A stretch of 64,000 nucleotides of DNA from an uncultured Actinomycetes bacterium (lineage in GTDB: Bacteria > Actinomycetota > Actinomycetes > Mycobacteriales > SCTD01). A program made the position numbers and the translations under genes. Where the stretch lies: NCBI GenBank assembly GCA_963784675.1, contig CAWASE010000013.1, positions 226,660-290,659 on the forward strand, in the 5' to 3' direction. Shown here one piece after another: positions 1 through 64,000 of the stretch. Position 1 is the stretch's first letter. Every line of letters begins with the position of its first letter. Under the pieces are notes generated by a model that did no database searches, was not told where the DNA came from, and saw only the letters and a program-made list of their open reading frames with translations.

Positions 1-425
1 GGCGAGGTGACGGCGCGCTCCTTCCAGGCCCGCACCGGGGCGGACGTGTACGGCTTGCGCATCAACAACGTCATCGAGCCGCACGAGTACGCCGAGAAGT
101 TCCCGCGTTCCTCGCCGACCCGTCGCTGCGGCGCCGCAACCTGTTCGCCTACATCGACGTCCGCGACCTGGGCCAGCTGGTGCAGCACTGCCTCCAGACC
201 GATGGACTGGGCTACGAGGTCTTCAACGTCGCGAACGCGGACCTTTCTGTCGCGGCGACCACGCGCGAGCTCCAGGACCGCTTCTACGACGGGGTAGAGG
301 TGCGTCGGGAGATGAGGCGTGACGAGACCTTCTACTGCATCGACAAGGCACGCGACCTCCTAGGGTTCGCCCCGAGCCACTCCTGGCGTGAGGTACTTGC
401 CGATCCCGCAGCCGGACCCGACTGA
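1..425 (+). pseudogene. NAD-dependent epimerase/dehydratase family protein, C-terminal part (5' end outside window), apparent frameshift
   Basis: nt 7-105 (frame 1) read ...GADVYGLRINNVIEPHEYAEKFP. From nt 105 (frame 3) the sequence reads AFLADPSLRRRNLFAYIDVRDLGQLVQHCLQTDGLGYEVFNVANAD...IDKARDLLGFAPSHSW, with a stop at 423-425. The two pieces are collinear parts of one SDR-type epimerase C-terminus and need a 1-nt frame change near nt 100-108. Confidence 0.5.
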
Positions 426-629
426 TCCCTTGGCCCTCGTGCTGCCGCCCCGGCCGGCGTCGGCAGCGCCCGACGTCGGCCCTCGGCGACCGGGGCGTGC
501 GATGACGCGGCGTCTGTGCCTAGAGTCGCGGGGTCGTCGCGAGGGCCGACGTTCCCCCGCTCCGGCGTCCTCGCGTCACCTGAGTGTCGCGGTCCGTCGA
601 GCGATGGTCCGCCTGCAACAGAAGGGCAG

Positions 630-2097
630 ATGCTCGTGAGCTCCGAGATCCCCGGCACCGTGAACATCAGCGACGTCCCGGCGTGGAGCGACGAGGTCGA
701 CGTGCTCGTCGTCGGCTTCGGCATCGCCGGTGGGTGCGCGGCCGTCGAGGCGGCTGCAGCCGGCGCCACGGTGCTCGTGCTCGAGCGGGCCGCGGTCGTC
801 GGCGGCACCAGCGCCATGGCCGGCGGTCACTTCTACCTCGGCGGCGGCACCGTCGTGCAACGGGCCACCGGGCACGACGACTCTGCGGAAGCAGATGTTC
901 GCCTACCTGATGCGGTCACCCCGCACCCGGAGCCGGACAAGATCCGCGACTACTGCGAGGGCAGCGTCGCGCACTGCGACTGGCTCGAGTCGCTCGGTTT
1001 CGAGTTCGAGCGCTCCTACTACCCGGAGAAGGCCGTCATCCAGCCCGGCACCGAGGGGCTGATGTACACCGGCAACGAGAAGTGCTGGCCCTACCTGCAG
1101 CACGCCAAGCCGGCCCCGCGCGGGCACAAGGTGCCCGGTTCCCGGCGACACCCAGGGCGCCTCTCTGGTGACCGGGCTGCTGGAGCGAGCGCGCCGCGGC
1201 GCTCGGCGTCGAGGTCCGGCTCGAGACGGGTGCGACGGCAGCTGGTCGTCGACGGCGAGCAGGTGGTGGGCGTGGCGTGGCGGCGCTTCGAACAGACGCG
1301 GGTTCGTCAAGGCTGCTGCGGTCGTGATCTGCGCGCGGCGGCTTCGTCATGAACGCGGACATGGTCGCCGAGCACACCCCAGAGCTGGCCAAGAAGCCCT
1401 TCCCGCTCGGCAGCACCTACGACGACGGGCTCGGCATCCGGCTCGGGCAGTCGGTCGGTGGCCAGGCGCTGCACATGGACCAGGCCTTCCTCACCGCCCC
1501 CGTGTACCCGCCGTCGATCCTGCTCACCGGCATCATCGTGAACAACCGCGGCAGAGCGCTTCGTGGCCGAGGACGGATATCACTCGCGGACGTCCGGCCA
1601 CGTCCTGGACCAGCCGGGGCAGGCGGCCTATCTCATCGTCGACAGCGAGCACCTCGAGCAGCCCGTCTTCCCGCTGACGCCGTTCATCGACGGTTGGGAG
1701 ACCGTACGCGGAGATGGAGCAGGCCCTCCGACTGCCCGCGGGCTCGTTGGTGGCGACGCTCGACCGCTACAACGAGCACGCGGCTCGTGGTGAGGATCCG
1801 GACTTCCACAAGAGCGAGCCCTGGGTGCAGCCGCAGACCGTCGGACCGTGGGGTGCGTTCGACCTGACGCTGGGGACGGCGCTGTATGCCGGGTTCACCC
1901 TCGGTGGGCTCCGCACGTCCCGCCACGGGCAGGTGCTGCGCGAGGACGGTCGCCCCGTCCGCGGTCTCTACGCCGCCGGTGCGTGCGCGGCGAACATCGC
2001 GCAGGACGGCAAGGGCTACAGCAGCGGCACCCAGCTCGGGGAAGGCTCCTTCTTCGGACGCGCTGCGGGGCGGCACGCCGCCGGCAAGGACACTTGA
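630..2097 (+). pseudogene. FAD-binding dehydrogenase (fumarate reductase / 3-ketosteroid dehydrogenase flavoprotein family), reading frame broken about 7 times
   Basis: ATG at 630. N-terminal dinucleotide fold VDVLVVGFGIAGGCAAVEAAAAGATVLVLERAAVVGGTSAMAGG. C-terminal GLYAAGACAANIAQDGKGYSSGTQLGEGSFFGRAAG. The protein can be followed only by hopping frames 3>1>2>3>1>2>3>1 near nt 1143, 1201, 1241, 1299, 1336, 1553 and 1703. 1468 nt minus 7 equals exactly 487 codons. Confidence 0.65.
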
Positions 2098-2167
2098 CCG
2101 ACCTCGCGAGCGCTGCGACTGAGCGCCACGCTGCGCTCCAGCGGCATCGCGGGGCGGGCGCCTGGCG

Positions 2168-2746
2168 TCAACCGAGCCCGTCGAGCAGCGAGACCACGCG
2201 CCCCAGCAGCAGCTCGGCGGCCGCCGCGTCGTAGTCGGGCAGGCTGCTGTCCGCGAACAGGTGGGCCCGGCCCGGATAGACGAACAGCTCGGCACCGGAC
2301 GTCGACGCCACCAGCTCGCGCGCGGCCTCCAGATCGCCCTCGTCGGCGAAGACGGGGTCGGCGTCCATGCCATGGACCTGGACGGGGACGCCCGCCGGCC
2401 ACGGACCACCGAACTCTGCCGGGGGCAGGCAGGAGCTGCACAGGACGGCGGCCCGCGCACCTGGCCGGTTCTGCGCGAGATCCTGCGCGGCCATGACGCC
2501 CATCGAGAAACCCACGTAGACGAGCTCGGCCGGCAGCCCGTCGGCGGCGGCCTTGCCCCGTTCGGCAACCGCGGCGAAGCCGACGCTGCGCGCGTAGGCC
2601 AGGCCGGCGTCGAGGTCGTCGAACACGTGGCCGTCGTAGAGGTCGGGCGCGTGCACGGTGTGGCCCGCCCTGCGCAGATCCTCAGCAAAGCTGCGGACGC
2701 CTGCGGTGAGCCCTTGCGCGTGGTGGAGCACGAGTACTTCAGCCAT
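2168..2746 (-). CDS. dienelactone hydrolase family protein
   Basis: MAEVLVLHHAQGLTAGVRSFAEDLRRAGHTVHAPDLY...VGFSMGV...HLFAD is a typical DLH layout. The second ATG (2746) is preferred because GGAG lies 6 nt upstream. The longest ORF starts at 2752. Confidence 0.8.
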   Translation of the reverse strand: MAEVLVLHHAQGLTAGVRSFAEDLRRAGHTVHAPDLYDGHVFDDLDAGLAYARSVGFAAVAERGKAAADGLPAELVYVGFSMGVMAAQDLAQNRPGARAAVLCSSCLPPAEFGGPWPAGVPVQVHGMDADPVFADEGDLEAARELVASTSGAELFVYPGRAHLFADSSLPDYDAAAAELLLGRVVSLLDGLG

Positions 2747-2848
2747 GAGCATCTCCTGTTCGGCGGTGGAGACGTCTCTACCCCCTCAACGGCCCGCTCA
2801 CCGGGACGTCGCGGACTGTCGCCCGTGCCGCGTGCCAGGCTCCGCTGC

Positions 2849-4087
2849 ATGAGTCGGCTGGCCCGAATGGCCTCAGGGAAGCTGCCCGAGACGGCGCGTG
2901 CCCTCTCCGAGCGGGCGGTGCTGCCCGTCCCGGAAGCGACGCCGGAGACCGCCGCCGCCTTCGGGCAGCTGGCCGGCAGCTATGCCCGGCTGGCCGCACG
3001 CCGGGCACCCGGACTGGCCACGGGGGTGGGCTTCACGGCGCTGGCCACGGTAGGGCTCGGCCCGGTCGCGTCCGACGTCCGCGCCACCGGACCGCTGTTC
3101 GACGCTGCGCTCGCGGAGGCCTTCGGTCCCGGTTGGCAGGGTGCGGTCGCCCGCCCCGCCTGGCTGCAGGCCGAGCCGGCCCGGCGCCGGGAGGGTCCGT
3201 TCGGCGCTGCCGTCGCGCGACGTCGCTATGCCCTCGGACGCGACCAGCGCTACGGCGACGGTCCGCGGGGCCTGCTCGACGTCTGGCGACGGCCGGACCT
3301 GCCGCCGGGAGCGCAGGCGCCGATCGTGCTGCAGATCCCGGGTGGGGCGTGGGTCATGGGCTCACGCCGGGGGCAGGCGCACCCGCTGATGAGTCACCTG
3401 GTCGGACGCGGTTGGATCTGTGCCTCGATGAGCTATCGGCTCTCACCTCGGCACGCCTGGCCGGCCCACGTCGTCGACGTCAAGCGCGCCATCGGCTGGC
3501 TACGCCGCCACGCCGCCAGCTTCGGTGGCGACGGCCGCACCATCGTCGTCACGGGGGGATCTGCGGGAGGTCACCTCGCCGCGCTGGCGGCGCTCACGCC
3601 GGGCGACGTGCAGTTCCAGCCTGGGTTCGAACAGGTGGATACGTCGGTGGCTGCGGCGGTCCCGTTGTACGGACGCTACGACTGGGTGGCGCGCGAGGGC
3701 GAGGGACGCGAGCACTTCATGCGCTTCCTGGAGCGGGTGGTCGTCAAGCAGCGGCAAGCCCGTGCCCCGCACGCGTTCGAAGCCGCGTCACCGTTGCACC
3801 GCATCCGTGCAGACGCGCCACCGTTCCTGGTCGTCCACGGCCGCAGCGACACCATCATCCCGATCGAGCAGGGGCGTCAGTTCGCAGCGACCCTGCGGGT
3901 GCACAGCGACAACCCCGTGGCCTGGGTCGAGCTCCCCGGCGCCCATCACGCCTTCGACGTGGTCGCCACGCGACGCACGGCGCGGGTGTGTCAGGGCGTC
4001 GGTGACTTCCTCGGGGTGGTGCTCGGCAACGAGCAGCGCCGGCTCGCCGCGCTGCCGGCGACGCCCGTGGCGCGGGCGCACGCATGA
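2849..4087 (+). CDS. alpha/beta hydrolase (esterase/lipase family)
   Basis: IVLQIPGGAWVMG oxyanion region, nucleophile elbow VTGGSAGGHLAA, and C-terminal VVHGRSDTIIP...HHAFD. The ORF upstream of ATG 2849 is antisense overlap with the DLH gene and is not coding-like. Confidence 0.8.
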   Translation: MSRLARMASGKLPETARALSERAVLPVPEATPETAAAFGQLAGSYARLAARRAPGLATGVGFTALATVGLGPVASDVRATGPLFDAALAEAFGPGWQGAVARPAWLQAEPARRREGPFGAAVARRRYALGRDQRYGDGPRGLLDVWRRPDLPPGAQAPIVLQIPGGAWVMGSRRGQAHPLMSHLVGRGWICASMSYRLSPRHAWPAHVVDVKRAIGWLRRHAASFGGDGRTIVVTGGSAGGHLAALAALTPGDVQFQPGFEQVDTSVAAAVPLYGRYDWVAREGEGREHFMRFLERVVVKQRQARAPHAFEAASPLHRIRADAPPFLVVHGRSDTIIPIEQGRQFAATLRVHSDNPVAWVELPGAHHAFDVVATRRTARVCQGVGDFLGVVLGNEQRRLAALPATPVARAHA

Positions 4088-4869
4088 TCCTTCAGGTCGA
4101 CGACGTCCACCGCGTGCGCACCCTGACGCTGAACCGTCCTGAGCAGCTGAACGCGTTCAACGAGGCGCTCTACGACGCCACCGCCGACGCGCTGCTGGAG
4201 GCGGACGCCGATCCGTCGGTGGCCGTCGTGCTGCTGACCGGCAGCGGCCGGGCGTTCTGCGCCGGGACTGATCTGGGGGAGATGGCGACGCGGCTGAGCG
4301 ACGCCGACTTCCGGCCGGGGCGGCACGGTTTCACCGGGCTGCTCGATGCGCTGCAGAACCTGCGCAAGCCCTTGGTGCTGGCGGTGAACGGACTCGGTCT
4401 GGGGATCGGCGTCACCCTGGTCGGCTTCGCGGATCTCGTCTTCATGTCCGCCGAAGCGCGTTTCAAGTGCCCGTTCACCAGCCTGGGCGTCGCGCCGGAG
4501 GCAGCCTCGAGCTACCTTCTGCCGCTGCTCGTCGGCCGGCAGAACGCCGCCTGGACGTTGCTGTCCTCGGAGTGGATCAGCGCGGAGCAGGCCCGCGAGA
4601 TGGGGCTCGTCTGGCAGCTGTGCGACCCGTCGGACCTGCTCGCGACCGCACACCGGCACGCCGCGCTGCTGGCTGCGCGACCGCTGTCGAGCCTGATCGC
4701 CGTCAAGCAGGCCATGACCGCTCCGCTGCGGGAGCAGATCGCCCAAGCGCGGGTCCGCGAGAACGCCGCCTTCGCCGAGCTGATGGGCGGTCCGGCCAAC
4801 CTCGAAGCCCTCGCGGCCTTCGCCGAGGGACGGCCACCGGACTTCACCACCCTGCCCCCTGGTTGGTAG
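4084..4869 (+). CDS. enoyl-CoA hydratase/isomerase (crotonase) family protein
   Basis: LTLNRPEQLNAFN...VVLLTGSGRAFCAGTDL...AVNGLGLGIGVTL. ATGA start/stop overlap with the esterase gene. Confidence 0.85.
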   Translation: MILQVDDVHRVRTLTLNRPEQLNAFNEALYDATADALLEADADPSVAVVLLTGSGRAFCAGTDLGEMATRLSDADFRPGRHGFTGLLDALQNLRKPLVLAVNGLGLGIGVTLVGFADLVFMSAEARFKCPFTSLGVAPEAASSYLLPLLVGRQNAAWTLLSSEWISAEQAREMGLVWQLCDPSDLLATAHRHAALLAARPLSSLIAVKQAMTAPLREQIAQARVRENAAFAELMGGPANLEALAAFAEGRPPDFTTLPPGW

Positions 4870-5035
4870 CCACCGCGGCCGCAGGATCGCGGACGTCCGC
4901 CGCTCGGGAGCCCGGCCGCCCCGACGGGTCCCGCACCAGAGGTCGCCGGTCGGGATGACGGCGGCGCCAGAGCGACTTGTCTCCGGTGGAGGAGGTCGTG
5001 ATGACGTGTGACCGGCACCCGGGCTCGGCGGGCGC

Positions 5036-7033
5036 ATGACCCTGCTGACCGCTGCGGCAGGACCGCCTGCCTACCTCACCCCGGTGGCCGCGCTGCTCGT
5101 CGCCGCCGCCCTGATCGGTTACGCGAGCGTGCGGCTGCGGGTCGTGCCGATCGTCGGGTTCCTGCTCGCCGGGGTGCTGCTGGGCCCCCACGCGGTCGGG
5201 CTGCTGCGCGAGCGCGAGGTGCTGGCGGCGGCCGCCGAGGTGGGGGTGATCCTGCTGCTGTTCACCATCGGCATCGAGTTCTCGCTGGGTCGGCTGAACA
5301 GCATCCGACGGCTCGTCCTGCTCGGCGGATCGGTGCAGGTGCTGGCCAGCATCGGTCTGGTCACCGGCCTGCTCACCGCCGTCGGCGTGGGCTGGCGCCC
5401 GGCGGTGTTCACGGGGTTCCTCGTCGCCCTGTCGTCCACGGCCATCGTGCTGAAGCTGCTGGGGGACCGTGGGGAGACGGGTTCGCGCGCAGGCCAGGCC
5501 GGGCTGGCGCTGCTGGTCTTCCAGGACCTCGCGGTCGTCGTGATGGTGCTGCTGCTGCCCGTCCTCGGCGGGCAGGGCGGGAGCGGGCTGCCGCAGATCG
5601 CGCGGGCGCTCGGCACCGCCGCGCTCGTCATCGCCGTGACCCTGCTGGCAGCGCGCCGGCTCGTCCCGCCCGTGCTGGAAGCCGTCGCGCGCTCGTGCTC
5701 GCCGGAGGTGTTCCTGCTGTCGGTGATCGCGCTGTGCCTCGGCACCGCGTACCTGACCTCGCTGGCCGGCGTGTCGGTGTCGCTCGGCGCGTTCCTCGCC
5801 GGTCTGGTCGTCAGCGAGTCCCGGCACAGCTCGCACGCCCTGTCGGAGGTGCTCCCGCTGCAGATCTTGTTCTCGGCGGTGTTCTTCGTGTCCGTCGGCA
5901 CGCTGCTGGACCTGCGCTTCCTGGTGCAGGAACCGCTGCTGGTGCTGGGTGCGATCGCCCTGGTCCTGGTCGTCAAGACCCTGACGACCTTCCTCGCGAC
6001 GCGGGTCGTCGGGCTACCCGTCGCTACCGGACTGACGCTCGCGCTGCTGCTGGCGCAGGTCGGCGAGTTCGCCTTCGTCCTGGACGCCGCGGGGCGGGCC
6101 GAGGGGCTGTCACCGGCCGGTCTCGGAGACGACGGAGCGCAGGCGTTCATCGCCGCGACGGTGCTGCTCCTGGTCGCGACGCCGGCCCTGGCCGCGTCCG
6201 GTCGCTCGCTCGCGGGGCGCCGGGACCGTCGACGCATGACGGTCGCCGCCCGGCTGCCGCAGCCGGCGCCGCCCCCGGACGGTCACGTGATCGTGTCGGG
6301 CTGGGGCGGCACGGCGCGCCACCTCGCCGGGGAGCTGCAGGCGGCGGGTGTCCCGCTGGTCGTGACCACCTTGAACCCGGACGGCGCGAAGGAGGCCGAG
6401 CTGCTCGGTCACACGGTCGTGCGCGGCGACTCCCGCCGGCCTCTCGTGCTGACCGAAGCCGGCTTGTCCACCGCCCGGCTCCTCGTCATCGGAGACGACG
6501 ATGCCGGGCAGACGGCCCTGATCGCGGCCGTGGTCGCGGCGCTGGCGCCAGGGGTGCCGATCATCGCGCGGGCTGACGTCGAGGACGTGATCGGCGACCT
6601 CGCGGAGGCCGGGGTCGGGCGGCTGGTGCTCAACGACCGCGCCGTGCAGCGGTCGTTCGCGCAGGCGGTGCGCGCGGCGCTCGGCAAGCCGCCGATGGCG
6701 CTGCCCGACGCTGCGGCGACCCGGATCGACACGACAGGTGTCGTGCGCTGGCGGGCGACCCCGGAGGAGTCCTGCGTCCACGCCGCGCAGACCCGACCCG
6801 TGGTGCCCCGCTCGCTGGGGTGCGGCGCCTGCCTGAAGCAGGGGCTGTCCTGGGTGCACCTGCGACTGTGCCTGACCTGCGGAGAGGTCGGCTGCTGCGA
6901 CTCCTCCCCGGGCCGGCACGCCACGGCGCACGCACAGGGCCACGTCGGGCACGACGTCATCACCTCGCTCGAGCCCGGCGAGAGCTGGGGCTGGTGCTAT
7001 CCCGACCAGCGTCGCCTCTCGCCGCAGGTCTAG
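5036..7033 (+). CDS. CPA2 (Kef-type) cation:proton antiporter with TrkA-N domain and C-terminal UBP-type zinc finger
   Basis: About 380 aa of polytopic membrane domain ([26 protein letters not shown]). A Rossmann-like [18 protein letters not shown] follows. The C-terminal about 85 aa read CVHAAQ...[62 protein letters not shown], the Cys/His pattern of zf-UBP. Confidence 0.85.
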
Positions 7034-8049
7034 AGGCTCGCCGACAAGCCCTTGAGAGGCATCTTCAGGTCGGCCAGCATCTCAAGGTCCTGCGTGGCCG
7101 GACGTCCCAGCGTCGTCAGGTAGTTGCCGACGATGACGGCGTTGATGCCGCCGAGCATGCCGTCGCGGGCCAGGTCGCCCAGGGTGATCTCGCGCCCGCC
7201 GGCGAACCGCAGGATCGTGCGCGGCAGGGCCAGCCGGAACACCGCGATCGCCTGCAAGGCCTCCTCGGCCGCGAGCACCGGCAGCTCGCCGAAGGGCGTC
7301 CCGGGCCGGGGGTTGAGGAAGTTCAGCGGGACCTCGTCCGGCTCGAGCTCGGCTAGCTGACAGGCGAACTCGGCTCGCTGCTCGAGCGTCTCCCCCATTC
7401 CGAGGATGCCTCCGCAGCAGACCTCCATCCCCGCTGCGCGGACCATCGACAGCGTCTGCCAGCGCTCCTCCCAGGTGTGCGTCGTGACGACCTTCGGGAA
7501 GTGGGAGCGCGCCGTCTCCAGGTTGTGGTTGTAGCGGTGGACGCCGATGGCGGTCAGTCGGTCCACCTGCTCCTGGGTCAGCATCCCGAGCGAGCAGGCC
7601 ACCTGGATGTCGACGGCAGCGCGGATCGCCGCGACGCCCTTCTCGACCTGCGCCATCAGCTTCTCGTCGGGACCGCGCACCGCTGCCACGATGCAGAACT
7701 CGGTCGCGCCCGTCGCTGCTGTCTCCACGGCTGCCTTGACGAGCGCGGGGACGTCCAGCCAGGCAGCGCGGACCGGCGAGGGGAACAGGCCCGACTGCGA
7801 GCAGAAGTGGCAGTCCTCGGGACAGCCGCCGGTCTTGAGGCTGACGATCCCCTCGACCTCCACCTCGGGGCCGCAGTGCCGCATCCGCACCTCGTGGGCC
7901 AGCGCGAGCAGGTCCGGCAGCTGCTCGACGGGCAGCTGCAGCAGCGCCAGGGCCTGCGCCTGCGTGACGCCGACGCCGCGCTCGAGCACCTGCTCGCGGC
8001 ACTCGTCCAGCAGCGGCGACAGGGGGGTCGGCTCGAGCAGCTCGGTCAC
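7030..8049 (-). CDS. bioB: biotin synthase
   Basis: Radical-SAM motif [13 protein letters not shown] and near full-length resemblance to mycobacterial BioB ([23 protein letters not shown]...[15 protein letters not shown]). The GTG at 8049 has GAGGA 5 nt upstream. The longest ORF (to 8226) would overlap the divergent atuA-like start. Confidence 0.9.
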
Positions 8050-8188
8050 GTCGGTCCTCGTTCGAAGGGGCTCAGCAGGGGGTTCCGCGACGACGACGCT
8101 AGCGGTCCCCCGGTGCGCTGCCGGCCGGCCCGGGAGCCCCTCGGTGGAGCCGGTCGGGGCTGGAGCGCGGCGTGCAAAGATCCGACGG

Positions 8189-10039
8189 GTGACCCGAGCC
8201 CCCGACCGCGCGATCCGTATCGGCAACTGCTCCGGCTTCTACGGAGACCGCCACCTGGCCATGCAGGAGATGGTGGAGGGCGGGCCGCTCGACGTCCTCA
8301 CCGGCGACTACCTCGCCGAGCTGACGATGCTGATCCTGTGGAAGGCCCGCCGCAAGGACCCGACCGCCGGCTATGCGAGGTCGTTCCTGCTGCAGCTGGA
8401 GAGCTGCCTCGGGACCGCTCTGGACGGCGGCGTCAAGATCGTGGTGAATGCGGGCGGGCTGAATCCCGCCGGGCTGGCCGAGCAGGTGAGCCTGCTGGCC
8501 GACCGTCTCGGGCTCTCGCCGAAGGTGGCCTACCTGGACGGCGACGACCTCACCCCGCGCCTGGCGGAGCTGATGGCCGCCGGTCACCCGCTCACCCACC
8601 TGGATACCGGGCGCTCGCTGCGCGAGGTGGACGTCGTCCCCGTCACCGCCAACGCCTATCTCGGGGGGTGGGGCATCGCCGCCGCGCTGGAGGCCGGGGC
8701 CGACATCGTCATCGCGCCACGGGTCACCGACGCGTCCCTGGTCGTCGGTCCGGCGGCCTGGTGGCACGGTTGGTCGCGCGAGGACCACGACGCCCTCGCC
8801 GGAGCCGTCGCTGCTGGGCACGTGATCGAGTGCGGGCCCCAGGCGACCGGTGGCAACTACTGCTTCGCCGACGAGGTCGTCGACCGGCGCTACCCGGGCT
8901 TCCCGATCGCGGAGGTCGCCGCCGACGGCAGCGCCGTCATCACCAAGCACGACGGCACCGGGGGCGTCGTCAGCGAGGGCACCGTCACCGCGCAGCTGCT
9001 GTACGAGATCGCCGGCCCGGCGTACGCGAACCCGGACGTCGTCGCGCACTTCGACACCCTCGAGGTCGCGCAGGAGGGCCCCGACCGGGTCCGCCTGAGC
9101 GGGTGCCGGGGTTCGGCCCCCACCGGGTCGCTGAAGGTGGCCATCGACTACCTCGGCGGCTATCGCAACACCATGACGATGGTGCTCACCGGTCTGGACA
9201 TCGAGCGCAAGGCGGCCTGGGCCGAACGACTGCTCTTCGAGGTCCTCGGCGGCGCTGAGCAGTTCGACGACGTCGACGTGCGGCTGCTGCGCTTCCAGCA
9301 GGACGACGCGCCGACCAACGAGCAGGCCACCGCCCACCTGCGCATCACGGTCAAGCACCGCGACAAGGCCGTGGTCGGACGGCGCTTCTCGCACGCGACG
9401 ATGGAGCTGGCCCTGGGTGGGTACGCGGGTTTCCACACCACCACCCCTCCCACGGACGCCCAGGACTACGGCGTCTACTGGCCGGCGCTGGTTCCGGCCG
9501 ACGTCGTCACGCACCGCCTGGTCCTGCCCGACGGGAGCACGCGGACGATCCCGCACAGCCGCGCCGCGGCGGGTTCCTGGCCGAGCCCGGTCCCGTCCGC
9601 ACCCGAGGTCGCCCCGGTCCTGGACGCCGGCGCCGAGGGCACGGTCCGGGTCCCGCTCGGGCTGGTCTGCGGGGCCCGCTCGGGGGACAAGGGCGGCAAC
9701 GCGAACCTGGGTCTGTGGGTTCGTACCGACGACGAACACCGCTGGCTGCAGGCCTATCTCACCGTGCAGCGGCTGCGCGAGCTGCTGCCGGAAGCGGCGG
9801 ACCTGGACATCCACCGGTACGAGCTGCCGAACCTGAGAGCGCTCAACTTCGTCGTCGTCGGGCTGCTCGGCAGCGGGGTCGCCGACTCCTCCCGTCCCGA
9901 TCCGCAGGCGAAGGGGCTCGGCGAGTACGTCCGGTCGCGGCTGGTGGACCTCCCCCTGGCGCTCCAGCCGTCGCCTGCGGCGCAGGAGCGACCCGGGGAG
10001 GCCCAGTCAGCAGACGACGACCGTCGCCCAGCCGGCTGA
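8189..10039 (+). CDS. acyclic terpene utilisation AtuA family protein (DUF1446 plus C-terminal DUF4387-like region)
   Basis: [39 protein letters not shown]...[11 protein letters not shown]...[15 protein letters not shown]...[15 protein letters not shown] start at 8189 is in frame. The ORF upstream of it is antisense to bioB. Confidence 0.8.
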
Positions 10040-10063
10040 CAGCACTGACAGCACGGACACCAC
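10037..10063. repeat. 9-nt tandem repeat (tgacagcac x2 plus ggacaccac) between convergent genes
   Basis: Read directly: tgacagcac tgacagcac ggacaccac. It starts at the atuA-like stop codon. Confidence 0.7.
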
Positions 10064-10086
10064 GCGCGTCGCGCCCAGCAGCACCC

Positions 10087-10617
10087 TCAGACCGGTACGA
10101 GGTGGAACACCCGTAGCTCGCGTCCACCGCTGAGCTCGACATAGCGGTCGTACGTCGGCCACACGCGGGTCAGGCGGGGCCAGACCGCCTGCTTCTCGAG
10201 GCCGTCGAGCAGACGAGCCTGCACCGCCACCGTCGCGCCGCGGAAGGTGACCTTCGCCGCCGGGGTCTGCAACAGGTTGCCGGTCCAGGCCGGGTGCTTG
10301 GGCTGGCCGAAGTTGCTGCCCACGACGTAGAAGCTGCCGTCGTCCTCGGGCAGGCAGGCCAGCGGGGTCTGGCGTTCCTGGCCGCTGCGGGCGCCGGTCG
10401 CGGTGAGGACCAGGCTGGGGACGATCAGCCGGCTGAGCACGAAGTGACCGCGGGTCAGGGTGGCGAGGGCGCGGTCCACCCGCGGGACGACGTGCCTGGC
10501 GACCGGGGCGAACTGGCGCGACCCGGCAACGTGCTGGACGACTCGACCGATCCCGCCGTTGACGTCCATCGCGCGACCGTAGCGTCCGCTGCGCGAGCCC
10601 GCCAGGCTCGCGGTCAC
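10087..10617 (-). CDS. nitroreductase-family deazaflavin (F420)-dependent oxidoreductase (Ddn/DUF385 type)
   Basis: LVLTATGARSGQERQTPLACLPEDDGSFYVVGSNFGQPKHPAWTGNL...VWPTYDRY. The GTG at 10617 overlaps the TetR stop (GTGA). An alternative ATG lies at 10569. Confidence 0.8.
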   Translation of the reverse strand: MTASLAGSRSGRYGRAMDVNGGIGRVVQHVAGSRQFAPVARHVVPRVDRALATLTRGHFVLSRLIVPSLVLTATGARSGQERQTPLACLPEDDGSFYVVGSNFGQPKHPAWTGNLLQTPAAKVTFRGATVAVQARLLDGLEKQAVWPRLTRVWPTYDRYVELSGGRELRVFHLVPV

Positions 10618-11195
10618 ACCGCCAGGCTGCGCAGCGCCATCTGCTCGAGGAGGTCCCGCGTGGTCGCCTCGTCGCGACCCGGGGCGCTGTGCGGGGTGGA
10701 GTTGAGCAGGCCGAACACGGCTTGCGCCTTCGTCCGGGCGACCGGGTCGGTGAGACTGGGGTCGAGCCGCCGGAGCACCCCCACCCAGACCTGCACGTAC
10801 GCGCGTTGCAGCCGACGGACGCGTCGCTCCTCGGGGGCCGACAGGCTGGTCAGGTCGCGGTCCTGGACCCGGATCAGCTCCGGCTCCCCGATGGCGAAGG
10901 CCGCATGGAACCGGACCAGGCGCTGGAGCGCGTCGGTATCGTCCGCGGCGCCCTCGACCTCGGCGGCTCCCCCGTCCAGCAGCCGCTGACTGATCGTCAC
11001 GAGCACGTCGGCGAGCAGGGCCTCCTTGCTGGCGAAGTGGCGGTAGAGCGCCGGTCCGCTCATGCCGACCGCGCTGCCGAGGTCGTCGATGGAGACGCCG
11101 TGGAAGCCCCGGTCGGCGAACAGCCGGGCGGCAGCCGTCAAGAGCTGCCGACGACGCTGCGCCTTCTGCTGCTCCCGGATCCGTGGCTGTGCCAT
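10614..11195 (-). CDS. TetR/AcrR family transcriptional regulator
   Basis: N-terminal HTH RRRQLLTAAARLFADRGFHGVSIDDLGSAVGMSGPALYRHFASKEALL. It is divergent from the carboxylase operon. Confidence 0.85.
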   Translation of the reverse strand: MAQPRIREQQKAQRRRQLLTAAARLFADRGFHGVSIDDLGSAVGMSGPALYRHFASKEALLADVLVTISQRLLDGGAAEVEGAADDTDALQRLVRFHAAFAIGEPELIRVQDRDLTSLSAPEERRVRRLQRAYVQVWVGVLRRLDPSLTDPVARTKAQAVFGLLNSTPHSAPGRDEATTRDLLEQMALRSLAV

Positions 11196-11237
11196 GGCCC
11201 TCCCTGGACGTCCGGGCCGGTTGTCGATACCCTGCGA

Positions 11238-11257
11238 CAGTTAGCGAACACTAACTG
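11238..11257. promoter_or_regulatory. candidate TetR operator (7-bp inverted repeat CAGTTAG-N6-CTAACTG)
   Basis: A perfect inverted repeat in an AT-enriched stretch of the 93-nt divergent intergenic region between the TetR gene and the carboxyltransferase gene. Confidence 0.45.
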
Positions 11258-11288
11258 ACTTTCAGGACGACGTCGAGGAGCCCCACGC

Positions 11289-12884
11289 ATGCGCGTGCTC
11301 ACGAGTGCGATCGATCCGCGCAGCGACGCAGCGGTCGCCGCGGAGGCCGTGCAACAGAGCCTGGTCGACGACCTGCAGCAGCGGTTGGCCACGACCGCCC
11401 TCGGTGGGTCCGCCTCCTCCCGCGAGCGCCATCTCGCTCGAGGAAAGCTGTTGCCCCGCGAACGCGTCGACACCCTGCTCGATCCCGGCAGCCCCTTCCT
11501 GGAGCTCTCGCCGCTGGCTGCGAACGGGCTCTACGACGACGAGGCACCGGGCGCGGGGGTGATCACCGGCATCGGGCGGATCTCGGGGCGCGAGTGCGTG
11601 GTGGTCGCCAACGACGCCACGGTCAAAGGCGGCACCTACTACCCGCTGACGGTCAAGAAGCACCTGCGCGCGCAGGAGGTGGCGCTGCACAACCGGCTGC
11701 CGTGCGTGTACCTCGTCGACTCGGGCGGTGCGTTCCTGCCGCGCCAGGACGAGGTGTTTCCCGACCGCGAGCACTTCGGCCGCATCTTCTTCAACCAGGC
11801 CACGATGTCCGCGCAGGGCATCCCGCAGATCGCCGCGGTGCTCGGCTCCTGCACCGCAGGCGGGGCCTACGTCCCGGCGATGTCGGACGAGGCCGTCATC
11901 GTGCGGGACCAGGGCACCATCTTCCTGGCCGGTCCGCCGCTGGTGAAGGCCGCGACCGGCGAGGTCGTCACCGCTGAGGACCTGGGCGGCGGACTGCTGC
12001 ACTCGCGCACCAGCGGCGTCACCGACCACCTCGCCGACGACGACACGCACGCGCTCGAGCTGGTCCGGTCGATCGTCGCGGGGCTGGGGCCGCGGACGCC
12101 CCGACCCTGGGAGGTGCAGGCGTCGGAGGCTCCGTCCGTCGACCCGTCGACGCTGTACGGAGTGCTCCCGGCCGACAGCCGGACGCCGTACGACGTCCGT
12201 GAGGTCATCGCGCGGATCGTGGACGGCAGCCGATTCCAGGAGTTCAAGGCCGAGTACGGACCGACGCTGGTCACCGGCTTCGCGCACGTGCACGGCCACC
12301 CCGTCGGCATCATCGCCAACAACGGCGTGCTCTTCGGCGAGAGCGCTCTGAAGGGGGCGCACTTCATCGAGCTGTGCGACCAGCGCGCGGTGCCGCTGGT
12401 CTTCCTGCAGAACATCACGGGCTTCATGGTGGGCCGGGAGTACGAGGCGGCGGGTATCGCCAAGCACGGGGCCAAGATGGTGAACGCGGTCGCCACCGCG
12501 CGCGTACCCAAGCTCACCGTCGTGGTCGGCGGATCGTTCGGCGCGGGCAACTACTCGATGTGCGGGCGGGCCTACTCCCCGCGCTTCCTGTGGATGTGGC
12601 CCGGGGCCCGGATCTCGGTGATGGGCGGCGAGCAGGCGGCGTCGGTGCTGGCGACCGTCCGCCGCGACCAGCAGCCGGACTGGCCGGCCGAGGACGAGGA
12701 AGCCTTCAAGCAGCCGATCCGGCAGCAGTACGAGGACCAGGGCAATCCCTACTACTCCACCGCGCGGTTGTGGGACGACGGGGTCATCGACCCCAAGGAC
12801 ACCCGGACCGTGCTCGGTCTCGCGCTGGCCGCCTGTGCGAACGCCCCGCTGGCCCCGGCCGGCTACGGCATCTTCCGGATGTGA
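11289..12884 (+). CDS. accD1: methylcrotonyl-CoA carboxylase carboxyltransferase (beta) subunit
   Basis: [27 protein letters not shown]...[15 protein letters not shown]...[16 protein letters not shown]...NITGFMVG. Cluster synteny with Mtb accD1-accA1-fadE19. Confidence 0.85.
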
Positions 12885-12916
12885 TGACGGTGTCTGAGAG
12901 CGTGACGAGGAGCCCG

Positions 12917-14941
12917 ATGTTCCGCACCGTGCTGGTGGCCAACCGCGGCGAGATCGCGGTCAGGGTCATCCGTACCCTGCGCCGCCTGGGCGTGCGGTCG
13001 GTGGCCGTCTACAGCGATGCCGATGCCGGCGCCCGGCACGTGCGCGACGCCGACGTCGCCGTGCGGCTGGGCCCGGCCCCTGCCCGCGAGAGCTACCTGT
13101 CGATCGAGCGCGTGCTCGACGCCGCCCGTAGCACCGGGGCCGAGGCGATCCACCCGGGCTACGGCTTCCTGGCCGAGAACGCCGCCTTCGCCCGGGCGTG
13201 CGCCGAGGCGGGCGTCGTGCTGGTCGGCCCGGCTGCCGCCGCGATGGAGACGATGGGTGACAAGATCCGCGCCAAGATCGCCGTCGCGGCTGCCGGGGTT
13301 CCAGTGGTCCCCGGACGCGCCGAGCTGGGCATGACCGACGCCGACCTCGTCGACTCCGCGGCCGAGATCGGCTTCCCCGTGCTGGTGAAGCCCTCGGCAG
13401 GCGGCGGCGGCAAGGGCATGCACGTCGTCCGGTCGGTGGCCGACCTGGCCGAGGCTCTGCGGACGGCGCGACGGGAGGCCGCGGCGTCCTTCGGCGACGA
13501 CACCCTGTTCCTCGAGCGTTACGTCGACCGTCCGCGGCACATCGAGGTCCAGGTGCTGGCCGACGCGCACGGCACGACGCTGCACCTGGGGGAGCGTGAG
13601 TGCAGCCTGCAGCGACGACACCAGAAGATCGTCGAAGAGGCCCCGTCGCCCTTGCTCACCCCGGAGCAGCGCGAGCGCTACGGCGCGCTCGCGGTCGCCA
13701 CCGCGCGGGCCGTCGACTACACCGGCGCCGGCACGGTCGAGTTCATCGTCGCCGCGGAGCGTCCCGACGAGCCCTTCTTCATGGAGATGAACACCCGACT
13801 GCAGGTCGAGCACCCGGTCACCGAGCTCGTCACCGGGCTCGACCTCGTCGAGCTGCAGCTGCGCGTCGCCGCCGGCGAGCCCCTCGGCCTGGTGCAGTCC
13901 GACGTGGCGCTGACCGGTCACGCCGTCGAGGCGCGGATCTACGCGGAGGACCCGGCGCGCGGCTTCCTGCCCACCGGCGGTCGCGCCCTGGTCCTGCGCG
14001 AACCGGTCGTCGAGGGCGTGCGCGTCGACAGCGGGTTGCTGGAGGGGGCCGACGTCGGCACCACCTATGACCCCATGCTCAGCAAGGTCGTCGCCTGGGG
14101 CGCGGACCGCCCCGAAGCCTTGGCCCGGCTGGACGCCGCCCTGGCCGCGAACGTCGTGCTCGGCGTCGGCACCAACACCGGCTTCCTGCGTGCGCTGCTC
14201 CGGGCACCTGACGTTGCCGCCGGTCGGCTCGATACCGGTCTGGTCGAGCGCGAGGGCGCCGCGCTCGCTGTCGCCGAGCTGCCGGAGGCGGTGCTGGCGG
14301 CGTACGCGCTGATCGGTCTCCACGGCCTCTGGCCGTCGACCCCCGGGGAGGTGTGGGACCTCCCTACCGGATGGCGCGTCGGCGCTCCACGACCACTGCG
14401 CTCGGAGGTCGCCGGCCCCGACGGCGAACGTCTGCGGCTCGAGGTCACCGGTCCACCGCAGGCCGCGCTCGTGCGCGTGGGCGACCGCACCCTGCGGGGC
14501 AGCGTCGTCGCCGCCGCGGACGGCGTCCTCGTCACGGTCGACGACGTGTCGCGGACGGTGCTGTCGGCCGTGGACGGGAGCACGACGTGGTTGGCCATGG
14601 ACGGCGCGACCTGGGCGGTGCACGCCCTGCCGGCCCTGCGTCGCGGCCGTGCCGACGGCGTCGCCGAGGCGGACGTGCGCAGCCCGATGCCCGGCGCGGT
14701 CATCGCGCTGCGCGCCGCCGCCGGCGACACCGTGGCAGCCGGTGACCCGCTGCTGGTCGTGGAGGCGATGAAGATGGAGCACGTGCTGACCGCCCCCAGC
14801 GGCGGTGTGCTCGACCTGCTCGTGCGCGAAGGCGACCAGGTGGTCGTCGACCAGGTCGTGGCGCGGGTCGTCGCCGACACCCGCAGCCCTGACGTCCAGC
14901 CCTACCCGGAACCCGACCCGGCCCGACCCCAGGAGGCCTGA
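12917..14941 (+). CDS. accA1: biotin carboxylase / biotin carboxyl carrier (alpha) subunit of acyl-CoA carboxylase
   Basis: [23 protein letters not shown]-grasp GGGGKGM, and C-terminal biotinylation motif [11 protein letters not shown]. The ATG at 12917 has GAGGAG 4 nt upstream. Alternative starts at 12881 and 12884 overlap the upstream stop. Confidence 0.85.
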
Positions 14942-14943
14942 CC

Positions 14944-16095
14944 ATGCTCGACACCCGTCTGACCGAGGAGCAGCGGCAGCTGCGCAAGACCGTCGAGGAC
15001 TTCGCGCGGACCGTGGTCGCACCGGTCGCGGCCCATCACGACGAGACCAAGACGTTCCCGTACGACGTCGTGCGCGGCATGGCCGACATGGGGCTGTTCG
15101 GCCTGCCGTTCCCGGAAGAGCACGGCGGCATGGGGGGCGACTACTTCGCGCTGTGCCTGGTGCTGGAGGAGCTCGCTCGCGTCGACCAGAGCGTCGCCAT
15201 CACGCTCGAGGCCGCGGTCTCGCTGGGCGCCATGCCTGTCTACCGGTTCGGCACCGACGCGCAGAAGCAGCAGTGGCTGCCGTCGCTGTGCGCGGGCCAG
15301 GCGCTGGGGGCGTTCGGCCTCACCGAGCCCGGTGCCGGCAGCGACGCCGGCGGCACCCGCACGACGGCCCGGCTGGAGGACGGCCAGTGGGTCATCAACG
15401 GCAGCAAGGCCTTCATCACCAACAGCGGGACCGACCTCACCACGCTGGTCACCGTCACCGCGGTCACGGGGACGACGGCGGCAGGAAAGAAGGAGATCTC
15501 GTCCTTCCTGGTCCCGGTGCCGACCGACGGCTTCACGGTCGAGCCGGCCTACAGCAAGGTCGGCTGGCACGCCTCGGACACCCACCCGCTGACCTTCGAG
15601 GACGTGCGGGTCCCGGAGCAGAACCTGCTCGGGGAGCGCGGTCGTGGCTACGCCAACTTCCTGCACATCTTGGACGAGGGCCGCATCGCCATCAGTGCGC
15701 TGGCCGTCGGCGCTGCCCAGGGCTGCGTCGACGAGAGCGTGAAGTACGCGCACGAGCGCGAAGCCTTCGGCCGCAGCATCGGCAAGAACCAGGCCATCGC
15801 GTTCAAGATCGCCCGGATGGAGGCGCGGACGCACACGGCGCGCACGGCGTACTACGACGCGGCCGCGCGCATGCTCTCCGGACGCCCGTTCAAGAAGCAG
15901 GCCGCGATCGCCAAGATGGTCTCCGGCGAGGCCGCCATGGACAACGCCCGCGACGCCACCCAGATCCACGGTGGCTACGGCTTCATGAACGAGTACCCGG
16001 TGGCACGCCAGTACCGCGACTCCAAGATCCTGGAGATCGGCGAGGGAACGACCGAGGTGCAGCTCATGCTGATCGCCCGCGAGCTGGGATTGTGA
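14944..16095 (+). CDS. acyl-CoA dehydrogenase (isovaleryl-CoA dehydrogenase-like)
   Basis: GLTEPGAGSDAGG...GSKAFITNSG...IHGGYGFMNEYPVARQYRDSKILEIGEGTTEVQ. Confidence 0.85.
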   Translation: MLDTRLTEEQRQLRKTVEDFARTVVAPVAAHHDETKTFPYDVVRGMADMGLFGLPFPEEHGGMGGDYFALCLVLEELARVDQSVAITLEAAVSLGAMPVYRFGTDAQKQQWLPSLCAGQALGAFGLTEPGAGSDAGGTRTTARLEDGQWVINGSKAFITNSGTDLTTLVTVTAVTGTTAAGKKEISSFLVPVPTDGFTVEPAYSKVGWHASDTHPLTFEDVRVPEQNLLGERGRGYANFLHILDEGRIAISALAVGAAQGCVDESVKYAHEREAFGRSIGKNQAIAFKIARMEARTHTARTAYYDAAARMLSGRPFKKQAAIAKMVSGEAAMDNARDATQIHGGYGFMNEYPVARQYRDSKILEIGEGTTEVQLMLIARELGL

Positions 16096-16102
16096 GCGCG
16101 TG

Positions 16103-16846
16103 ATGGACAAGGTCGTGGCGAGCGCCGCCGAGGCCGTCGCCGACATCGCCTCCGGCTCCTCGCTCGCCGTCGGCGGCTTCGGGTTGTGCGGTATCCCCAG
16201 CGCGCTCCTCGCCGCCCTGATGGCGTCCGGGGTCGACGAGCTGGAGACCGTCAGCAACAACTGCGGCGTCGACCAGTGGGGGCTGGGCATGCTGCTGGCC
16301 GCCAAGCGGATCCGTCGCACGACAGGGTCCTACGTCGGGGAGAACAAGGAGTTCGAGCGCCAGTTCCTGGGCGGGGAGCTCGAAGTCGAGCTGACCCCGC
16401 AGGGCACCCTCGCCGAGCGCCTGCGGGCCGGCGGCGCAGGCATCCCCGCCTTCTACACCCCTGCCGGCGTCGGTACGCAGGTCGCGCAGGGGGGGCTGCC
16501 GTTGCGCTACGACGGCAGCGGCGGCGTGGCGCTGGCGAGCGAGCCGAAGGAGGTCCGCACCTTCGACGGCGTGCCGTACGTGCTGGAACGGGCGATCCGC
16601 ACCGACTTCGCCCTGGTGCACGCGCGGCTGGGCGACCGGCACGGAAACCTCGTCTACGAGAAGTCGGCGCAGAACTTCAACCCGCTCTGCGCCGCCGCCG
16701 GGCGCATCACCATCGCCGAGGTCGAGGAGCTGGTCGAGCCCGGCGAGATCGACCCGGGACAGGTCCACACCCCGGGCATCGTCGTCCAACGGGTCGTGCA
16801 CGCCCCGGGCACGGAGAAGCGGATCGAGAAGAGGACGGTGCGCTGA
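16103..16846 (+). CDS. scoA: CoA transferase subunit A (3-oxoacid/succinyl-CoA type)
   Basis: [19 protein letters not shown]...[50 protein letters not shown] at 16100 is an alternative start. Confidence 0.85.
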
Positions 16847-17481
16847 TGGCTCTCACCCGTGACCAGCTGGCTGCCCGCGTGGCCGCCGAGCTCACCGACG
16901 GTCAGTACGTGAACCTGGGCATCGGTCTGCCCACGCTGGTGCCCAACCACATCCCGGCCGGGATGACCGTCGTGCTGCAGAGCGAGAACGGCGTGCTCGG
17001 CGTCGGACCGTATCCGGCCGAGGCGGACGTCGATGCCGATCTCATCAACGCCGGCAAGGAGACCGTGACCGTGCTGCCGGGCGCGTCGTACTTCGACTCG
17101 GCGCTGTCGTTCTCGATGATCCGCGGCGGTCACGTCGATGTGGCCGTGCTCGGGGCGATGCAGGTCTCGGCGCGTGGCGACCTCGCCAACTGGATGATCC
17201 CCGGCAAGATGGTGAAGGGCATGGGTGGGGCGATGGATCTCGTGCACGGGGCCAAGCGCGTGATCGTCATGATGGAGCACGTCTCCCGCGACGGCAGCCC
17301 CAAGCTCGTCCGCGAGTGCACGCTGCCCCTCACCGGGGCCCGCTGCATCCAGCGGGTCATCACCGACCTCGCCGTGATCGACGTCGAGGAGTCAGGGTTC
17401 GTGCTGCGCGAGACGGCGCCGGGAGTCAGCGTCGACGACGTCCGGTCGGCCACCGAGCCTGAGCTGCGGGTGGCGCTGTGA
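16846..17481 (+). CDS. scoB: CoA transferase subunit B
   Basis: [12 protein letters not shown]...[12 protein letters not shown]...[19 protein letters not shown]. The ATG overlaps the scoA stop (TGATG). Confidence 0.85.
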
Positions 17482-17969
17482 CGACCGCAGAGTCCTCGCC
17501 GCGTACGCCGGTCGAGCAGCGCGGGCTGTGGTTCGAAGAGCTGGACCTGGCCGCGCGCTACCTGCACCGTCCGGGCCGCACGGCGACCGAGGCCGACAAC
17601 GTGCTGTTCACGACGCTGACCATGAACACCCAGGCGCTGCACCTGGACGCCGCGTTCAGCGACGCGCAACCGTTCGGGTCGCGGCTGATGAACAGCATGT
17701 GGACCCTGTCGACGCTGGTCGGGCTGTCCGTCGCCCAGCTCACCCAGGGCACCATCGTCGCGAACCTCGGCTTCAGCGACATCCGCTTTCCCAAACCGGT
17801 CCTGCACGGGGACACGCTCTACGGCGAGACGGTGGTCCTGGACAAGCGCCTGTCGAGCAGCCGTCCCGGCGAAGGCATCGCGACCTTCGAGCACACCGGC
17901 CGCAACCAGCACGGCGACGTCGTGGCGCTCGCCGTCCGCAAGACGCTCGTCCGGGTGCGACCGGCATGA
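17478..17969 (+). CDS. MaoC-family (R)-hydratase, itaconyl/methylglutaconyl-CoA hydratase-like
   Basis: Hot-dog fold sequence: [20 protein letters not shown]...[23 protein letters not shown] overlap with scoB. Its position matches Mtb Rv2499c. Confidence 0.8.
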
Positions 17970-18775
17970 CGTGGCCGCCCGGTCCGGCGCTGCTGTTCTG
18001 CCCTGCCGACCGACCGGAGCGGTTCGCCAAGGCGGCTGCGGCGGCCGACGTCGTGCTGCTCGACCTCGAGGACGGGGTCGCCGCGGCAGACAAGCCGGCT
18101 GCGCGAGAGGCGCTGCGCGAGACGCTCCTGGATCCTGAGCGGACGGTGGTCCGGGTGAACCCGGCAGGTACCGAGGACCAGGCTCTCGACCTCCAGGCGC
18201 TGTCCGCCACCCCCTACCGCCTCGTCATGCTCGCGAAGGCTGAGTCGGCCGCTCAGGTGAGCGCGCTCGCTCCGCGCCAGGTCGTGGTCCTGTGCGAGAC
18301 CCCGGCGGGCGTGATCGCGGCGGAGGCGCTGGCTGCGGTCGAGAACACGCTCGCGCTGATGTGGGGCGCCGAGGACCTCGTCGCGGCGCTCGGCGGTCGC
18401 AGCAGCCGCTTCGCCGACGGGACCTATCGCGACGTCGCCCGGCAGGCGCGCGCCAGGACCCTGCTGGCAGCCGGTGCGTCCGGGAGGGTGGCGATCGACG
18501 CGGTCCACCTGGACATCGCCGATCTTGACGGCCTGGCCGGCGAGGCCGACGACGCGGCTGCCTCGGGCTTCGCGGCGACCGCGTGCATCCACCCGAGCCA
18601 GGTGGCGGTGGTCCGCGCGGCCTACCGGCCCTCGGAGCAGGACGTCGCCTGGGCGACCCGGGTGCTCGCCGCCGTCGCCGAGAACCGCGGGGTCTTCGCC
18701 TTCGAGGGGCAGATGGTCGACGCGCCGGTGCTGCGGCACGCCGAGCACGTCCTGGCCAGGGCAGCAACGCCCTGA
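17966..18775 (+). CDS. citE: HpcH/HpaI aldolase-citrate lyase beta family acyl-CoA lyase (CitE-like)
   Basis: LLFCPADRPERFAKA...VVLLDLEDGVA...MLAKAES...LMWGAEDL...CIHPSQV. ATGA overlap with the MaoC gene. It is the counterpart of Mtb Rv2498c by context. Confidence 0.8.
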   Translation: MTWPPGPALLFCPADRPERFAKAAAAADVVLLDLEDGVAAADKPAAREALRETLLDPERTVVRVNPAGTEDQALDLQALSATPYRLVMLAKAESAAQVSALAPRQVVVLCETPAGVIAAEALAAVENTLALMWGAEDLVAALGGRSSRFADGTYRDVARQARARTLLAAGASGRVAIDAVHLDIADLDGLAGEADDAAASGFAATACIHPSQVAVVRAAYRPSEQDVAWATRVLAAVAENRGVFAFEGQMVDAPVLRHAEHVLARAATP

Positions 18776-18800
18776 CCGCGACGTGCGCGACGATGGAGGG

Positions 18801-20060
18801 GTGACCACTGCGAGGACCCTGGTGAACGCTCTGGACGTGGAGCAGGCTGCGGAGCGCCTGGCCGGGGTCACGCAGCCGACCCCGCTGCAGCGCAACGAGC
18901 GCCTCTCGGCCCGGGTCGGCAGCGACGTCTGGCTCAAGCGCGAAGACCTGCAGGTCGTCCGCTCCTACAAGGTGCGCGGGGCCTACAACCTCATCGCCCA
19001 GCTCTCGTCGCACGAGACCGCCGCCGGGGTCGTGTGCGCGAGCGCCGGCAACCACGGGCAAGGGGTGGCCTACGCGTGCAGCGCGCTGCGGGTACGGGGT
19101 CGGGTCTATCTGCCGCGCACGACGCCGCGGCAGAAGCGCGACCGGATCGCCTGGCTGGGAGGCGAGTTCGTCGAGGTGCTCGTCACCGGTGATACCTACG
19201 ACGACGCCGCTGCGGCTGCCCTGGCGGACGTCGCCGGGTCCGGGGCCACGCTGGTACCGGCCTTCGACGACCCGCGCACCGTCGCGGGGCAGGGCACGCT
19301 GGTGCGCGAGGTGTTCGCCCAGCTCGGGAGGGCGCCGGATCTGCTGGTCGTCCCGGTCGGAGGCGGTGGACTGCTCGCCGGCACGCTGGTCTGGCTCGCC
19401 GCCCATGCTCCGCAGACACGCATCGTCGGGGTCGAGCCGACGGGGGCAGCGTCCATGGCCGCAGCGGTGGCGGCCGGTGAGCCGGTCGTGCTCGACAGCA
19501 TCGACTCCTTCGTCGACGGCGCTGCGGTGCGTCGGGTGGGGGACACGACGTTCGCGATCGTGCAGCAGGCTGCTCCCCGGCTGGTGACCGTCGCCGAAGG
19601 CCGCATCTGCACCGAGATGCTCAGCCTCTATCAGGCCGACGGCATCATCGCCGAGCCGGCCGGCGCGTTGGCCGCGGCGGCGCTGGGCGACGTCGTGCAC
19701 CCCGAGCCGGGCACGACGACCGTCTGCGTGCTCTCCGGTGGCAACAACGACGTGAGCCGGTACGCCGAGATCGTCGAGCGGGCCCTCATCCACGAGGGAC
19801 GCAAGCACTACTTCCTGGTCGACTTCCCGCAGGAGCCGGGCGCGCTGCGGCGCTTCCTGGACGAGGTGCTCGGCGAGGACGACGACATCACGCTGTTCGA
19901 GTACGTGAAGCGCTCCAACCGCGAGACCGGACCAGCGCTGGTCGGCATCGAGCTGGGCCGACCGGAGGACCTGCCGGCGCTGCTGCAGCGCATGGACGAC
20001 TCGCCGCCGACCATCCAGCCGGTCGACCCGGACAGCCCGCTGTTCCGGTTCCTGCAGTAG
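18801..20060 (+). CDS. ilvA: threonine ammonia-lyase (biosynthetic type with C-terminal regulatory domain)
   Basis: PLP site LKREDLQVVRSYKVRGA, SAGNHGQGVA and GGGGLLAG. The C-terminal regulatory region reads HYFLVDFPQEPGALRRFLDEVLG...LFEYVKRSN. The start is uncertain between GTG 18801 and GTG 18783. Confidence 0.85.
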   Translation: MTTARTLVNALDVEQAAERLAGVTQPTPLQRNERLSARVGSDVWLKREDLQVVRSYKVRGAYNLIAQLSSHETAAGVVCASAGNHGQGVAYACSALRVRGRVYLPRTTPRQKRDRIAWLGGEFVEVLVTGDTYDDAAAAALADVAGSGATLVPAFDDPRTVAGQGTLVREVFAQLGRAPDLLVVPVGGGGLLAGTLVWLAAHAPQTRIVGVEPTGAASMAAAVAAGEPVVLDSIDSFVDGAAVRRVGDTTFAIVQQAAPRLVTVAEGRICTEMLSLYQADGIIAEPAGALAAAALGDVVHPEPGTTTVCVLSGGNNDVSRYAEIVERALIHEGRKHYFLVDFPQEPGALRRFLDEVLGEDDDITLFEYVKRSNRETGPALVGIELGRPEDLPALLQRMDDSPPTIQPVDPDSPLFRFLQ

Positions 20061-20064
20061 CGAC

Positions 20065-20670
20065 TCACGGTGCGGCCCGCAGCCCGTGCAGCGTCAACCG
20101 CACCAGCGTGTCGCCGATCTGCTCCGCGGTGTCTTCGCCGTCTGGCCGGTACCACTCGATCAGTCCGTTCACGGCGCCGAAGATCAGCCGGGTGACCAGC
20201 CGAGGATCGGTGTCGGCCGCCAGCGAGCCCTCCACGACGGCGAGCGCCACCAGCTCGGCGACCCGTCGGTCCAGCTCGCGGCGCCGGGCGAGCGCCCACC
20301 GTTCCGCCTCGGTGTTGCCCCGGACCCGGAGCAGCAGGGTCACGTAGGGAAGCTCTTCGGCCAGCACCTGCACGCTCCGTCGCAGGACGTGCTCCACCCG
20401 CTGGACCGCTGGTCCGCGTCGGGCTGCGGGCTCGTCGAGGACGGCGAACAGCGCCTCCAGCCCGCGCGCGACGCCGCGCCGCAGCAGCTCCTGCTTCCCG
20501 GACGCGTGCTGGTAGAGCGAGGACTTCGTGAGCCCCACGGCGCGGGCCAGATCGGCCATCGACGTCGCGTCGTAGCCACGGGTGTTGAACTCGGTGACGA
20601 CCAGCAGGAGCAGCGCTTCCGGAGCGTGCCTCGGCGGGCGGCCGACCGGTCGTGCGTTGACACCCGCCAT
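20065..20670 (-). CDS. TetR family regulator, PaaR-like by context
   Basis: HTH region FNTRGYDATSMADLARAVGLTKSSLYQHASGKQELL. It is divergent from paaA. ATG 20670 is preferred over the longest ORF (20730). Confidence 0.75.
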   Translation of the reverse strand: MAGVNARPVGRPPRHAPEALLLLVVTEFNTRGYDATSMADLARAVGLTKSSLYQHASGKQELLRRGVARGLEALFAVLDEPAARRGPAVQRVEHVLRRSVQVLAEELPYVTLLLRVRGNTEAERWALARRRELDRRVAELVALAVVEGSLAADTDPRLVTRLIFGAVNGLIEWYRPDGEDTAEQIGDTLVRLTLHGLRAAP

Positions 20671-20684
20671 GGTCTGGGAGAGTA

Positions 20685-20702
20685 TCCGAACGATCGGTCG
20701 GA
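20685..20702. promoter_or_regulatory. candidate PaaR operator (imperfect palindrome TCCGAACGATCGGTCGGA)
   Basis: It lies in the 59-nt paaR-paaA intergenic region. The core TCCGAACGATCGGT fits the ACCG-N2-CG-N2-CGGT pattern reported for corynebacterial PaaR sites, as I recall it. Confidence 0.5.
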
Positions 20703-20729
20703 TATGTGTGAACGACGGAAGGACCGGCA

Positions 20730-21671
20730 ATGACGCCGCAGGCTGAGCAGGAGTTCCAGGCGCACCTCGACGCCGACCAGCGGATCGAGCCCCGGGACGA
20801 CGTGCCGGACGCCTACCGGGCGACGCTGGTCCGCCAGATCGCCCAGCACGCGCACTCCGAGATCATCGGCATGCAGCCCGAGGGGGGCTGGATCACCCGG
20901 GCGCCGTCGTTGCGGCGCAAGGCGGTGCTCGTCGCCAAGGTGCAGGACGAGGCGGGGCACGGCCTCTACCTGTACAGCGCGGCCGAGACCCTCGGCGTCG
21001 ACCGGGCCGACCTGCTCGACCAGCTGCACACCGGTCGGCAGAAGTACTCGACGATCTTCAACTATCCGGCCACCTGCTGGGCTGACGTGGCCGCGATCGG
21101 CTGGCTCGTCGACGGGGCAGCCATCATGAACCAGGTGCCGCTGACCCGCTGCTCCTACGGGCCGTACGCACGGGCGATGACGCGGGTGTGCAAGGAGGAG
21201 AGCTTTCATCAGCGGCAGGGCTTCGAGGCCATGACCGTGCTTGCGCACGGCACCGCGGAGCAGCAGCGCATGGCGCAGGCAGCCCTGGACCGGTGGTGGT
21301 GGCCGGCGTTGATGATGTTCGGCCCGACCGACACCGACTCGCCGAACTCGGCCCGGTCGATGGCCTGGGGCATCAAGCGTTTCGGCAACGACGAGCTGCG
21401 CCAGCGCTTCGTCGACGCGACGGTGCCGCAGGCCCAGCACCTGGGTCTGCGGGTCCCGGACGACGACCTCAGGTTCGACGACGCCACGGGCCACTGGATC
21501 TCCGGCGAGATCGACTGGAGCGAGTTCGCGCGCGTCATGCGCGGCGACGGACCGTGCAACCGCGAGCGGATGGCGTTCCGCGTGCAGGCTCACGAGGACG
21601 GCGCCTGGGTGCGCGAGGCGGCGGCGGCCTACGCCGTGAAGCAGGCCGCTCGCGCCCAGACCGCGGCGTGA
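20730..21671 (+). CDS. paaA: 1,2-phenylacetyl-CoA epoxidase subunit A
   Basis: Di-iron ferritin-like motifs QHAHSEIIG...[13 protein letters not shown]...[11 protein letters not shown]. Confidence 0.9.
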
Positions 21672-21997
21672 CGACCCCCCCGCTGTCACCTTCGAGCGGC
21701 CCGCCGCTGTCCTCTCTGAGCGGCCCGCCGCTGTGGGAAGTCTTCGTGCGGAGCGCCCGCGGCCTCTCGCACACGCACGTCGGCAGCCTGCACGCCGCCG
21801 ACGCGCACCTCGCCCTGCGCAACGCCCGCGACGTGTACACGCGCCGGCAGGAGGGCGTCTCGATCTGGGTCGTCCCCGCCGCGGAGGTGGTGGCCAGCAG
21901 CCCGGACGAGAAGGATGCCTTCTTCGAACCGGCCGGTGACAAGGTCTACCGCCACCCGACCTTCTACGACGTCCCGGACGGGTTGACCCACCTGTGA
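21668..21997 (+). CDS. paaB: 1,2-phenylacetyl-CoA epoxidase subunit B
   Basis: [47 protein letters not shown]...[10 protein letters not shown]. The GTGA overlap start gives a longer N-terminus than I expect for PaaB, and that N-terminus contains a tandem duplication. Confidence 0.8.
21694..21734 (+). repeat. 24-nt-period tandem duplication (gagcggcccgccgctgt x2) inside the paaB 5' end
   Basis: The 17-mer gagcggcccgccgctgt occurs at 21694-21710 and 21718-21734. In the paaB frame it encodes SGPPLS/SGPPLW. Confidence 0.7.
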
Positions 21998-22776
21998 CCG
22001 GTGCGGTGCGATCCCTGGAGGCCAGCGATCCGGACGTGGCGGCCTACGCCCTACGGCTGGGCGACGACGCGCTCGTGCTTGCGCAGCAGCTCTGCGGCTG
22101 GGCCGCACGGGCACCCGAGATCGAACAGGACGTGGCCCTGCTGAACCTCGCACTGGACCTGCTCGGCCAGGCCCGCTCGCTGCTGTCGCTTTCCGGGCGG
22201 CTGGACGGCACCGCCCGCGACGAGGACGCGCTGGCCTACCTGCGGCACGAACGCGAGTTCACCTGCACCCAGCTCGTCGAGGTCGACAACGGTGACTTCG
22301 GTCAGACGATGGCCCGCCAGCTCGTCTTCACCGCGTACGCCCTGCCGCTGTGGCGCACGCTCTGCGGCTCGAGCGACCCGGACCTCGCGGCCATCGCGGG
22401 CAAGGCGGTCAAGGAGACCGCCTACCACCTGGACCACGCACGTACCTGGGTCGTCCGGCTCGGTGACGGCACCCCCGAGAGCGCGCGCCGCATGCAGGCG
22501 GGGCTGGACGCCGTCTGGCCCTTCGCCGCCGACCTGTTCGCACCTGACCCGCTGCTCGACCGGCTGGTCCGGGCCGGGGTCGCCGCCGACCCCGCCGCGC
22601 TGGAGCAGCAGTGGCGCGGCACGGTCGAGCAGGTGCTCGCCGAGGCGACGCTGACCGTGCCGGCGACCACCTGGCGACCGACAGGCGGCCGGACGGGCCA
22701 GCACCTGAGCAGCTTCGGGCTGCTGCTCGCCGAGCTGCAGAGCCTGCACCGTGCCCACCCGGGGGCCCGATGGTGA
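21994..22776 (+). CDS. paaC: 1,2-phenylacetyl-CoA epoxidase subunit C
   Basis: YALRLGDDALVLAQQLCGWAARAPEIEQDVALLNLALDLLGQAR. GTGA overlap with paaB. Confidence 0.85.
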   Translation: MTGAVRSLEASDPDVAAYALRLGDDALVLAQQLCGWAARAPEIEQDVALLNLALDLLGQARSLLSLSGRLDGTARDEDALAYLRHEREFTCTQLVEVDNGDFGQTMARQLVFTAYALPLWRTLCGSSDPDLAAIAGKAVKETAYHLDHARTWVVRLGDGTPESARRMQAGLDAVWPFAADLFAPDPLLDRLVRAGVAADPAALEQQWRGTVEQVLAEATLTVPATTWRPTGGRTGQHLSSFGLLLAELQSLHRAHPGARW

Positions 22777-23264
22777 CCGCGGGCCTCGACGAGGCTGATG
22801 TGCGCCGACTGCTGGACGCCGTGCACGACCCGGAGATCCCGGTGCTCAGCCTCGCCGACCTCGGCGTCCTGCGCGGGGTCGAGATCGACGGCCGTTGCGT
22901 CACCGTCACCCTCACGCCGACCTACTCCGGGTGCCCGGCCCTGGAGGAGATGCGCGCTGACGTCGAGACCTGCTTGCGCGCAGCGGACCTGGAGCCGGTC
23001 GTGCGCATCGTGCTGGCCCCGGCGTGGACGACCTCCGAGATCACGGCGGCCGGCCGCCAGGCGCTGCGCGACTACGGCATCGCCCCGCCCACGGTCGCCC
23101 CCGACCAGCCGGTGCCCCTGACCCTGGCGCGGCGCGTCCTGGACTGTCCGCAGTGCGGGTCGACCGACACCGAACAGCTGTCGCGCTTCGGGTCGACGGC
23201 GTGCCAGGAGATGTGGCGGTGCCGCTCCTGCCGGGAGCCGTTCGACCATCTGCGCGACCTGTGA
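22770..23264 (+). CDS. paaD: phenylacetate-CoA oxygenase subunit PaaD (PaaJ)
   Basis: VHDPEIPVLSLADLGVLRGV...TPTYSGCPA and a C-terminal zinc ribbon CPQCGS...CRSC. The start overlaps the paaC stop. Confidence 0.85.
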   Translation: MVTAGLDEADVRRLLDAVHDPEIPVLSLADLGVLRGVEIDGRCVTVTLTPTYSGCPALEEMRADVETCLRAADLEPVVRIVLAPAWTTSEITAAGRQALRDYGIAPPTVAPDQPVPLTLARRVLDCPQCGSTDTEQLSRFGSTACQEMWRCRSCREPFDHLRDL

Positions 23265-23274
23265 GCCGGCTCTC

Positions 23275-24333
23275 GTGAGCGGGGCCAGCGGCTTCCACCC
23301 GCTGCGGGTGGCGGCGGTCGACCGACTCACCGACGACGCGGTCGCCGTCACGTTCGAGGTGCCCGAGCGGCTCCGCGACGCCTTTGCGTTCCGCGCGGGG
23401 CAGCACGTCACGCTGCGCCGCGACGTCGGCGGTCAGGACGTACGACGGACGTACTCGCTCTGCACCAGCGCGGTCGACGGACCGCTACGGGTCGCCATCA
23501 AGGCCCTGCCCGCAGGCGTGCTGTCCAGCTGGGCGTGCCAGGAGCTCAGGGCGGGCGACAGCGTCGAGGTCGGCCCGCCCTCCGGTGCTTTCGGGCCCGT
23601 CCTGCCGGGAACGTCCCGTCGCTACGGACTCGTCGGAGCCGGCAGCGGGATCACGCCGCTGCTCTCGATCGCGACGACCGTCCTGGCGGTCGAGCCCGAC
23701 AGCGAGGTGGCGCTGATCCTGGGGAACCGGACCAGCCGCGACGTGATGCTGCTGGACGACCTGGCCGACCTGAAGGACCGCCACCCGCAGCGGCTGCAGG
23801 TGCTGCACGTGCTGTCCCGCGAGGAGCAGGCCGCGCCGCTGCTGTCCGGACGGCTGGACGGCGACCGGCTCCGGCAGGTGCTCGACGCCCTGCTGCCGCC
23901 CGAGACCGTCGACGCCTGGTACCTCTGCGGACCGTTCGGCGTGGTGACCGGCGCACGCGACACCCTGCTCGCCCTGGGGGTGCCGGCCACGGACGTGCAC
24001 GTCGAGCTGTTCCACGCCGACGCCCCGCCGCCTCGTCCGGCGGTGGAGCACCGTTCGACCGGGACCGCCGTCACCGCCACGCTGCACGGACGCACCAGCG
24101 AGCTCATCTGCCCTCCCGGCCAGGTGGTGCTCGACGCGGTGCTGGCCGTCCGGGCGGACGCGCCGTTCGCCTGCCGGGGCGGGGTGTGCGGCACGTGTCG
24201 TGCGCACGTGGATCACGGTGCGGTCCAGATGGACGTCAACTGGGCCCTGGAGCCCGACGAGCTCGCGGCCGGCGTCGTGCTCACCTGCCAGGCGCGACCG
24301 GTGACCGAGGCTCTCGGGCTGACCTTCCTCTGA
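23275..24333 (+). CDS. paaE: phenylacetyl-CoA epoxidase reductase subunit (FNR-like plus 2Fe-2S ferredoxin)
   Basis: RAGQHVTLR...RTYSL (FAD), GAGSGITP (NAD), C-terminal CRGGVCGTCRA. Confidence 0.9.
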   Translation: MSGASGFHPLRVAAVDRLTDDAVAVTFEVPERLRDAFAFRAGQHVTLRRDVGGQDVRRTYSLCTSAVDGPLRVAIKALPAGVLSSWACQELRAGDSVEVGPPSGAFGPVLPGTSRRYGLVGAGSGITPLLSIATTVLAVEPDSEVALILGNRTSRDVMLLDDLADLKDRHPQRLQVLHVLSREEQAAPLLSGRLDGDRLRQVLDALLPPETVDAWYLCGPFGVVTGARDTLLALGVPATDVHVELFHADAPPPRPAVEHRSTGTAVTATLHGRTSELICPPGQVVLDAVLAVRADAPFACRGGVCGTCRAHVDHGAVQMDVNWALEPDELAAGVVLTCQARPVTEALGLTFL

Positions 24334-24394
24334 GGTCGAGCGCTCGGCCGCGGATAGCCTGAGGGCTCCCGTCCCCGAGCCCGACGAGGTCACC

Positions 24395-24820
24395 GTGTCC
24401 GTGCCTGCTGCCCGCCTGCGGTCCGCGCTGGTGGCCGGTGGCCTCCTGCTGGTCGCGGCCTGCTCCTCGCAGACGACGGGGCAGCAGGCGGAGTCGAACC
24501 CGACGACCGCCGGCGCCGGCGCGGCGAGCGCTGAGCTGGTCTCGGTGCAGGCTGACGTCGGCCGGTTGGCGCCCGAGCTGGAGAGCTTCGTGCGTGGGGG
24601 TGCCTATCCGACCGACCTCGCCGGCGCTCTCGCAGCCCTGGCGAAGGCGGGGCTCGCGCCGTCGGCGGGCAACACCGTCGCCGGGTATGTCTACGACTTG
24701 CAGACGGTCGAGTTCACGCTGTGCGTCGAGAGTGCGTCCGGAGCCTTTGCCACCTACGACACCCGGCCGATGTCGTTGCGCCAGCAGGGCGAGAGCGGCG
24801 GCTGCGCGGCGGCGTCCTAG
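24395..24820 (+). CDS. hypothetical lipoprotein
   Basis: Signal peptide with lipobox: [18 protein letters not shown]. No recognisable domain. GC3 bias supports coding. Confidence 0.6.
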
Positions 24821-24945
24821 CTCGAAGGCCCCTGGGACGCCCCGGACGGGAGGTCGTGGCCGGCGGGAGACCGGCGGAGGACGGCGGACGGGGTGCCGCT
24901 GGAGGCCGACGCTCGTACCCTGGGAGCGTGGAGACGACCCCGATC

Positions 24946-26268
24946 ATGCGCGTCCTCGACCTTCGTGGCACGGAGCTGGCTGCGGGGTCGCCGGTCGTGC
25001 TGCCGCGTGCCGCGCTCGATGTGGAGGCTGCGCTCGACACCGTGCGACCGATCGTCGCGCAGGTGCGCGACGGCGGGGTCCAGGCCCTGCTGGAGCTCGG
25101 CGAGCGGCTGGACGGCGTCCGGCCGCCGTCGCTGCGCGTGCCGGCCCAGGCGCTGGCCGACGCCCTCGCGGCGCTGGACCCCACGGTGCGGAGCGCCCTG
25201 GAGGAGGCCGTCCGACGGGCTCGACAGGTGCATGCCGACCAGCGACGCGAGGAGCACACGACCCGCCTGTCCGACGGCGGCAGCGTCACGGCACGGTGGA
25301 TCCCGGTCGACCGCGTCGGGCTGTACGTGCCGGGTGGCCGCGCGGTCTATCCCAGCTCGGTGGTGATGAACGTGGTGCCGGCGCAGGAGGCGGGGGTGCC
25401 GTCGTTGGCCATCGCCTCGCCTCCTCAGCGAGAGCACGGCGGGCTGCCGCACCCGACCATCCTCGCGGCGGCGGCGCTGCTCGGCGTCGAGGAGGTGTAT
25501 GCCGTCGGTGGCGCCCAGGCGGTGGCGATGTTCGCCTACGGGGCGAGCGACGCCGAGGGCGCGCTCGTCTGCCGCAAGGCTGACCTGGTCACCGGGCCCG
25601 GCAACATCTACGTCACGGCGGCCAAGCGTCTGCTCAAGGGCTTGATCGGCATCGACGCGGAGGCCGGACCGACCGAGATCGCGGTGCTCGCCGACGACAC
25701 GGGCGACGCCGCCTTCATCGCCGCCGACCTCATCAGCCAGGCTGAGCACGACGTCGTCGCCGCGTCGGTCCTGGTCACCGACAGCGTGCCGCTGGCCGAC
25801 GCGGTCCAGGCCGCGCTGCGCGAACAGGTTCCGGCCACCAAGCACGCCGAACGCATCCGCGAGGCGCTGGAGGGCCAGCAGTCGTCGATCGTGCTCGTCG
25901 ACGATCTCGAGGCCGGCCTGGTGGTGGTGAACAGCTACGCGGCCGAGCACCTGGAGATCCACACCCGCGATGCCGCCGCGGTGGCCCGCCGCGTCCGCAA
26001 CGCCGGTGCCGTCTTCGTCGGCCCCTATGCGCCGGTGTCGTTGGGGGACTACTGCGCGGGCTCCAACCACGTGCTGCCGACCGGGGGCTGCGCCTGCCAC
26101 TCCAGCGGCCTGTCGGTGCAGACGTTCCTTCGTGGCGTGCACCTGATCGAGTACGACCAGGGGGCGCTGCGCGAGGTCGGCGGGCACGTGCTCGCGCTGT
26201 CGCAGGCCGAGGACCTGCCGGCGCACGGCCAGGCGGTGTCGGTCCGCTTCCCCGGCGAGCAGCTCTAG
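24946..26268 (+). CDS. hisD: histidinol dehydrogenase
   Basis: MRVLDLRG...[24 protein letters not shown]...[12 protein letters not shown]...DLISQAEHD...[13 protein letters not shown] is collinear with mycobacterial HisD. A GTG at 24928 is an alternative start. Confidence 0.85.
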
Positions 26269-27620
26269 CCGGCCAGACCGATCGCGTTGCCCCGTGCCAC
26301 CGGACCGAACAGCAACGTCACCAGGTCAGGGACGTCGTCGGGTGCGACGCCGAGCACGGGACCGGCGACCACGCCCAGGGCCAGCTTCTCGCGTCGGGTC
26401 TGCGACAGCGCCCGGGCCGGGTCGCGCTGCGCGTCCGGACCTGCTGCCGGCGGGCCCTGGCTGCCCCGGCCCACGCACTCCCGCTGCACCCCCGGAGCGG
26501 CTTCCTGGTCGTCGCAGTATCCGTCGGTGTACTCGTCGGGCACCGGGAACGGGACGACAGGAGCGTTCGGCGGCAGGCCGAGGCACGTCGGACCGTTGTC
26601 AGCGCCGTAGCGGGGCTCGTCACCGGGCTGATAGCCGCCCTGGTCCCGCACCGTCTCGACGGTGATGTGCAGACCCGGCTGCAGTCCGCCGAACGTCTTG
26701 TTGGCGAGGACAGCCTGCTTCTCGAGCCCCCGCGCCAGACAGGAGAACTCGGGGCTGTAGCGCTGGTAGACCTGCAGGCTGGGCAGGCTGTCTGCGGCGA
26801 GGCGGACCAGGCGCTGCTCGTTGTCGCCCAGCAAGGTCTGCAGCTCTTGGTCGAAGGTCGTCGTGGTGCGCAGAAAGGTGCTCAGCTGGCCGGAGGTGTC
26901 GACCAGGCTCCGGGAGAGGAAGGACAGGTTGTCCAGCACGGCGAGCAGGTCGGGGCGGGTCGCGTCGACGGTGTCCGCGAAGTCGGCCAGTCCACCGAAG
27001 TCCTGTCCGAGGGTCGTCAGGTCGGGATTGATCCCCCGCACGTACTGCTCGGTGATCTCCAGGTTCTGACCGATCTGCTCACCGCGGCCCCGCAGCGCCG
27101 TGCTCACGGCGTTCAGGGTGGTGCTGACCTCGGCCGGCTTCAGGGCCTGGAGCAGCGGGAGCAGGTTGTCGAGCGCGCGGCTGGTCTCCCGGGCGGCGGC
27201 GGTGCGGTCCTGGCTGATGACGTCGCCCTCTCGCAACGACCGGGCGGTGCTGGTGCTGTCGACGACGATGTCGACGAACTTCTCCCCGAACAACGTCTTC
27301 GGCAGCAGCATCACCGAGGAGTCGGCGGGCAGCCGGCCGATCTGCTGCGGCATGAGCTCCAGCGTGATCCGGGCGCCGTCGCCGGTGCTGTCGACCTCGG
27401 TGATGCGACCGACCAGGACGCCCCGGGCCTTGACGTCACCACCCTTGGTGAGCTGGCTGCCCACGCGGTCGGCATCGACGTAGACGGTGACCGAGGGGGT
27501 GAACGACTGCCGGTAGAGGGCGACGGTGACGCCCACCAGGCCGGCGATGACCCCGAGGAACAACAGGCCCACCAGCTGCTGGCGCAGCCGGCGGCGACCT
27601 GTCAGCAGAGGGGCGGACAT
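26265..27620 (-). CDS. MCE (MlaD-domain) family protein, solitary
   Basis: N-terminal [23 protein letters not shown]. Mce domain [31 protein letters not shown]...[15 protein letters not shown]. Long helical region and a Cys/Pro-rich tail. The ATG at 27620 overlaps the TetR stop (TGATG). Confidence 0.8.
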
Positions 27621-28294
27621 CAGCTCTCCCTGGGACTGTTCGGGGTGACCGGACTCACAGTAGGGCCAGTCATCGCTTTCAGTGCAGACCGGGCGAAGTC
27701 GGTGAACTCCTGCACACAGCGCTGGTCCGGCTGCTCCAGCAGCATCCGGGCGCTGCCCTCGGCCAGGGTGAACACGGCGCGCGCGAACAGGTCTCGGTCC
27801 AGCGTCGGACCGCCGCGGCGCGGCAGTCCCCACTCCAGCAGGTCGCGCAGCGTGGAGAACATGACCCGGCGCTGGGACTGCACCCGGGCGGCCACCTCGG
27901 TCGGCGCACCCTCCGGCGGCAGCAGCACGACCCGCCAGGTCCTCGGGTCGCTGCAGACCGACCGAAGATAGGCGTCCAGCCCGTCGACGAGCAGGGCGTC
28001 GGGGTCGATGTCGTCGTCGGGCTCGGGCAGGGCCGGGAAGACCTGGGCCAGCTGCGCCAGGACCCGTCGCTCCGAGCGCTCGAACAGCCCGGTGAGCAGC
28101 GCGTCGCGGTCGGCGAACAACCCGTAGACGACCGGTCGCGTCACCCGGCACGCGCGTGCGACGCCGTCGACGGTGACGGCGTGGAAGCCCCGCTCGAGGG
28201 CGATGTCCAGCACGGCGTCCAGCAGCTGCTCACGACGCTGCTCGGGGGGCAGCCGCGGGGCGTACGCGCGCTTGGCCGTAGTTGCGGAGGGCAC
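27620..28294 (-). CDS. TetR family transcriptional regulator
   Basis: HTH REQLLDAVLDIALERGFHAVTVDGVARACRVTRPVVYGLFADRDALL. GTG start at 28294. Confidence 0.8.
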   Translation of the reverse strand: MPSATTAKRAYAPRLPPEQRREQLLDAVLDIALERGFHAVTVDGVARACRVTRPVVYGLFADRDALLTGLFERSERRVLAQLAQVFPALPEPDDDIDPDALLVDGLDAYLRSVCSDPRTWRVVLLPPEGAPTEVAARVQSQRRVMFSTLRDLLEWGLPRRGGPTLDRDLFARAVFTLAEGSARMLLEQPDQRCVQEFTDFARSALKAMTGPTVSPVTPNSPRES

Positions 28295-28300
28295 CGGACA

Positions 28301-28324
28301 ATGCTACATCTATGTTGCTACATC
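28301..28324. promoter_or_regulatory. AT-rich divergent promoter/operator region (direct repeat TGCTACATC x2; possible leaderless -10 TAGCAT for the TetR gene)
   Basis: The + strand reads atgctacatctatgttgctacatc. TGCTACATC occurs at 28302-28310 and 28316-28324. On the minus strand TAGCAT lies 6 nt before the TetR GTG. It is an imperfect palindrome, GCTACATCTATGTTGC. Confidence 0.4.
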
Positions 28325-28348
28325 AGTGAAGGATTATGAGGAGCGTCC

Positions 28349-29896
28349 ATGAGCACGGGCATCGCCCCCAACCTCGCGAGCACCCGTCCGCAGGTGCCGC
28401 TGCCGGCCCGCGTCCGGACGGTCGTCGTCGGGACCGGTTTCGCGGGGCTCGGGACGGCCGCGCGGCTGCGGCAGCGCGGCGACCGCGACTTCGTCGTGCT
28501 GGAACGGGCCGACGACGTCGGTGGTACCTGGCGTGACAACAGCTATCCGGGCTGCGCGTGCGACGTGCCCAGCCACCTGTACTCGCTCTCCTTCGCCCCG
28601 AATCCTGCCTGGACCAGGGCGTTCTCGCCGCAGCCGGAGATCCAGGCCTATCTGCAGCAGGTCGCGGCCGACTCCGGGGTGCTGCCGCACGTGCACTTCC
28701 GCACCGAGGTGCAGCAGGCCCGCTGGGACGAGGCGGCCTCGACGTGGGAGGTCCGCACGGACCGGGGCACGGTGGTGGCGGACGTCCTCGTGCTCGGCAC
28801 CGGCGGACTCTCGGACCCGAGCGTGCCGGACCTGCCCGGGCTGGATCGCTTCACCGGTACGACGTTCCATTCCGCGACGTGGAAGCATGACCACGACCTC
28901 ACTGGTCGCCGCGTCGCTGTCGTCGGGACCGGCGCCTCGGCCATCCAGTTCGTCCCCCACGTGCAGCAGGCGGCGGCCCACCTGACGCTCTTCCAGCGCA
29001 CGCCGCCGTGGGTGCTGCCACGACGGGACCGGGCGATCACCGCCCTGGAGCGGCGGCTGCACGCGCGGCTGCCGGCGACGCGGCTGCTCCGACGTGCCGG
29101 TCTGTACGTCGCCCGCGAGAGCTGGTTGGTCGCCTTCACGGTGCAGCCCGCGATCATGAAGCTGGCGGAGCGGGTGGCTCGTGCACTGCTGGCCCGCCAG
29201 GTGCCGGACCCGGTCCTGCGGGCCAAGCTCACCCCGCGCTACCGGCTCGGCTGCAAGCGCGTGCTGCTCAGCAACGCCTACTACCCGGCGCTCGCGCAGG
29301 ACGACGTCGACGTCGTGACCGACCCGATCGTCGGGGTCACCGAGGATGCCGTGCTCACCCGCACCGCGGACGGCGGGACCACGCAGCACCCGGTGGACAC
29401 CATCATCTTCGGCACCGGCTTTCGCATCACGAACCCGCCGATCGCGGAGCGGGTCGTCGGACGAGGCGGACGCACGCTGCGCGAGGCGTGGGACGACGAC
29501 GGCATGACCGCCTTCCACGGCACCACCGTGGCCGGCTTCCCGAACCTGTTCTTCCTCGTCGGCCCGAACACGGGCCTGGGGCACACCTCGATCGTGTACA
29601 TGATCGAGTCCCAGATCGCCTATCTAATGGGTGCTCTGGACGTGCTTCGCGACCAGGGACTGGCCGCCTTCGAGCCGTTGCCCGAGCGGCAGCAGCAGTG
29701 GAACGACCGGCTGCAGGACGACCTCGCGGACACCGTCTGGAACGCCGGCGGCTGCTCGTCGTGGTACCTGGACGCGTCCGGGCGCAACACGACCCTGTGG
29801 CCGACCTTCACCCTGCCCTACCGCCGGGCGCTCGCGCGCTTCGACGTGGCCGACTACCGGACCACCCGCCGCAACGACCAGGAGGACGCCGCATGA
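28349..29896 (+). CDS. flavin-containing (Baeyer-Villiger type) monooxygenase
   Basis: VVVGTGFAGLG (FAD), DVGGTWRDNSYPGCACDVPSHLY, VAVVGTGASAIQ (NADP). GAGGAG lies 5 nt upstream of the ATG. Confidence 0.85.
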   Translation: MSTGIAPNLASTRPQVPLPARVRTVVVGTGFAGLGTAARLRQRGDRDFVVLERADDVGGTWRDNSYPGCACDVPSHLYSLSFAPNPAWTRAFSPQPEIQAYLQQVAADSGVLPHVHFRTEVQQARWDEAASTWEVRTDRGTVVADVLVLGTGGLSDPSVPDLPGLDRFTGTTFHSATWKHDHDLTGRRVAVVGTGASAIQFVPHVQQAAAHLTLFQRTPPWVLPRRDRAITALERRLHARLPATRLLRRAGLYVARESWLVAFTVQPAIMKLAERVARALLARQVPDPVLRAKLTPRYRLGCKRVLLSNAYYPALAQDDVDVVTDPIVGVTEDAVLTRTADGGTTQHPVDTIIFGTGFRITNPPIAERVVGRGGRTLREAWDDDGMTAFHGTTVAGFPNLFFLVGPNTGLGHTSIVYMIESQIAYLMGALDVLRDQGLAAFEPLPERQQQWNDRLQDDLADTVWNAGGCSSWYLDASGRNTTLWPTFTLPYRRALARFDVADYRTTRRNDQEDAA

Positions 29897-30708
29897 AGGC
29901 CGACCTGACCGGCAAGGTCGTCGTCATCACCGGGGCGGCGACGGGCATCGGCGCGGCGCTGGCCACCGAGCTGTCCGGCCGCGGAGCCTGCATCGCGCTG
30001 CTCGGCCTCGGCGACCTGGACGAGGCCGCACGCGTGCTGCCGCGGGCCAGGTGCTGGCAGGTGGACGTGACGGACCCCGTGCGGCTGGTCGCGGTCGCGG
30101 AACAGGTCCGCGAGCACTACGGACGCGTCGACGTGCTCGTCGTGAACGCCGGCATCGGCGGCGGCGGCTCGCTGCTCGGCAGCGACGCCGACAGCTACGA
30201 CCGCATGATCGAGGTGAACCTGATGGGCAGCGTGCGCACCGTCCGCGCGTTCCTGCCGGCGTTGGTCCAGAGCCGCGGCTATGTGCTGCAGATCGCCTCG
30301 ATGGCGGCGCTGGTGCATGCCCCGCTGATGAGCTCCTACTGCGCCAGCAAGGCCGGGGTCGAGGCCTTCGCCCACAGCCTGCGGGCCGAGCTCGCCCACC
30401 GGGGTGTCGCCGTCGGCGTCGCCTACCTGGCGTTCACCGACACCCCGATGGTGCAGGGGGTCGACCGGGACGTCGCCCTGGCCGAGTTCAGGCAGTCGAT
30501 CCCCGGACCGCTGGGCCGTACCTATCCGCTGGCCCCCGCCGTGCTCCGCCTCGCCGACGGCATCTGCCGCCGCGCCCCGGCGGTGTACGCGCAGGCCTGG
30601 CTGCGGCTGCTGCCGGCGCTGCACGGGCTGCTGCCCGGCCTGGTCGTGCGTACGCAGGCGTCGGCAGCGGGTCGTACCGAGGCCAGGCTGGTCCGTGCTG
30701 AGCCCTAG
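29893..30708 (+). CDS. short-chain dehydrogenase/reductase
   Basis: VVVITGAATGIGAA, NAG, and catalytic SYCASKAG. ATGA overlap with the monooxygenase gene. Confidence 0.85.
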   Translation: MKADLTGKVVVITGAATGIGAALATELSGRGACIALLGLGDLDEAARVLPRARCWQVDVTDPVRLVAVAEQVREHYGRVDVLVVNAGIGGGGSLLGSDADSYDRMIEVNLMGSVRTVRAFLPALVQSRGYVLQIASMAALVHAPLMSSYCASKAGVEAFAHSLRAELAHRGVAVGVAYLAFTDTPMVQGVDRDVALAEFRQSIPGPLGRTYPLAPAVLRLADGICRRAPAVYAQAWLRLLPALHGLLPGLVVRTQASAAGRTEARLVRAEP

Positions 30709-30753
30709 CATCGCGCCTGCAGTCCCGGCCCGGCACGCGAGAGGCAGGTCCCG

Positions 30754-32133
30754 ATGGCCCTGATGCCCATCACCGACTCGATGTTCATGCTGCCCGAGTC
30801 GCGCGAGCAGCCCATGCACGTCGGCGGGCTCCAGCTGTTCGACCTGCCGCCCGGCGCCGACAAGCACTGGCTCGGCGACCTGTACCGGCAGGCCATCCAG
30901 AGCGACGAGGTCGACCCGGTCTTCCGGCGGCGGCCGCACCGGTCGGCCCTGACGCTCGGTCAGTGGACCTGGCAGGACGAGCCCGGCATCGACCTCGAGC
31001 ACCATGTGCGGCACTCGGCGCTGCCGGAGCCGGGTCGCGTCCGCGAGCTGCTGGCGCTCACCTCCCGCCTGCACGGGACCCTGCTGGACCGGAAGCGGCC
31101 GCTGTGGGAGGCGCACCTCATCGAGGGGCTGGAGGGCGACCGCTTCGCCGTCTACATCAAGCTGCACCACGCCCTGATGGACGGGGTCTCGGCGCTGGCC
31201 CTGCTGCAGCGCAGCCTCACCACCGACCCGGACGACCGCAGCGTGCCTGGGCCGTGGGCGCCACGCTCGGTCGAGCGGGCTCGGCGGAGCTCGGGCCCGC
31301 TGTCCGCGCTCTCGGTGCCCCTGTCGATGCCGCGCCTGGCGCTCGGGATGGCGGGCGACGTGGTCGGGCTGGTGCCGACGCTGGCCCGGCTCGCCAGCGA
31401 CGCGCTGCGCTCGCAGACGACGGCGCTCCCGATGCAGGCGCCCCGCTCGATGTTCAACGTCGGCATCACGGGCAGCCGTCGCTTCGCCGCCGAGTCGTGG
31501 TCCATCGAGCGCATCAAGCGCGTGGCGAAGGCCGCCGACGCCACCCTCAACGACGTCGTGCTGGCGATGTGCAGCGGCGCCCTGCGCGCCTACCTGCTCG
31601 ACCTGGACGCCCTGCCGGACAGCCCGCTCATCGCCATGACCCCGGTGTCGCTGCGCAACGAGGACACCCCCGAGCACAGCAACGCCGTCGGCACGATCCT
31701 GTGCAACCTCGCGACCGACCTGGAGAACCCCGGGGCCCGGCTGGTGGCCGTGCGGGCCTCGATGCTGCAGGGCAAGGCCGTGCTGGCGGGCCTGAACCAG
31801 AACCAGGTCACGGCGCTGTCGGCGGTGGTGATGGCGCCGCTGCTGCTCAACTCCGTGCTGGCGCTGCACCGGGTGTCGCCCCCGCCGTTCAACCTGGTCA
31901 TCTCCAACGTGCCCGGCCCGAAGGACCCGCTCTACTGGAACGGCGCGCGGCTGCGCGGTACCTATCCGCTGTCCATCCCGCTGGACGGCCAGGCGCTGAA
32001 CATCACGCTGACCAGCTACGACGGCCAGCTGCACGTCGGGCTGATCGGGTGCCGTCGCACCGTGCCGCGGCTGCAGACGCTGCTGGTGCACCTCGAGCAG
32101 GCGCTCCAGGAGCTGGAGAGCGTCGTGCTCTGA
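30754..32133 (+). CDS. wax ester synthase/diacylglycerol acyltransferase (WS/DGAT)
   Basis: Active-site HHALMDG and the N-terminal sequence PMHVGGLQLF, which I recognise as typical of this family. Confidence 0.85.
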   Translation: MALMPITDSMFMLPESREQPMHVGGLQLFDLPPGADKHWLGDLYRQAIQSDEVDPVFRRRPHRSALTLGQWTWQDEPGIDLEHHVRHSALPEPGRVRELLALTSRLHGTLLDRKRPLWEAHLIEGLEGDRFAVYIKLHHALMDGVSALALLQRSLTTDPDDRSVPGPWAPRSVERARRSSGPLSALSVPLSMPRLALGMAGDVVGLVPTLARLASDALRSQTTALPMQAPRSMFNVGITGSRRFAAESWSIERIKRVAKAADATLNDVVLAMCSGALRAYLLDLDALPDSPLIAMTPVSLRNEDTPEHSNAVGTILCNLATDLENPGARLVAVRASMLQGKAVLAGLNQNQVTALSAVVMAPLLLNSVLALHRVSPPPFNLVISNVPGPKDPLYWNGARLRGTYPLSIPLDGQALNITLTSYDGQLHVGLIGCRRTVPRLQTLLVHLEQALQELESVVL

Positions 32134-32163
32134 CCGAGGTCGGCGGTCGGCTCGCACGCACGG

Positions 32164-32191
32164 ACGGCCGGTCCCTCGCGGGACCGGCCGT
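32164..32191. terminator. bidirectional stem-loop terminator between convergent genes
   Basis: A perfect 12-bp stem, acggccggtccc-tcgc-ggggaccggccgt read as acggccggtccc / gggaccggccgt. No U-tract, as I would expect for a high-GC actinobacterial terminator. Confidence 0.6.
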
Positions 32192-32205
32192 CGACGTGGA
32201 GGTGC

Positions 32206-32898
32206 TCAGGCGTTCGCGACCGTGGCCTGGCTCGGCGTCTGGACCGAGGTCGGTGACTGCTGCGGCGAGGGGGTCGTCGCCGCGTCGGTGTCGGGGCCGG
32301 GCCCGTCCCCGTGCTTGCTGGCGGGGCCGTGCCCGCCTCCGTGGTGGCCGCGACCGCCCCGCGGCGGTCCGGTCCGATCGACCCGGTCCGCCACCTCTGC
32401 GGCGAGACCGGCCTTGCGGGCGTCGGCCTGCGCCTGCGTGAGACGACCCGCGGCGACCGCCTCGGTCAGCCGCTGCTGGCCGGCGGCGACGAGCGAGTCG
32501 ATCAGGGCCTGCTTGGCGACGCCGTGAGCAGCAGCCACCTGGGCCAAGGTCTTGCCGGACTGCAGCTCGGTGCGCAGCTGGGCCGGCGTCAGGCCGAGCA
32601 GGTCGGCGATCTCCTGGGCGCCGGCTTCCCGTCCGCCGGGTCCGGCGGCGCGCTGGTCTCCGGCGGCGCGCTGGGGCGGCGTCGCCTGCAAGGTGCTCGC
32701 GACCTTGTCGGCCTGCGCCTGGGTGAGGGTGCCGTCGGTGACGAGACCCTTGAGGGCGTCCGTCAGCGCCGACAGCCGGCCGCCCACGCCCGATCCGGGG
32801 TCGGCCTGAGCGGCAGCGGGCAGCAGCACGGCCCCGGCCAGCCCGAGGGAGCCGGCCAGGGCGGTGCCGGCGACCGTGGTCACGAGGCGCTTGCGCAT
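32206..32898 (-). CDS. secreted LTxxQ-motif protein with Gly/His-rich tail (paralog of 39453-40115)
   Basis: The ATG at 32898 is preceded by GGAGGA. Signal peptide ...LLPAAAQA-DPG. Motifs TLTQAQADKV, GLTPAQLRTEL and RLTQAQADAR. The tail reads PPRGGRGHHGGGHGPASKHGDGPGPD. Confidence 0.7.
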   Translation of the reverse strand: MRKRLVTTVAGTALAGSLGLAGAVLLPAAAQADPGSGVGGRLSALTDALKGLVTDGTLTQAQADKVASTLQATPPQRAAGDQRAAGPGGREAGAQEIADLLGLTPAQLRTELQSGKTLAQVAAAHGVAKQALIDSLVAAGQQRLTEAVAAGRLTQAQADARKAGLAAEVADRVDRTGPPRGGRGHHGGGHGPASKHGDGPGPDTDAATTPSPQQSPTSVQTPSQATVANA

Positions 32899-32961
32899 GG
32901 GTCCTCCGTCGTCAGGGCCCGCGTCGTCGCGGGCGCTCTGGCGTCCACTGTGGCCGCGCAC

Positions 32962-32990
32962 CCTGTGACGCGGCTGTGACGGGCCTGTGA
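32962..32990 (-). promoter_or_regulatory. three 11-nt-phased PhoP-box-like heptamers (TCACAGG, TCACAGC, TCACAGG on the minus strand)
   Basis: The + strand reads cctgtgacgcggctgtgacgggcctgtga. The heptamer T residues are at 32990, 32979 and 32968. The element lies 63 nt upstream of the ATG at 32898, in the same orientation as the gene. Confidence 0.55.
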
Positions 32991-33006
32991 GTGCGGTGCC
33001 GGTCGC

Positions 33007-33956
33007 TCACAGGGCCCGCGGCGCCCACGCGACCGCTGCCGCCGCGGCGCCGACCGTGGCCAGCAGCGCGAGCCCGGCCGCTGGCGCGCCGACCGGCTGT
33101 CGTTCGGTGGTGGTCCCGAGACTGCTGCCGATGTCGGCATAGACCGCGGTGAGCTGCTCGCCGTCGGCCGCCTCGTACGCGCTGCCGTCGGTGCCGGCGG
33201 CGAGCTGGGCGAGGGCGGGGGCGTCGACCGGGACGCCGCAGGGACCGCCGGTCGACGGTGACGGTGCCCTGCTGGGTGCCGTACGCGATGGTCGAGACGG
33301 GGACGTGCGCCGCCGTGGCCAGGGCCGCCGCGGCGTCGATGCTGCGGCCGGCGGTGTTCGCGCCGTCGGACAGCAGGACGATGTGCGCGGGGACCGGGTC
33401 GCCGCCACCAGGGACGGCGTCGACGGCCGACAGGGAGGCTGCGACGGCTTCGCCGACGGCGGTGCCGTTGCCCGAGCCGCAGCGGTGCCGATGGCCCGCT
33501 CGACAGCGAGGTGCTCCTGCGTGGCGGGGACGACGACGGCGGCGGTGCCGGAGAAGGCGACCAGGCCGACGTTGAAGCGCGCAGGCAGCCCGTCGACGAA
33601 GGACTGGGCGGCCGCCTTGGCGGCGGTGAAGCGGTCCGGAGCGACATCGGTCGCCGCCATCGACAGCGAGACGTCCAGGGCCACCACGACGGTGGCCCGC
33701 TCGCGTGGCACCTGGACCTCGGCGGACGGGTCGGCGAACGCCGCCGTCGACCCGGCCAGCGCCGTCAGCACCAGAGCCGCGCCGGACGTGCCGGCGCCAG
33801 CCGAGCCGGGGCGCGACCGACGCAGCAGGTCCAGGCCGGTGAGCCGGACGGCATAGCGGCTGCGCCGGCGTTGCGCGAGCACGTACGCCGCGCCGAGGGC
33901 GACGACGACGAGAGCAGCCAGAGCCGCCCGGGATGGTCGAAGACGAGCCCGGTCAT
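33007..33956 (-). pseudogene. VWA domain-containing protein (BatA-like), reading frame broken about 3 times
   Basis: MTGLVFDHPGRLWLL..., MIDAS VVVALDVSLSMAATDVAPDRFTAAK, FNVGLVAFSG, then GNGTAVGEAV...HIVLLSDGANTAG...VSTIAYGT in another frame, then VPVDAPALAQLAAGTDGSAYEA back in the first. It is collinear with the intact paralog at 35975-36949. Frame changes lie near 33905, 33485 and 33253. Confidence 0.6.
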
Positions 33957-34891
33957 GCCGCACCCGCCCGGACGCGCGGCGCCGCGGGTGCGGCGCCGGA
34001 CGGTGAGGAAACGGGCGAGCTGCGGGAGCCAGTCGGTCGTCGGTCAGCACGACCAGGTGCCCGGCGCCGGCGCGCGTACCGCCTGGCGCTGCGCGCTCGC
34101 CCGCTCTGCGGCCGCGGCGGCATAGCGCGCACGCGTCCGGGCGTCCGTGCGCAGGGTGACCCCGGCCCCGCCGGTCCGGGATCGGCGAGCTCAGGACGCC
34201 GACCGCGGGCAGGCTCGAGCTCGCGGCGGTCGACGACCTGGGCGACGAGCGACGTCGTGCCGGGCGGCGAGCAGCCGCAGCGGGCGCGCCAGTCTCGACC
34301 GGGTCGAGCAGGTCGCTGACCACGACCACCATGCCGCGGCGGCGCGGGCGGGCGACCACCGCCCGCGGGCCGGCGGCGAGGTCGAGGGGGCCCTCGCGGT
34401 GCGACGCGGGGCTGGCGCAGCAGCGCCGGACGAGCGCGCGTGGACCCGGCGCGTCCGGCGCGGGCCGGCAGCGTGGCGCACGGCGTGCCCGTCGACCACC
34501 AGGGCCCCGACGCGGTCGCCGGGCCGGGTGCCCAGGTGCAGGAACGCCGCGGCGAGCGCCAGCGCGACCTCGCGCTTCTCCGCGGTGGCCGTCCCGAAGG
34601 ACATGGACGCGGAAAGGTCTACCAGCACGGTGGTCTCGAGCTCCCGCTCGGCCACGGTCATCCGTACGTGCGGGGTCGTGCTGCGGGCGGTCACGGCCCA
34701 GTCGATGCGGCGGACGTCGTCACCGGGTGCATAGGCGCGGGCCTCGGCGGCCTCGGTACCGGGCCCCGGCAGAGAGCCCAGGTGGTCGCCCTGCACGAGC
34801 CCGTCCAACCGTCGGGAGACGTCGTACGGGAGCCGGCGCAGCCGGGCGGGCGCGGCGAGAGGGGGCGGCGGCAAGGCCGTCGGCGCGCCTC

Positions 34892-34895
<4 letters not shown>
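33953..34895 (-). pseudogene. DUF58 domain-containing protein, reading frame broken many times
   Basis: The ATG at 34895 sits in an ATGA overlap with the inferred moxR stop. YAPGDDVRRIDWAVTARS...TVLVDLSASM is in one frame. RRRGMVVVVSDLLDP, WARPLRLLAARHDV, LVAQVVDRRELE, LPAVGVL, ELADP, GVTLRTDARTRARYAAAAAERA, HLVVLTDD and DWLPQLARFL are scattered over all three frames, indicating at least 8 indels. Confidence 0.55.
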
Positions 34896-35936
<1,041 letters not shown>

Positions 35937-35974
35937 GGTGCGGACTCCTTGCAAGAGGGACGGGACGGGACAGG

Positions 35975-36949
35975 TCAGACCAGGCGCGAGAACCACGCCA
36001 GGGACAGGGCAGAGCCGGCAGCGAGCAGGGCGAGCGCGCCGCCGGCGAACAGGTCGGCCAGGTCGGTGCGCCGGGTCAGCTGCACCAGCTGGGAGGTGAT
36101 GTCGTCGTAGGTGGCGCGCAGCTGCTCGGCCGAGGCAGCGGTGTAGGCGGTCCCGCCGGTCTCGGCGGCGACCTGCGCGAGGGCCTCGCTGTTGACGGGC
36201 ACCTGGTAGGTGATGCCGTTCGCGACCACGATCCCGCCGGGGGTGCCGTAGGCGATCGTCGAGACGGGGACGCCGGCGGTCTGCACCGCCGTGGTGGCGT
36301 CCGGGAGCGGCGTGCCGATCGTGCTGTCTCCGTCGGAGAGCAGCACGATGCGACCGGCTCTGGAGAGGTCGGCCTGCGGCAGCGCCGAGGCGACCGCGTC
36401 CAGCGAGGTGAGCAGGGCGTCGCCGGCCGCGGTGCCGCCGGACATCGTCAACCCGTCGACGGCCCGGGCCACCTGCTCGTGCTCGGCGGTGGGCGCGGCG
36501 ACGAGGGTGACGGCGGCGTCGTAGGACACCAGCCCCACGTCGACGTCGGCCGGCAGGTCGCGGACGAAGGCCTTGGCCGCGGCGGTCGCGGCAGTGAACC
36601 GGTCCGGGGCGACGTCGGTCGCCATCATCGAGGAGCTGGTGTCCAGGGCGACCAGGACGACGGCCCGCTCGGTGGCGTGGTCGGCGAGCACCTGCGGTCG
36701 GGCGAAGGCGGTCGTCAGGGCGAGGACCGCGAGGACCAGCCCGCCGGCCGCGACCGGCCGTCGCCAGCCGGGCCGGTGCGGCGCGACGGACGGCAGCAGG
36801 GCGGCCTCGGCGTACTGCTCGCTCCCGCGCCGGTGCCTCCACCGGACGAGCAGGCCGACGACCCCGGCTACCGCCAGGACCGCGAGCAGCCACAGCCGGC
36901 CGGGGGCGTCGAAGCGGAAGTCGGCGGCAGCGAAGGTGTGAGCGTCCAT
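35975..36949 (-). CDS. VWA domain-containing protein (BatA-like), intact
   Basis: MDAHTFAAADFRFDAPGRLWLL, TM segments, MIDAS VVLVALDTSSSMMATDVAPDRF, VGLVSYD, GGTAAGDAL, IVLLSDGDST, and a C-terminal TM. Confidence 0.8.
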   Translation of the reverse strand: MDAHTFAAADFRFDAPGRLWLLAVLAVAGVVGLLVRWRHRRGSEQYAEAALLPSVAPHRPGWRRPVAAGGLVLAVLALTTAFARPQVLADHATERAVVLVALDTSSSMMATDVAPDRFTAATAAAKAFVRDLPADVDVGLVSYDAAVTLVAAPTAEHEQVARAVDGLTMSGGTAAGDALLTSLDAVASALPQADLSRAGRIVLLSDGDSTIGTPLPDATTAVQTAGVPVSTIAYGTPGGIVVANGITYQVPVNSEALAQVAAETGGTAYTAASAEQLRATYDDITSQLVQLTRRTDLADLFAGGALALLAAGSALSLAWFSRLV

Positions 36950-37037
36950 GGCCAGAACGGTGCGGCGCGGTCCTGGCACCGACCTGCGCACCGGCTGGAC
37001 GTCCGCTGTGCACTCCCGCGGCTACCGTGCGACGGGC

Positions 37038-37077
37038 TCACAGCAAGCTCACAGCAAAGGCCCAGACTGGTGACAGG
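37038..37077 (+). promoter_or_regulatory. PhoP-box direct repeats in the divergent promoter (TCACAGC-N4-TCACAGC, plus in-phase GCCCAG and TGACAGG)
   Basis: Read directly: gcTCACAGCaagcTCACAGCaaaggcccagactggTGACAGGcc. The heptamers start at 37038, 37049, (37060) and 37071. The element lies 66 nt upstream of the RR ATG and 89 nt from the vwa1 ATG. Confidence 0.65.
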
Positions 37078-37142
37078 CCACCGCCAGACGATGGTGCGGC
37101 AGGCCGGGGACCCGGCGGCGAACCGCGTACCGAGGAGCTCGC

Positions 37143-37877
37143 ATGACCACCGCCACCCGCCCGGACAGCGAAGCCCGGCTGCTCGTCGTGGACGACGAGC
37201 CCAACATCCTGGAGCTGTTGTCGGTGAGCCTGCGCTTCGCTGGCTTCGACGTCGCGACGGCGACGAACGGCGTGGACGCCCTGAACCGGGCGCGCGAGTT
37301 CCGTCCCGAGCTGATGGTGCTCGACGTGATGATGCCCGGCATGGACGGGTTCGAGGTGGCCCGGCAGCTGCGCAGCACCGGCGACCAGGTGCCGGTGCTG
37401 TTCCTGACCGCCAAAGACGCCACCGAGGACCGTGTGCAGGGCCTGACCCTGGGCGGCGACGACTACGTCACCAAGCCGTTCAGCCTGGAGGAGGTCGTGG
37501 CCCGCATCCGCGCGGTGCTGCGTCGCACCGGCGGAGCGGCCGCACCGGACCCCGTCCAGAGCCGCTCGCGACTGTCCTACGCCGACATCGTCCTGGACGA
37601 CGACACGCACGAGGTGTGGAAGGGGGAGCAGGAGGTCGACCTGTCCCCGACGGAGTTCAACCTGCTGCGGTACCTGCTGCAGAACCCGGGTCGGGTGCTG
37701 TCCAAGCGGCAGATCCTCGAGCACGTCTGGAACTACGACTTCGGTGGTGACGGCAACGTCGTGGAGTCCTACATCTCCTACCTGCGCCGCAAGGTCGACA
37801 CCGCCGAGCCCCGGCTGCTGCACACGGTGCGCGGGGTCGGCTACGTCCTGCGGCTGCCGAAGTCGCCGGGCGCGTGA
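37143..37877 (+). CDS. phoP: OmpR/PhoB-family response regulator, closest in my reading to M. tuberculosis PhoP (Rv0757)
   Basis: ARLLVVDDEPNILELLSVSLRFAGFDVATATNG...MVLDVMMPGMDGFEV...LTLGGDDYVTKPFSLEEVVARIRAVLRR...LSPTEFNLLRYL...NVVESYISYLRRKVD...LHTVRGVGYVLR. This is near-collinear with Mtb PhoP as I remember it. GAGGAG RBS. Confidence 0.8.
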   Translation: MTTATRPDSEARLLVVDDEPNILELLSVSLRFAGFDVATATNGVDALNRAREFRPELMVLDVMMPGMDGFEVARQLRSTGDQVPVLFLTAKDATEDRVQGLTLGGDDYVTKPFSLEEVVARIRAVLRRTGGAAAPDPVQSRSRLSYADIVLDDDTHEVWKGEQEVDLSPTEFNLLRYLLQNPGRVLSKRQILEHVWNYDFGGDGNVVESYISYLRRKVDTAEPRLLHTVRGVGYVLRLPKSPGA

Positions 37878-39352
37878 GCCCCGGCCCGGACGTCGCTCCG
37901 AGGACGGGGCGGCTCTCGCGGGTGCCGCTGCGCACCCAGCTCGTGGCCCTGCTGCTCGGCACCGTCGCCCTGGTCGTCGCGCTGACCAGCGTCGCGGGCA
38001 GCGTCGCCCTGCACGACTACCTGGTGAACCGCATCGACGTGCAGCTCGCCGCGGCGCTCGAGGATCCCGGCGGCCCCGGCGGTGCCGGGTTCGGGCGACC
38101 GCGTCGCGGTGGGGGGCCCGACGAGGGCGGCCGGGACGTCGCCGTCACGACCCTCGACTACGACGCCGAGGGGCGGCTGTCCCCCCGCGACGTCGCTGAG
38201 CTCGCTGCCTTCGGCGGGCCGGAGGTCGACGACCCGACGGCGCTGCCCGACGGGCCCTCCGACGTGCCCGCCGTCTCCGGTGCCGGCAGCTGGCGGGTGC
38301 TGGCCGGCGACGGCTCGCGCACCGGCGGGGTCCGCGTGGTCGCCGTGTCGCTGGACGGGGTGCGCGACACCGGCTCGCAGCTGCTGCTCATCAACGCTGC
38401 CGTCGGCCTGATCGCCTTGGCCGGGGCGGGCGTGCTGGCGTGGGCCGCGGTGCGCCGCAGCCTCGCGCCGCTGGTGTCGGTGGAGGAGACCGCCGAGGCG
38501 ATCGCGGCAGGAGACCTGACCCGTCGGGTCCGCGAGGGAGACCCGCGCACCGAGGTCGGCTCGCTCGCTGCCTCTTTCAACAGCATGGTCGACCGCTTCG
38601 AGAGCGCGTATTCGGCCCAGCAGCAGTCGGAGTCGGCGGCGCGCGCGTCGGAGGAGCGGATGCGTCGTTTCGTCGGCGACGCCAGCCACGAGCTGCGCAC
38701 GCCGTTGACGTCCATCCGCGGGTTCGCCGAGCTCTTCCGGCAGGGAGCGGCGCGCGAGCCCGAACAGCTCGCCCGGGTGATGCGTCGCATCGAGGACGAG
38801 GCAGCCCGGATGGGGCTGCTGGTCGAGGACCTGCTGCTGCTCGCGCGGCTGGACCAGCAACGGCCGCTGCGACAGGAGACGGTCGACCTGCTGTCGGTCG
38901 TGGCCGACGTCGTGCACGACGCGGCGACGGTGTACGAGGACCACACCGTGCGCCTGGTCGCCCCCACCGGGCCGGGGCTGCCGGAGGTCGTCGGCGACGA
39001 CCCGCGGCTGCGGCAGGTGTTCAGCAACCTGGTCACCAACGCCGTCACGCACACCGCTCGCGGGACCACGGTCGACGTCGCGCTGCACGCCGACCACGTC
39101 ACCGTCACCGTCACCGTCACCGACGACGGAGCCGGCATGGCCCCGGACGTCGCGGAGCGCGTGTTCGAGCGGTTCTACCGCGCCGACGCCTCCCGCTCGC
39201 GCACGGCGCCGCAGGCCAGCGGCAGCGGCCTGGGCCTGTCCATCGTGGCTGCCCTGGTGGCGGCGCACGGGGGCAGCGTCGAGGTCACCAGCACGGTCGA
39301 CGTCGGTACGTGCTTCCTGGTGCGGCTGCCGGCCCGGCCCGTCCAGGACTGA
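37874..39352 (+). CDS. phoR: sensor histidine kinase (PhoR-like: TM-loop-TM, HAMP, HisKA, HATPase_c)
   Basis: GTGA overlap with the RR gene. Two TM segments flank an extracytoplasmic loop of about 150 aa. H-box RRFVGDASHELRTPLTSIRGFAELFRQGAA. DDGAGM and GSGLGLSIV. Confidence 0.8.
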   Translation: MSPGPDVAPRTGRLSRVPLRTQLVALLLGTVALVVALTSVAGSVALHDYLVNRIDVQLAAALEDPGGPGGAGFGRPRRGGGPDEGGRDVAVTTLDYDAEGRLSPRDVAELAAFGGPEVDDPTALPDGPSDVPAVSGAGSWRVLAGDGSRTGGVRVVAVSLDGVRDTGSQLLLINAAVGLIALAGAGVLAWAAVRRSLAPLVSVEETAEAIAAGDLTRRVREGDPRTEVGSLAASFNSMVDRFESAYSAQQQSESAARASEERMRRFVGDASHELRTPLTSIRGFAELFRQGAAREPEQLARVMRRIEDEAARMGLLVEDLLLLARLDQQRPLRQETVDLLSVVADVVHDAATVYEDHTVRLVAPTGPGLPEVVGDDPRLRQVFSNLVTNAVTHTARGTTVDVALHADHVTVTVTVTDDGAGMAPDVAERVFERFYRADASRSRTAPQASGSGLGLSIVAALVAAHGGSVEVTSTVDVGTCFLVRLPARPVQD

Positions 39353-39367
39353 CAGCCGGGTCACAGC
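39350..39367 (+). promoter_or_regulatory. PhoP-box-like direct repeat TGACAGC-N4-TCACAGC
   Basis: It starts at the phoR stop codon and lies 86 nt upstream of the ATG at 39453. The spacing is 11 nt, and the orientation is the same as at the phoP promoter. Confidence 0.45.
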
Positions 39368-39452
39368 AGCAGCGGGGACTCCTGCCAGCCGGGAGGACGA
39401 GGTTGATGACATCGCAGGCCGACCAGGCCCGCCCCGCTCCCAGGAGAACCTC

Positions 39453-40115
39453 ATGCGCACCAAGCTCGCCACCGCCGCTCTGATCGGCTCCCTCGGCCTG
39501 ACCGGCGTCGCCGGCGCGGCCCTGCTCTCCCCGGCCGTGTCCTACGCGGCGACCGGTGCCGCGACCGCCGTCTCGGACCGCGCCGCCTCTCTCGCCAGCA
39601 CGCTGAAGGGTCTGGTGAGCGACGGCACCATCACCCAGGCGCAAGCCGACAAGGTCGCCTCCACGCTCGCCGCGGCGGCTCCGGCCCGCGGTGACGGCGG
39701 CCCCGGGCACGGCCGCGACGGAGGCGGCGGCGGCCGGGTCGACCAGGCCGCTGCCGCCACCGCGCTGGGCCTGTCCGCCGACGCGCTGCGGACGCAGCTG
39801 GACGCGGGCAAGACCCTCGCGCAGGTCGCCGACGCCCAGGGCGTGGACCAGGCGACGCTGGTGAAGGCGCTGGTCACCTCGGCGAAGGGGCGGCTGGCCG
39901 ACCAGGTCGCCTCCGGCCGGATCACCCAGGCGCAGGCCGACACCCGGGCCAGCACCCTGCAGGCCGAGATCACCGAGCACCTGGACGACGTCTGCCTGCC
40001 CGGGGGCGGCGGCCCGGGCCACGGCCCGCGCGGCAACGACGGTGACGCCGACGACGCCCCGGCCACCACCGCGTCGCCCGCTCCCGCGACGGCGGGCGCC
40101 GGCAGCGCCGCCTGA
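39453..40115 (+). CDS. secreted LTxxQ-like protein with Gly/His/Asp-rich tracts (paralog of 32206-32898)
   Basis: AGGAGA RBS. Signal peptide ...LLSPAVSYA-ATG. LKGLVSDGTITQAQADKVASTL is nearly identical to the paralog. GKTLAQVADAQGVDQATLVKALV...RITQAQADTR. Tracts GDGGPGHGRDGGGGG and PGGGGPGHGPRGNDGD. Confidence 0.7.
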   Translation: MRTKLATAALIGSLGLTGVAGAALLSPAVSYAATGAATAVSDRAASLASTLKGLVSDGTITQAQADKVASTLAAAAPARGDGGPGHGRDGGGGGRVDQAAAATALGLSADALRTQLDAGKTLAQVADAQGVDQATLVKALVTSAKGRLADQVASGRITQAQADTRASTLQAEITEHLDDVCLPGGGGPGHGPRGNDGDADDAPATTASPAPATAGAGSAA

Positions 40116-40131
40116 CCCCGCTCCACCCCTA

Positions 40132-40165
40132 CGACAGCCGGCTCCCGAGAGGGGGCCGGCTGTCG
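40132..40165 (+). terminator. stem-loop terminator
   Basis: cgacagccggctccc-gaga-gggggccggctgtcg. A 15-bp stem with one G-U pair, 17 nt after the stop codon. Confidence 0.6.
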
Positions 40166-40251
40166 GCGTCCCGGGCCGGCCAGGCGGCCTCGGGTCTGCC
40201 TCGGTGACGCAGGGCCGGTCGGCGGCCGCGCCTGCGGTGGACACTGTCAGG

Positions 40252-41550
40252 GTGTCCCATTCCACGCCGTCCCGTCCTCCTGGCGGGGAGCTGGCCCCCG
40301 CCGTCGCCCGCGCGCTCGACGAGGTGCGCGCGGAGGATCTCGTCGCGCTGGTGCAGGAGCTCGTAGCGGTCCCGACCGTCACCGGCAGCGACGCCGAGAG
40401 CGAGGGACAGCACCTGCTCGAGCGACGCTGGCGCTCGGCCGGGCTCGAGACCGACCTGTGGTCGGTGGACCTCGCGGAGCTGCGGGCGCACCCGGACTTC
40501 CCCGGCTCGGAGGCGCCGCGGACCGAGGCCTGGGGGCTGGTCGGGTCCTGGGGCGGTGACGACGGGCCCACCGTCGTGCTCAACGGCCATCTGGACGTCG
40601 TCCCGCCCGGCGACGTCGCGCGCTGGTCCGACGGCCCCTTCTCCGGCCCGGTGCGGGACGGTCGCGTGTTCGGCCGCGGCAGCTGCGACATGAAGGGCGG
40701 GCTCGCCTGTCAGCTCGTCGCCGTCCAGGCCCTGCGACGGGCGGGGGTGCAGCTGCGCGGCCGCGTCCAGCTGCAGAGCGTCGTGAGCGAGGAGGACGGC
40801 GGGCTGGGCACCTTCGCGACCCTGCAGCGGGGGCACCGCGGTGACCTGGCCGTCATCGGTGAGCCGACCGCCGGCGCGCTGGTGACGGCGGCGGCCGGGG
40901 CGCTGACCTTCCGGCTCACGCTCACCGGCCGCGCTGCCCATGCGTCGCTGCGCGGCCGCGGGGTCGACGCCGTGGAGAAGTACCTGCTCGTGCACCAGGC
41001 GCTCCGACGCCTGGAGCAGCAGCGCAACACCGACGTCCCGCCCCTGTTCGGTGGCCTGGCCACGCCGTACGCCGTCTCGGTGGGGTCGCTGCGCGCCGGC
41101 GACTGGCCCAGCACCGTGCCGGAGTCGCTGGTGGCCGAGGGTCGGCTCGGGGTCGCGCTGGGTGAACCGGTGGCACACGCCCGCGCAGCCCTGGAGGCCT
41201 GCCTCGCCGAGCTGGGCGCCGAAGATGCCTGGCTGGCAGCACATCCGGTGCAGGTCGAGTGGTTCGGGGGGCAGTTCGCCAGCGGTCAGGTCGCGGCCGA
41301 CGCACCCGTCGTGCAGCTGGTCGCCGCCGCCCATGCGCGCGTCCACGGGCAGGCGCCGGCGCACGCCGCCGTTCCCGCCGGCACCGACCAGCGGCTGCTC
41401 ACCGGGCTGGGGGCCACCCCGGCGCTGCACTACGGCCCGGGCGACCTCGCGCTGGCGCACGCGCCCGACGAGTCGGTGCCCGTCGCCGAGCTCGTCTCGG
41501 TCGCGCAGGCGCTCGTGCTGGTGGTCGCCCAGGGGTGCGGCGTGCGGTGA
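40252..41550 (+). CDS. M20 family metallopeptidase (ArgE/DapE/ACY1/CPG2 type)
   Basis: VVLNGHLDVVPPG...FGRGSCDMKGGLA...QSVVSEEDGGLG...HAPDESV. The start is uncertain between GTG 40252 and GTG 40237. Confidence 0.8.
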   Translation: MSHSTPSRPPGGELAPAVARALDEVRAEDLVALVQELVAVPTVTGSDAESEGQHLLERRWRSAGLETDLWSVDLAELRAHPDFPGSEAPRTEAWGLVGSWGGDDGPTVVLNGHLDVVPPGDVARWSDGPFSGPVRDGRVFGRGSCDMKGGLACQLVAVQALRRAGVQLRGRVQLQSVVSEEDGGLGTFATLQRGHRGDLAVIGEPTAGALVTAAAGALTFRLTLTGRAAHASLRGRGVDAVEKYLLVHQALRRLEQQRNTDVPPLFGGLATPYAVSVGSLRAGDWPSTVPESLVAEGRLGVALGEPVAHARAALEACLAELGAEDAWLAAHPVQVEWFGGQFASGQVAADAPVVQLVAAAHARVHGQAPAHAAVPAGTDQRLLTGLGATPALHYGPGDLALAHAPDESVPVAELVSVAQALVLVVAQGCGVR

Positions 41551-41569
41551 CGCCGCCCCCGACGACAGG

Positions 41570-42289
41570 TCAGCGGCTGCGTAGGCGGTAGCGGCCGAGC
41601 AGCACGCCGTCGTCGCCGTCGAGCAGGTGCACGGTCTCCCACGGCACCGGGCCCGGCAGCAGCCGGTCGAGCAGGTGGGGCCCGCCGCCGACCAGCAGCG
41701 GCGCGTGCGTCAGGCACAGCTCGTCGACCAGACCGGCGACGAGCAGGTCGCCGAGCAGCCGGGGACCGCCCTCGCAGTGCAGCCGCGTCAGGCCGCGCTC
41801 GTGCAGCGCGGTCCGCGCCGCCGCCAGATCGATCTCGTGCGTCCCTGCCACGACGACGGCCGCGACGCGCTCGGCCAGCCGGCGTCGCCGCGAGGAGTCG
41901 GCGGCCTCGCAGGTGACCAGGACGGTGTCGGGGAGCAGGACCTGTTCCGGTAGGTCCAACGACGTGCTGACGATGACGAGCGGCGGCCGCCCGGAGCGTC
42001 CGTGGGCGGCGCGCCAGGCCTGCCCGGCAGGTCGGGGCCGCACCGGGCCGTAACCCTCGTCGCGGACGGTGCCGGCGCCGACGAGCACCGCGTCGCAGCC
42101 GGCCCGCAGCACGTGGAACACCTCTTGGTCGGCCGGGGACTGCAGGCCGCGGCTGCCTCCGTCGACCGCCACGACACCGTCGGCGCTGAGCACGAAGCCA
42201 CCGCGCAGCAGCGGTCCGTCGCCGGGGTCGTACAGGTCGAGCAGGTCGTCGGAGGTGAGCCGGTCCGGCTGCGGGGCGAGCAGCCGCAC
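41570..42289 (-). CDS. RibD C-terminal domain / dihydrofolate reductase-like pyrimidine reductase family protein
   Basis: SADGVVAVDGGSRGLQSPADQEVFHVLRAGCDAVLVGAGTVRDEGY...LHCEGGPRLLGDLLVAGLVDELCLTHAPLLVGGG. Confidence 0.75.
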   Translation of the reverse strand: MRLLAPQPDRLTSDDLLDLYDPGDGPLLRGGFVLSADGVVAVDGGSRGLQSPADQEVFHVLRAGCDAVLVGAGTVRDEGYGPVRPRPAGQAWRAAHGRSGRPPLVIVSTSLDLPEQVLLPDTVLVTCEAADSSRRRRLAERVAAVVVAGTHEIDLAAARTALHERGLTRLHCEGGPRLLGDLLVAGLVDELCLTHAPLLVGGGPHLLDRLLPGPVPWETVHLLDGDDGVLLGRYRLRSR

Positions 42290-42294
42290 CGTGG

Positions 42295-42972
42295 TCAGCC
42301 CTTGCGGCGGAAGCGTCCGGACAGCGAGCTCTTGCCGGCCTGCTCGGCGGGCTTCTCCAGGGCGGCGATGCGCGCGCTGAGGGTGTCGAGCCGGGCCTCG
42401 ACCAGAGCCATCCGGTGCTCGGGGGTCTGCGCGACCGGGCGGCCGGTGCTCTCGGTGGTCGCGGGCTTCGGGTTCGTGGCGTCGGACCGGTCGAGGTCGG
42501 CCTCGTCGGCGGCAGGCTGCGCGGCAGCAGCCTTGGCCTTGGCGGGCGCGACGCGAGCGGCGGCCGCAGCGGCGCGCGGCCGGACCGCCGGAGCCGTGCG
42601 AGGGGCCCGGTCGCGGTCAGCCGGCGTGCGGTCGGTGGTCGGACGGCTCGCGGCGGTGCGCCCGGGCGGCGTCGGAGCGACGTCCTCGACGGCGGCGGCC
42701 GGAGCGGGGACGCGGGCGCCACCGGTGCTCCCGCCCGTGCCGGCGCGGGCCGTGCCGGCGCTGCTCCTGGTCGTGCGTGACCCGGCCGGCTTCGCCGCCT
42801 TCGCGGCCGGCTTCTTCGTCGTCCGCGTCGCTGTTCCGGCCGATCCACCACCGCCGTCGGGCGCGGCGAGGTAGGCATCGCGCAGGTCAGCAGGCAGGCG
42901 GCCGCGGTCCGCGACCTCGATGCCGTTCTTGCGGGCCCAGGCCCGCACGTCCGAAGTCTCAGGTGTTGTCAC
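42295..42972 (-). CDS. Lsr2-type DNA-binding domain protein with inverted architecture (N-terminal DBD, disordered Ala/Pro/Lys region, C-terminal coiled coil)
   Basis: N-terminal VTTPETSDVRAWARKNGIEVADRGRLPADLRDAYLAA matches the Lsr2 C-terminal DNA-binding motif ([29 protein letters not shown] in Mtb). The GTG at 42972 is preferred because the identical leader occurs at another start codon. The longest ORF starts at 43005. Confidence 0.7.
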   Translation of the reverse strand: MTTPETSDVRAWARKNGIEVADRGRLPADLRDAYLAAPDGGGGSAGTATRTTKKPAAKAAKPAGSRTTRSSAGTARAGTGGSTGGARVPAPAAAVEDVAPTPPGRTAASRPTTDRTPADRDRAPRTAPAVRPRAAAAAARVAPAKAKAAAAQPAADEADLDRSDATNPKPATTESTGRPVAQTPEHRMALVEARLDTLSARIAALEKPAEQAGKSSLSGRFRRKG

Positions 42973-42987
42973 GCCGCTGATCCTAGG
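42973..42987 (-). promoter_or_regulatory. start-proximal motif CCTAGGATCAGCGGC (possible leaderless promoter, -10 TAGGAT 7 nt from GTG)
   Basis: The same 15-mer abuts the DUF3039 start codon at 61513-61527. TAGGAT fits the actinobacterial TANNNT -10 pattern. Confidence 0.45.
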
Positions 42988-43005
42988 GTAGTCAGCGGGG
43001 AACAC

Positions 43006-43713
43006 TCAGTGACCCATGCCGAGCCCGCCGTCCACGGGGAGCACTGCCCCGGTCACGTAGGACGCTCCGTCCGAGGCCAGAAATCCGATGACGGCGGCGA
43101 TCTCGTCCGGGGTGGCGGTGCGTCCGAGCGGGATCGCCGAGAGCAGCTCTGTGCGTCGGGTCGCACCGAGCTCGGCGGTCATGTCGGTGTCGACGTAGCC
43201 CGGCGCCAGCACGTTGCTGGTGATGCCGCGGCTGCCGAGCTCGCGGGCCAGCGAGCGCGACAGACCCACCAGCCCGGCCTTGCTCGCCGCGTAGTTGGCC
43301 TGCCCCGCGGCGCCCGACAGCCCGACGACGCTGGAGACGAAGACCAGGCGTCCCCACCGGTTCTTCAGCATCGCGCGGCTGGCCCGCTTGGCGACCCGGT
43401 AGGCGGCCGTCAGGTTCGTGTCCAGGACCGACGTGAACTGCTGCTCGCTCATGCGCAGCAGCAGGCCGTCGGCGGTGATCCCGGCATTGCTGACCAGGAT
43501 CTCGACGGGGCCCTGCGCCTGCTCGACCTCGGTGAAGGCGCGGTCGACGTCCTCGCTGGAGGTGACGTCGCAGCGCACGCCGAGCAGGTCCTCCGGCGGG
43601 TCGGAGCGGTAGGTGACCGCGACGCGGTGGCCGGCTGCGGCCAGGTGGCGTGCGGTGGCCAGGCCGATGCCGCGGTTGCCGCCGGTGACCAGGACCGAGC
43701 GAGTGCTCTGCAT
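43006..43713 (-). CDS. fabG: 3-oxoacyl-ACP reductase (SDR)
   Basis: VLVTGGNRGIGLA, NAG, NYAASKAG, and the C-terminal YVTGAVLPVDGGLGMGH. Confidence 0.85.
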   Translation of the reverse strand: MQSTRSVLVTGGNRGIGLATARHLAAAGHRVAVTYRSDPPEDLLGVRCDVTSSEDVDRAFTEVEQAQGPVEILVSNAGITADGLLLRMSEQQFTSVLDTNLTAAYRVAKRASRAMLKNRWGRLVFVSSVVGLSGAAGQANYAASKAGLVGLSRSLARELGSRGITSNVLAPGYVDTDMTAELGATRRTELLSAIPLGRTATPDEIAAVIGFLASDGASYVTGAVLPVDGGLGMGH

Positions 43714-43771
43714 GCGGGCAACCTACGTGTCGCGCCCGGAGACTGTCGGTGGTGCGTGGTGCCATACGGGC

Positions 43772-44338
43772 ATGGACGACTCCCGCGCTCCGGCTCCGTC
43801 CGGGCAGCACCGCACCGACGTCTTCAGCCAGCTGCCGAGCCTGCTGATGCGGGCCCTGGACACCGCGGAGGTGGGCGCTGCCGTCGACGCCCTGGTGGCC
43901 GGCGGCTGGCGGCCGGGGCAGCTGCGGCACCGCATCGGGTCGGCGCCGTCCCAGGGCAGCCTGGAGAACGACGCCCGCGCGGTGCTGGCCCTGTTGCGCA
44001 GCCTGCTCGAGACCGTCCCGCCCGATGTCGCGCACGCCCGCGCCTGGGCCGAGCGCCAGCGCGAGCGGGCCGAGCGCGCCGAGGCGCCGGCCGCCGCGCC
44101 AGAGGTCCGCGACCGTTACGTCGCGCAGATCAGGGCCGGGCTCACCGGTACCCCGCGGACCCGTCGCACTCCCGAGCCCCGGGCGCGGCCGGCCTGCAAC
44201 CTGTGCGAGGGCGACGGGGTCTTCTTCGTCTCGCACGAGGTGCACCTGTGCCGACGCTGCGTGGCCGTCATCGCCACCGGAGAGGCGCGCCTGGCTGCGC
44301 AGGGTGAGCCCGGCACCGGGTGGCACCGCACCGGCTGA
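43772..44338 (+). CDS. hypothetical protein with C-terminal Cys4 zinc-ribbon-like motif
   Basis: The ATG at 43772 comes after the fabG-antisense part of the ORF. CNLCEGDG...HLCRRC lies near the C-terminus. GC3 bias is moderate. No family was recognised. Confidence 0.45.
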   Translation: MDDSRAPAPSGQHRTDVFSQLPSLLMRALDTAEVGAAVDALVAGGWRPGQLRHRIGSAPSQGSLENDARAVLALLRSLLETVPPDVAHARAWAERQRERAERAEAPAAAPEVRDRYVAQIRAGLTGTPRTRRTPEPRARPACNLCEGDGVFFVSHEVHLCRRCVAVIATGEARLAAQGEPGTGWHRTG

Positions 44339-44380
44339 ACGCGCGAGAATCCGGCCAGCGGGCTCGGACGAACTCCCCTC

Positions 44381-46636
44381 GTGAGCGCCGCTGTGACCCG
44401 GCCAGAGGTGGCGCGGCAGACTGTCGCGGTGCCCTCCGTCGCTGCGTCACCACCTCCTGCCGCGCAGGGCGGGCTGGCGCACGAGCTCGACCGCGAGCAG
44501 CAGGTGCTCGACCGGGCGCTGGCGCGGCTGCAGGTGCTGCGGGCCGAAGCCGTGCAGCGCGAGAGCGAGAGCGTCCGGCCGACCGGCGGATCGCCCCAGG
44601 CCGTCTACGAGCGCGACGTCGCGGCGCAGGCAGCGGCCAACCGCCGGGCCGATCTGGACACCGCCGGCGAGGGGCTGCTGTTCGGGCGGCTGGACCGCGA
44701 CGACGGCACGGTCCACCACCTCGGGCGCACGGGGCTGCGCACCGACGCCCAGGAACCGATTGTGCTCGACTGGCGGGCGCCGGCGGCCGCCGCCTTCTAC
44801 CGGGCGACGGCGGCGGACCCGCAGGGCGTGCTGCGGCGCCGCACCATCACCTGCCGTCGCACCTCGGTGGTGGGCATCGACGACGAGCTCCTGGATCCCG
44901 AGGCCGCCGACCGGCTCGAGGGCTCGGTCGTCGTCGGCGACGGCGCTTTCCTCGCGGCCGTCTCTCGCGAGCGCACCGGACAGATGCGCGACATCGTCGC
45001 GACCATCCAGCGTGAGCAGGACGAGGCGGTCCGGGCGCCCGACGACGGGGCGCTGGTCGTGACGGGCGGCCCCGGTACGGGCAAGACCGCGGTGGCTCTG
45101 CACCGCGTCGCGTACCTGATGTACGCCCGACGGGAGTTCTACTCACGCCGCGGCGTCCTCGTCGTCGGGCCGTCGCCGGTGTTCGTCGACTACATCGGTG
45201 GGGTGCTACCCGGGCTCGGTGAGACGAGCGTCCGGCTGGCGAGCCTGGCCGACCTGCCCGATCTGCCGCGCGGCGAGCGTGTGACCGGCTGGGACGCCCC
45301 GGAGGCGGTCGCGGTCAAGGGCTCGCCGCGGATGGCCGAGCTGTTGCGGCTGCTCGTGCGGTCGCTGGGTGGCGCCAAGCGGGTCAGCGACCTGCCGATC
45401 GACCGTTGGGGGGCCACCGTCACGGTGCGCGGCCACGAGATCGCCCGCAAGCGCGCGCAGGTCTCGCGGGGAGCCCGCAGCCACAACAGCGGGCGTGCGG
45501 CGTTCACGGCCGGCCTGGTCGAGCTGGCCTGGCGGGCCTGGCAGCGGCGACCGGAGGCTCCGCGCGAGGAACCCGACGACCGTGAGGACTTCGGGGCCTG
45601 GGTGCGTGGCGACTCGGCCTTCCGGCGGGCCCTGGACGAGGCCTGGCCGGTGCTGCTGCCCTGGCCGCTGCTGACCCGGCTGCGCACCGGCGACGTCGTG
45701 CTGCGCGAGCTGGCCGGCGGGCTGCTGAGCGAGCGCGAGATCGCAGCGCTGGAGGACAGCTGGCGCAGCCGCCCGCAGGGTCCGGCGCCGTTGACGGCCG
45801 CTGACGCGGCCGTGTTCGACGAGCTCGCCGAGCTGCTCGGCGCGCCCCCCGTCGAGCTGGAGCCCGAGGACGACGGTTGGGACGAGCTGGCCGAGCTCGA
45901 CGCGCTGGCCCGCGAGTCGGAGGTGACCACGCACGCCGACCGCACCTCGCGGGCTCGACGCAGCGTCGCCGAGGAGCGCGACTACCGCACCTTCGCCCAC
46001 GTCGTCGTCGACGAGGCGCAGGACGTCACGCCGATGCAGTGGCGCATGCTCGGTCGTCGCGCGAGGGGGGCCACCTGGACCATCGTCGGCGACTGGGTCC
46101 AGTCGGCGTGGCCGGACGTCCAGGAGGTGCGCGACGCGCTCACCGGGGTGCTGGGACGCAGCCGGCTGCGCGAGGCCGAGCTGACGACGAACTACCGCAC
46201 GAGCACCGAGGTCGCGGTGCTGGCCGCCCGGCTGCTGCACCGGATCGATCCGTCGCTGCAGGCCCCCGCCGCCGTGCGCAGCACCGGTGTCGAGCCGCTG
46301 CTGCTCGTCGACGCGGATCCGCTCTCAGCCCTGCCGGCGGCGGTGTCGAGCCTGCTGGCGCAGGTCGGCGGCACGGTGGGCGTGGTCGCGCCGTACGCGC
46401 TCGCCGAGCAGGTCCGGCACCTGCTCCCGGCAGACCCGCGGCTGTCGGTGGTCGACCCGTGGCAGGTCAAGGGGCTGGAGTACGACGGCTGCCTGGTGCT
46501 GGACCCGCACGGGCTCGTCCAGGAGAGCCAGCATCCGGTCGCCGGGCTGCGCAGCCTCTATGTGGCCCTCACGCGCGCCACCCAGCGCCTGGTCGTGCTC
46601 GGCGAGCGCCCCCTGGAGAGTCTGCTGCAGCCCTGA
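44381..46636 (+). CDS. HelD/HelR-like UvrD-family (SF1) helicase, RNA polymerase-associated type
   Basis: N-terminal coiled-coil region, FGRLDRDDG...LGRTGL, and VLDWRAPAAAAFYRAT, which I recognise as typical of HelD. Walker A VVTGGPGTGKTAVALHR. VVDEAQDVTPMQWRML. C-terminal LYVALTRATQRLVVL. Confidence 0.8.
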   Translation: MSAAVTRPEVARQTVAVPSVAASPPPAAQGGLAHELDREQQVLDRALARLQVLRAEAVQRESESVRPTGGSPQAVYERDVAAQAAANRRADLDTAGEGLLFGRLDRDDGTVHHLGRTGLRTDAQEPIVLDWRAPAAAAFYRATAADPQGVLRRRTITCRRTSVVGIDDELLDPEAADRLEGSVVVGDGAFLAAVSRERTGQMRDIVATIQREQDEAVRAPDDGALVVTGGPGTGKTAVALHRVAYLMYARREFYSRRGVLVVGPSPVFVDYIGGVLPGLGETSVRLASLADLPDLPRGERVTGWDAPEAVAVKGSPRMAELLRLLVRSLGGAKRVSDLPIDRWGATVTVRGHEIARKRAQVSRGARSHNSGRAAFTAGLVELAWRAWQRRPEAPREEPDDREDFGAWVRGDSAFRRALDEAWPVLLPWPLLTRLRTGDVVLRELAGGLLSEREIAALEDSWRSRPQGPAPLTAADAAVFDELAELLGAPPVELEPEDDGWDELAELDALARESEVTTHADRTSRARRSVAEERDYRTFAHVVVDEAQDVTPMQWRMLGRRARGATWTIVGDWVQSAWPDVQEVRDALTGVLGRSRLREAELTTNYRTSTEVAVLAARLLHRIDPSLQAPAAVRSTGVEPLLLVDADPLSALPAAVSSLLAQVGGTVGVVAPYALAEQVRHLLPADPRLSVVDPWQVKGLEYDGCLVLDPHGLVQESQHPVAGLRSLYVALTRATQRLVVLGERPLESLLQP

Positions 46637-46679
46637 CCTGCCGGCCCTGACCTGTGCCGGCTCAGTCGCCGCGGCGGCG

Positions 46680-47102
46680 TCAGTCGCAGCCGCAGACGCC
46701 GCTGGCCGAGCGCACCTGGAAGCAGTCCGGGCAGGTGTTGGACTTGATGACGGCCTTCTCGACCTCGGCCTCGCGGGCGAGCGTGGCGGCGCGGGTGGCC
46801 GCGGCCTTCGCCGAGCGCTGCTTGGCCTTGGCCTCGACCGCGTCCCGCTCGGCGGTGACCGCCGCGTTGGCCGCGATCACGTCGGCGTTGTCCGCCTCGA
46901 AGACGCGACGCCGCACGGTGTCGGGGATGAAGTCCATCGACTGCTCGCACAGCAGCACCGCGACGTCCAGCGGCTGCTCGAGCGCGACCGTCTCGACGAT
47001 GTCGCCGAAGACGAGCTCGGGGTCGGCCTCGGCGAGGGCGTTGACGCGCAGCAGGGCGGCGTCGACGGCCTCCTGCAGCTCCGGAGCAACGGTGTCAGTC
47101 AC
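46680..47102 (-). CDS. conserved hypothetical protein with C-terminal CPDC...CGC motif
   Basis: Strong GC3 bias. GTG start with AGAGG upstream. It ends ...NTCPDCFQVRSASGVCGCD. It lies downstream of cspA on the same strand. Confidence 0.6.
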   Translation of the reverse strand: MTDTVAPELQEAVDAALLRVNALAEADPELVFGDIVETVALEQPLDVAVLLCEQSMDFIPDTVRRRVFEADNADVIAANAAVTAERDAVEAKAKQRSAKAAATRAATLAREAEVEKAVIKSNTCPDCFQVRSASGVCGCD

Positions 47103-47230
47103 GGTGGGGCCTCTGTTCGGTGCGGGGGGTGTGGGGTGCTGCGGGGATGTCGGTGCAGGGGCGGCACACTCGGCCGCTGCCTCCTGAGCTCAGTCTGCCC
47201 CAGATGGGCCGGCGTCGTGGTCGGCACGTG

Positions 47231-47266
47231 CGAAGGCCCGGCCCCCCGAGGGGAGCCGGGCCTTCG
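47231..47266 (-). terminator. stem-loop terminator after cspA
   Basis: cgaaggcccggccccc...gggagccgggccttcg. About 15 bp of stem with one mismatch and a 4-nt loop, 16 nt after the csp stop. Confidence 0.5.
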
Positions 47267-47281
47267 TGACGAGCGGTGGAG

Positions 47282-47485
47282 CTAGACCGGGCGGACGTTC
47301 TCCGCCTGCGGGCCCTTCGGACCCTGGGTGATGTCGAACTCGACGCGCTGGTTCTCGTCGAGCGACTTGTAGCCGTCCGTCTGGATGGCGGAGAAGTGGA
47401 CGAAGACGTCGGCGCCGCCGCCATCCTGCGCGAGGAAGCCGAAGCCCTTCTCGGCGTTGAACCACTTCACGGAACCCTGAGCCAT
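47282..47485 (-). CDS. cspA: cold-shock protein (CspA family)
   Basis: [67 protein letters not shown], with RNP1/RNP2 motifs. Confidence 0.95.
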
Positions 47486-47556
47486 TGTGTCTCCTGTGTC
47501 GACCAGTCGGGCCGCACACGGTGTGTGGCCCGGAGTGGGAGCTGTCGAAGACGCAT

Positions 47557-47589
47557 GAACGCCCGCGACTCACACGTCCGCGGGCGTTC
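47557..47589 (-). other. 11-bp perfect hairpin in the presumed cspA 5' leader
   Basis: gaacgcccgcg-N11-cgcgggcgttc, 72-104 nt upstream of the csp ATG. csp genes usually have long structured leaders. Confidence 0.35.
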
Positions 47590-47689
47590 AAGAAACACGA
47601 GCAGAGAGGTGCAACTGCAACCAGCGCACAGCCTAACAGCACGAGGACCGCTGTGGGGTAGTTCTCCACCACCTCACCCGCAGGAGACA

Positions 47690-49105
47690 GTGGGGGACAC
47701 CCCTCTCGGATCGGATGGTTCCGTGGTCGACAGTGCTGCGCAACAGGTCGCTCGTCGCCGGGCCGTCAGCGGATTCGCCCTCTACGACGTCGCGAACAGC
47801 GCTTTCGTGACCACCGTGGTCACCGCGCTCGGGGGGCCGTTCCTCACCGCCCTGGCGAAGGACGCCGCGGGCCCGGACGGCCGGGTCTCCCTGCTGCTGT
47901 ACGCGCCGCGGGCCACGTCGCTCTACGCCTACGCCGTGACGCTCTCGGTGCTGCTGCAGGTGGCGCTGCTGCCGCTGCTCGGGGCGCTCGCCGATCGTCC
48001 GCAGGCCAAGCGACGGCTGCTGGCCACCGCGACCGCCGTCGGGTCCGTCGCCGCGCTCGGGCTCGCCCTGGTGCCGTCCGGCGCCGTCGTGCTGGGGCTG
48101 GTGGCCCTGGTCGTCGCCAACCTGTCCTTCGGGGCTGCGGTCCTCGCCTACAACGCCTACCTCGCCGACGTCGCGGAGGTGCCCGACCGCGACCGCGTCT
48201 CGGCCCGCGGCTTCGCGGCCGGGTACGCCGGAGGCGCTTTCGTGCTGGCGGTGGCGCTGGTGCTGGTCACGTCGGCGGGTCCGCTCGGGATCAGCCGCGG
48301 GACGGCGGTGCGGCTGGCGATCGCCCTTTCTGCGGTCTGGTGGGCCGGCGTCGGGATGGTGGCGCTGCGCCGACTGGACGCGGTGCAGCAGCTGCCGGGC
48401 TACGACCCGGGACCGCCCGCAGAGCCGCTCGGCCGGATCGTCGCCGGCTCGCTGCAGCGCCTGCGCGGATCGCTGGTGGCGCTGCGCGGGCTGCCGCTGA
48501 CCGCGCGCTACCTGGTGGCGTTCCTGCTGTTCAACGACGCCATCCAGGCGGTGATCGCGCTGTCGTCGGTGGTGCTGGAGAACGAGCTGTTCGTCGCGAA
48601 GGGCCGGCCCGCCGAGGACGCCACGCCGTTCCTGCTGATGCTCATCCTGCTCATCCAGGTCGTCGGCATCGCCGGCGCGATCGTGTCGGCCCGCCTCGCC
48701 GCCCGCTACGGCGCCGCGCCCGTCCTGCTCGCGACGCTCGTGATCTGGGTCGGCGTCGTGGCGTACGCGGTCTTCGGGCTGGACACCACCACCGGCGCCT
48801 ACGGCCTCGGGGTCGTGATCGCCCTGGTGCTCGGCGGCTCGCAGGCGCTCGCGCGCTCGTTGTTCTCCTCGATGACCCCGCAGCACCGGCAGGCCTCGTT
48901 CTTCGGCTTCTTCGAGATCGCCGAGCGGGGGACCGCCTGGATCGGGTCGCTGATCTTCGCCGTCGTGCTGGACGCCACCGGCTCCTACCGGGGCGCGCTG
49001 GGGAGCCTGGTGGTGCTGTTCGTCGCCGGTGGTCTGCTGCTGGCGCGGACCGACACCGACGCGGCGATCGAGGCCTCCCGGCTGGCCGAGGCGGCGGAGA
49101 CCTGA
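47690..49105 (+). CDS. MFS transporter (UMF1/Atg22-like)
   Basis: About 12 predicted TM segments: GFALYDVANSAFVTTVV, LGALADRPQAKRR, FFGFFEIAERGTAWIG. The start is uncertain between GTG 47690 and GTG 47723. Confidence 0.75.
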   Translation: MGDTPLGSDGSVVDSAAQQVARRRAVSGFALYDVANSAFVTTVVTALGGPFLTALAKDAAGPDGRVSLLLYAPRATSLYAYAVTLSVLLQVALLPLLGALADRPQAKRRLLATATAVGSVAALGLALVPSGAVVLGLVALVVANLSFGAAVLAYNAYLADVAEVPDRDRVSARGFAAGYAGGAFVLAVALVLVTSAGPLGISRGTAVRLAIALSAVWWAGVGMVALRRLDAVQQLPGYDPGPPAEPLGRIVAGSLQRLRGSLVALRGLPLTARYLVAFLLFNDAIQAVIALSSVVLENELFVAKGRPAEDATPFLLMLILLIQVVGIAGAIVSARLAARYGAAPVLLATLVIWVGVVAYAVFGLDTTTGAYGLGVVIALVLGGSQALARSLFSSMTPQHRQASFFGFFEIAERGTAWIGSLIFAVVLDATGSYRGALGSLVVLFVAGGLLLARTDTDAAIEASRLAEAAET

Positions 49106-49115
49106 GCGCTGCCGG

Positions 49116-50069
<954 letters not shown>

Positions 50070-50143
50070 GCCGTCCGGTCTACCACCGGCTCAGGGGTGC
50101 TCGCCGGCTGGCAGCAGGCGCGGTCGCGGCGCACGATGAGGCC

Positions 50144-50575
50144 GTGCACCTCACCCTGTCGGCCTCCGGTCCGGCCGAACCGGCCGAGGTGTGGGAGCGG
50201 TACGTGCGTCCGTCGCTGTGGTCGGGCTGGTCCCCGCAGGTCAGACGCGTGCAGACCGACGCCGCTACCGGCGACCGGCTGCGCGCAGGCAGCACCGGCA
50301 CCGTGCTCGGGCCGCCGGGGATCGGGGTGCGCTTCGTCGTCGAGGACCTGGACGAGCAGGCGCGCACGTGGCACTGGCGGGTCCGGCCGGCGACGCTGTC
50401 GGTACCGCTGCCGGTGTCGCTGCGGCTGGGGCACGGGGTGGTCGGGTCCCCGGCCGGCACGTCCACGTGGCTGACGCTGACCGGGCCGCCCGCCCTCGTG
50501 CTGGCCTATGCGCCCGTGGCGCGCTGGGCGCTGCACCGCCTCGTCCACGCGGGACCGGTCGCCCCGACCGCGTGA
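50144..50575 (+). CDS. SRPBCC (polyketide cyclase/dehydrase-like) family protein
   Basis: The size and the PAEVWERYVRPSLWSGWSPQV pattern resemble SRPBCC proteins. GTG start with GAGG upstream. Confidence 0.6.
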   Translation: MHLTLSASGPAEPAEVWERYVRPSLWSGWSPQVRRVQTDAATGDRLRAGSTGTVLGPPGIGVRFVVEDLDEQARTWHWRVRPATLSVPLPVSLRLGHGVVGSPAGTSTWLTLTGPPALVLAYAPVARWALHRLVHAGPVAPTA

Positions 50576-50606
50576 GCGGCGTCCGGCGCCGGCCGCGGGC
50601 TGGGTA

Positions 50607-50625
50607 GAACCGGTTCCTGTAACCT
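50607..50625 (+). promoter_or_regulatory. perfect 10-bp palindrome GAACCGGTTC followed by TAACCT 7 nt before the ATG (candidate operator plus leaderless -10)
   Basis: The sequence reads gtaGAACCGGTTCctgTAACCTtggtcacATG. No Shine-Dalgarno sequence lies between it and the ATG. Confidence 0.35.
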
Positions 50626-50632
50626 TGGTCAC

Positions 50633-51544
50633 ATGATCGGAGGCCGGCTCGCCCTGCGCACCGCCAAGCGGGTCATCCCGCTCCCCCGGGTCGAGGCGGT
50701 GCCCGCCGGCAGCGTCGTCACCCTGCCCGGGCGCGGCAGCACCTTCGTGGTCGACGCCCCCGGGCCGCCTGGCGCACCGACCGTGGTGCTGCTGCACGCG
50801 CTGTCGTGCACCGCCTACCTCTCCTGGTTCCCGGTGCTCGCCGAGCTGACCAAGACCTACCGCGTCATCGCCTTCGACCAGCGCTGGCACGGACGCGGCA
50901 TCCGGTCGCCGCGCTTCCGCCTGGAGGACTGCGCCGACGACGTCGCCGCGGTGCTCGACCACTGCGGCGTGAGCAGCGCGATCATCTGCGGCTACTCGAT
51001 GGGCGGCGCCGTCGCGCAGCTCACCTGGCAGCGACAGGTGGAGCGCGTCGAGGGTCTCGTCCTCTGCGCGACGTCACGCAACTTCCGTGGCGCCCGGCTC
51101 GAGCGCGCCGTCTACCCCGCCGTGACCGCCGCCTTCGCGCCGCTGACCGGCTACGCCTCGCGCCGGGTCCAGCGCTACGGCGCCCTGCTGCCCGACCTGC
51201 CCGGGACCGTCTGCACCGACGACGACTGGGGACGTTCGGAGTTCCGCGCCACCAGCGCCTGGTCGGCGCCGTCGGTGCTCGCCGCGATCGGGCGCTTCAA
51301 CTCGGCCGCCTGGATCAGCAACGTCGACGTCCCGACGTCGGTCGTCGTCGCGACCAGGGACCGGACCGTCCCGGTGGCGCGGCAGCGGCGGCTGGCCGCC
51401 GCCATCTCCGGCGCCGAGGTCTTCGAGGCCGAGGGCGGGCACGCCGTGCTGGTCGTCGGCGCCGAGCGCTTCTCGCCGGTGCTGGACGCCGCCCTGGCGT
51501 CGGTCGTGTCGCGCCTGCGCGGAGACCCGGCCAGCACTTCCTGA
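50633..51544 (+). CDS. alpha/beta hydrolase
   Basis: VVLLHALSCTAYLSW...FDQRWHGRG...CGYSMGGAVAQ (nucleophile elbow)...GGHAVLV. Confidence 0.8.
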   Translation: MIGGRLALRTAKRVIPLPRVEAVPAGSVVTLPGRGSTFVVDAPGPPGAPTVVLLHALSCTAYLSWFPVLAELTKTYRVIAFDQRWHGRGIRSPRFRLEDCADDVAAVLDHCGVSSAIICGYSMGGAVAQLTWQRQVERVEGLVLCATSRNFRGARLERAVYPAVTAAFAPLTGYASRRVQRYGALLPDLPGTVCTDDDWGRSEFRATSAWSAPSVLAAIGRFNSAAWISNVDVPTSVVVATRDRTVPVARQRRLAAAISGAEVFEAEGGHAVLVVGAERFSPVLDAALASVVSRLRGDPASTS

Positions 51545-51600
51545 GCGGCGGGGCCGTCGCGTCCACCCCGCCCGGGTCGCGACTCCGGCAGGATGTCCCG

Positions 51601-54492
51601 GTGCGGGCGGACGGGTGGGACAGGTGCGCCTTTCCCGGTGCCCTGCGCCGTTACCAGCTCCTCGCGCTCGACGCGGTCGACCAGCTGCGCGCGGACGGCG
51701 AGCGACGCGCCTACCTGGTGCTTCCGCCCGGTGCCGGCAAGACCGTCGTCGGGCTGGAGGCGGCGCGCCGGATCGGCCGGCGCACCCTCGTCCTGACGCC
51801 GAACACCGCCGTGCAGGGGCAGTGGTTGCGTGCGTGGGACGGGTTCGGCGGGGCTGCCGGCCAGCACCCGCAGCCGGCCAGCGCGACGCGCGAGCTCGCC
51901 TCCGGCCTGACCGTCCTGACCTACCAGGGGGTGACCGTGTGGGACCGTGGCGCCGACGACGAGGACGTCGCCGACGACACCTCCGCCGATGTCGCCGAGC
52001 AGCGCCGCGCCGCGCTGCGCGGTGAGGCCGGCAGCGACCTGCTCTCGCTGCTGCACCCGCGCGGACGCGAGATGGTCGGCCGGGCCCGTGCGCTCGGCCC
52101 GTGGACCCTGGTGCTGGACGAGTGCCACCACCTGCTCGAGACCTGGGGCGCGCTGGTCCGGGCGCTGGTGCGCGAGCTGGGCCAGGACACCTGGGTGGTC
52201 GGCCTGACCGCCACGCCCCCCGCCGACCTCACCGAGCGGCAGAAGCGCCTGCACGACGAGCTTTTCGCCGACCTGGACTTCTGCGTGCCGACGCCGGCGG
52301 TGGTGAAGGAGGCCGAGCTGGCCCCGTTCCAGGAGCTGGTCTTCCTCACCGCCCCGAGCGTGGAGGAGGACACCTGGATCGCGTCGGAGAGCCTGCGCTT
52401 CAGCGAGCCTGCAGCACGAGCTGGTGGCCCAGCGGCACGGCACGCTGCCGTTCGCCGACTGGCTCTGGCGCCGCCTGCACGGTCGTCGCAGCGCTGCCGA
52501 GGCGGACCGCAGCTGGGCTGGCCGGAGGTCGAGGCGGCCGAGCCGGCCTTCGCCCGCGCGGGACTGCGCCTGGCGCACGCCGGTGTGATCGGTCTGCCGG
52601 TGGGGGCGCGTCTGCGCGAGCAGCACCGGGTGCCGACCGACGCGCAGGACTGGGCGGTGCTGCTGGGCGGCTACGCCCGCGAGCACCTGCTGGACAGCAC
52701 CGACCTCGCCGACCAGCGCCTGCTGCACGGCATCCGCGAGGTGCTGCCGGGGCTCGGCTGGCTGCTGACCCGCAAGGGCCTGCGCGCCACGACCTCACCG
52801 GTCGACCGCGTCTGTGCCCTGTCGGAGTCCAAGGCTGCCGCGGCCGTCCAGGTGCTCGCGGCCGAGAGCGACACGCTCGGCGAGGACCTTCGGGCCGTCG
52901 TGCTGTGCGACTTCGAGGACCAGGCGGCGGTCACCGCCTCCCGCGTCGACGACGGGACGCAGGGCCGGCAGACCGGGTCGGCCCGGCTGGCCTTCCTCAC
53001 GCTGGCGCGGTGCGACCGCGCTGCCACGCTGCGCCCGGTGCTGTGCACCGGTCGGACCGTCGCGATGCGCCGCGAGGACCTCGCGGCCTTCCGCGCGTTC
53101 GCGCCGCCGGGCCTGGCCGACCGCCTGCTGGCCGAGCCGTTCGAGGGGACCCGTTCGCTGGTCAGCCTCACGATCGGGTCCGGCTGGTCGGCACGCACCT
53201 GGACCCCCCTGATGACCGACTGGCTCGTCGCCGGCGGGACCCAGGTGGTGGTGAGCACGCGGGCGCTGCTCGGCGAGGGCTGGGACTGCCCCCCGTTGAA
53301 CGTCGTCCTGGACCTGTCCAGCGCGGCGACGGCGACGTCGGTGACGCAGGTGCGCGGGCGTTCGCTGCGGCTGGACCCGGAACGACCGGACAAGGTGGCG
53401 GACAACTGGAGCATCGTCTGCGTCGCCGACGGTCACCCGCGCGGCGACGCCGACTACCTGCGCACGGTGCGCAAGCACGAGCACCATCTCGTCCTGGGCC
53501 GCGACGGTCTGATCGAGTCGGGCATCGGCCACTGCGACGAGGCGCTGAGCCCCTATGCGGCGCCGGACGCCGGCACCCGCGCCGCCGTGAACGGCCGGGC
53601 GCTGCTGCGGGTCGGTGAGCGTGCCGCCGTCCGGGCCGGCTGGGGCATCGGCGAGCCGTACGTCGGCAGCGAGCTGTCGACGCTGCGGCTGCGGACGGGG
53701 CGCCCGTTCGGCCTGCCGGGTGGTCTGGTGCCGACGCGGCTGCTCGACGTCCGCACCACGCTGGGCGCCCCGGCGCCGGCCGCGCTGCCCCCCCGCGCGG
53801 GGACCCCGGCGCGGCTGTGGCCGTTGCCGATCGCCACCGCGGTCGTCGGCAGCGCCGCGGTGACGGCTACCGGCGGGCCGGTGTGGGGGGCGGCGACCGG
53901 CCTCGGGGCGGGGCTGCTGACGGGCGGCGCCGTGGCCGGTCGTCGCTACACGCGTCAGCTGCGCGCCCTCCGCCGGCTCCCGGCCGACGGCGACACCGCG
54001 GGGGTGGTGCAGCTCGCCCGGGCGGTGGCGGACGCGCTGCGTGCGACCGGCGGCACCAGCGCTGCCTCGGAAGCGGTCCGCGTCGTCTCCCGGCCCGGCG
54101 GCTGGCTCGCCGTCGAGCTCGATGCCCCGCCGGAGCAGTCGCTGCTGTTCGCGACCTGCCTGGACGAGCTGGTCTCGCCGCTGGGGGCTCCGGGCTGGCT
54201 GGTGTCGCGGCTGGTCCTGCCGAGCCCGGCGGCGGCGGCTGACCGACGCCGCCTGGCGCGGGCCCGGGCGGTCGGGCGGCCGGTCGAGGCTGCCGTCGCC
54301 TGGCATGCGGTGCCGGCCTGGCTGGGGCGCAGCAAGGCCAAGGTCGCGGCCTTCGACACCGCCTGGCGCGAGCACGTCGGCGCGGGCCGGCTGGTGCGCG
54401 GCAGCGATCCCGAGGGCGCGGCGCTGCTGGACCTGCTGCGGGGCGAGGACCCGTTCGCGGTCACCAGCCGGCTGCGGACGACCTGGCGGTAG
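51601..54492 (+). CDS. large SF2 (DEAD/DEAH, ResIII-like) helicase family protein with long C-terminal extension; internal compensated frame change
   Basis: LRRYQLLALD, Walker A LVLPPGAGKTVVG, DECHH, GLTATPP, and motif VI VTQVRGRSLR. The C-terminal extension of about 400 aa includes a Gly/Ala-rich hydrophobic stretch. The GTG at 51601 is the first in-frame start after the hydrolase stop. Between 52408 and 52519 GC3 bias supports a different frame. Confidence 0.75.
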   Translation: MRADGWDRCAFPGALRRYQLLALDAVDQLRADGERRAYLVLPPGAGKTVVGLEAARRIGRRTLVLTPNTAVQGQWLRAWDGFGGAAGQHPQPASATRELASGLTVLTYQGVTVWDRGADDEDVADDTSADVAEQRRAALRGEAGSDLLSLLHPRGREMVGRARALGPWTLVLDECHHLLETWGALVRALVRELGQDTWVVGLTATPPADLTERQKRLHDELFADLDFCVPTPAVVKEAELAPFQELVFLTAPSVEEDTWIASESLRFSEPAARAGGPAARHAAVRRLALAPPARSSQRCRGGPQLGWPEVEAAEPAFARAGLRLAHAGVIGLPVGARLREQHRVPTDAQDWAVLLGGYAREHLLDSTDLADQRLLHGIREVLPGLGWLLTRKGLRATTSPVDRVCALSESKAAAAVQVLAAESDTLGEDLRAVVLCDFEDQAAVTASRVDDGTQGRQTGSARLAFLTLARCDRAATLRPVLCTGRTVAMRREDLAAFRAFAPPGLADRLLAEPFEGTRSLVSLTIGSGWSARTWTPLMTDWLVAGGTQVVVSTRALLGEGWDCPPLNVVLDLSSAATATSVTQVRGRSLRLDPERPDKVADNWSIVCVADGHPRGDADYLRTVRKHEHHLVLGRDGLIESGIGHCDEALSPYAAPDAGTRAAVNGRALLRVGERAAVRAGWGIGEPYVGSELSTLRLRTGRPFGLPGGLVPTRLLDVRTTLGAPAPAALPPRAGTPARLWPLPIATAVVGSAAVTATGGPVWGAATGLGAGLLTGGAVAGRRYTRQLRALRRLPADGDTAGVVQLARAVADALRATGGTSAASEAVRVVSRPGGWLAVELDAPPEQSLLFATCLDELVSPLGAPGWLVSRLVLPSPAAAADRRRLARARAVGRPVEAAVAWHAVPAWLGRSKAKVAAFDTAWREHVGAGRLVRGSDPEGAALLDLLRGEDPFAVTSRLRTTWR

Positions 54493-54549
54493 CGCCGGTC
54501 TGCTGGCGGCGCTCACGACGCAGCGACAGCAGCGTCTAGCGTTGCGCTC

Positions 54550-55455
54550 GTGACATCGAACCGGCGCGGCGTGCTCTACGGTGTCGGCGCCTATCTGCTG
54601 TGGGGGCTGTTCCCGCTCTACTGGCCGCTGCTGAAGCCGGCCGCCGCGCTGGAGGTGCTGGGGCAACGCATCGTCTGGTCCTTCGTCGTCGTGCTGCTGC
54701 TCGTGGCGCTGACGGCCGGCGCCAGCCGGTTGCGTGCCGTGGTGGCCGACCGCGGCACGCTGATCCGGCTGGCCCTCGCTGCCCTGTTCGTCGCCGGCAA
54801 CTGGGGCACCTACATCTACGGCGTCAACAGCGGGCAGGTGATCGAGACCTCGCTGGGCTACTTCGTGAACCCGATCGTCACGGTGCTGCTGGGGGTGCTC
54901 GTGCTGGGCGAGCGGCTGCGGCCGGTGCAGTGGACGGCGCTCGGGGTCGCGTTCCTCGCGGTCGTGGTGCTGACCCTGCAGAACGGACGGCCGCCGTACA
55001 TCGCCCTGGTGCTCGCGTTCTCCTTCGGCACGTACGGGCTGCTGAAGAAGACCGCCGGGGTAGGCGCGGTCGAGGGTCTGGCCGTCGAGAGCGCGGTGCT
55101 GCTGCCGGTGGCGGTGGCCTATCTGTTCGTGCTGCACGCCACCGGCGGCGGCACGTTCACGACCGAGGGACCGGGGCACGCCGTGCTGCTCGCGACCACC
55201 GGCGTCGTCACCGCCGTCCCGCTGCTGCTGTTCGCCGGGGCGGCCTCGCGGGTTCCGCTGTCGACGCTCGGCCTTCTGCAGTATCTCGCGCCGACGATGC
55301 AGTTCCTGCTCGGCGTGGTCGTGCTCCACGAGCCGCTGCCGCTGGTGCGCCTGCTCGGGTTCGCGCTGGTCTGGTTCGCCCTGGCGCTGTTCACCAGCGA
55401 CGTGGTGCGCCACCACCGGCGCACGCTCCGGCTGGCCGTGACGGCGCCGGTGTGA
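54550..55455 (+). CDS. rarD: EamA-family transporter RarD
   Basis: GVLYGVGAYLLWGLFPLYW...NWGTYIYGVNSGQVIETSLGYFVNPI...LLQYLAPT. Ten TM segments. Confidence 0.85.
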   Translation: MTSNRRGVLYGVGAYLLWGLFPLYWPLLKPAAALEVLGQRIVWSFVVVLLLVALTAGASRLRAVVADRGTLIRLALAALFVAGNWGTYIYGVNSGQVIETSLGYFVNPIVTVLLGVLVLGERLRPVQWTALGVAFLAVVVLTLQNGRPPYIALVLAFSFGTYGLLKKTAGVGAVEGLAVESAVLLPVAVAYLFVLHATGGGTFTTEGPGHAVLLATTGVVTAVPLLLFAGAASRVPLSTLGLLQYLAPTMQFLLGVVVLHEPLPLVRLLGFALVWFALALFTSDVVRHHRRTLRLAVTAPV

Positions 55456-55503
55456 GGCGGGACGGCCGGCCGACGCTGCTGCACACGTCCTGATCGTCGA
55501 GCC

Positions 55504-56578
55504 TCACCGGATCGTGCCGGCGCCCGGGATCAGCGGCAGGTCCAGCGCAGTCACCCAGCCGGGCGGCAGCTCGTTGACGGCCGGGACGGCGTTGAGCGCG
55601 CGCATGCCCGTGGCGAGGCAGCCGGCGGTGGCGGCGTCGCGACCGCTGCCGTCGGTGAACCGGAACGCCGTCTCCTGCACGATCGACGGGCTGCCGGTGA
55701 TCTCGACCCGGTAGACGTCGCTGTCGGTGCCGCGGGGCCAGTCGGGGGCGGCGTCCGGGCCGATGCGGTTGACGTGCTCGAGCTGGATGCGGGTGCGGCC
55801 GCGGTGGACGCCGTTGATGGTGAAGTTGATCGCCGCGACGTTGCCCGGCCCGATGACGCCCTTCACGGTGGTGATCGGGTACGTCGGTGACCCACTTGTC
55901 CCAGGTGGTCGTGATCTCGTCGAGCTCGATGCCGACGGCGTGCGCCATCATCGGCACGGTGGCGCCCCAGGCCATGACCAGCAGGTCGGTGTGCTCCAGC
56001 AGCGGCACGAACTCCGGGGTCCGGCCGATGCCCATCTCGTCCTCGTAGTCGCCCTCGTAGTTCTGGTAGTCGAGGATCTCCAGCGCGCGGACCAGCTCGA
56101 CCTCACCGCACAGGCCCATCAGCGTCATCGGGAACAGGTCGTTGGCGAAGCCTGGGTCGATGCCGGTGGTGAAGCAGCGAGGAGCCGCCGGCCTCGCACG
56201 CCTCGCGCACGGGCTCGATCCAGGCGGCCGGGTTGAGCGACATCGCCGGCCACACCCACGGCGTCATGGCGGTCGAGACGACGTCGATGCCGGCCCGCAG
56301 GAACGCCGTCATGACGCGCAGGTTGTCCGCGGCCTTCGCGGCGGTGGGCCCGTAGTGCACGAGGGCGTCGGGGGCAGTGGCGAGGAGCACCTCGAGGTCG
56401 TCGGTGCAGGTCACCCCGACCGGTGGCGCTGCCGAGCAGCTCGCCGACGTCCTTGCCGACCTTGGCGGGGTTGCTGACCCCGACCCCGACGAGCTCGAAC
56501 CCGGGGTGCCGCAGCACCTCCGTCGAGCACGAGCCGGCCGACGAACCCCGTCCCCCACACCACGATGCGCTTGGTCAT
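55504..56578 (-). pseudogene. NAD(P)H-dependent amine dehydrogenase / DapB-like oxidoreductase family protein, reading frame broken 4 times
   Basis: MTKRIVVWGTGFVGRLVL / EVLRHPGFELVGVGVSNPAKVGKDVGELLG / VGVTCTDDLEVLLATAPDALVHYGP...GIDVVST / FTTGIDPGFANDLFPMTLMGLCG...WDKWVTDVP / ITTVKGVIGPGNVAAINF... Each piece lies one frame on from the last, with breaks near 56522, 56425, 56165 and 55878. 1075 nt minus 4 equals 357 codons. Confidence 0.65.
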
Positions 56579-56670
56579 GCACCGTTCCTAGACCATCGCG
56601 GCCGCGTCCGGGGCGGACAGGACTGCTGCGGTCCCGACCGGTCGGCGGCCGGCGCCGTAGCCTCGGGCGC

Positions 56671-57735
56671 GTGCTCGACCGTCGCGACGCCCCGCTCGCC
56701 CCCCTCACCACCCTGCAGCTCGGGGGTCCGGCGAAGCGGCTGCTCACGGTGCACACCGAGGACGAGCTCGTCGACGCCGTGACGGCGGCCGACCGCAGCG
56801 CCGAGCCGCTGCTGGTGCTCGGTGGCGGCAGCAACGTGGTCCTGCCCGACGCCGGCTTCGACGGCACCGTCGTGCGCATCGCCGTGCACGGGCTCACCGC
56901 GCGGACCGACGGCGCGCAGGTGCTGCTCACCGCGGCCGCCGGCGAGGACTGGGACGGGCTCGTCGCGCTGACCGTGACCGACGGGTTGGCCGGGATCGAG
57001 GCGCTGTCCGGCATCCCCGGCCTGGTCGGCGCCAGCCCGGTGCAGAACGTCGGCGCCTACGGGCAGGACGTCGCGCAGACCGTCCGCGCGGTGCGCGCGC
57101 TGGACCGGCGCAGCGGGCAGGTCGTCACCCTCCCCGCAGCCGAGTGCGCGTTCGCCTACCGACAGAGCCGGTTCAAGCGCGAGCCCGGACGGTGGGTCGT
57201 GCTGGCGGTGACGTTCGCCCTGCAGGCGTCGCACGCGTCCCAGCCGGTCGCGTACGCCGAGCTGGCGCGGCGCCTCGGCGTCCCCGTGGGCGAGCGCGCG
57301 CCGCTCGGCGAGGTGCGCGCGGCCGTGCTCGCGCTGCGCCGCGGCAAGGGCATGGTGCTGGACGCCGCCGACCCCGACACCCGCAGCTGCGGGTCGTTCT
57401 TCACCAATCCGCAGCTCACCGCCGAGCAGGCGGCCCGGCTGGATCCCGCCGCCCCGCGCTGGCCCGGCGACGGCGCCCTGGTCAAGACCAGCGCGGCCTG
57501 GCTCATCGAGCACGCCGGGTTCGGCAAGGGCCACTTCGCCGGTCCGGTGGGCATCTCGAGCAAGCACACGCTGGCGCTGGTGCACCGCGGCGGCGGCACC
57601 AGCGGCGAGCTGCTCGCGGTGGCCCAGCAGGTGCGCGACGGGGTGCGCGCGGCCTTCGGCGTCGAGCTCGTCCCGGAGCCGGTCCTCGTCGGCGCGTCGC
57701 TGCCGGTCGGGCAGGCGGCACGCCCGGGCACGTAG
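56671..57735 (+). CDS. murB: UDP-N-acetylenolpyruvoylglucosamine reductase
   Basis: PLAPLTTLQLGGPA...LVLGGGSNVVL...GIEALSGIPGLVGASPVQNVGAYGQ...SCGSFFTNP...KTSAAWLIE. Confidence 0.85.
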   Translation: MLDRRDAPLAPLTTLQLGGPAKRLLTVHTEDELVDAVTAADRSAEPLLVLGGGSNVVLPDAGFDGTVVRIAVHGLTARTDGAQVLLTAAAGEDWDGLVALTVTDGLAGIEALSGIPGLVGASPVQNVGAYGQDVAQTVRAVRALDRRSGQVVTLPAAECAFAYRQSRFKREPGRWVVLAVTFALQASHASQPVAYAELARRLGVPVGERAPLGEVRAAVLALRRGKGMVLDAADPDTRSCGSFFTNPQLTAEQAARLDPAAPRWPGDGALVKTSAAWLIEHAGFGKGHFAGPVGISSKHTLALVHRGGGTSGELLAVAQQVRDGVRAAFGVELVPEPVLVGASLPVGQAARPGT

Positions 57736-57783
57736 CGGGCAGACTGGGCGTCCTACCCGGGGACGACGCACGGAGGTGGACCG

Positions 57784-58506
57784 ATGGGGCTGGGCAAGCG
57801 GTTGTCCGCGCTGTTCGCGCGCGAGCAGGACCCGCAGGAGGTCCTGGACGCGTCCTACGACCGGCAGCAGCAGCTCCTGCAGCAGACCCGTCGCGGCGCG
57901 GCCGACGTCGCGACGTCCGCACGCCGCCTCGAGCTGCAGCTGCGCCAGCTGGAGACCGAGGCCGACTCCCTGCACGACGACGCCACCGCTGCGGTGCGCG
58001 GTGGCGACGACGACCGTGCGCGCGCCCTGCTCACGCGCCGGGCCGGGCTGCTCCAGCAGGTCGAGGAGCTGCGCCCGCAGCAGCAGCAGCTGGCGACGCA
58101 GCAGGAGACGCTCGAGACCGCCGTGTCCAGGCTGGCGGCGAAGGTCGAGGCGTTCCGCGGGCAGAAGGAGGCGCTGTCGGCCGGCCTCACCGCCGCGCAG
58201 GCGCAGGAGAAGGTCGGACAGGCGCTGGCCGGCGTCGACGAAGAGCTGGGCGACGTGGGCTTCGCGCTGCAGCGGGCGCGCGAGCGCACCGACGCCGCGC
58301 AGGCCCGGGCCGGAGCGCTCGAGGAGCTCGCCGAGATCAGCAGCACCAGCCGCCTCACGCCGGGGGAGGCCGCGCAGCGCACCCTCGCCCAGCTCTCCGG
58401 CGGCGGTGTCGAGGACGAGCTGGCGGCGCTCCGAGGCGATCGCGCCCTCCCCGGCCCGCTCGGGCTGCCGCCGACCTCCACGACCAGCGCCCAGGAGCAG
58501 CAGTGA
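57784..58506 (+). CDS. pspA: PspA/IM30 family protein
   Basis: Coiled-coil sequence DPQEVLDASYDRQQQLLQQTRRGAADVATSARRLELQLRQLE...AKVEAFRGQKEALSA. Confidence 0.85.
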   Translation: MGLGKRLSALFAREQDPQEVLDASYDRQQQLLQQTRRGAADVATSARRLELQLRQLETEADSLHDDATAAVRGGDDDRARALLTRRAGLLQQVEELRPQQQQLATQQETLETAVSRLAAKVEAFRGQKEALSAGLTAAQAQEKVGQALAGVDEELGDVGFALQRARERTDAAQARAGALEELAEISSTSRLTPGEAAQRTLAQLSGGGVEDELAALRGDRALPGPLGLPPTSTTSAQEQQ

Positions 58507-58781
58507 TCGTCCGTATCCTCGGGGAGGGGCAGTTCGACCTGCCCGACAGCGCCCTCGACGCCCTCAACGCGCTCGACGCCGTGGCCGAGAGCGCGGTCGA
58601 CGCCGACGACCAGCCGGCCTTCACCGCAGCGCTCACGGCGCTGCTCGACGCGGTCCGCCGCCTCGGTGCGCCGACCGCTCCGGACCTGCTCGTCCCGTCG
58701 TCGTTCGTCCTGCCCCCTGCGGACGTCACCCTCGCCGAGGTGCGCCACCTGTTCGAGGCCGACGGGCTGGTGCCCGGATGA
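58503..58781 (+). CDS. small PspA-associated protein (PspAA-like)
   Basis: 92 aa: VIVRILGEGQFDLPDSALDALNALD... GTGA overlap with pspA and ATGA overlap with htpX. The family name is from memory and needs an HMM check. Confidence 0.6.
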   Translation: MIVRILGEGQFDLPDSALDALNALDAVAESAVDADDQPAFTAALTALLDAVRRLGAPTAPDLLVPSSFVLPPADVTLAEVRHLFEADGLVPG

Positions 58782-59725
58782 GCAGCCGCCGCGGCCGGTT
58801 CGCCGCCGACAGCGGGCTGACCTCGCGGATGCTGCTCGTGCTCTTCCTGCTCGGGCTGCTGTACGTCGTCGCGATCGGTGCGCTCATCGGCCTCGGGATC
58901 AGCCCGGTGGTGGTGCTCGTGGTGGTCGGCGGGTTCTTCGTCTTCCAGTACGTCGCCAGCGACAAGATCGCGCTGTACGCGATGAACGGTCGGCTGGTCG
59001 AGCCTGCGGAGGCCGCTGAGCTGCACGGGGTCATCGACCGGCTCTGCGCGCTGTCGGACACCCCGAAGCCGCGCGTGGCCGTCGCCGACAGCGACGTGCC
59101 CAACGCCTTCGCCACCGGGCGCAGCCCGTCCAAGGCCGTCGTCTGCGTGACCACCGGCCTGCTGCGGCGGCTCGAGCCGGACGAGCTGGAGGGCGTGCTC
59201 GCGCACGAGCTGTCGCACGTCGCGCACCGCGACGTCGCCGTGATGACCATCGCCTCCTTCCTCGGCGTCCTGTCCGGGCTCATCACCCGCTTCGTGCTGC
59301 AGTCGATGGCCTTCGGCGGCTTCGGCCAGGGCTACGGCGGTCGCGGCTACGGTCGCGACCGCAGCGACAACCGCGACAGCAACAGCGGCATCCCGATCGT
59401 CATCGCCGTGATCGTGGTGTCGGCCCTGGTCTACGCCGTCAGCTTCCTGCTCATCCGGGCGCTGTCGCGCTACCGCGAGCTGTCGGCCGACCGCACGGCC
59501 GCGCAGCTCACCGGCCGGCCGTCCTCGCTCGCCTCGGCCCTGACGAAGGTCACCGGCGAGATGGCCCGCGTCCCCACCCGCGACCTGCGCGAGGCCGAGC
59601 CGTTCAACGCCTTCTTCTTCACCCCGGCGCTGGCGCAGGGCTTCAGCCTGTCCTCGCTGTTCTCCACCCACCCGTCGCTGGACACCCGGCTGGCGCAGCT
59701 GGCGAAGATGTCGGCGACGTCATGA
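58778..59725 (+). CDS. htpX: zinc metalloprotease HtpX (M48)
   Basis: N-terminal TM pair, PNAFATG, HELSHVAHRD (HExxH), YRELSADRTAAQLTG, and THPSLDTRL. Confidence 0.9.
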   Translation: MSSRRGRFAADSGLTSRMLLVLFLLGLLYVVAIGALIGLGISPVVVLVVVGGFFVFQYVASDKIALYAMNGRLVEPAEAAELHGVIDRLCALSDTPKPRVAVADSDVPNAFATGRSPSKAVVCVTTGLLRRLEPDELEGVLAHELSHVAHRDVAVMTIASFLGVLSGLITRFVLQSMAFGGFGQGYGGRGYGRDRSDNRDSNSGIPIVIAVIVVSALVYAVSFLLIRALSRYRELSADRTAAQLTGRPSSLASALTKVTGEMARVPTRDLREAEPFNAFFFTPALAQGFSLSSLFSTHPSLDTRLAQLAKMSATS

Positions 59726-60291
59726 CGTTCCTCGACGCGCTGCTGGGGCGCAAGAAGCCGGTGCCGCCGGACCTCGACGCCCTGTTCGCGCTGCCGTCGG
59801 CGGCGGTCGGCCTGCAGGCCTCCCTGGCGCTCGTGCCGACCGGCCTCGGGTCGGTCTGCATCAAGCCGGTGGAGGGTGCCGCCTTCACCCGCACCCAGAC
59901 CGAGGTGCAGGCGCTGCTGCGCGTCGACGACACCTCCCGCGTCGACGTCACGCGCGACGACTACGGCTATGCCTGGACGACGGTCGCCGCCGACCGGAGC
60001 CGGCTGCCCGACGTCGTCAGTGCGCTGCACGCGGCCAACACCACCTACGCCCGCGACGAGTTCGGGACCGGCCTGCTCTGCTCGCTGGTGGGCTTCCAGG
60101 GCCCGGACGGGCGAGCGGTCGCGCTGGTCTACCTCTACAAGCGGGGGACGTTCTACCCGTTCGCCCCGCGCGGCGCACAGCAGCGCGACACGGCCCTGGA
60201 GCTGCAGGTGCGCGCCGCGATCGGTGCTGACCTCAAGATCGAGCCGGACCTGTCCCGCTGGTTCCCGGTCTGGGGTGCTCCGGGGCTGTGA
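59722..60291 (+). CDS. PspA-associated protein (PspAB-like), conserved hypothetical
   Basis: MTFLDALLGRKKPVPPDLDALFALPSAA...YLYKRGTFYPFAP... ATGA overlap with htpX. It is the last gene of the operon. Confidence 0.6.
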   Translation: MTFLDALLGRKKPVPPDLDALFALPSAAVGLQASLALVPTGLGSVCIKPVEGAAFTRTQTEVQALLRVDDTSRVDVTRDDYGYAWTTVAADRSRLPDVVSALHAANTTYARDEFGTGLLCSLVGFQGPDGRAVALVYLYKRGTFYPFAPRGAQQRDTALELQVRAAIGADLKIEPDLSRWFPVWGAPGL

Positions 60292-60380
60292 CGTCCCGGG
60301 CTGTGACGTCCCGGGCTGTGACGTCCGGGCGTGACGTTCGGGCTGTGACGTCCGCGCGGTGACGTCCGCGCGGTGACCCG
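60285..60380. repeat. 7-unit tandem repeat array (13-15-nt period, core GTGACG; four units carry GCTGTGA, which is TCACAGC on the minus strand)
   Basis: gctgtgacgtcccgg gctgtgacgtcccgg gctgtgacgtccgg gcgtgacgttcgg gctgtgacgtccgcgc ggtgacgtccgcgc ggtgacccg. It fills the whole gap between two convergent stop codons (60291 and 60381). Confidence 0.85.
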
Positions 60381-61256
60381 TCAGAGCGTCCCGACGTCGT
60401 GGCCGAGCAGCTGCAGCGCCAGCGCGCCGGCGCCGATCAGCGGCGCGTCCCGGCCGAGCCCCACCGGCGCGATGCGGCAGCCGTCCGTCGAGCTCAACCG
60501 GCTGGTCGCGCGTAGGCCCCGGCTGGCGGCCGAGAAGAACGGTCCGCCGTAGCCGAGGGCCACCGACCCGCCGATGGCGACCAGCGACAGGTCCAGCAGG
60601 TTCACCACCGACGCCAGCCCCTGACCCAGCAGCCGGCCGGCCCGCAGCACCTCCGCCATCGGCGCCCGGGCGGCCGGCGCGCCGGTGCGGGCGGCGATCG
60701 CCGTGCCGCTGATCTCGGCCTCCAGGCACCCCTGCCCGCCGCAGGAGCACGGCGCACCGTCCGGCACCACGACCACGTGACCGATGAAGCCGGCGTTGCC
60801 TGCCCGGCCGTGCAGCAGCCGTCCGTCGAGCACGAGCCCGCCGCCGACGCCGGTGGACACCACCATCGCCAGGTAGTCGCGGGTGCCTGCGGCCGCGCCC
60901 TTCCACCCCTCGCCGACGGCCAGCGCCTTCGCGTCGCCGTCGACGACCACCGGCATCCGGAGCGCCCGCTCCAGCCGGGCGTGCAGCGGGAACTGCCGCC
61001 AGGCGGGCATGTTCAGCGGCGAGACCGCCTCGCCTCCCCGGGTCATCGGACCCGTCGTCCCGACTCCGGCGGCCGCGACCCCCTCGGGCGAGACCTGCTG
61101 CACCGCTGACAGGACGGCGGCCAGCAGCACCTCGGGATCCTCGCCCCGCGGCGTCAGGGCGGTCGCCGAGCGGTGCAGGACACCGTCGCCGTCGAGGATG
61201 CCGGCGGCGATCTTCGTGGCGCCGATGTCGATCGCCAGGACGGTCTGCGCGGGCAC
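60381..61256 (-). CDS. ROK family sugar kinase
   Basis: LAIDIGATKIAAG, VVDGDAKALAVGE, GAGNAGFIGH, and zinc motif CSCGGQGCLE. Confidence 0.85.
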   Translation of the reverse strand: MPAQTVLAIDIGATKIAAGILDGDGVLHRSATALTPRGEDPEVLLAAVLSAVQQVSPEGVAAAGVGTTGPMTRGGEAVSPLNMPAWRQFPLHARLERALRMPVVVDGDAKALAVGEGWKGAAAGTRDYLAMVVSTGVGGGLVLDGRLLHGRAGNAGFIGHVVVVPDGAPCSCGGQGCLEAEISGTAIAARTGAPAARAPMAEVLRAGRLLGQGLASVVNLLDLSLVAIGGSVALGYGGPFFSAASRGLRATSRLSSTDGCRIAPVGLGRDAPLIGAGALALQLLGHDVGTL

Positions 61257-61284
61257 CCTCAGCGGGACGCCGGGCGAGACCGGC

Positions 61285-61512
61285 TCACTGCATCGCCTCC
61301 AGCATCCCCATCATGTCCTTGCAGGCCGGACAGACGGGGAACTTGTCGGGATCGCGGCCCGGCAGCCAGGTCTTGCCGCAGAGGGCCACCACCGGGACAC
61401 CGTCGACCGCGCTGCGCAGGATGTCCTCCTTGCGCACGTAGTGGCTGTAGCGCTCGTCGTCGCCGTCGTCCAGCCGTGGCTCGACGACAGGCCTGGTGTC
61501 CAGCTCGGTCAT
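61285..61512 (-). CDS. DUF3039 domain-containing protein
   Basis: ERYSHYVRKEDILRSAVDGVPVVALCGKTWLPGRDPDKFPVCPACKD. I recognise this as a small protein family conserved in actinobacteria. Confidence 0.75.
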   Translation of the reverse strand: MTELDTRPVVEPRLDDGDDERYSHYVRKEDILRSAVDGVPVVALCGKTWLPGRDPDKFPVCPACKDMMGMLEAMQ

Positions 61513-61527
61513 GCCGCTGATCCTAGG
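61513..61527 (-). promoter_or_regulatory. start-proximal motif CCTAGGATCAGCGGC (possible leaderless promoter), second copy
   Basis: It is identical to 42973-42987. The TAG of the motif is also the stop codon of the upstream GGDEF-EAL gene. Confidence 0.45.
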
Positions 61528-63565
61528 CCCGGGCCCCGGAGGCGGTCACGGGGACGGGGGGCGTGCGCAGCGGGCGCTGGTAGTCGCGCAGCCAGGGCCA
61601 CAGGGTCTCCGGCGGCATGGGGCGGGACAGGTGATAGCCCTGGATGACGTCGCAGCCCAGCGCCCGCAGCATCGACCACGTCGCAGCGTCCTCGACGCCT
61701 TCGGCCACCAGGCTCAGGCCCAGGTTGTGACCGAGCTCGATCGTCGAACGGACGATCACGGCGTCGTTGCTGTTGCTGGTCATGGCGAACACGAACGAGC
61801 GGTCGATCTTGAGCTCGTTGGCCTCCAGCCGCTTGAGATAGGCGAGCGAGGAGTAGCCGGTCCCGAAGTCGTCGATCGACAGCACGACCCCCAGGTCGCG
61901 CAGCAGCCCGAGCACGTTCATCGTCCGGGTGGGGTCGGCCATGATGGACGTCTCGGTGACCTCGAGCGTCAGCCGCGACGGTGGCACGCCCCACCGGCCG
62001 AGCAGCGAGGCCACCTGTCGGGGCAGGTCCAGGTCGGTCAGCAGCCGCACCGACAGGTTCACCGCGACGCCGAGGGCGTGGCCGGCGTCGTGCAGCTGGC
62101 GGGCCACCTGCAGCGACTGGTCCAGCACCTCCAGCGTCAGCGGGCCGATCAGCCCGGAGTTCTCGGCGATGGTGATGAACTCGTCCGGGTACACCAGGCC
62201 GCGCGCCGGGTGCTGCCAGCGGACGAGCGCCTCCAGCCCGACCAGCGCCCCGCCGTCGGCGGCACACTTGGGCTGGTAGTGCACGCGCAGCTCGCCCCGT
62301 TCGATGCCCTCGCGCAGCTGACCGAGCAGCGCCAGCTTCTCCAGGCTGTGCTGGTCCTCGCTGGCCGAGTAGACCTCGTAGCGCCCGCGGTGCTCCTTGG
62401 CCGAGTACAGCGCGACATCGGCCCGCTGCAGCAGCGTCGTCGCCTCGTTGCCGTGGTCGGGCGCCAGGGCGATACCGACGCTGGCCTGCACGTCCAGCCG
62501 CACCCCGTCGATCGTGAACGGTTGCGCCAGCGCCTGGACGATGCGGCGGGCGACGTCCTCGGCGTCGGCGAGCCCCGGCAGGTCGGTGGCCAGGACGGCG
62601 AACTCGTCGCCACCGAGGCGGGCGACGGAGTCCCCGTCGCGCAGGGCGTCGCGCAGGCGTCGGCCGACCTCGCACAGCAGCAGGTCGCCGACGTAGTGGC
62701 CCAGCGTGTCGTTGATCTCCTTGAAGTGGTCCAGGTCGATGAGCAGCACGGCGGTGCTGAGGCCGGACCGGCCGGCGTCGTCCAGCACCCGCGCCGTGCG
62801 CTGCTGGAGCATGACGCGGTTGGGCAGCCCGGTCAGCGCGTCGTGCAGCGACTCGCGCTCGCGGTCGGCGGCCAGCTTCGCGCTGCGGTGCACCGCGGCG
62901 ATGGGCAGCAGCATGAGCGGCAGCATGAGCAGCGAGAAGTCCAGCGCCACGATGACGACGGGGGCGAAGCTGAGCAGCACGCCCGACGTGGAGAGCTGGA
63001 AGCGCACGTCGTCACGCAGCAGCGGGACGATCGGCCGGTCCAGCCACAGCGCCACCACGATGCCGGTGAGGCCGTTGTTGACGACGAAGAAGACGATGCC
63101 GGCCGCCAGGGCGGGGGCGACGTCGGTCAGGCCGAAGGCGGTGTCGTCGGCCAGGTAGCTGCGGCCGGTGAGCAGGCAGAAGGCGAGCCGGGTCGCGGCC
63201 GCGCTGATCATCAGCTGGCTGATGTTGAAGGCGATCCGGCGCAGGTCCTTGCCGCGCCGCAGGTCGTCCCAGCCGGCGCTGAGGATCTGTGCGGGGATCA
63301 GCAGCCAGACCGGGCCCAGGACCGCTACGGCCAGGATGAAGGTCGCGGAGATGGTGACCTCGTCGGACTCCTCGTCACCCCGCGAGATCATGATCGGCTG
63401 GGACTCGCCGATCACCATGCAGGCGAGCAGGACGAGCACCGTCAGGCTGGGACGGGACACCCCCTCGCCGAGGATGCGGTGGCTGAGGTCGAGCAGGACC
63501 AGCGCGCCGCCGGTCAGGACGGCGCCGATGTACAGGGACAGCCGCGGGGGGACCCGGAGGGTCAT
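61523..63565 (-). CDS. membrane-anchored GGDEF-EAL (diguanylate cyclase/phosphodiesterase) protein
   Basis: N-terminal polytopic membrane domain of about 230 aa. RLGGDEFAVL (GGDEF). LEALVRW, DDFGTGYSSLAYLK and EGVE (EAL domain). Confidence 0.85.
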   Translation of the reverse strand: MTLRVPPRLSLYIGAVLTGGALVLLDLSHRILGEGVSRPSLTVLVLLACMVIGESQPIMISRGDEESDEVTISATFILAVAVLGPVWLLIPAQILSAGWDDLRRGKDLRRIAFNISQLMISAAATRLAFCLLTGRSYLADDTAFGLTDVAPALAAGIVFFVVNNGLTGIVVALWLDRPIVPLLRDDVRFQLSTSGVLLSFAPVVIVALDFSLLMLPLMLLPIAAVHRSAKLAADRERESLHDALTGLPNRVMLQQRTARVLDDAGRSGLSTAVLLIDLDHFKEINDTLGHYVGDLLLCEVGRRLRDALRDGDSVARLGGDEFAVLATDLPGLADAEDVARRIVQALAQPFTIDGVRLDVQASVGIALAPDHGNEATTLLQRADVALYSAKEHRGRYEVYSASEDQHSLEKLALLGQLREGIERGELRVHYQPKCAADGGALVGLEALVRWQHPARGLVYPDEFITIAENSGLIGPLTLEVLDQSLQVARQLHDAGHALGVAVNLSVRLLTDLDLPRQVASLLGRWGVPPSRLTLEVTETSIMADPTRTMNVLGLLRDLGVVLSIDDFGTGYSSLAYLKRLEANELKIDRSFVFAMTSNSNDAVIVRSTIELGHNLGLSLVAEGVEDAATWSMLRALGCDVIQGYHLSRPMPPETLWPWLRDYQRPLRTPPVPVTASGARA

Positions 63566-63603
63566 CGTTGTGGGTCCCTCTCCTGCTGGCGGGGCTGGTG
63601 CGA

Positions 63604-63635
63604 CGCCCGACCCCGGAGCGTCCCGGGGTCGGGCG
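63604..63635 (-). other. 13-bp perfect stem-loop in the GGDEF-EAL leader
   Basis: cgcccgaccccgg-agcgtc-ccggggtcgggcg, 39-70 nt upstream of the ATG at 63565. No U-tract. Confidence 0.4.
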
Positions 63636-63941
63636 ACGGATCACCACTTGTGGCTGGCGTTCCTCACAAAGCTCTCCTGGTGTCTCGGGACGGCTGGCGC
63701 CGCCTTGAGCGGAAAGGACGGAACAGTGCTCACCAACGCACTGCGAGGCGTCGCGTTCGACGCTGCATGGCTTTCCTCCTTCGCAGCGAGGGCCGGCTGT
63801 GCACCGGCCGTCCGGACTGGTCCCCGCACTGTTCGACAGGTTTGCCGCTGGAGATAAGGGCCGTTCGGCCCATCGTCGGCACTTCACCTGCAGGCTCCAT
63901 CTGCCGAGACCTCCGGAGACCCACCCGACAGGAGGCGAGCG

Positions 63942-64000
63942 GTGAACCGGTATGCGGCGGTGCTGCGGCGCCCGGGGATCGCCGTCGCCCTGCTGCCGTA
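63942..64000 (+). CDS. 5' end of an unidentified gene (runs off the window)
   Basis: The GTG at 63942 is preceded by AGGAGG at 6-nt spacing. It reads VNRYAAVLRRPGIAVALLP. The fragment is too short to name. Confidence 0.4.
   Translation, partial: MNRYAAVLRRPGIAVALLP

Follow-up and report, generated by a model that had tools for sequence, protein, structure and literature searches.

Why is the 89-nt gap between pspAB, on the plus strand, and a convergent ROK-family gene, on the minus strand, filled entirely by a short tandem repeat, where did this repeat come from, and does it serve as a regulatory site, as a structure at the ends of transcripts or for nothing at all? The locus lies in the window, by which we mean the whole 64-kb stretch of DNA that was analysed, and pspAB is there the final gene of pspA-pspAA-htpX-pspAB. 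The flanking genes are given here with the basis on which each was assigned.

57784-58506, plus strand: PspA (Pfam).
58506-58781, plus strand: PspAA-like ORF, assigned from its translation and its position in the operon.
About 58790-59725, plus strand: M48/HtpX (Pfam).
59722-60291, plus strand: PspAB, 189 aa, ending WFPVWGAPGL-stop (Pfam PF22742, E=6.8e-67).
60381-61256, minus strand: convergent ROK-family gene, 291 aa (Pfam PF00480, E=1.3e-50, residues 7-282).
61285-61512, minus strand: DUF3039 (Pfam).
61523-63565, minus strand: GGDEF-EAL (Pfam).

The ROK protein has no N-terminal HTH and carries the zinc motif CSCGGQGCLE (CxCGxxGCxE), which points to a kinase-type protein rather than a regulator. 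An operator for this 291-aa, kinase-type protein without an HTH was considered for the array and ruled out, as was a coding repeat, the frames that cross the array being spurious ORFs.

Direct reading of 60279-60378 gives seven head-to-tail units with lengths of 15, 15, 13, 14, 14, 14 and 14 nt, and TRF reports a single array at 60283-60377 (period 14, 6.7 copies, 91% matches) with a score of 130, the top score within the window, where the runner-up reaches 83. With at least three head-to-tail copies, a unit in the range of about 10-100 bp and high identity between copies, the repeat has the form of a slippage array. Its units are the following.

60279-60293, plus strand: unit 1, the founder copy, TCCGGGGCTGTGACG, 15 nt, with the pspAB codons CCG GGG CTG and the stop codon TGA at 60289-60291.
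60294-60308, plus strand: unit 2, TCCCGGGCTGTGACG, 15 nt.
60309-60323, plus strand: unit 3, TCCCGGGCTGTGACG, 15 nt, the same sequence as unit 2.
60324-60336, plus strand: unit 4, TCCGGGCGTGACG, 13 nt in the window; TCCGGGCGGTGACG, 14 nt in the independent contig L001.
60337-60350, plus strand: unit 5, TTCGGGCTGTGACG, 14 nt.
60351-60364, plus strand: unit 6, TCCGCGCGGTGACG, 14 nt.
60365-60378, plus strand: unit 7, TCCGCGCGGTGACC, 14 nt, with a degenerate end.

Unit 1 corresponds to the conserved 3' end of pspAB (Pro-Gly-Leu-stop, CCSGGSCTSTGA), and the ROK stop codon (60381-60383, minus strand) stands 2 nt past unit 7. An earlier note on this DNA had described a seven-unit array between the psp operon and the ROK gene, with the pspAB stop codon inside its first unit, and both TRF and direct reading bear this out; the periods that it gave agree exactly with the spacings of 15, 15, 13, 14, 14 and 14 nt between the GTGAC starts at 60288, 60303, 60318, 60331, 60345, 60359 and 60373. 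It had also placed a GACGTC-bearing core in each unit, which holds for five of the seven, unit 4 reading GACGTT and unit 7 GACCCG. The word GTGACGTCC occurs seven times in the window, five of them inside the array, against 1.7 expected, and GGCTGTGAC (minus strand GTCACAGCC) occurs four times in the array and once more at 32972-32980. The 9-10-mer said to be shared with phased boxes elsewhere does recur, as the 10-mer GGCTGTGACG, at 32972-32981, one base away from the 32973-32981 first given. Units 2 and 3 are identical, units 6 and 7 are nearly so and units 4 and 5 are intermediate, a pattern that looks like the usual local turnover of a minisatellite.

The source appears to be a metagenome-assembled genome, and a spurious repeat expansion is one way in which such an array might enter an assembly. 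Its sequence is, however, reproduced in L001, an independent 1,133-nt short-read contig from the same population that was found via the ROK protein. L001 is identical to the window (100% over about 1.13 kb) save for one extra C in unit 4, where CACCGCCC stands against CACGCCC, and with this C the unit is 14 nt long; it follows from this indel that the 13-nt unit of the window may be a homopolymer error or a micro-variant. From unit 7 to approximately unit 2 the contig agrees with the window at every base except for the indel, and it stops within the array only at a point where a run of two identical units leaves the assembly graph ambiguous. Exact-protein look-ups with PspAB and DUF3039 found no further contig of this population on record, and the ROK protein alone led to L001. 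The array is not an assembly artefact, and we give next to no credence to a spurious expansion, for all that the source seems to be a MAG and the two sequences differ by 1 nt in unit 4.

To trace the origin of the units we turned to 86 other actinobacterial pspAB loci, made up of 80 species genomes, which are among the PspAB matches listed (the best of those only about 60% identical), and six contigs from the nearest relatives. The source lineage is thinly represented in databases: apart from one 100% hit, on a 430-kb contig, the closest relative found by a protein search has a PspAB of 73% aa identity. The array is missing from every one of these loci (0/86), as a recent and lineage-specific origin would have it. 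Nearly all end in WGAPGL-stop, encoded GCN CCS GGS CTS TGA. In the nearest relatives, L205 and L204, the array-free gene ends read CCCGGGCTCTGAC and CCCGGCCTCTGAC, the termini being ...GCGCCCGGGCTCTGAC and ...GCGCCCGGCCTCTGAC, respectively, with the repeat absent. Since units 2 and 3 (CCCGGGCTGTGAC) match these array-free ends, they are copies of the ancestral gene terminus, that is, of Pro-Gly-Leu-stop plus a few bases. Units 6 and 7, with their CCGCGCGG spacer, have diverged from units 1-3 and may have a separate origin. Among the close relatives the gene downstream of pspAB is in turn DUF3039, YflT, an unnamed convergent gene or a co-directional gene, and with a different neighbour in each of them the pspAB/ROK junction would itself seem to be lineage-specific.

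The relatives also show what kind of sequence was copied. When the span from -24 to +40 around the pspAB stop was folded at each of the 87 loci, the window included, 21 of them (the window counted) gave a hairpin of 5 bp or more with the stop codon in its loop. These hairpins are mostly from Streptomyces, with stems of up to 15 bp; that of L078 has -32.1 kcal/mol (z -4.6) and that of L036 -36.9 kcal/mol (z -5.4). The 5' arm is coding (Gly-Ala-Pro-Gly codons), the 3' arm is not, and covariation between the two is seen at the wobble positions. Pairs at the Gly wobble position are C-G in 11, T-A in 3 and A-T in 2 cases, at the Ala position C-G in 11 and G-C in 5, and at the Pro position C-G in 14 and G-C in 6, counts that rest on the MFE fold of each individual sequence and so are biased toward paired states, in a register that differs between groups. 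RNAalifold, run on an ungapped alignment of the 21 pspAB ends, returned no single consensus structure, because the 3' arms sit in differing registers. A structure is thus kept at the orthologous position with compensatory changes in 21/87 loci, its register varying. An Rfam 15 scan of 59500-61500 with E up to 1 gave nothing at the array, and two sub-threshold chance matches outside it.

Within the array itself, neighbouring units pair with each other, and up to three non-overlapping hairpins of 7-8 bp can form on either strand. The main ones are given below.

60277-60301, plus strand: hairpin H1, stem GC.CCGGGGC / GUCCCGG.GC, loop UGUGAC including the pspAB stop; -16.4 kcal/mol.
60307-60331, unstranded: hairpin H3 (units 3 and 4), stem CCCGGGC / GUCCGGG, loop UGUGAC; -14.9 kcal/mol on the plus strand.
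60349-60376, unstranded: hairpin H6/7, stem CCGCGCGG / CCGCGCGG, 8 bp, all G+C and perfectly paired; loop of 6 nt.

The equivalent of H3 formed by units 2 and 3 has -13.4 kcal/mol on the minus strand, and H6/7, which has -18.0 kcal/mol as plus-strand RNA and -17.4 as minus-strand RNA, is the first structure that the ROK transcript reaches, 5 nt past the ROK stop. Folding of both strands had been proposed in the earlier note, and hairpins of -15 to -18 kcal/mol are indeed found on both. The array region is moderately more stable than its shuffles, with a fold z of about -2.5 on either strand. With -15 to -18 kcal/mol, the hairpins of the window fall far short of the stability of the relatives' single hairpins (-32 to -37 kcal/mol). 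H1 is presumably the counterpart of the relatives' stop-in-loop hairpin; because its register is 1-2 nt off the Streptomyces type, we infer their homology rather than claim it outright.

Based on these observations, we think it probable that in the array, a short tandem repeat confined to this lineage, replication slippage has amplified the hairpin module at the pspAB stop, and that the array's role, if it has one, is that of a transcript-end structure. Many actinobacteria have the Gly-Ala-Pro-Gly codons as the 5' arm of a small G+C-rich hairpin, with Leu-stop in the loop and the 3' arm a short way downstream, and the amplified 15-bp module would correspond to one stem arm plus the loop. The arms of the window's stop-codon hairpin are the palindrome CCCGGG and, being palindromic, are at the same time 6-nt direct repeats 15 nt apart. 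Closely spaced direct repeats are the classical substrate for slipped-strand mispairing. Slippage between the CCCGGG repeats could thus have added copies of CCCGGGCTGTGACGT, and these would have been tolerated, with the PspAB protein unchanged, because each duplication carries the stop codon. Subsequent point changes and a duplication confined to the diverged units 6 and 7 would then have led to the present seven units. The likeliest role, if there is any, would be that of a structure between the ends of pspAB and the ROK gene, as the single hairpin would be in relatives, acting either in termination that needs no U-tract or in shielding transcripts from 3' exonucleases. Copies beyond the first are probably carried along neutrally.

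Duplication of a gene's end is not peculiar to this lineage. Independent duplications of the pspAB terminus were found in L024 (14 nt, x3.6), L026 (16 nt, x2), L034 (17 nt, x3.1), L075 (18 nt, x2.4) and L015 (GGCCTGTGAC, x3), and L013 carries, 21 nt downstream, a copy of 33 nt that reads WFPVWDAPGP-stop. At 5/87 pspAB loci the terminal 12-mer is found again, with up to 2 mismatches, in the 120 nt that follow, where the rate at which the same queries match other parts of the loci would predict 0.74 (Poisson P = 0.001). The effect extends to other genes, since 3.1% of about 700 GC3-supported gene ends have such a copy, against 0.85% by chance (P = 3e-7), and TRF arrays run across the stop codon at 17/731 gene ends (about 2%) in these genomes. 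Such arrays occur at 5/83 pspAB ends and at 12/648 others (Fisher P = 0.03), and thus pspAB is at most a mild hotspot of duplication. By a rough estimate from reasoning, some 15-25% of the tolerated 15-nt duplications that land at random in a short intergenic region or the last few codons would take in the stop, a neutral expectation of about the same order as what is observed. A test for arrays within long ORFs proved unreliable in high-G+C DNA and was excluded from the results.

The earlier note had put the PhoP heptamer TCACAGC at the head of its description. Four units do carry it on the minus strand, and four exact copies were counted in the array. TCACAGC is, however, the reverse complement of G-CTG-TGA, so that each copy repeats the Leu-stop codons of pspAB, and CTGTGA ends pspAB in many other genera too. 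Across the window the heptamer is no commoner than expected (10 found, 10.8 expected). The heptamers of the array are a by-product of copied Leu-stop codons. Their spacing, too, tells against a PhoP site. For the PhoP of M. tuberculosis a 4-bp spacer is strictly required, a change of 1 bp sharply lowering affinity, and half-site binding is >60-fold weaker (PMC4832192). The array shares with that box the identical 7-bp motif, four times and in direct orientation, but here the heptamers stand 15 nt apart, which leaves a spacer of 8 bp (7 bp for one pair), they lie downstream of both genes and their motif is explained by Leu-stop. A search of the array for TCACAGC-N4-TCACAGC with up to 3 mismatches matched no position. 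With an 8-bp spacer in place of the required 4 bp, PhoP-type dimer binding, and with it canonical PhoP control, is not supported at the array; a PhoP-like regulator may bind weakly as a monomer.

That the array might bind or titrate the PhoP-like response regulator encoded at 37143-37877, by way of its four minus-strand heptamers, has in its favour that an OmpR-family regulator is encoded at that position, with a kinase at 37874-39352. Genuine N4 boxes with 0-1 mismatch are present elsewhere in the window, at 37038-37055 (perfect, 88 nt upstream of the regulator gene), 32962-32990 (three phased boxes) and 39350-39367, and it is with the second of these that the array shares its 10-mer. We nevertheless consider such a site very improbable in view of the spacer and the weakness of half sites set out above; moreover, a site downstream of both genes has no promoter to regulate. 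A CRP-type site, TGTGA-N6-TCACA, was ruled out, the half-sites of the array being direct only, with none inverted. An antisense or divergent promoter firing into pspAB/htpX or the ROK gene, the former of which the earlier note had also envisaged, is harder still to credit. A scan of the array for sigma-70-type promoters gave 0 sites, and neither strand of 60279-60380 contains a TA dinucleotide, so that the actinobacterial -10 element TANNNT cannot occur there.

There is more to be said for a terminator. Stable G+C-rich stem-loops lie at or just past the stop (H1, H3 and H6/7), and the suggestion of a multi-hairpin bidirectional terminator stands as far as the hairpins on both strands, the stop-in-loop hairpin of the relatives and its covariation are concerned, but not as regards a U-tract. 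By terminator scan and direct reading, no U-tract follows any hairpin of the array, in which the longest T run is 2, and a canonical intrinsic terminator is therefore not present. Hairpins without U-tracts are commonly predicted as terminators in high-G+C actinobacteria, and their activity is disputed. 'I-shaped' putative terminators, G+C-rich and without a U-tract, have reportedly been described at actinobacterial gene ends. The array resembles them in that its G+C-rich hairpins stand at or right after the stop, between convergent genes, can fold on both strands and have a counterpart kept with compensatory changes at orthologous pspAB loci. In contrast to their one long stem, the array offers several short (7-8 bp) alternative hairpins, predicted to form from a repeat. 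A hairpin or terminator structure is thus a plausible reading of the predicted folds.

If the array were a purely neutral slippage VNTR, its hairpins would be incidental to the presence of CCCGGG, GACGTC and CCGCGCGG, all palindromic, in the unit, and the absence of the array from all 86 relatives, the stop-spanning repeats at about 2% of gene ends, the missing U-tract and a fold z of only about -2.5 are all in keeping with this. We regard such neutrality as possible, though on the whole unlikely, for roughly one pspAB locus in four retains the stop-in-loop hairpin, with compensatory changes, from which it follows that some structure there appears to be selected, and the array is the only candidate structure in the gap. 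A bolder proposal, namely that the pspAB end is a recurrent hotspot where the stop-in-loop hairpin is amplified independently across actinobacterial lineages, and that its copy number is under selection as a tunable insulator or terminator separating the envelope-stress psp operon from the convergent gene, rather than being neutral debris of slippage, strikes us as doubtful.

As to its class, the array is an intergenic minisatellite derived from a transcript-end hairpin, an element of an already known kind. The earlier note had offered a VNTR/MIRU-like slippage array as one reading. The VNTR half of that reading fits units that copy the pspAB terminus and an array missing from every relative; the MIRU half does not, as the units are 13-15 nt rather than 40-100 nt long and are not dispersed, the 64 kb containing no more than two isolated copies of the 9-mer core outside the array, a number at the level of chance. 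Among bacterial minisatellite loci are the MIRU-VNTRs of Mycobacterium tuberculosis. Like them, the array consists of head-to-tail intergenic repeats in an actinobacterium, is lineage-specific and would be generated by slippage, and it sits at a gene junction with its first unit overlapping the upstream stop codon. Unlike those loci, which form a dispersed family, it is a single locus in 64 kb, its unit is demonstrably the neighbouring gene's own terminus, and no copy-number polymorphism was seen in the one partial second sequence (L001). Literature on PspAB with PspAA and HtpX, and on the overlap of MIRU and stop codon at senX3, yielded nothing usable.

The biological reach of one more intergenic minisatellite is small. 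The locus is nonetheless a worked example of how a repeat may be born, in which palindromic hairpin arms double as direct repeats and duplications that include the stop spare the protein, and it is a caution for the reading of motifs, a regulator's heptamer appearing here four times from nothing but a copied Leu-stop codon pair. The conserved stop-in-loop hairpin of pspAB, together with stop-spanning repeats at roughly 2% of gene ends, may aid the annotation of 3' ends in actinobacteria.

When metagenomes were scanned for arrays built on the GTGACGTYC core, >120 were returned, heterogeneous in G+C (0.35-0.77), period (13-16) and spacer, none of which adjoins a PspAB or ROK gene. A single dispersed repeat family or a shared binding motif was rejected, these arrays being heterogeneous and unrelated. 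Several of them begin on stop codons, namely those of the genes for RNase PH (L094), ribosomal protein S7 (L181), IMP dehydrogenase (L197) and DUF202 (L145).

Six further actinobacterial lineages carry independent tandem duplications of the pspAB terminus, each of which takes in the stop codon. The duplications, in the coordinates of the pspAB loci fetched for comparison, are as follows:

L024, 4548-4598, period of 14 nt
L026, 4570-4601, period of 16 nt
L034, 4567-4618, period of 17 nt
L075, 4554-4596, period of 18 nt
L015, about 4553-4610, a GGCCTGTGAC triplet
L013, about 4586-4618, a 33-nt copy

Among arrays called by TRF, those spanning a stop codon were found at 5 of the 83 pspAB ends compared to 12 of the 648 other gene ends (P = 0.03), a mild enrichment for terminus duplication at pspAB over other genes. 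Tandem arrays of 13-16 nt also start exactly at the stop codons of four other genes, on unrelated metagenome contigs from a scan for arrays with the 9-mer core of the window's array, and the unit in each of them is a copy of the last 2-3 codons of its gene together with the stop:

L094, about 850-930, on the RNase PH stop codon
L181, about 5500-5620 in reverse-complement coordinates, minus strand, on the ribosomal protein S7 stop codon
L197, 6237-6300, on the IMP dehydrogenase stop codon
L145, 1215-1270, on a DUF202 gene's stop codon

The end of pspAB is also structured in relatives. At approximately 20 Streptomyces and Actinomadura loci, including L068, L050, L021, L031, L040 and the two listed here, the stop codon lies in the 7-nt loop of a strong hairpin, with stems of up to 15 bp and energies of -32 to -37 kcal/mol:

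L078, 4566-4600, stop-in-loop hairpin
L036, 4566-4602, stop-in-loop hairpin

Codons for Gly-Ala-Pro-Gly form the 5' arm, and their wobble positions show covariation with the 3' arm, which is non-coding. The hairpin looks like a conserved structure at the transcript end that overlaps the coding sequence. In the minimum free energy fold of the window's plus strand, the last pspAB codons (60271-60284, UGGGGUGCUCCGGG) pair with 60380-60393, the reverse complement of the last ROK codons. This pairing would place one long-range stem around the whole array. It makes use of G-U pairs and has probably arisen by chance. L001, a short-read contig from the same population, differs from the window by one base in a C homopolymer (window 60330-60331, L001 1099-1101) and is otherwise identical; the assembly of the window may carry a consensus error at this point.

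PhoP-type boxes and a two-component system lie elsewhere in the window:

32962-32990, three PhoP-type boxes with 11-nt phasing
37038-37055, perfect direct repeat TCACAGC-AAGC-TCACAGC, matching the M. tuberculosis PhoP-type box
37143-37877, OmpR-family response regulator
37874-39352, its partner histidine kinase
39350-39367, pair of heptamers with one mismatch, on the histidine-kinase stop

The perfect box is separated by 88 nt from the regulator gene downstream. Taken together, the gene pair and the boxes look like an autoregulated PhoPR-like system with targets nearby. Within the kinase gene there is also a perfect hexamer run, CGTCAC x4.3 (39097-39122).

In L082 (4001-4851), a contig of a 70%-identical relative, pspAB and DUF3039 are directly convergent across a 44-nt gap, whereas in the window (60381-61512) the ROK kinase gene separates the two. 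Either this gene was inserted in the window's lineage, then, or the relative has lost it. Two other repeats were observed. Streptomyces sp. NPDC050287 (L049) carries a 16-nt x 6.9 array, TTCGGTGTGCGTGACT, at 5136-5247, just upstream of a gene start; its pspAB ends about 550 nt before the array, whose sequence bears no relation to that of the array in the window. The window itself has a 24-nt x2.5 repeat, CCCGCCGCTGTCACCTCCGAGCGG, at 21676-21734.
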